From Comamonas kerstersii (GTDB lineage Bacteria > Spirochaetota > Spirochaetia > Sphaerochaetales > Sphaerochaetaceae): a DNA stretch of 24,300 nt. The notes under the pieces were generated by a model. That model did no database searches and was not told where the DNA came from. It saw only the letters and a program-made list of their open reading frames with translations. The stretch is taken from NCBI GenBank assembly GCA_963650055.1, contig CAVJJV010000064.1, positions 1 to 24,300 on the forward strand, given 5' to 3'. This document shows positions 1-24,300 of this stretch, piece by piece; position 1 is the first letter of the stretch, and every line of letters starts with the position of its first letter. Made by a program: the position numbers and the translations under genes.

Positions 1-1
1 A

Positions 2-940
2 ACATCGGTCTTCATCCTCGGCGACCAGAAGGGTATGGCTCCGGGCAATGTCGGCCAGGGTTATATCCTCCGTCGTCTCATAAGAAGAGCCGTCAGACAC
101 GGTAAGAAGCTCGGTATCGAATCATACTTCCTTTCGACACTCGCGGGGGTTGTCCTCGACCTCTACGGCGAGCCCTATCCGGAGCTTCTGGAACATAAGG
201 ATTTCATCTTTGATGAACTCGAGAAGGAAGAGGAGAAGTTCAGCAAGACCCTCTCTAACGGTGAGAAGGAATTCGAGAAGATGCTTCCCAACCTTATGAA
301 GGGCAACAGCCGTGTAATAGGCGGAAGAATCGCATTCAAGCTCTATGATACATACGGCTTCCCGATTGAACTTACCGAGGAGCTTGCACGTGAACACGGT
401 TTTTCAGTCGATAGAGAAGGCTTCAAGGAAGCATTCGAGAAGCACCAGGCAGTATCGAGAGCGGGAGCGGAGCAGCAGTTCAAGGGAGGACTGGCAGACC
501 ACAGCGAGGCTACAACGGCCCTCCATACGGCAACCCATCTCCTTCATAAGGCTCTTTCCGTTGTACTTGGAGGATACGTCAAACAGCTCGGATCCAATAT
601 TACGGCAGAGAGACTCAGATTCGACTTCAACCATCCCCAGGCACTTACAAAGGAGGAATTGAAGAAGGTCGAGGACCTCGTCAACGAGCAGATTGAAAAG
701 GATCTCCCCGTCGTATGTGAAACCATGACACTCGATGAAGCCCGTGCGAAAGGGGCTGCGGCACAGTTCGATGCCAAGTACGGTGAACTCGTCAAGGTCT
801 ACTCGATCGGCGACTTCTCAATTGAGGTCTGCGGCGGTCCTCATGTCACCCACACGGGAGAGCTCGGACACTTCAGGATTGTAAAGGAACAGTCTTCGAG
901 TGCAGGTGTCAGAAGAATCAAGGCCGTTCTCGAGAAATAG
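2..940 (+). CDS. alaS: Alanine--tRNA ligase, 3' part (5' end outside the window); short form ending after the editing domain
   Basis: Frame is open from position 2 (TSVFILGDQKGM...). Motifs GYILRRLIRRA and AFKLYDTYGFP; editing-domain HTATHLLH and EVCGGPH; ends SSSAGVRRIKAVLEK. Confidence 0.97.
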   Translation, partial: TSVFILGDQKGMAPGNVGQGYILRRLIRRAVRHGKKLGIESYFLSTLAGVVLDLYGEPYPELLEHKDFIFDELEKEEEKFSKTLSNGEKEFEKMLPNLMKGNSRVIGGRIAFKLYDTYGFPIELTEELAREHGFSVDREGFKEAFEKHQAVSRAGAEQQFKGGLADHSEATTALHTATHLLHKALSVVLGGYVKQLGSNITAERLRFDFNHPQALTKEELKKVEDLVNEQIEKDLPVVCETMTLDEARAKGAAAQFDAKYGELVKVYSIGDFSIEVCGGPHVTHTGELGHFRIVKEQSSSAGVRRIKAVLEK

Positions 941-957
941 CAGACTACGGAAGAAAG

Positions 958-989
958 AAAGACCGCATCCTTAAGGGGGTGCGGTTTTT
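958..989 (+). terminator. Rho-independent terminator after alaS
   Basis: Stem ACCGCATCC (962-970) pairs with GGGTGCGGT (977-985) with one G-U pair, followed by a T-tract and preceded by an A-tract. Confidence 0.85.
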
Positions 990-990
990 G

Positions 991-1228
991 GTGTGCCCTG
1001 CGGGGGAATATCCACTACGGGTAAGTGGAGGAGAAATTCTGAACTGTCTGCCGGGAGCATGCAGAGGCTGGAAGAAGCTGAGGCAGAATCAAGGGCGTAT
1101 GAACAAAAACAGGCCGCGATTTTTTGTCTTAAAGCCGTGTATAGAGAAGTGAACGGGCTGCCTGCAGCTTATATGAAAGTCAAGAGGCAGGATTTAGGAC
1201 GAATAAAGACAGTAGAGATGCCGCAGCA
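991..1228 (+). mobile_element. Degenerate 5' fragment of a group IIC intron (no RT ORF, no domain V)
   Basis: Starts GTGTGCCC 5 nt after the terminator stem. CTACGGGTAAGT and CTGGAAGAAGCTGAGGCAGAA...GAACAAAAAC (1068-1110) resemble group IIC domain I segments as recalled. The right boundary is uncertain. Confidence 0.55.
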
Positions 1229-2236
1229 TCAGATGAATCCCCATGCTCTCATATACTTCGTTATTCCCAGAGCATTGAATACCTCTTTCTTGAAGTAGAA
1301 GAAGGTTTCGTTGAAGAGAGAGATAAGATAGGAGACAGTATCATTCTCTGTCGATAGAGATGTATCCGATGTATATTCAAGGGCTTCCGTGTTTATGTCC
1401 AGGCTGGAGAGGGAGAAGGATCTGAGAGCCCAGAGGGATGGGTCGCACTGGGCTTCGACAACTTCCTCGATGTCATCCGGCAGGGCAGGGAAGAAGTCTA
1501 TCTGTGTTATCTCCTCGACTTCATCGACGCTGAGGGCGAAATACGAGAGGGGTTCGGAGGAGTTTTCGTTCGGCATGATGAACCCTATCGCCTTTATAAC
1601 CGGCTCGGTGTAGTCGAGAATTACCTTATAGAAATACTTCGGGACAGCGACATTGTTCTCCCCGATAGTTTCGTATGGTCCATCGGTGAGAACGGGGCCT
1701 GTTACAACGTATATCTCTTCATCCTCGTATGCAATGGAGCGTACAGCAGACTCGAGGTCGCTCCAGATTCCTGCATTGAAAGCGTGTACCTGGGGACACA
1801 TGTTCGAGAGGTAGAAGGTGTCGCTCATCGCCTCCTCGGACCATCTGAAATCTGCTGCGGGTGCCATATGACCGCGGTCATATCCGCTCTTTCTGTAGTC
1901 TGCAAGTGCAGCGGACCCGGTTGGAATGAGACTGTCGGCCCTGAAATTGTCCTTTCTCTCAGCTGTCTGTGTTATAACCTCATCGCGGGTGAGCGAGTAG
2001 GCGACCCAGTAGGGTACTTCGTACTCTTCAGCATACGAGAGGGTGTATCCCGTATGGGATACGATGATTTCGTCGTTGAAGCCTAGAGGTATTTCCAGGT
2101 TCTCAATCCGTCCTGCGCTCTCGAGAGTCACCTCTCCCTCGGACGGGGTTATGTAGCATAGAACAAGGAAGATGATTATAAGGGAAAGAGCAAGAAGTAA
2201 TATTTTAAGCCATGTTTTCTTTTTCTCTGCTGCCAC
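1229..2236 (-). CDS. Membrane-anchored DNA/RNA non-specific endonuclease (NucA/EndA, His-Me finger)
   Basis: N-terminal hydrophobic anchor; SGYDRGHMAPAAD, TFYLSNMCPQ, FNAGIWSDLE, VPKYFYKV. GTG start with GGAGG upstream. Confidence 0.92.
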   Translation of the reverse strand: MAAEKKKTWLKILLLALSLIIIFLVLCYITPSEGEVTLESAGRIENLEIPLGFNDEIIVSHTGYTLSYAEEYEVPYWVAYSLTRDEVITQTAERKDNFRADSLIPTGSAALADYRKSGYDRGHMAPAADFRWSEEAMSDTFYLSNMCPQVHAFNAGIWSDLESAVRSIAYEDEEIYVVTGPVLTDGPYETIGENNVAVPKYFYKVILDYTEPVIKAIGFIMPNENSSEPLSYFALSVDEVEEITQIDFFPALPDDIEEVVEAQCDPSLWALRSFSLSSLDINTEALEYTSDTSLSTENDTVSYLISLFNETFFYFKKEVFNALGITKYMRAWGFI

Positions 2237-3329
2237 TGCATTCCTCCCTGAGCTTCCTGCAGCCTTCCCTGCGTGACTGTCTTATAGTCTTCAGAAGCTT
2301 TGAAATAACCTTCTTCTCCTCATTTGTAAGAGAAGCTATCCCTTTAGTAAACAAATCAAGGTGCTCGATGATTACAAGGGGAATATGAAAAACATTTTTT
2401 TCACTGACGGAGCCCAGCACCTTGTATATGGCTTCGACGAGAATTTCCCTCTCCTCCCTTGAGGAGGAAGCGAAGAAGCTTCTGAGACTCTCTCCGTGGA
2501 GCCTCGACAATGGTGATATCTCCTTATCGAATACGAATGTCTCTTTCTCCACATTCCAGTTGAATGCATCGTGCTGGAAAACCCCGACACCATCGGCCTT
2601 TACGACCTTCGGGTCCGGTATCGTATTGAAGAGCACTCCGAATATGGAATTGGTGGGAACATAGCTCCTGGTTTTCTCCACGAGTTCATTCCATCTCTCA
2701 CCCCTTGCAAGCGACTCCGGGAGCCCCGGGCCGTCGAACGAGTAGACACACTTTATCCTCCTGAAGATGTCATCATCAGCCTTGAGGGCTGCATAGACTG
2801 CAAGGGTGGCGCCTTTGCTGTGTCCTCCCATTATGATATCCCCGCTTCTTAATACAGGGGAGAGAAGAAACGAGAGGGACCTTCTTTCAGACGGTATCTC
2901 ATCCTCGAAGCCGAGATTGAGGTCCTCCTTCCATCCTGTTATGGACTCATCTGTTCCACGGTATATGACAACGGAGGGAATGGATGGAGACGAGAAGACT
3001 GCGGCAGCGAACTGCTCTTCGTTCTTCTCCTTACTCGAGAGTGCGATGTCGAAATCCGAGAGAACGAGGGACGAAAATCTCCTTGAAGACGCAGCTTTCT
3101 TCCAGAGCCTTATACGGTTTGGCTCGAAGCCTGTCGTCAGCTCTGCCGGAACGGGGCATAGAAGTGGAAAGAGCTCCTTTATGGTTTTTCCTCTGCCGTA
3201 GTCATCCTGATCCTCGAATCTCTGGTAGATGAGAACGGAGAGTATCAGGGCATCAACCTCACCGAAGGGAAGGGAAGAGAAATCCTTTTCTCCTCTCCAG
3301 TCCATATTATCCAGTAGACTTCTTCTCAT
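2205..3329 (-). CDS. DUF2974 (Mbeg1-like) alpha/beta-hydrolase, lipase-like
   Basis: EQFAA, YRGTDESITGWKED, nucleophile elbow GHSKG, YSFDGPG, QHDAFNW. Confidence 0.88.
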   Translation of the reverse strand: MRRSLLDNMDWRGEKDFSSLPFGEVDALILSVLIYQRFEDQDDYGRGKTIKELFPLLCPVPAELTTGFEPNRIRLWKKAASSRRFSSLVLSDFDIALSSKEKNEEQFAAAVFSSPSIPSVVIYRGTDESITGWKEDLNLGFEDEIPSERRSLSFLLSPVLRSGDIIMGGHSKGATLAVYAALKADDDIFRRIKCVYSFDGPGLPESLARGERWNELVEKTRSYVPTNSIFGVLFNTIPDPKVVKADGVGVFQHDAFNWNVEKETFVFDKEISPLSRLHGESLRSFFASSSREEREILVEAIYKVLGSVSEKNVFHIPLVIIEHLDLFTKGIASLTNEEKKVISKLLKTIRQSRREGCRKLREECSGSREKENMA

Positions 3330-4153
3330 TTTCTCGCCTCATCAATAAGAAAGATAATCAGAAAAAGCAGAGAAATCAAAAGAAGAAGCAGGGGAGAAGA
3401 ATAGGTTCTGCTGTCTATGAAGAGAGGACACCCGACGAGAGTTGAGTTAACCCCTCCTACGGCAGCTGTGCTGAAGAGATTGTTCGCGTAGTGCATTCCC
3501 CAGACGGAGGTATATGAGAGAAAGTGCAGTGAAAAGAGAGACGAGAGAAAGCCCCAGAGAAAATAGAAAAGAAACTGGACTACAGGAAGATTGGAGGAAG
3601 AGAGAACCTCCGTGTTGTATATGTGCGCCAGCAGAAAGAAGAGACCGCAGAAGACGGATACGGCAATCTTTTTCCCGATACTCTGATTCCCGCCGCAGGA
3701 AAAGAATATCCTATGTGGAAGCACCCTGAAGATGATCTCCTCTGTGAGAGTCTGCGGAAGAAAGAGGACTATCGACAGGGTAAGGAAGAGAAGAAAGCTC
3801 CCCGCATCAACTTCATTTCTCTCTATATATTTCAGGGAGAGAAGGGAGTAGAGTGAGTAGAGAAGAAGTGAAACAAGGACGGTGCGGATGAATCTCCATA
3901 TGTTGATTCTCCTCTCCACATAGGAGAGCATTCCCCTGTGGAAGAAAAACCTCAAAAGAATTTCCACTGCCGCCGCAGTCAGGAGATGAGGAACGAAGGC
4001 GAGAATGAAAACTCCCGCTTTTGTCGAAGAGAAGAAATCAACCCCAGAGAGAAGAAAGGAGATGAGACTTCCCGGGAAGATCAGGACAAAGAGGGAGACG
4101 AGCAGTATGAGAGTGTATTGCACTCTTGTTTCATAGGATTCTCTTGACTGCAT
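3326..4153 (-). CDS. CPBP-family (CAAX/Abi) intramembrane glutamic protease
   Basis: Multiple TM segments; EEIIFR, FLLAH and MHYANN motifs. ATG at 4153 has GAGAGGA upstream (the ORF track starts at TTG 4159). Confidence 0.85.
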   Translation of the reverse strand: MQSRESYETRVQYTLILLVSLFVLIFPGSLISFLLSGVDFFSSTKAGVFILAFVPHLLTAAAVEILLRFFFHRGMLSYVERRINIWRFIRTVLVSLLLYSLYSLLSLKYIERNEVDAGSFLLFLTLSIVLFLPQTLTEEIIFRVLPHRIFFSCGGNQSIGKKIAVSVFCGLFFLLAHIYNTEVLSSSNLPVVQFLFYFLWGFLSSLFSLHFLSYTSVWGMHYANNLFSTAAVGGVNSTLVGCPLFIDSRTYSSPLLLLLISLLFLIIFLIDEARK

Positions 4154-5351
4154 TCTCAATCCTCTCGAGGGCTTTTTTTATCGCCTCAAGGTTTGTTCCG
4201 TAGTTGAAGCGTACAAAAGCTTTATACTGCTCACCGAACCAGCTTCCGTCGTTCATGCACACCCCCGCCTCCACACCGAAGAAGCGAGAGAGAATACCTC
4301 CCTCCGGGGAGTGGTATCTTTCAGGGTCTCCAAGGACCTTCTTCTCGATAACGGGGTAGATTTCACTGCAGTCGAGAAAGGTTACGAAGGAGGAATCTCC
4401 CTTTACCTTCCTGATTCCGGTTTTATGCTCTTCAAAGAATGATTCGATATAATCACTGTTCCTTTTGAGGTACTCACATAGCTCCCTGTTGTATTCGTCC
4501 GCCTCCGTATAGGCTGCCTCAGCCATATCACCGATGAAGATGCCGGGGGAGGTGAGAAAGAGAGCCTCCTCCCTTTTCTTCCACCTGTCCCTCATTTTCT
4601 TATCGGAAAAGACAGCCCAGGCAAAATGTTCGCCTGCGAGGTTGAATGTCTTCGAGGGTGCCATGAATGTGATAGCCTCTGCGCCTATATTCTCATTGGC
4701 CTTTCCCATCGGGATGTGTATTCTTCCCGGGTGCACAAGGTCGGCATGAATCTCATCAGAGATTACCGTGATATTATACTTACGGGCAGTTCTGAGAACA
4801 CCCTCAAGCTCATCCCGGGTAAATACAATTCCGGAGGGATTATGGGGAGAGCAGAAGAGAATGGCGGAGGCATCAGAGGCCGCCTTCTCGAGTTTCTCCG
4901 GATCGAGAGAGAACCTTCCCTGAGAGTAGTCAAGTTCAAGTTCAACCATAACACGCCCGGAGAGAGTGCAGATTTCCCTGAAGGGACGATAGGCGGGAAC
5001 CGGGACGATTATTCTGTCTCCCTTCTCTGTAAAGAGATCGATTGCCGATGCAATCCCGTGCAGGAGTCCCATTGAGAAGACGATGCTCTCAGGCTCTGGT
5101 TTCCAGTTGTGCTTTCTCTCAAGCCAGGAGGAGAATACCTTTTCTCTGCATCCGCCTGACGGGTAGCCGTAGACGCCGCGTCCGGCAGCTTCTTCGGCCT
5201 TCCTTATAACTGCAGGAGGTGCGGAGAAGTCCATATCGGCAACCCAGAAGGGTTCTGCGTCAGGATTGGCGGAAATACTCCATATGGCATCTCTATTCCA
5301 CTTGATGGAGTCTTTTCCTGTTCTAAGAGGGGGAATATCGAATGAATACAT
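4131..5351 (-). CDS. patB: MalY/PatB-family PLP-dependent C-S lyase/aminotransferase
   Basis: SIKW, WVADMDF, GVYGY, CSPHNPSG, ISDEIHADL, APSKTFNLAG (PLP lysine), FVRFNYG. Confidence 0.9.
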   Translation of the reverse strand: MYSFDIPPLRTGKDSIKWNRDAIWSISANPDAEPFWVADMDFSAPPAVIRKAEEAAGRGVYGYPSGGCREKVFSSWLERKHNWKPEPESIVFSMGLLHGIASAIDLFTEKGDRIIVPVPAYRPFREICTLSGRVMVELELDYSQGRFSLDPEKLEKAASDASAILFCSPHNPSGIVFTRDELEGVLRTARKYNITVISDEIHADLVHPGRIHIPMGKANENIGAEAITFMAPSKTFNLAGEHFAWAVFSDKKMRDRWKKREEALFLTSPGIFIGDMAEAAYTEADEYNRELCEYLKRNSDYIESFFEEHKTGIRKVKGDSSFVTFLDCSEIYPVIEKKVLGDPERYHSPEGGILSRFFGVEAGVCMNDGSWFGEQYKAFVRFNYGTNLEAIKKALERIENAVKRIL

Positions 5352-5681
5352 GGCTTAATAGTAGGTAGAAAGCAGGAAAAAAGAAAGAAGAATATGCAAT
5401 CATGGATGCGTGCAGAATAGTGTTTGAGTGTTATTCCCCTCTATAAATTCCATTATCATTGTCCGTTTTCCAAAATTCATACATTTAAGGATAACGTCCT
5501 TTGATGAGTCAGTCAGGTGTCTCTGCGTTCTACTTTGACAAAGCCATTTTTTTTCTGGTCGGAATTATCGGGGCATTATACCTCAAAGAGAGAAATGGTG
5601 GAAATATGGAAAGCTTCAGGAAGATGATTCACTTCTGTGTGGATGGATTTAACTTCCCATTCGTTAATATATCTTAGATTG

Positions 5682-5842
5682 TATCCGGCACTTGTCGAAC
5701 TCAAGCGGGATAAGGATGCAGAGAGTGCAATTAGATAGATAAAGGAGAAGAATTCCGTATACGGGAAACATACTCCTTCTCGGCATCAACTATGAGAGAA
5801 ATACGAAGAAGCATGAGTGCATCATCGGGAAGCTTCAAGTGG
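5682..5842 (+). pseudogene. C-terminal fragment of an AAA-ATPase-like / PD-(D/E)XK (PDDEXK_9-type) nuclease gene
   Basis: From 5682: YPALVELKRDKDAESAIR*IKEKN, with in-frame TAG at 5736. After a frameshift, from 5758: YTGNILLLGINYERNTKKHECIIGK. Both match the recalled family C-terminus (ELKWDK.A..AI.QIKEK.Y...Y.G.ILLVGINYD..TKKH.C.IE). Confidence 0.75.
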
Positions 5843-7894
5843 TTATCTCCCGCCGATTCCCGTCAATTCGATTACGGATGGGATGGTTCTGATGGCGGCT
5901 GTGCACTTTCTTATGGCGTCCTCGCTCTCCGCAATTATCGTGAAGTCTCCCGTGAGTCTGTTGCCGTCTATGCCGAGTGTGCCTTTTCTGAGTCTTCCTC
6001 CGTGTGATTTCACCGCATTGTCTATCTGGCCGAAGATATCTTCATCAATCTTTGCAAGTATGTGGTAATGCTTCATGAGTTCGTCACCCGTCCACTTCAC
6101 AGATACCGTTCTCTCGTTCACCTCGGCCATATGCTTGAGGTTCGAGCAGTCTCTTCTGTGGATGATATAACCGCGTCCTCTTGTTATGTATGCAACTACA
6201 TCATCTCCCTGCATCGGGCTGCAGCACTTTGCAAATGAGTACATTATGTTGCTGTCTTCTCCGACCATAAGCGTAGCTTTGGTGTCGGGAGCGACATAGC
6301 TTAGGGTGCCGTTGATGAGTTTTGCCGGGTTCGAAGGCCCTTTCTTCACAGGCTGCGGGGAAACTGGCTTTTCAGGCTGCTTGATCTCCGGGACATTGGC
6401 ACTCTGGTACTTGTTGAGCCATGCCTTGATCTTCTTCTTCGTCGATGTGGACTCCGCTGCCTCGAGCCACTGCTGGTTCGGGTGTGCCGATGGGGAGGTC
6501 ATTATCTCGACTATCTGGGTGTTCTTGAGGGGCTTGTTGAGCGGTATTATGGAACCGTCTGCCTTTGCTCCCGAGCAGTGGTTACCTACCTCGGTGTGGA
6601 TCTTATAGGCAAAGTCAAGTGCAGTCGAGCCGACAGGAAGCTCTATGACATGGCCCTGGGGGGTGAAGACGACTATCGAATCCTTCAACAGTTCATTCTT
6701 TATCTCCTCCATGTAGTCTTCGCTCTGCTCGATTTCCTTCGACCAGGATTTGATCTTCTTCACTATCTTCTGATAGTTGATGGAATCCATGTTCTTCCAT
6801 GTGCCGCTTTCGCTTCCGCTTGCCGCCTTGTATGCCCAGTGGGCTGCAACGCCTTCCTCTGCAGTCTTATGCATCTCCCAGGTTCTTATCTGGATTTCAA
6901 GGTGCCTTGACTGGGGACCGAGAACGGTTGTATGGAGGGACTGGTAGTTGTTGGCCTTGGGCATAGCTATGTAGTCCTTGAACCTTCCCTCTATAGGAAG
7001 CCACATGGAGTGGATTATTCCGAGAATCGTATAGCATTCGACGGTAGTATTACATATGACTCTTATTCCGAGAATGTCGTAGATCTCGTCAATCTCCTTC
7101 TTCCTCTTCTTTATCTTCATGTAGATGGAGTAGGCATGCTTGACTCTGCCCGAAACCTCTATGTTCTCCAGACCCTCTTTCCTGCATGCATCTTCTATTG
7201 CGCGGGAAACCTGCTTGATGAATGCCGTATACTCGCTCTTACGCTCCAGAAGGTATGTGCTTATGTATTCGTAGCTTTCCGGCTTCAATGCCTTGAGGGA
7301 GAGGTCCTCGAGTTCGCTCTTGAGTGTCTGCATACCGAGGCTGTCGGCTATGGGCGCGAAGATGTCGAGGCAGTCTTTTGCATAGGCTATGCGCCTCTCG
7401 CTGCTGAGCCCGGAGAGGGTACGCATGTTATGGAGCTTATCGGCAAGCTTTATGAGAATGACCCTCAGGTCCTTGCTCATTGCAAAGAACATCTTCTTGA
7501 TGGTCTCTGCTTCCTGGATGGATTTATCCTGGGTTATACGGGTTATCTTGGTGACGGCCTGGACCATGACACCGACTTCCTTTCCGAAGAGGGAGGCTAT
7601 CTCCTCCTCCGTTGTTCCGGTGTCTTCTATCGTGTCGTGGAGGAGACCGGCACATACCGTGTCGGCATCCATGTTGAAGCTCATCAATATTTCGGCGACG
7701 GCTATCGGGTGGATGAGGTAGGGCTCCCCGCTCTTTCTCTTCTGGTCTCCGTGTTTCTTTGCTGCAAATACAGCCGCGGCGGAGATTTTCGCCTTGTCTT
7801 CTTCAGAGTAATTGAGGATTTTCGATACGAATCTGTCGACAAGATCCTTGTTCGGTATTGTCTCGATTTCCTTAGTCTCTGCAATATTCTCCAT
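5843..7894 (-). CDS. relA: Bifunctional (p)ppGpp synthetase/hydrolase Rel (RelA/SpoT family)
   Basis: HD hydrolase (RKSGEPYLIHP, LHDTIED, IKLADKLHNMRT); synthetase (RFKDYIAMPKANNYQSLHT, EIQIRT); TGS (FTPQG...DFAYKIHTEVG); zinc finger (KCCSP...H..DC); C-terminal ACT-like domain. Confidence 0.97.
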   Translation of the reverse strand: MENIAETKEIETIPNKDLVDRFVSKILNYSEEDKAKISAAAVFAAKKHGDQKRKSGEPYLIHPIAVAEILMSFNMDADTVCAGLLHDTIEDTGTTEEEIASLFGKEVGVMVQAVTKITRITQDKSIQEAETIKKMFFAMSKDLRVILIKLADKLHNMRTLSGLSSERRIAYAKDCLDIFAPIADSLGMQTLKSELEDLSLKALKPESYEYISTYLLERKSEYTAFIKQVSRAIEDACRKEGLENIEVSGRVKHAYSIYMKIKKRKKEIDEIYDILGIRVICNTTVECYTILGIIHSMWLPIEGRFKDYIAMPKANNYQSLHTTVLGPQSRHLEIQIRTWEMHKTAEEGVAAHWAYKAASGSESGTWKNMDSINYQKIVKKIKSWSKEIEQSEDYMEEIKNELLKDSIVVFTPQGHVIELPVGSTALDFAYKIHTEVGNHCSGAKADGSIIPLNKPLKNTQIVEIMTSPSAHPNQQWLEAAESTSTKKKIKAWLNKYQSANVPEIKQPEKPVSPQPVKKGPSNPAKLINGTLSYVAPDTKATLMVGEDSNIMYSFAKCCSPMQGDDVVAYITRGRGYIIHRRDCSNLKHMAEVNERTVSVKWTGDELMKHYHILAKIDEDIFGQIDNAVKSHGGRLRKGTLGIDGNRLTGDFTIIAESEDAIRKCTAAIRTIPSVIELTGIGGR

Positions 7895-8711
7895 ACACCA
7901 CTCTTTCCAGACCGCCGAGGTCCCTTTCTATCCTTACGTCCCTGAATCCGTTTTCTTCTAATAATGCCTTAAGCGCCTTCGTCTGTCTATAATCGCATTC
8001 AATGAGGAGTGTACCATTTTTTTCAAGTACAAGGGGAGAAGTCAGGACTATTTTTCTGATTATTTCAAGGCCGTCGTTCGTGTCGCTTACAAGTGCAAGT
8101 CTCGGCTCCCGCTGTACGCTCTTCTCCGTCAGATAAAACCACTCCTCTGTCAGATACGGCGGGTTAGCGGTGATGAGGGAGAATTTCTCCCCCTTCCAGG
8201 GCTCGAAGAGGTCTCCCTCTCTCCCGTCTCCTTTCTCTCCCGTGATTCTTCTGTAATTCTCCCGGGCTGTTTCTAATGCTTCAGGTGATATGTCGCTGAA
8301 GGCGGCGGGTAGGGAGAGGGCATAGGCCACCGATGCCGCGACGGCACAGCTTCCGGTACATATGTCGAGGATTCTTCCCGTGTACTTCTTCGCCCTGTAT
8401 ATCTTCACTGCAAGGTCTACAAGAAGTTCGGTGTCGGGGCGGGGAATGAGGGTGTTCTCGTCAACGAGGAAATCGTGTCCGTAGAACTCCTTCGTGTGCG
8501 TTATGTAGGCCATAGGGGTATCCTCTGCGCGGGCGCAGAAGAGAGCGAGGGCCTTCTTTATTGTCTCTTCGTCCACTTCTTTATCTACAGCTGTAATCTG
8601 CTCGACTTCATTTATTCCGAGATAGGAGAGCAGCACCCTTATTTCAAGATAGGGGTCCTCGAGGGTATTGGGAATCCCGAGGAGCCTGCGTTTCAATTCT
8701 CCGAGTGTCAT
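7872..8711 (-). CDS. prmC: Release factor glutamine methyltransferase HemK/PrmC
   Basis: [33 protein letters not shown]; follows prfA. Confidence 0.95.
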
Positions 8712-9781
8712 AGGTTCTTCAGCGCTTCTTCTCCAGCCTGTATCTTCAGCGCTTCTATGAACTCGTCGAGCTCTCCGTTGAGAACTCCGTCAAGGTTGTA
8801 GCTTGTCATGTTGATGCGGTGGTCGGTGCATCTGTTCTGGGGAAAGTTGTATGTTCTTATTCTCTCGCTTCTGTCTCCCGAACCGACCATGCTCTTACGG
8901 GCATCGCTGCGCTCCTTGTTCTTTCTCTCCTCCTCCATCTCGAAGAGCCGGGATCTGAGGACTCTCATCGCCTTGTTCTTGTTCTTAAGCTGTGACTTCT
9001 CGTCCTGCTGGATGACTACGATGCCTGTCGGGATGTGTGTGATTCTGACTGCGCTGTCCGTTGTGTTGACGCACTGTCCCCCCGGGCCTCCTGCACGCAT
9101 GACATCTATCTTGAGGTCCTTTTCATTGATTACGATATCGGTCTCCTCGGCTTCAGGGAGGATGGCGACTGTTATGGCGGAGGTGTGGATCCTTCCTCCG
9201 CTCTCCGTCTCCGGGACACGCTGGACGCGGTGTACTCCGCTTTCATATCTCATGGAGCCGTAGACGTCCTTACCCGAGATTGAGCATACGATTTCCTTGT
9301 AGCCTCCTCTCTCCGTCTCGTTCTGGCTCATGATCTCTATCTTCCAGTGTTTCTTCTCCGCGTAGTGGACATACATACGGAAGACATCGGCTGCAAAGAG
9401 TGCCGCCTCCTCGCCGCCGGTGCCGGCTCTTATCTCCATGATTATGTTCTTGCCTTCGAGGGGATCTGGCGGGATGAGGAGGACCTTGCACTCCCTTTCG
9501 TCCCTCTCGAGTTTCTCCCTCAGTGACGCGATATCTTCCTTGACCATCTCCGTCATATCGGGATCGTCTTCACTTCTGAGGAGTTCTTCGTTGTTTCTTA
9601 TATCCTCCTCCGTCTTCTCGATATCCTCCAGTTTCTCGACTATCGGTGCTATATGGGAGCGCTCCACCATCTTTTCTCTGTATATCTTCATGTCTCCGAG
9701 TGTCTCCGGAAGGCTCAGCGTTCTGTCGAGAGAGCCAAGCTGCTCGCGGAAGGAGGGAAGTAAATCTATAAGTTTCTTCAT
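8708..9781 (-). CDS. prfA: Peptide chain release factor 1
   Basis: [24 protein letters not shown] (PxT motif); [34 protein letters not shown]. Confidence 0.98.
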
Positions 9782-11181
9782 TTTTTCTCCGGGCGGACAA
9801 TCGTCTTCTTCAGTTCCTCGGCATAGCCGATGAGTGAAAGTATTAACTTCTTGTCATCCCCATCTGTATTTAAACTATTTAGTAATTCATTACAAGTATA
9901 AAGATAGTCGTCAATCGACTGTGCTTCCTTGACGGGAGGGGCCACAAGGCGCTGGGAGCACCAGTTGCGCCACTGCACCTTCTCCTTCTCGTCGAGCACC
10001 TCAGGCCAGTTCCTTGCTACATGGCGCCATACAAGCTTGTGGTATTTGGGGTTGTCGAAGGGAGTTGTCCTCTCACCCATGAGCTTCTCCTTCGGGGAGA
10101 GAGAACGTATCTTCTCGAGTTTTGTCCTGTCGTCGGGGGAGAGAAAAGAGCCGTAGATGGAGAGGTCCGGATCGAGGTCCGGGGACTGGGGCTCGTAGCT
10201 CCTGACGAAATCCTCCGCCTTGAAGATGCCGCTTTTGAGTGCCGCATCGGCCTTTTCCATGATTTCCTTTTTCGTAAAACCGAGTCTCTTCTCGGCGTCT
10301 GAGGAGAGCGTCGAGAGCGGTGCGACGAACGGGCACTTGTTGACGCTCAGGCGGTAGATGCCGCACCCTGCATAGTCATCGAGTCTGACTGCATCTGGAA
10401 GAGGGTAGGTGAGGTCGAAGCAGTAGAGGTCGTTTTTGTTGGCCCAGAAGAGGGGAAGGAGGGGACGGGTGTTTCCCCTCTCCGAGACGAACTTCCCGCT
10501 TGTCGAGAGAACCGGTGTTCTTTTCACAATGTCGATTACGGGTCTTATATCTTCCTTTCTTCTGTGTTCGAGAGCCCATTTGAAGAGCTTCGGCTGCTTT
10601 TCCTTTATCAACTTTGCGAGGTTGACCGTCGCATAGACGTCGACGAGGGCGTCATGGGCTCCCACCTGCTCTATGTTGTTCTCCTCGGTGAGATCCGTGA
10701 GCCTGAATGATGTGAAGCCGTCTTCGTTGCGCTTATTGAAAATCAGTCCCTCCGGTCTGAGGTCCCTTGTGGCTCTGACAAGGTTGATGATGTCCCAGCG
10801 CGAGCAGCCGTTGACATACTCCCTCTCGTAGGGGTCGTAGAGATTGCGGTATAATGCATTACGGATGAATTCGTCGTCGAACTGTACTGTATTGTACCCG
10901 AGAGTGATTGTCCCGCTCTTCGTCATCTCGCCGAGTAGTATCGACACAACCTCGGCCTCGGGGAGTCCCTTTTTGTTGACTGCCTCGGGTGTGATGTGGG
11001 TTACAAGTGCAGATGCCGGAACCGGAAGGTAGTCCGGTGAGAGCTTGGAGTACAGTAGAATCGGGGGGCCTATTATGTTGAGGTCCATATCTGTCCTGAC
11101 GGCAGCCACCTGGGCTATCCTGTCATAGCGCGGATTAAGACCGAAGGTTTCGAGGTCATAGAAAAGAAATGTCGGGCTCAT
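9778..11181 (-). CDS. sbcB: Exodeoxyribonuclease I (DEDDh 3'-5' ssDNA exonuclease)
   Basis: [74 protein letters not shown]. Confidence 0.92.
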
Positions 11182-11187
11182 AGCTTT

Positions 11188-11244
11188 ATTCTAACAGACA
11201 AATCCCATATTTGATATTGCCCAAAGAAGAAAAAAAAGTAGACT
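11188..11244. promoter_or_regulatory. Divergent sigma70-type promoters for sbcB and the 11252 gene, both apparently leaderless
   Basis: Minus strand: TGT-TAGAAT (-10 at 11188-11193), 6 nt before ATG 11181. Plus strand: TTGCCC (11217-11222), 16 nt, TAGACT (11239-11244), 7 nt before ATG 11252. Confidence 0.55.
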
Positions 11245-11251
11245 TGGTGGA

Positions 11252-11860
11252 ATGAAGAGACTATTTCTTTGTTTAATCCTTTTCTTCCTTCTTCTCTCCC
11301 TCTCCGCCGGTCCCTGCTACGAGGAACTGGAGACAATTTCACTTGTAACAATCTCCTCCCGTTCTTCCATTCCCCTTATTCCTCTTGAGGGTGTGTCATT
11401 CACTGCTGATGATGACCGGATAATACCCGATGTGATTACGTATTCGGATGCAGATGCCTCCACGTTTCTCCTCTCGCTCAATACAAAGCCCGAATGCTCC
11501 TTCTTCGAGAATGCACTCTATAAGCTTACACAGAACGGTGCAACGATGAAGAGAACGAAGAGCATGCTCGAGGAGAGGAACTACCGTGAGGGGGAGCTTG
11601 TCGTCTCGGGTACGGTGAAGCTCTCCGCTTCCTCCGACCTTGACAAGATGAACATCATCCTCACAGGGAATATGAGCTCTGTTACAATCGACGCCGATCT
11701 GGACCTCAGGATACTCAGCAGCGGAAAAGTCTATGTCGTGAAGGGGCGCCTGGACATAGACGGGGGAAGCGACAGAATATTTACAATTACTTCTTCTTCT
11801 TACACCGTCAATGGTATAAAATATGACTTAGATTTGAAATACAGACTCAGGAAGGCATAG
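11252..11860 (+). CDS. Hypothetical exported protein (signal peptide, beta-rich C-terminal half)
   Basis: 202-aa ORF, MKRLFLCLILFFLLLSLSA signal-like N-terminus, 1 nt upstream of the hexokinase start. No family recognised. Confidence 0.75.
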   Translation: MKRLFLCLILFFLLLSLSAGPCYEELETISLVTISSRSSIPLIPLEGVSFTADDDRIIPDVITYSDADASTFLLSLNTKPECSFFENALYKLTQNGATMKRTKSMLEERNYREGELVVSGTVKLSASSDLDKMNIILTGNMSSVTIDADLDLRILSSGKVYVVKGRLDIDGGSDRIFTITSSSYTVNGIKYDLDLKYRLRKA

Positions 11861-11861
11861 T

Positions 11862-13145
11862 ATGGACGCAAAGGAATTTCTGACAAACCACAGACTGGGT
11901 GATGAATATGTTGACGAAGGTGAAATAATCTCCTTCTTTCTCAAGGAGATGAAGAGGGGGCTCATGGGTGAGGAGAGTTCCCTCAAGATGATTCCCACCT
12001 ATGCCACAGGTCCGAAGGAAGTGAATAAGAACGAGGCTGTCATCGTCATGGATGCCGGCGGCACCAACTTCCGCACCTGTCTCGTCTCCTTCGACGAGGA
12101 GGGTAAACCGGTTATATCAGACTTCAGACGCGTTGGTATGCCGGGGGTGGAGAGAGAGGTGAGCGCAGATGAGTTCTACTCTATCTTTGCAGACAATATA
12201 GAGCGCTTCATGGGAAAGAGCACCCGTATAGGGTTCTGCTTCTCGTATGCTGCCGAAATCACCGAGGACCATGACGGTATTCCTCTTCTTTACAGTAAGG
12301 AGATAAAGGCACCCGAGACTATCGGTAAGCCTCTCATGAAGAATATCCTTTCCGTTCTCTCAAGCCGCGGCTACGATGTCTCGGGGATGAAATACAGTGT
12401 TGTCAACGACACTGTTGCAACCCTTCTTGCAGCAAAATCGGAGGGGGGAATCGACGCCTCAACATATATAGGCTTCATCCTCGGCACGGGAACGAATACG
12501 GCGTATATAGAGAAGAATGCGAATATAGGAAAAATCGCTCTCTCGGACGGTGCTCAGATAATCAATACGGAGTCGGGAAACCTCTTTGTCGAAATCAACG
12601 ACCTCGACAGCGGCTTTGCAGCCACCACCAACAACCCGGGGGCATATCACCTGGAGAAGATGATCAGCGGGGCATATATCGGCGCATTCAGCCACTATGT
12701 GATTGCCGAGGCAGTCAAGGAGAATGTATTCTCCCTCGAGTTCATGGAAGGCTTTAAAAATATACCATCACTCTCGACGATGGACACTGCGGTATATCTC
12801 GGCTCTCCGTACTCCTCTTCTACAGTCCTGGGGTCTATTGTCACGAATTCAAGGGATGCTTCCTACCTCTACACCATTTTAAAGAAGATAGTCGTAAGGA
12901 GCGCCAAGCTTACGGCGATAAATCTGACTGCAGCTGCATTGATGGGATGCTCTTCTTCGTCTCCCGACCACCCTGTTGTCATAAATGCGGACGGAACGAC
13001 CTTCTACAAGCTTCCGTTCCTCGAGCGTTATACCCGTTACTTCCTCGATAAGATTCTCGAGGAGGAGAACGGCATTTTCTACAGAATCATCAAGATAGAG
13101 TCATCTCCGATCATCGGAGCTGCAATATCCTCCCTGTCGCTATGA
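11862..13145 (+). CDS. Hexokinase (eukaryote-type family)
   Basis: SSLKMIPTY, MDAGGTNFR, GFCFSY, VVNDTVATLL, FILGTGTN.AYIE, INTESG, LEKMISGAYIG. Confidence 0.93.
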   Translation: MDAKEFLTNHRLGDEYVDEGEIISFFLKEMKRGLMGEESSLKMIPTYATGPKEVNKNEAVIVMDAGGTNFRTCLVSFDEEGKPVISDFRRVGMPGVEREVSADEFYSIFADNIERFMGKSTRIGFCFSYAAEITEDHDGIPLLYSKEIKAPETIGKPLMKNILSVLSSRGYDVSGMKYSVVNDTVATLLAAKSEGGIDASTYIGFILGTGTNTAYIEKNANIGKIALSDGAQIINTESGNLFVEINDLDSGFAATTNNPGAYHLEKMISGAYIGAFSHYVIAEAVKENVFSLEFMEGFKNIPSLSTMDTAVYLGSPYSSSTVLGSIVTNSRDASYLYTILKKIVVRSAKLTAINLTAAALMGCSSSSPDHPVVINADGTTFYKLPFLERYTRYFLDKILEEENGIFYRIIKIESSPIIGAAISSLSL

Positions 13146-13714
13146 GTACTGTTCTTCTTGTTGCATCGGATATAAATGAACTGAGGGGACTTGACGGCCC
13201 GTGGGAGAAGTGTGTCTCCGGGGTGGGCCCCGTCCTCGCCGCCGTCCATACGGTGATGGCCGCCGTGAAGTACAAACCCGACATCATCGTCTCCGTGGGG
13301 TCTGCAGGCTCCCTCGGGCGCTTCAAAAAGGGGGAGGTTGTCTCCTTCTCTTCTGTCGTCACTCCCGACCAGGACCTCAGCGCCATGCATGTTGCACTCG
13401 GTACCACAATCGGACCGGACAGAGCCACCGTGAAGGAGATATTCACACTCGACAGGATGAGTCCGTACACGCTTTATACATCGGGAAAGTTCTCGAGTGA
13501 AGTACTTCCGTCCCATACTCTTCTCAGGGCTGACGCTGCAGATATGGAGGCTTACGGGGTCGGAGCTGCGGCTGCTGCGCTCGGTGCGGGATTCTATTGT
13601 GTCAAACTCATTACAGATATCGTGGGGGATGACTCGAAGGTCGGGGATGTGGCCTTCTCCTACAGGGAGGGAAGGGCGAGACTCTCCTCCTTTTTGTCTT
13701 CTATGCTCTCCTGA
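13142..13714 (+). CDS. PNP/UDP-phosphorylase superfamily nucleosidase (MTA/SAH nucleosidase-like)
   Basis: SGVGPVLAA, IVSVGSAGSL, ADMEAYGV, KLITD; ATGA overlap with the hexokinase stop. Confidence 0.8.
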   Translation: MSTVLLVASDINELRGLDGPWEKCVSGVGPVLAAVHTVMAAVKYKPDIIVSVGSAGSLGRFKKGEVVSFSSVVTPDQDLSAMHVALGTTIGPDRATVKEIFTLDRMSPYTLYTSGKFSSEVLPSHTLLRADAADMEAYGVGAAAAALGAGFYCVKLITDIVGDDSKVGDVAFSYREGRARLSSFLSSMLS

Positions 13715-14859
13715 GGTTTGTCCTTCTTCATGATAAGTCTGGAGGGAAGGGGATTGTCTTCGACCATGTATGTGAGGAAAGAGATGATTTCATCCTTCTT
13801 CTTCTCCCAGATTCTCTCCGCCGCCTCGGTAAGGGCATCGACTGCCTCTTTCGAGATGTCATCGAGCTTGTAGTGTGTCTTCAACACATCATCCCAGACA
13901 CGGAGCACCTTTACATTCGGGATTGATTCGACTCCCTCGAGGCTTATCTTCATGTTTGCAGATCCGTAGGCGCTCATCAACGGCCCCATCCAGGAGAGAT
14001 TGCTCGAGAATTCCTCGGGAGTCATTCTAGTTACGGCCGATGCCGTTGAGAGGGAGATGAATCTGTATTCGTCTGCTTCCGGGTAGAGCCTCACAGTTTC
14101 GATGTAGGCTGCAAGAATCGGGTTGTTTGCAATAATCCCCCCGTCGATGAGTGTGAGTTCCTCTCCCGTCTCCCTGTCTATGAATTTGGCCGGTGCGAAA
14201 TAGGTCGGAGCCGCAGATGATGCACGTGCAGCTTCACGCACGAGAAAGCCGTGGCTGTCCCAGCTTCTGAAGATGAATTTCTCCCCCTTATTCACGTTGT
14301 ATGAGACAGCCATTGTCGGAACAACGGCCTCCGAGAGTGGGGTCTCACCGTAGAACGACGAGAGAAAATCTTCATAGGGGGCTATCTCATACTTGTCGTT
14401 GAAGAATCGGGTGAAGGTGTTGATGACCCTCATTAACCCCTTTACTTCCTTCTGCCGGAATATTTTTCCTCCGTTTTCCTTGTAGAGGTCGACGAAGTTG
14501 TCCGGATCTGCAAGGTGTTCGATGAAGCCTACAAGCTCATTGTACTCCTTCTTGAAGAAGCGTCCCTTCGTGTATGTCTTCTCCACTCTGTAGTCGTCCG
14601 CCTCCTCCTTCTGGAAGGATGTATCTTCCGTTGGACATGTCAGCCCGAGGGCGATAAGGGCACCGGTGCTCGTTCCTGCAACAAGATCGAAGAATGAGTA
14701 GAGGGGACGGTTTGTTCTCTTCTTGAGCTCTTCATTCATCTCCTTGAGAATATAGGCCGGGACGATACCCCTCATGCCGCCGCCGTCGATGGTGAGGATG
14801 TACCTTATCTCCTTCTTCTTCTCTTCAGTTTTCTTCTTTTTCAGGAATTTTATCTGCAT
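13660..14859 (-). CDS. Patatin-like phospholipase
   Basis: ILTIDGGGMRG, FDLVAGTSTG (GxSxG), ARASSAAPTYF, LIDGGIIANNP. Start placed at MQIKFL (14859) because the longer ORF overlaps the divergent gene. Confidence 0.92.
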   Translation of the reverse strand: MQIKFLKKKKTEEKKKEIRYILTIDGGGMRGIVPAYILKEMNEELKKRTNRPLYSFFDLVAGTSTGALIALGLTCPTEDTSFQKEEADDYRVEKTYTKGRFFKKEYNELVGFIEHLADPDNFVDLYKENGGKIFRQKEVKGLMRVINTFTRFFNDKYEIAPYEDFLSSFYGETPLSEAVVPTMAVSYNVNKGEKFIFRSWDSHGFLVREAARASSAAPTYFAPAKFIDRETGEELTLIDGGIIANNPILAAYIETVRLYPEADEYRFISLSTASAVTRMTPEEFSSNLSWMGPLMSAYGSANMKISLEGVESIPNVKVLRVWDDVLKTHYKLDDISKEAVDALTEAAERIWEKKKDEIISFLTYMVEDNPLPSRLIMKKDKPQESIEDKKEESLALPSL

Positions 14860-14866
14860 CAGATTA

Positions 14867-14915
14867 AAGATAGTCAAACGGGGTGGTTTGTCAAGAATAT
14901 GATATCGTTTATAAT
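14867..14915. promoter_or_regulatory. Bidirectional promoter with a shared -35 element; both transcripts apparently leaderless
   Basis: Plus: TTGTCA (14888-14893), 16 nt, TATAAT (14910-14915), 6 nt, ATG 14922. Minus: TTGACA (14894-14889), 16 nt, TATCTT (14872-14867), 7 nt, ATG 14859. Confidence 0.65.
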
Positions 14916-14921
14916 CCCGGT

Positions 14922-15872
14922 ATGGATGAGAAATTATACTACTCGGAATGTACCCTCTGCCCCAATCTATGCCGCGTTGACAGAACAAACGGCGGGCTCG
15001 GACGCTGCAGACAGTCTGATAAAGTCAAAGTAGCCTGGGCGGGACTCCACAGGGGGGAGGAACCACCTCTTACCGGAAAGAATGGATCGGGTATGGTCTT
15101 CTTCACTGGCTGCCCGCTCCACTGCGCCTACTGCCAGAACCGCCAGATTTCAGGATCCGACGGCGAGAACTGGGGAATCGAGATAACCACTGATGAGCTT
15201 TCCTCCCTCTTTCTCGACCTTGAGAAGATGGGGGCTGCAACGCTCAATCTCGTTACTGGCACACATTTCATCCCCTCCATAGTCAATGCTCTGGATAAAG
15301 CCCGGGAGAAGGGATTCTCTCTTCCTGCCGTCTGGAACAGCTCGGGTTACGAGAGTACCGATGCCCTCGGCCTCATAGATGAATATATCGACCTCTATCT
15401 ACTTGACTGCAAGAGCCTCAGCCGGAACGTTTCGAAGATTTTCTGCTCCCTCGGGCACTACGCCGATGTAATCGTCCCTGTGATGGACTGGATAAAGAGC
15501 CGTCATCCGGTCACGGACCTCGATAAAATCAAGGGAACGATACTCAGGCACCTTGTCTTTCCCGGTACTGTGAACCACTCTAGGAAGTTCATCAGGTTCT
15601 TTGCAGAAAACTACAAGGATAATTTCTATCTTTCTCTCATGAGTCAGTTCGTTCCACCGAGAGAGGACCCGTCGCTTACTCCGATAAGTGACGACGAGTA
15701 CGACTCTCTCGTCGCACTTGTCGAGGAGGAGGGTATAGAGAACGGCTTCATCCAGGAAAAGAGCGACGATGATATTCTCTGGATACCGGATTTCACCCTC
15801 GATGTTCCCTTCCCTGAATCCTTTGCTGATGCAAGCACTTATTTTCTTTCACTCAAGAGGAAGAGATTGTAG
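14922..15872 (+). CDS. Radical SAM protein, PflX-like (putative PFL-activating enzyme family)
   Basis: N-terminal CTLCPNLCRVDR..GRC; HRGEEPPLTG..GSGMVFFTGCPLHCAYCQN (CxxxCxxC); LNLVTGTHF; VWNSSGYE; ILRHLVFPG. Confidence 0.9.
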   Translation: MDEKLYYSECTLCPNLCRVDRTNGGLGRCRQSDKVKVAWAGLHRGEEPPLTGKNGSGMVFFTGCPLHCAYCQNRQISGSDGENWGIEITTDELSSLFLDLEKMGAATLNLVTGTHFIPSIVNALDKAREKGFSLPAVWNSSGYESTDALGLIDEYIDLYLLDCKSLSRNVSKIFCSLGHYADVIVPVMDWIKSRHPVTDLDKIKGTILRHLVFPGTVNHSRKFIRFFAENYKDNFYLSLMSQFVPPREDPSLTPISDDEYDSLVALVEEEGIENGFIQEKSDDDILWIPDFTLDVPFPESFADASTYFLSLKRKRL

Positions 15873-16545
15873 TTCCCACGAACTTTTCACCCTTGAGGAT
15901 GGCGATTGTGTTTGCCGTATTTCTGCCGTCAGCACAGATGACGCTGAGTCCCGCCTCCTCTGCAAGCCCCGAGGCAATCGGATCGAAGGGTGCGTTGAGA
16001 CCCGGCTTCCATTCGTATCCGACCATCTGTCTGAAATGCTTCCAGGTTATTCTGTCTATGGGCTGTGCATTGGGGTTCTTCCTCGGGTCGTCGGTATAGA
16101 CCTTGGCGATATTCGAGAGGTTGATTATTGTCTTTGCCCCGAAGCGCTTTGCAAGGTACACGGCATCGGTGTCCGTGGAGAAACCCGGTTTCCATCCCGA
16201 GGCGACGAGGACACGGCCGCGGGTCTTTATCTCGCCTGTGGGATCCGTGACGACACCGCACTTCACATAGTCGCTGAAGACGGCCCTCATCAGCTCCGCA
16301 TTGAGGTATGTGGCCTTGATTCCCAGCCAGTCCTCCATCTCCGGGCTTCCGGAGCCTGCTATCTCTCTGTATGCCGACTGGTAGATTCTGGCAGGGGCAC
16401 CGCCTCCGCAGACGAAGATGAGCTCTGCGCTTTTATTTTCTTCAAGATAATCCGTTACTGCTTTTTTAAACTCTTTCAGAAACTCCGTATTGACTCCATC
16501 CGGTGCGATGATCGAACCGCCGACGGAGAGAACTGTTACACTCAT
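15853..16545 (-). CDS. pyrH: UMP kinase (archaeal/spirochaetal type)
   Basis: VLSVGGSII, VCGGG..AR.YQ, DWLGI.AT.LNA, GWKPGFSTDTDAV, VYTDDP, PFDPIA. SD AAGGAGG before ATG 16545, and TGC-TATCCT (-10 at 16572-16567). Confidence 0.93.
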   Translation of the reverse strand: MSVTVLSVGGSIIAPDGVNTEFLKEFKKAVTDYLEENKSAELIFVCGGGAPARIYQSAYREIAGSGSPEMEDWLGIKATYLNAELMRAVFSDYVKCGVVTDPTGEIKTRGRVLVASGWKPGFSTDTDAVYLAKRFGAKTIINLSNIAKVYTDDPRKNPNAQPIDRITWKHFRQMVGYEWKPGLNAPFDPIASGLAEEAGLSVICADGRNTANTIAILKGEKFVGTTISSS

Positions 16546-16609
16546 ATTTTCTTCCTCCTTGAGATGAGGATAGCACATTTTCCTTCCCGGTACAGAGAGA
16601 AGAAAACGG

Positions 16610-16957
16610 CTATTCCGCTTCTATCTCCTTAATGTTTATTTCGTTTCCAGTGACGAGTTCCGTCTCCCTCGAGCCGCAGTATGGACAGGTGATTCCGTTG
16701 GGAACGGTATCGTATGTGCCGCCGCAGCTGTTGCAGTATGTAACGGCATGGATGGTCTCGACTTCGAGTGTGGTGTCACCGAAGAGGGGTGCTCTCTTCT
16801 TCGCCGCCCATTCAAAGCAGTCCTTCAGATATTCAGGAAGTACCGATGAAACTTCGCCGATCTCCATCGTGCATCTCTTGATGTGGCTGAGATTCTCATC
16901 CTGAGCCACCTTTTCAAGTCTCTCGAGAATCGTGAAGACTATACCTAATTCATGCAT
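16610..16957 (-). CDS. hypA: Nickel metallochaperone HypA/HybF
   Basis: N-terminal MHE Ni-binding motif; IGEVSSV; CNSC...CPYCGS zinc site; GNEINIKEIE. Confidence 0.95.
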   Translation of the reverse strand: MHELGIVFTILERLEKVAQDENLSHIKRCTMEIGEVSSVLPEYLKDCFEWAAKKRAPLFGDTTLEVETIHAVTYCNSCGGTYDTVPNGITCPYCGSRETELVTGNEINIKEIEAE

Positions 16958-16966
16958 TTTCTCTTC

Positions 16967-17650
16967 CTACTTCTTCTTCCATGCGAGAATTTCGTCTCTG
17001 AGCCAGCCTGTGAGGGCATCGACACCCTCTCCCGTCTTTGCGGAAATCGGGAAGACGGGCGGATTCTTCCTGTTTCTCTCCTTTATGTAGCACTTACATC
17101 TATCGAGATCGAAATCGAAGAATGATGCGGCGTCTATCTTGTTGATGATGACGGCATCGACTGTGCTGAACATCAGAGGGTACTTCAAAGGCTTGTCGTC
17201 TCCCTCCGGAACGGAGAGTATCATGACGTTCCTGACAGCCCCGGTATCGAACTCGGCCGGGCAGATGAGGTTGCCCACATTTTCGAGAGTGACGAAATCG
17301 AGGTCGTCGATTCCTATGGCATCCAGGCCCTGACGTGTCATTGCCGTATCGAGATGGCACATTCCGCCTGTGTGGAGCTGGACGGCCTTGACTCCGAGCT
17401 TCTTTATCGTGAGGGCGTCGACATCGCTGTCGATATCGGCCTCCATGACCCCGATATTGAATTCATCTTTGAGTTTCTCGATGATTCTTGTGAGCGTGGT
17501 GGTCTTTCCGGACCCCGGACTCGACATCAGATTCATCAGGAACACTCCCTTATCCTTCAGCTCGCCTCTTAATTTCTCCGCCTCCCTGTCATTGTCGGCA
17601 AAGACGCTTTCCTTCACGAGGAGTACCTTTACTTTATTGTCATTATCCAT
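16967..17650 (-). CDS. hypB: Nickel-insertion GTPase HypB
   Basis: NLMSSPGSGKTT, TGGMCHLD, ENVGNLICPAEFD, LSVPEGDDKPLKYP, NKID, SAKTGEG. Start at MDNDNK (17650) with AGGA SD. No His-rich N-terminus. Confidence 0.95.
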   Translation of the reverse strand: MDNDNKVKVLLVKESVFADNDREAEKLRGELKDKGVFLMNLMSSPGSGKTTTLTRIIEKLKDEFNIGVMEADIDSDVDALTIKKLGVKAVQLHTGGMCHLDTAMTRQGLDAIGIDDLDFVTLENVGNLICPAEFDTGAVRNVMILSVPEGDDKPLKYPLMFSTVDAVIINKIDAASFFDFDLDRCKCYIKERNRKNPPVFPISAKTGEGVDALTGWLRDEILAWKKK

Positions 17651-17672
17651 TTGTCTTTTCCTGTCTGACAGT

Positions 17673-17701
17673 ATTATGCGCCAAAAGAGAAATAAAGACA
17701 A
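17673..17701 (-). promoter_or_regulatory. Putative hypBA promoter
   Basis: TTGTCT (17701-17696), 17 nt, CATAAT (17678-17673) in the gap between MATE and hypB. Confidence 0.45.
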
Positions 17702-17727
17702 ACGGATAATCTTTTCTTGATACTCCC

Positions 17728-19062
17728 TCACCTCCCATCGGGAAGCTCTTTGGCGTATCTATTCATCCTTGCTGCCGTATAGACGGCGGTCAGAGCTTCA
17801 GTCACCGGCATACTCCACCAGAGGGCGGAAGGCGAGAAGAGACGGGGAAGCATAATGATGAGGGCTCCGCTTATGACAAGACCTCTCATCACGGAGACGA
17901 CGAAGGCCGCACGGGGCTTGATTATCGCCTGAAAGTAGTAGGTCGAGAATATGTTGAAAGGAAGAAGGAGGAACGAGACTGAATAGACTCTGATTATACC
18001 GGGGGCCTTGAGGAGAATTTCCTCCGTCGGGTTCATGAAAATTTTTATGTATAGATTCGGGAATGCCAGACTGAGCGCCGTCCAGAAGAGACCGAAGGCT
18101 GCAGTTGAAATGAGGCTGTACTTCAGTGTCTCCTTTATCCTCTCTCCGTTTCCTGCTCCGTAGTTCGTCGACATTATGGGCTGGGAAGCCTGTCCGACGC
18201 TGTATGCAGAGCATTGGACGAATGTGCTTACGTTGATCACCGGGCCGTAGACGGAGAGTGCGGTGGAGCCGAGATATTTCATGATCTCTTTGTTGAAAAG
18301 TATTGTTATAATACCCATTGCTACGTCTATGAAGAAGGTCGGGAAACCCGTCACCGTGATACGGCCGAGTTTACTCCAGAGTCCTGCAGGCTTTGTAATG
18401 CGTAGTGTATTCTTCTTCGAGAAGAAGTGGGTGAGCATGATGAGAAAGGAGATTCCCGAGCCCATGGCGGTTGCAAGTCCCGCTCCGTACATTCCCATAT
18501 TGCACGGAAAGACGAATATGTAGTCTCCCGCAACGTTGAAGATTCCACCTGCAAGGACAGCTGCCGTAGCCTTCCCCGGATCATTGTCGTTTCTCAGGTA
18601 TGCGGCAAGCATCTGGTTGAAGAGAAAGATGGGGAAGACGAACATAATCGGCCTCAGGTAGCTTTCAGCCAGTCCCAGGAGGCTTTCGTCTGCTCCGAAG
18701 AACATGAGGATCCGGTCTTCAAAGAGAACAAACCCTGCAGTAGAGAGAAGAGAGAGGATGACAGAGCCGATGAGAGATGATGTGAAGTACCTGTTGCCGT
18801 CTCCGTTCTCCTCTCCGCATTCTCCCTTCTTGAGGGAGAATATTACACTTCCTCCTATCCCCATCAGGAGCCCCAGGGAGTATATGATATTCCATACCGG
18901 AGCAACGACTGCGAGTGCCGCCGTCCCGTCCGGTCCCTGATACTGCCCCACCATGGCCATATCGACAACGCCGTAGATTGAGCTGATGAATGCACTGCCG
19001 AATGCGGCAGAGAGATACTTGAGATAGAGCGGTTTAATCCTTCCTGTCAAAAGATCATCCAT
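17728..19062 (-). CDS. MATE family efflux transporter
   Basis: About 12 TM segments in two repeats; IYGVVDMAMVGQ, FNVAGDYIFVF..NMGMYGAGLAT, QPIMSTNYGAG. GGAGG SD before ATG 19062. Confidence 0.93.
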   Translation of the reverse strand: MDDLLTGRIKPLYLKYLSAAFGSAFISSIYGVVDMAMVGQYQGPDGTAALAVVAPVWNIIYSLGLLMGIGGSVIFSLKKGECGEENGDGNRYFTSSLIGSVILSLLSTAGFVLFEDRILMFFGADESLLGLAESYLRPIMFVFPIFLFNQMLAAYLRNDNDPGKATAAVLAGGIFNVAGDYIFVFPCNMGMYGAGLATAMGSGISFLIMLTHFFSKKNTLRITKPAGLWSKLGRITVTGFPTFFIDVAMGIITILFNKEIMKYLGSTALSVYGPVINVSTFVQCSAYSVGQASQPIMSTNYGAGNGERIKETLKYSLISTAAFGLFWTALSLAFPNLYIKIFMNPTEEILLKAPGIIRVYSVSFLLLPFNIFSTYYFQAIIKPRAAFVVSVMRGLVISGALIIMLPRLFSPSALWWSMPVTEALTAVYTAARMNRYAKELPDGR

Positions 19063-19082
19063 AAAATATTCCTCCATGAAAT

Positions 19083-19133
19083 AAAAAAGCCGGACAAGAA
19101 ACAGATATCTCAATCTGCGTCTTCTCCGGCTTT
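19083..19133 (-). terminator. Intrinsic terminator in the MATE 5' leader (attenuator)
   Basis: Minus strand AAAGCCGGA-GAAGACGCAGAT...ATCTGTTTCTTG-TCCGGC followed by TTTTTT, about 20 nt before the MATE start codon. Confidence 0.75.
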
Positions 19134-19168
19134 GTCGAATCTTTGTTCAACCTGCCCTCCGAACGAGC
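19128..19168 (-). ncRNA. Candidate riboswitch aptamer (Na+-sensing DUF1646-like) overlapping the leader terminator
   Basis: GGC-AG-GUUGAA-CAAAGA-UUCGAC-AAA-GCC (19156-19128) forms two stems around an AG/AAA internal loop. Its 3' arm is also the terminator 5' arm. The family assignment is from memory of the consensus and is unverified. Confidence 0.5.
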
Positions 19169-19174
19169 ATGAGG

Positions 19175-19225
19175 AGTGTAACTGAAGTGTGGAATAATGA
19201 CAAGTACCGTCTATTTACCTATAAT
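19175..19225. promoter_or_regulatory. Bidirectional promoter (MATE leader / response regulator) with overlapping -35 elements
   Basis: Minus: TTGTCA (19203-19198), 17 nt, TACACT (19180-19175). Plus: ATGACA (19197-19202), 17 nt, TATAAT (19220-19225), 6 nt, ATG 19232. Confidence 0.65.
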
Positions 19226-19231
19226 CCATGT

Positions 19232-19927
19232 ATGAAACTTCTGATAATCGAAGATGAAAAGGGACTCTCGGATGCTCTTGCCCATACCCTCAGGGCGAAG
19301 GGATGGCTTGTCGGGCAGTCTTTCGACGGCCGGAGCGGACTCGAGGAGGCGGAGAGCGGGCTCTACGACCTCATTGTTCTCGACGTAATGCTTCCCTCCC
19401 TCGACGGCTTTACGATACTCGACTCTCTGCGCTCGGACGGAATACAGACACCGGTGTTGATGCTGACAGCCCGCTCTGATCTCAAAAGCCGCATCAAGGG
19501 CCTGAATTCAGGTGCGGACTACTATCTTCCTAAGCCGTTCGACATGGATGAGCTTCTTGCCTGCATCAACGCACTCTCCCGCAGAAGGGAGACTACAATC
19601 GAAACCGGCCTCTCCTATGGCGATATTACCCTGAGAAAGGATGAGGGACTCCTTCTGAAGAACGGAGGGGAGAGCATCAAGCTCAGTGCAAGGGAAATCA
19701 ATCTTCTCGAGATGCTTCTCCAGGCAGGGGGAAGAATCGTGGGTAAGGAGCAGATATTTGAAAAGCTCTGGGGCTTTGAATCGGAATCGGACTACAACTC
19801 GGCGGAGGTCTACATCTCGTTTCTGAGAAAGAAGCTCAAGTACATAGGCTCCTCTACGGAGATAAAGGCCGCAAGAGGAATCGGATATTCATTGGAGAAA
19901 AAGAATGATCAGGGAACTCAGGCGTAA
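19232..19927 (+). CDS. OmpR/PhoB-family response regulator
   Basis: MKLLIIEDE, YDLIVLDVMLP (phospho-Asp), PVLMLTAR, GADYYLPKPF; wHTH EVYISFLRKKL...RGIGY. Confidence 0.95.
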   Translation: MKLLIIEDEKGLSDALAHTLRAKGWLVGQSFDGRSGLEEAESGLYDLIVLDVMLPSLDGFTILDSLRSDGIQTPVLMLTARSDLKSRIKGLNSGADYYLPKPFDMDELLACINALSRRRETTIETGLSYGDITLRKDEGLLLKNGGESIKLSAREINLLEMLLQAGGRIVGKEQIFEKLWGFESESDYNSAEVYISFLRKKLKYIGSSTEIKAARGIGYSLEKKNDQGTQA

Positions 19928-21260
19928 ACTCATAACATTGATGATGGTTTCATTCACCCTCATCATCGTCCTCCTTGTCGCCGTCATCGTCGTTGTCCCG
20001 GAGACACAGAAGAAGAATGAGATAAGACGTAGTCTCGAGTCCCTTTCCGTGGGCACGGAACAAGAAAAGAATGCGGAGACTAGCAGACCCGAGCCCCGCC
20101 CGGACGGCACAGCACCGGGAGAAAAACCCGATATGCAGTCAGATACTCCTCCGGAAAAACCTGAAACATCCACAGAGGACCGGGAAGTGCCGCCTGAGAA
20201 ACCCGCAGGGGCAGAGAGAAGCGTCGATGAACCCGATATGAAAGAGAAAATGCTGAGGGATTACGGCGGAAATGTCATAACGATAGAAACAGACACGGAG
20301 GGAGATGTTACTTCATGGACGAGCACGAGAGACGACTACTACTCCGATGAAGAAATTCAAGCAATACTCTCTGTAATCAGGAAAAACGGAGGAGAGTTCG
20401 ACTACACGGACGGGTATTACTTCCTCCGCCATAAGACTCCCGACGGCTACTCGTATGCCGTTCTCGACTCATCGTCCTCTGCGAACGACTTCGAACGCAC
20501 CCTTACCTGGGGTATAATCGGAGGCGCTGCAGCCTGGGTTGTCCTCTTCCTTCTTTCGCTCAGGCTCACCGCCCTTATGGTGAAGCCTGTCGAGGAGGCC
20601 TTCAGACGTCAGACACAGTTCATATCGGACGCAAGCCATGAGCTCAAGACTCCCGTTGCAGTCATCCAGGCCAATGCTGATGTCCTGAAAAATGAATGCG
20701 GGGAGAGCAGGTGGCTTGACTATATAATCAAAGAGACCCATAGGATGGACAAGCTTGTAAGGGAGCTTCTTTATCTGACGAATCTTGAAAGGAGGGAACA
20801 CGTCTTCGCATCCCTTGATTTCTCCCGCCTCACGTCCGGTGCCGTTCTTCCCTTCGAGGCCCTGGCCTTCGAAAGGGGCAGAGTGCTCGAGAGCGACATA
20901 AAGGATGATATACACATAAAGGGAGATGCGGACGAACTAGAAAAACTCGTCTCGATACTCCTTTCCAATGCCCTCAAGTATTCTTTCGACGGCGCCCGCA
21001 TAACCGTCACCCTCAAGGAGAAACATAGGACGGCATTTCTCTCGGTCAGAAACGAGGGCGAGGGGATAAGGGATGAGGACAGGGACAGAATCTTCGAGCG
21101 CTTCTATCGTGTCGACAAGGCCAGAACGGGGGAGAGCGGAAGCTACGGTCTGGGACTTGCGATGGCGAGAACGATAGCGAACAACCACAGGGCGAAGCTC
21201 ACTGCCGGCGGTGTCTACGGAGAGTGGGTTGAATTCACATTTGAAATAAAGGAAGAATAA
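19905..21260 (+). CDS. Sensor histidine kinase with two TM helices and a Pro/Glu-rich ectodomain
   Basis: FISDASHELKTP (H-box), LLSNALKYS (N-box), NEGEGI, IFERFYRVD, GLGLAMA. Confidence 0.95.
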   Translation: MIRELRRKLITLMMVSFTLIIVLLVAVIVVVPETQKKNEIRRSLESLSVGTEQEKNAETSRPEPRPDGTAPGEKPDMQSDTPPEKPETSTEDREVPPEKPAGAERSVDEPDMKEKMLRDYGGNVITIETDTEGDVTSWTSTRDDYYSDEEIQAILSVIRKNGGEFDYTDGYYFLRHKTPDGYSYAVLDSSSSANDFERTLTWGIIGGAAAWVVLFLLSLRLTALMVKPVEEAFRRQTQFISDASHELKTPVAVIQANADVLKNECGESRWLDYIIKETHRMDKLVRELLYLTNLERREHVFASLDFSRLTSGAVLPFEALAFERGRVLESDIKDDIHIKGDADELEKLVSILLSNALKYSFDGARITVTLKEKHRTAFLSVRNEGEGIRDEDRDRIFERFYRVDKARTGESGSYGLGLAMARTIANNHRAKLTAGGVYGEWVEFTFEIKEE

Positions 21261-21268
21261 ATCTTCTT

Positions 21269-21301
21269 TTCAAGGTTTCTTTAAGGTTCGTTTTCTATCC
21301 T
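21269..21301 (+). promoter_or_regulatory. 11-bp-period direct repeat (putative OmpR-family operator) plus -10 box
   Basis: TTCAAGGTTTC / TTTAAGGTTCG (21269-21290) covers the -35 position of TATCCT (21296-21301). SD AAGGAG precedes ATG 21324. Confidence 0.65.
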
Positions 21302-21323
21302 CTACGTGTAAGGAGAAAAAAAG

Positions 21324-23237
21324 ATGAAGAACAGAATCACAACCTTTATATCGATTGTATTGATTGTTTCCATGCTTATGGTTTCCTGTGCAACGGGAGA
21401 CCAGGGAGGAAGTACAAAGCTCAATGGTTCCACGTCCTCGTCTTCAGAAACGGGAACAAGCGGAGATTTCACATCAACAATCTCCGGCTGGATTTCCGAT
21501 GAGGACGCCGTCAGGACCGTCGTACCGGAAGCCGGAGAGACTCCGGAGAAATACAATGCAGACGACTTTACATATAATGAAGAGGAGTATACTGAAGTAG
21601 AGATCAATCTCTCTTCTCTCTCTTCAAGCTATGCCGGCGGCGATATTACGGTTAAAGAGGAAGAGACTCTGACTACGATTACCAACGGTTCCGAAACGAA
21701 ATACAATATCGTCCTCACAGGTGAGAGCACTGTGGGTGTCAAAATCGTATCGAAAAGTGTCGACTACATGCTTACATTGAACGGTGTGACTATCGTTTCG
21801 GCTGACGGCAGCGATGAACAGGCTCTCAATCTCAAGAGTTCCACCACATGCTTCATGGTGCTCGAGGGGACAAATACCCTCACCGGGTGCGCTACTACCG
21901 AGACGAATGCAGTCAAGGCTTCCGGCTCTCTTGTCATCTCGGGCTCCGGCTCCCTCACCGTCAAGGCGGAGACGAAGAACGGGATCGTCTCGGATGATGT
22001 TGTCGTCGTCAACGGCGGTACGATTGATATCACCCTCAACAGCGAAACAAGTGCGGGAACGGGAATCAAACCTGTCAACGGCTACGTCCAGAACGGAGGA
22101 AAAGTTACGATTACAGGTCTCAATATGACCGAGGGATCCGAGAACAAGGGAATCAAGGTCGACGGAGACGAGGATGAAACGGAATACGGTGCAGGCAAGG
22201 GATATATCCTCATCAACGGAGGCGCCCTCACAATCACGACTTCCGGTAAGGGTATGACTGCAGGCTTCGACTACACCGAGGACGGTGACAAAGAGACATC
22301 AGAAAACGACCCCTGGGCTGATGTCTACATCAACAACGGTCTCATTACAATCACCACGAAGGCCGAACCCCGTGAAGATTCCTCCACAGATGAGAATGAC
22401 GGAGTATCACCGGAGGGTATCGAGGGTAAGAGAAAGGTTGTCATAAACGGAGGAAAGATAATCCTCAACACAACCGATGACTGTATAAACGCATCAATCG
22501 ACGGCGAGTGTTCAATCGAGATCAACGGAGGCCTGATCTATGCATACTCCTCGAAGAACGACTCTGTGGACAGCAATGGAACAATCACTGTCAGCGGAGG
22601 TATCCTGATAGCACTCGGTGCCTCTGTTCCCGAAGGTGGAATAGACTGTGATGAGGACAGCCGCTTTACATATACAGGTGGAACAATCATCGCTCTCGGC
22701 GGCACTAACAATCTCCCTCTGACTGCGGAGAGCACAGGATGCTATCTCACAACAGGTTCCTCGATGAACATGGGCGGAGGTCCCGGCGCCGGAATGCAGA
22801 ATCCGTCTGATATGACACCTCCCGATAAGCCTGATGGTGAAGAGTCCGGTACAGCTCCGTATTCAATGGGACAGCCCGGAGAGATGGGTCAGCCCGGACA
22901 AATGGGACAGCCTGGACAAATGGGACAGCCCGGAGAGATGGGTCAGCCCGGTGATATGGGAGGGCTACTCTCTGCAGGGGACACGATAACACTCCTTGAC
23001 AGTGACGGTAATATAATACTTGCCTTCACACTTCCGGAAAATGCAGTCTCTTCAAACATTCTGATTGCATCGGATGAACTCGAAAGCGGCAGCACATACT
23101 TTCTCTCCTCCGATTCGACCGTGAAGAGTGCAGAGTATACCTTCTCCGGTGTGCTCTCTCTCGGAGAAGTGAGTGTGGATGTTGAGTCCTCATCGAGCGT
23201 AACGGTTACAGAAAGGGCCGCAACAATTACATTCTGA
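21324..23237 (+). CDS. Cthe_2159/DUF4353-family carbohydrate-binding beta-helix lipoprotein
   Basis: Lipobox (LMVSC); repeated beta-helix rungs (GSGSLTV, VNGGTIDI, INGGALTI, EGIEGK, DDCINAS, DSVDSNGTITVSGG, GGTIIALGG); very acidic and Ser/Thr-rich; Met/Gly/Pro insert. Confidence 0.85.
   Translation: MKNRITTFISIVLIVSMLMVSCATGDQGGSTKLNGSTSSSSETGTSGDFTSTISGWISDEDAVRTVVPEAGETPEKYNADDFTYNEEEYTEVEINLSSLSSSYAGGDITVKEEETLTTITNGSETKYNIVLTGESTVGVKIVSKSVDYMLTLNGVTIVSADGSDEQALNLKSSTTCFMVLEGTNTLTGCATTETNAVKASGSLVISGSGSLTVKAETKNGIVSDDVVVVNGGTIDITLNSETSAGTGIKPVNGYVQNGGKVTITGLNMTEGSENKGIKVDGDEDETEYGAGKGYILINGGALTITTSGKGMTAGFDYTEDGDKETSENDPWADVYINNGLITITTKAEPREDSSTDENDGVSPEGIEGKRKVVINGGKIILNTTDDCINASIDGECSIEINGGLIYAYSSKNDSVDSNGTITVSGGILIALGASVPEGGIDCDEDSRFTYTGGTIIALGGTNNLPLTAESTGCYLTTGSSMNMGGGPGAGMQNPSDMTPPDKPDGEESGTAPYSMGQPGEMGQPGQMGQPGQMGQPGEMGQPGDMGGLLSAGDTITLLDSDGNIILAFTLPENAVSSNILIASDELESGSTYFLSSDSTVKSAEYTFSGVLSLGEVSVDVESSSSVTVTERAATITF
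22866..22955 (+). repeat. Five tandem 18-nt coding repeats (MGQPG[E/Q/D])
   Basis: ATGGGACAGCCCGGAGAG / ATGGGTCAGCCCGGACAA / ATGGGACAGCCTGGACAA / ATGGGACAGCCCGGAGAG / ATGGGTCAGCCCGGTGAT. Confidence 0.95.
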
Positions 23238-23243
23238 TTATCA

Positions 23244-23263
23244 GGGCTGCCTCCGGGCGGCCC
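23244..23263. terminator. GC-rich hairpin between convergent genes (possible terminator)
   Basis: GGGCTGCC-TCCG-GGCGGCCC; no clear U-tract on either strand. Confidence 0.45.
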
Positions 23264-23284
23264 GTTCGCTTCTGCAGTCGGGAA

Positions 23285-24226
23285 TCATTCTTCCTCGTAC
23301 TCTGAAGTGTAGTTGGGCTTTCCGAATGTAGAGCCTTTGGCAGCTGTTGTAATCCAGTCGCCTTCACTGTTCGTGTCCTCCGTTGTCGGGAAACGGGCAA
23401 GTACACGTGAAGAAGTCACATTACCCGAGTAGACTGCCTCCCCCTCCCATTCCCCGATTGAGATAAGGTAGTCCACCGCCTCCTGGAACTTTGTCTTCTT
23501 CTCTGCAGCTTCCGTGAAATCTGAATAGGGGAGGGCGTCGATGACTGCGCCGTCAACTTCGTCGTAGAGGAGTATGACACCTGTCGTGCTTATGAGAGTG
23601 TGGTCCATCCCGCCGTCTACATAGTAGGTATAAAGCTCGCTGTATCTTTCCTGCGGGGAGGGTTCCATCCGGCTTTTACTGTCCCAGTATATGACGATGA
23701 TGTCGTCCTCGTTGACTTCAAGCTCGGGGAGGATGACTCCCGCTGTACCGAGGGCGTCGGTAACCATCATCCCTGCAGTATTTCCTCCCCCTTTGACGTA
23801 GAGCTCTATTCTGTCGGGATTTACCTTCGTTCCTGCAATCGAAGCCTCTGTTATGATGAGATCGGCCTTCCTGTCATTCTTCCCGTAAAGCGTGAACCAG
23901 GCTCTGAAGGTGTTGCCCCCGTTTTTTGAGAAAGTCAGTGCGATGGTGAATTTTTCACCCATCTTCAGAGTGCGGGGGAGCGGGATTTCAATGTAGTCTC
24001 CGAGAAGCGTTTTCTTCGTTTTATCTCCGTTGAATACGATTTCATTGATTTCGACCTTCTCCGAGAATCTGATGGAGAAGAGTGAGTTGTCGACAAGACC
24101 GTATTCGAGTATTCTTGCCCAGGTTATATCTTCTCCAAGGAGCAGATTTCTGATTTCATCGCCCGTATTCATGCATGAAATGAGGACGGCGGCCAGTATA
24201 ATAAGGATTAAAAATATCTTCTTCAT
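23285..24226 (-). CDS. Hypothetical lipoprotein, possibly with a lamin-tail-domain-like C-terminal half
   Basis: MKKIFLILIILAAVLISC lipoprotein signal. LIITEA...DRIELYV...GNTAG and DTNSEGDW...STFGKPN resemble lamin-tail-domain termini. Confidence 0.75.
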   Translation of the reverse strand: MKKIFLILIILAAVLISCMNTGDEIRNLLLGEDITWARILEYGLVDNSLFSIRFSEKVEINEIVFNGDKTKKTLLGDYIEIPLPRTLKMGEKFTIALTFSKNGGNTFRAWFTLYGKNDRKADLIITEASIAGTKVNPDRIELYVKGGGNTAGMMVTDALGTAGVILPELEVNEDDIIVIYWDSKSRMEPSPQERYSELYTYYVDGGMDHTLISTTGVILLYDEVDGAVIDALPYSDFTEAAEKKTKFQEAVDYLISIGEWEGEAVYSGNVTSSRVLARFPTTEDTNSEGDWITTAAKGSTFGKPNYTSEYEEE

Positions 24227-24300
24227 AATAATGAAACAGAAAAAAAGCCCCAAATGTCATCTTTATTGACCAAGGGAAATCGGCTATCGGCTTGAAAGCC

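Follow-up and report, generated by a model that had tools for sequence, protein, structure and literature searches.

Several toxic solutes switch on their own exporters by binding to the leader RNA of the exporter gene, as in the guanidine-I to -III, fluoride and Li+ riboswitches, and aptamers arranged in tandem are familiar from the glycine riboswitch and from the hairpin pairs of guanidine-II. We know of no established natural substrate for most bacterial MATE exporters. Of the described leader RNAs closest to the one considered here, the Na+-I (DUF1646) riboswitch is built, according to its published description (PMC9337991), from two stems whose conserved nucleotides lie at the base of P1 and within the P2 loop. 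Guanidine-IV (the mepA motif) and Gd4v are terminator-based transcriptional ON switches with MATE and GNAT genes among those downstream, Gd4v being an orphan-ligand motif enriched in gut bacteria (PMC7736828; PMC9788692; bioRxiv 10.1101/2020.10.21.349134). The gene most commonly linked to guanidine-IV is sugE, and a PRK07324 transaminase is typical of Gd4v, while MATE and GNAT genes are common to both.

The element described here lies within a window of 24,300 nt (the whole stretch of DNA analysed; contig CAVJJV010000064.1, assembly GCA_963650055.1), in the leader of a gene whose product, P0003, resembles MATE efflux proteins (NCBIfam PRK09575, 7e-55; TIGR00797 matE, 4e-40; both below the curated cut-offs). 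We consider it likely that this leader is a transcriptional ON riboswitch of a class not represented in Rfam 15. A preliminary description of the locus had recorded a promoter, a small hairpin, a long terminator with a run of six U residues, a Shine-Dalgarno sequence and a mini-ORF, all of which are present in the sequence as described (Table 1), and had proposed an Na+-sensing ON switch of the DUF1646 class with a two-stem aptamer. The hairpin formed by P2 and P3 is real, yet it constitutes only the variable inner part of the element; P1 and the conserved internal loop had been missed.

Table 1. Features of the MATE leader and its gene, in window coordinates.
Feature	Position	Strand	Basis or remarks
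-35 box TTGTCA of MATE promoter	19198..19203	-	sequence and promoter scan; TTGTCA unchanged in same-genus orthologs
-10 box TACACT	19175..19180	-	17-nt spacer from -35 box; TAGACT in most orthologs
Mini-ORF ATGCTCGTTCGGAGGGCAGGTTGA (MLVRRAG)	19170-19147	-	read from sequence
Whole conserved element	19167-19115	-	P1, asymmetric internal loop, P2 and variable P3
P1, 5' strand CUCGUU	19162..19167	-	pairs with 19121-19115; 6 bp, one bulged C; covaries across homologs
Invariant C directly after P1 5' strand	19161	-	
Conserved internal loop, 5' side GGAG	19157..19160	-	RGAG in the family; (C)GGAG with the preceding C
P2, 5' strand GGC	19154..19156	-	pairs with 19130-19128; 3 bp
Inner hairpin GGC-AG-GUUGAA-CAAAGA-UUCGAC-AAA-GCC	19156-19128	-	P2 and P3
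P3 variable hairpin GUUGAA-CAAAGA-UUCGAC	19134..19151	-	6 pairs, all with compensatory changes in homologs
P2, 3' strand GCC	19128..19130	-	doubles as base of terminator 5' arm
Conserved internal loop, 3' side GGAGAA	19122..19127	-	GGANAA in the family; also within terminator 5' arm
P1, 3' strand GACGCAG	19115..19121	-	doubles as middle of terminator 5' arm
Intrinsic terminator hairpin	19086..19133	-	terminal loop UGAGAU at 19112-19107
U6 tract of terminator	19083..19088	-	read from sequence
Shine-Dalgarno GGAGG of MATE gene	19071..19075	-	read from sequence
MATE start ATG	19062-19060	-	
Regulated gene, MATE family efflux transporter (P0003)	17728..19062	-	444 aa

The element was compared with catalogued RNAs. 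In searches of Rfam 15, no family of any kind matched the window at gathering level, and no riboswitch family matched the leader (18950-19350) at E<=10, where the only matches, which fitted the long hairpin, were to microRNA, lncRNA, snoRNA and CRISPR-repeat models and fell far short of the respective cut-offs; nothing was found over the motif at E<=0.5 in 20 diverse homologous loci. The Na+-I model itself (RF03071, 'Sodium', gathering score 40.5 bits) had no genome-wide match at E<=1. The element shares with Na+-I a short 5' leader position, an aptamer whose 3' part overlaps an intrinsic terminator, ON logic and transport genes downstream (PMC9337991), but it is a single long hairpin in which an asymmetric internal loop is conserved while the terminal loop varies, and it precedes MATE, ABC, MFS and GNAT genes rather than DUF1646, napA/nhaD, oadG and ATP synthase genes. 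Like guanidine-IV and Gd4v it would be of the terminator-based ON type, and it stands upstream of MATE and GNAT genes; unlike them, it has its conserved nucleotides in the internal loop between P1 and P2, and its aptamer uses the 5' arm of the terminator and not the terminator loop. The P3 loop varies in length and sequence across homologs, and no complement of the UGRRAY loop of the terminator was seen in P3 by eye. Among 77 downstream ORFs no SMR/sugE gene and no transaminase or aminotransferase family was found, MATE and one GNAT being present. These two motifs are set apart by published architecture and by alignment; the Rfam 15 scans, in which no family matched, may not include them. The exporter-controlling ON riboswitches for guanidine (I to III), fluoride and Li+ exemplify the same principle as that proposed here, but differ in fold and sequence, and none was matched in the Rfam scans. 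A search of open literature that took in the main text of motif-discovery papers found no description of this motif.

The leader is considerably more structured than its composition would predict. Its 136 nt fold at -45.1 kcal/mol, against -31.0 +/- 3.6 in 200 dinucleotide shuffles (z -3.96), none of which was as stable. The terminator hairpin alone folds at -28.2 kcal/mol (RNAfold) and the aptamer at -12.5 kcal/mol, and the default state would therefore be OFF. A simple terminator scan called no site, because the stem carries two mismatches and exceeds the length that the scan counts. The 3' half of the aptamer-like fold (19130-19115) is also the 5' arm of the terminator, and since this shared segment includes the 3' strand of P1, P1 is an antiterminator. 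These relationships support the view, already taken in the preliminary description, that the two folds are mutually exclusive, and with it the logic of an ON switch, a part of the earlier proposal that survives the loss of the Na+-I assignment. Counting against a riboswitch reading, P1 in the window's copy is weak, its 6 bp with a bulge adding about -3.4 kcal/mol to P2 and P3. Upstream, the boxes of the MATE promoter score 9 of 12 matches, and promoter-like sites in 700 nt number 2, against 0.7 +/- 0.9 in shuffles. From the spacing of the boxes, the transcript is expected to start at about 19170-19167, at the foot of P1.

Leaders of this type are retained by MATE orthologs of the same genus (71-74% amino acid identity), in which P3 differs by compensatory substitutions. 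A model including the terminator (R1) gave one forward match in each of 20 of the 81 genomes of the genus; with one locus (L041) dropped as a plain terminator, the element is present in 19 of 81. R1 also matched the reverse strand of the same hairpins, and alignment A2 was therefore left unused. In the 20 genus sequences, the G, A and G of the 5' side of the internal loop, and the G, G, A, A and A of its 3' side together with the following G, are invariant, and the same core appears in aligned homologs, with U in most copies at the variable position of GGANAA. An aptamer-only model (R2) matched 16 of 151 genomes in a family sample, in which two loci (L065, L067) were judged false and 6 of the 30 genera had true elements. 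An order-level search sampled that family again and contributed nothing further. At class level, the sample yielded no true element beyond the family (the one match, 1/150, was false by eye, and L075 was likewise false); the element is therefore patchy.

A strict pattern nevertheless recovered at least 121 further stretches from a collection of species-representative genomes. Because the core and the terminator foot are specified by this pattern, letter conservation at those positions is circular in the wide set, where independent evidence comes from the helices and the context alone. All 80 loci examined with flanks contain the pattern; one of these (L133, Saccharothrix) looks like a chance occurrence within coding sequence. 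The matches listed include members of the Bacillota and Bacteroidota, one of the Synergistota and one Spirochaetales record; carriers among them are Ruminococcus albus 8, Enterocloster citroniae, Oscillibacter ruminantium, Clostridium vincentii, Ligilactobacillus saerimneri, Bacteroides oleiciplenus, a complete Bacteroidales chromosome, a Pyramidobacter MAG and a Spirochaetales MAG. The element holds a fixed place behind a promoter: of 120 distinct upstream regions, 70 have a TTGAC starting 40-60 nt ahead of the core, and 68 occurrences fall within the 40-44 nt bin, which argues that the RNA begins at P1. Some homologs (L039, L040, L060, L123, L143, L161, L184 and L192) have two aptamers in series with a single terminator after the second, as in known tandem riboswitches, although the window's own copy is single, and a second loop variant carries GRRRAA in place of GGANAA.

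Covariation extends through all three helices. Among 95 distinct aligned sequences, 89.5% of cells are paired, against 72.2 +/- 0.7% in shuffles, and the covariation score is 0.473 against 0.217, with none of 500 shuffles as high. Because alignments A5 and A6 had been fitted to the model, their pair counts are biased in its favour, and A6 includes one locus twice and at least one reverse-strand row of doubtful status (L108:445-512). When the partners are slid by 1-3 columns, paired cells drop to 19-47%. Both sides change in 10 of 13 pairs, including all six of P3; in P1, pair 6-87 is AU in 40 cases, CG in 18 and GC in 6, and in P2, where 98.2% of cells are paired, the first pair is GC or GU and the third CG, UG or UA. 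A smaller alignment of 32 sequences gave the same picture. P1 was also assessed without a model-fitted alignment: at least four contiguous standard pairs adjoin the loop in 63 of 78 distinct flank pairs, and cognate flanks reach -5.23 kcal/mol, against -4.39 +/- 0.17 with permuted partners, none of 2000 permutations being as low. The register of P1 varies by subgroup: in 49 flank pairs the loop-adjacent pair is C-G, whereas in 29 it is U.G and the C is left unpaired. With a fold beyond chance that is conserved and covarying, and with the comparative distribution given above, the leader is borne out as a cis-regulatory RNA, and as the candidate new element that the preliminary description had held in reserve should the DUF1646 match fail.

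The genes found downstream are dominated by one superfamily. MatE was identified in 62 of 77 scanned downstream ORFs; the remainder comprise an ABC exporter, an MFS transporter, a GNAT protein, two cytidylate-kinase-like genes (both then followed by MATE genes), an HD protein, a B3_4 protein, a LytTR regulator and seven ORFs without a family. Such dominance lends weaker support than an association with many unrelated families would give. The motif-associated MATE proteins do, however, fall into six clusters at 35% identity, with less than 35% between clusters. Two-component (RR/HK) genes and hypB adjoin the MATE gene in the window's genus only; they were not found at the other-genus loci searched, where flanks reach little past the MATE gene, and within those short flanks no neighbour common across genera was found. 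A lead towards Ni2+ as the ligand, drawn from hypB/hypA behind the MATE gene, was set aside: within the short flanks available this gene order was found in no genus but the window's, and at other loci the GNAT and kinase-like genes indicate an organic ligand rather than Ni2+.

From the structure of the element, its conservation and covariation, its constant position relative to a promoter, the terminator overlap and the gene associations, we infer that a ligand binds, that switching is in the ON direction and what kind of ligand is involved, along the following lines. Transcription would begin a few nucleotides before P1, and the nascent RNA would fold into a long hairpin-type aptamer in which P1 (CUCGUU/GACG-C-AG) closes the asymmetric loop (C)GGAG/GGAGAA, with the 3-bp P2 (GGC/GCC) and, beyond a small junction, the variable hairpin P3 lying further in. 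The 3' half of this aptamer (the 3' strand of P2, the 3' side of the loop and the 3' strand of P1) doubles as the 5' arm of the strong terminator. Without ligand, the far more stable terminator would be expected to win, halting transcription ahead of the Shine-Dalgarno sequence; with ligand in the internal loop, P1 and P2 would be held, the terminator could not nucleate, and RNA polymerase would read into the MATE gene. The internal loop closed by P1 is conserved and probably contacts the ligand; at least 10 of its nucleotides are invariant or nearly so across phyla while the surrounding helices vary freely. The genes controlled (MATE, ABC and MFS exporters, GNAT and cytidylate-kinase-like proteins) suggest that the ligand is most likely a toxic small organic molecule removed by the pump.

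The same features must be weighed against other forms of control. An RNA-binding protein might recognize the internal loop and stabilize P1 and P2, making the RNA a binding site for protein-dependent antitermination and not a sensor. Both conserved strands of the loop contain GGA, as do the sites to which CsrA-type proteins bind, and structure and covariation would suit a protein site no less than an aptamer. CsrA (PF02599) was found, however, in only one of five motif-bearing genomes, and not in the complete 3.3-Mb Bacteroidales chromosome, B. oleiciplenus or R. albus 8; the neighbourhoods described above offer no shared partner gene; and the association of the element with different MATE subfamilies in several phyla is more easily accounted for by a self-contained sensor. 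We regard such a protein site as unlikely. A ligand-independent attenuator, in which the balance between fold and terminator depends on transcription speed, NTP levels, Mg2+, temperature or pH, has the merit of requiring only the antiterminator/terminator overlap, which is observed, whereas ligand binding is deduced. A mere competing helix would not need the near-invariant loop nucleotides kept across phyla, and tandem aptamers and a loop variant occur, as in known ligand-sensing classes; this explanation appears to us improbable.

Two further readings have little left to commend them. Drug-induced ribosome stalling controls some resistance genes, and a mini-ORF that could in principle serve as a leader peptide, MLVRRAG, does overlap the element. 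It lacks a Shine-Dalgarno sequence, however, its AUG stands 4 nt downstream of the -10 box, no later than the expected transcript start, its start is TTG, CTG or nothing in orthologs, where frame and stop are not kept, and distant homologs have no such common ORF; attenuation through this peptide is very improbable, in agreement with the doubts voiced when the locus was first described. Membership in the Na+-I class could be argued from a small ON-type leader overlapping a terminator upstream of a transporter, and the MATE family includes Na+-coupled members. Against this stand the lack of any match to RF03071 or another Rfam riboswitch in the searches above, a downstream gene set that is different and not Na+-linked, and an architecture unlike that in the published description (PMC9337991), so that the membership is refuted and retains next to no credence.

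Extending the riboswitch interpretation, we would more tentatively, and with appreciable doubt, envisage a new class, widespread among bacteria of gut and rumen and spanning at least three phyla, that switches on MATE (occasionally ABC or MFS) exporters and modifying enzymes in response to one particular toxic small molecule, which might be a xenobiotic of the gut or a natural product resembling an antibiotic, and that has diversified into tandem forms and the GRRRAA variant. The occurrence of one riboswitch before MATE genes of six clusters in several phyla would point to one common physiological substrate or signal, and the RNA would provide a direct handle for finding the MATE substrate, by screening compounds against it. 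If the interpretation is correct, an orphan class joins the riboswitches for toxic solutes (guanidine, fluoride, Li+ and Na+), and a compact ON switch of about 55 nt becomes usable as a sensor. The tandem and variant forms offer natural material on the dose-response and specificity of aptamers; the GRRRAA variant may read a second ligand, in which case genomes with both in series would have two-input control. Several cultivable carriers exist (among them Ruminococcus albus 8, Bacteroides oleiciplenus, Enterocloster citroniae and Clostridium vincentii), making direct testing possible.

Other pairings within the leader were considered. An antiterminator formed by a 5' UCGGA and the UCCGG of the terminator 3' arm was rejected, as UCAGA variants are, by eye, uncompensated. 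The 5' hairpin GCUC/GGGC of the minimum free energy fold is absent from L004-type, L007 and L009 leaders, and may be a local helper of the OFF state in the window's subgroup only. The terminator has conserved features of its own. Its loop reads UGRRAY in 47 of 78 distinct homologous terminators, an observation that falls outside what the riboswitch model explains, and its upper stem covaries among orthologs, with CAGAU/AUCUG in some and CAGGU/ACCUG in others.

All the elements named in the preliminary description of the MATE leader, namely a promoter, a hairpin, a terminator with its U6 tract, a Shine-Dalgarno sequence (SD) and a mini-ORF, are present at 19203-19071 on the minus strand, within the 170-nt gap that separates the MATE gene from a divergent response-regulator gene. 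This promoter is one of two promoter-like sites seen in 700 nt, where 0.7 would be expected, and the leader fold has a z of -3.96 against dinucleotide shuffles, none of 200 of which folded equally well. A simple terminator scan of the leader called no site, a limit of the scan, since the hairpin alone folds at -28.2 kcal/mol. The small hairpin first described is real, but nascent-RNA folding revealed an outer helix (P1) that had been overlooked. P1 closes an asymmetric internal loop, the core, reading (C)GGAG on its 5' side and, in the window copy, GGAGAA on its 3' side; folding places a middle helix (P2, GGC/GCC) and an inner helix (P3) within it.

Features of the MATE leader and the neighbouring gene starts in the window
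Feature	Position	Strand	Details
MATE start ATG	19062-19060	-	P0003
Response-regulator start ATG	19232	+	P0001
Promoter -35, TTGTCA	19203-19198	-	17 nt before -10
Promoter -10, TACACT	19180-19175	-	17-nt spacer from -35
Hairpin GGC-AG-GUUGAA-CAAAGA-UUCGAC-AAA-GCC	19156-19128	-
Long hairpin, then U6	19133-19083	-
SD GGAGG	19075-19071	-
Mini-ORF	19170-19147	-
P1, CUCGUU with GACG-C-AG	19167-19162 with 19121-19115	-	Nascent-RNA folding

MATE orthologs of 71-74% identity occur in six genomes of the window's genus, and in their leaders the blocks CUCGU-(U)C-RGAG-GGC and GCC-GGAUAAG-ACGCAG are kept near letter for letter; the hairpin between them varies by paired substitutions (GUUGAA/UUCGAC, GUCGUU/AACGAC, UCGGA/UCCGA). 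In a more distant relative (L009/L039, 60% identity) two cores stand in tandem, of which only the second is joined to a terminator. P1 itself is altered on both strands in L035 (CUAGUU/GACU-G-AG), L038 (CGCUC/GAG-A-CG) and the two copies of L040 (GCUAUC/GAUAGC in L040a, UUCUC/GGGAA in L040b).

Covariation was assessed in 97 matches (95 distinct) aligned with R2, an aptamer-only model of 53 positions and 13 pairs; among the rows of this alignment, A6, are one duplicate (L091:3218 = L092) and one match on the reverse strand that is doubtful (L108:445-512). Standard pairs filled 89.5% of its cells, versus 72.2 +/- 0.7% with partners shuffled, and the covariation score was 0.473 versus 0.217, a value reached in none of 500 shuffles (n=95 in both cases); with partners slid by 1-3 columns, only 19-47% paired. 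Both sides change in 10 of the 13 pairs, including all six of P3; the preliminary description had named covariation of the hairpin in orthologous leaders as a check. In P1, pair 6-87 changes on both sides (AU 40, CG 18, GC 6, other 30), as does pair 5-88 (six pair types, other 37), and in P2 GC/GU and CG/UG/UA alternate, with 98.2% of cells paired. A smaller set of 32 sequences gave 85.8% paired versus 71.1%; the pair counts from both sets come from alignments fitted to the model and are to be read with that caveat. For this reason, and because of the duplicate and doubtful rows, P1 was also tested free of alignment, with flanks anchored on the invariant core. At least four contiguous standard pairs lie beside the loop in 63 of 78 distinct flank pairs, the last P1 pair being C-G in 49 and U.G, one base further out, in 29. 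Over 114 distinct pairs, cognate flanks fold at -5.23 kcal/mol versus -4.39 +/- 0.17 when permuted, with none of 2000 permutations as low.

The element is widely but patchily distributed. R1, a model that includes the terminator, gave matches in 20 of 81 genomes from the window's genus, of which 19 remain after exclusion of a plain terminator lacking the core (L041). R2 had a single match in the genome that the window comes from and matched 16 of 151 genomes of the family sample, where true matches fall in 6 of 30 genera and those in L065 and L067 were false by eye. In the class-level sample a single match fell outside the family, and by eye both it and L075 were false. A strict pattern (core, 3' core and terminator foot; one genome per species) found at least 121 stretches and was confirmed in 80 of 80 flanked loci among the matches listed; L133 (Saccharothrix), a chance match in coding sequence, was dropped. 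Because the core letters are preset in this pattern, only the genus and family sets can count as independent evidence that the core is conserved. Carriers among the matches listed include many Lachnospiraceae and Oscillospiraceae, Ruminococcus albus 8, Enterocloster citroniae, Oscillibacter ruminantium, Clostridium vincentii, Flavonifractor, Megasphaera, Ligilactobacillus saerimneri, Bacteroides oleiciplenus, Parabacteroides, Odoribacter, Muribaculaceae, a complete Bacteroidales chromosome, and Pyramidobacter and Spirochaetales MAGs; a few bins whose labels do not fit their sequence (e.g., the 'Escherichia coli' bin L137) were given no weight.

Of 120 distinct upstream regions, 70 have a TTGAC that begins 40-60 nt before the core; the 40-44 nt bin takes 68 occurrences and no other 5-nt bin exceeds 9. 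This distance, the 17-nt spacer and a normal discriminator place the predicted transcript start at the foot of P1. Among the matches listed, Pfam MatE was found in 62 of 77 downstream ORFs, three of 80 loci being left out (L133 as a chance match, L108 and L150 as lacking the flank). The other 15 encode an ABC exporter, an MFS transporter (L144), a GNAT, two cytidylate-kinase-like proteins (with a MATE gene next in both cases), an HD protein, a B3_4 protein, a LytTR regulator and seven products without family, some of which reflect crude ORF picking, broken genes or an intervening second leader element. The MATE proteins form six clusters at 35% identity (sizes 29, 27, 3, 2, 1 and 1). Synteny with two-component genes and hypB/hypA was seen within the window's genus; flanks from other genera end near the MATE gene.

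The terminator 5' arm (19133-19113) consists of aptamer 3' strands, namely those of P2 and P1 and the whole 3' loop strand between them, and because this half is shared the aptamer fold and the terminator are mutually exclusive, as originally proposed. The overlap, GCYGGANAAG paired with CUUNUCCRG, is common to every homolog. Nearest-neighbour energies of -12.5 kcal/mol for the aptamer fold, -28.2 for the terminator and -38.7 for the full OFF-state fold suggest that termination before the SD would be the default, the terminator being far lower in energy than the aptamer. A ligand would clamp the conserved loop while the polymerase still transcribes the 3' arm; P1 and P2 would then stay shut, and transcription would read through into the exporter gene. 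We infer that the leader binds a ligand and acts as an ON switch, a direction fitting for an exporter of a harmful solute.

A kinetic attenuator operating without ligand would have no need of ten invariant unpaired nucleotides, which such a model leaves superfluous. A protein partner acting on the leader RNA is a conceivable alternative, in that the GGA-rich loop recalls CsrA sites, but CsrA occurs in just one of five carrier genomes and no neighbour gene accompanies the motif, within flanks that in other genera scarcely extend beyond the MATE gene. Attenuation through the mini-ORF, already doubted in the preliminary description, is unlikely, as this ORF lacks an SD, begins at or ahead of the predicted transcript start and is not conserved.

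The candidate ON switch does not belong to the DUF1646 (Na+-I) class to which it had been provisionally likened. The corresponding model, RF03071 'Sodium', had no match at E<=1 in the whole genome (62% complete), and the Na+-I RNA described in PMC9337991 is built of two stems whose conserved nucleotides sit at the foot of P1 and in the P2 loop, a layout unlike that of this leader. Guanidine-IV (mepA) RNAs and their Gd4v variant are likewise found before MATE genes, yet differ in architecture, judging from text descriptions and supplementary alignment rows. Rfam 15 gave no match over the window at gathering level and nothing over the motif in 20 homologous loci; at E<=10 the leader drew no riboswitch family, only microRNA, lncRNA, snoRNA and CRISPR-repeat models far under their cut-offs. 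Literature searches of openly accessible articles, with term look-ups in the main text of motif-discovery papers and in 2026 preprints, returned no description of the motif; being so common and clean, it may already be familiar to specialist groups. We rate the element as a putative new class, absent from Rfam 15, within the known kind of terminator-coupled ON riboswitches.

Several variations accompany the standard form. In the tandem form (L039, L040, L060, L123, L143, L161, L184, L192) the upstream aptamer lacks its own terminator and the second continues into one; in this tandem subfamily CGUA makes up both P3 loops. A variant element, GUCAUC-GGAG-GA..hairpin..UC-GRRRAA-GAUG (GRRRAA for GGANAA), with its own GC-rich terminator, follows a complete standard switch in L061, L091, L100, L106 and L128, where it precedes a MATE or cytidylate-kinase-like gene, and occurs also in L132; Rfam had no match at this element in L091 and L100. 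L091/L092, on one contig, are two motif copies about 1.6 kb apart, each ahead of a different MATE gene. The terminator loop UGRRAY (19107-19112, minus strand) is shared by 47 of the 78 distinct copies, among them that of the window, and the stem beneath it covaries. The P3 loop of Bacillota copies is often C-N-N-R-G-A, and in the subgroup to which the window's copy belongs, G occupies the variable position of the loop and stands opposite a G in the terminator.

Around the leader, the stop of the MATE gene and the start of the next gene, which encodes a HypB-like GTPase (PF02492), overlap, and HypA (PF01155) comes after it (16610-17731, minus strand); hypB also lies downstream of MATE in the same-genus loci L004-L008. 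The OmpR-type response-regulator gene P0001 lacks an SD (19197-19234, plus strand), and the distance from a promoter-like ATGACA-17-TATAAT (11/12 matches) to its ATG (19232) is just 6 nt, which makes a leaderless mRNA probable. The -35 boxes of this promoter-like site and of the MATE promoter overlap back-to-back, and GATTATA is conserved in same-genus orthologs. In a Megasphaera record, the motif has a SAM riboswitch (L144:1773-1872, plus strand; 80.5 bits) as its neighbour on the other strand, some 100 nt away. Further along the window, 21324-23237 (plus strand) encodes a protein of 637 aa that carries a carbohydrate-binding domain (Cthe_2159) and weakly matches collagen repeats.
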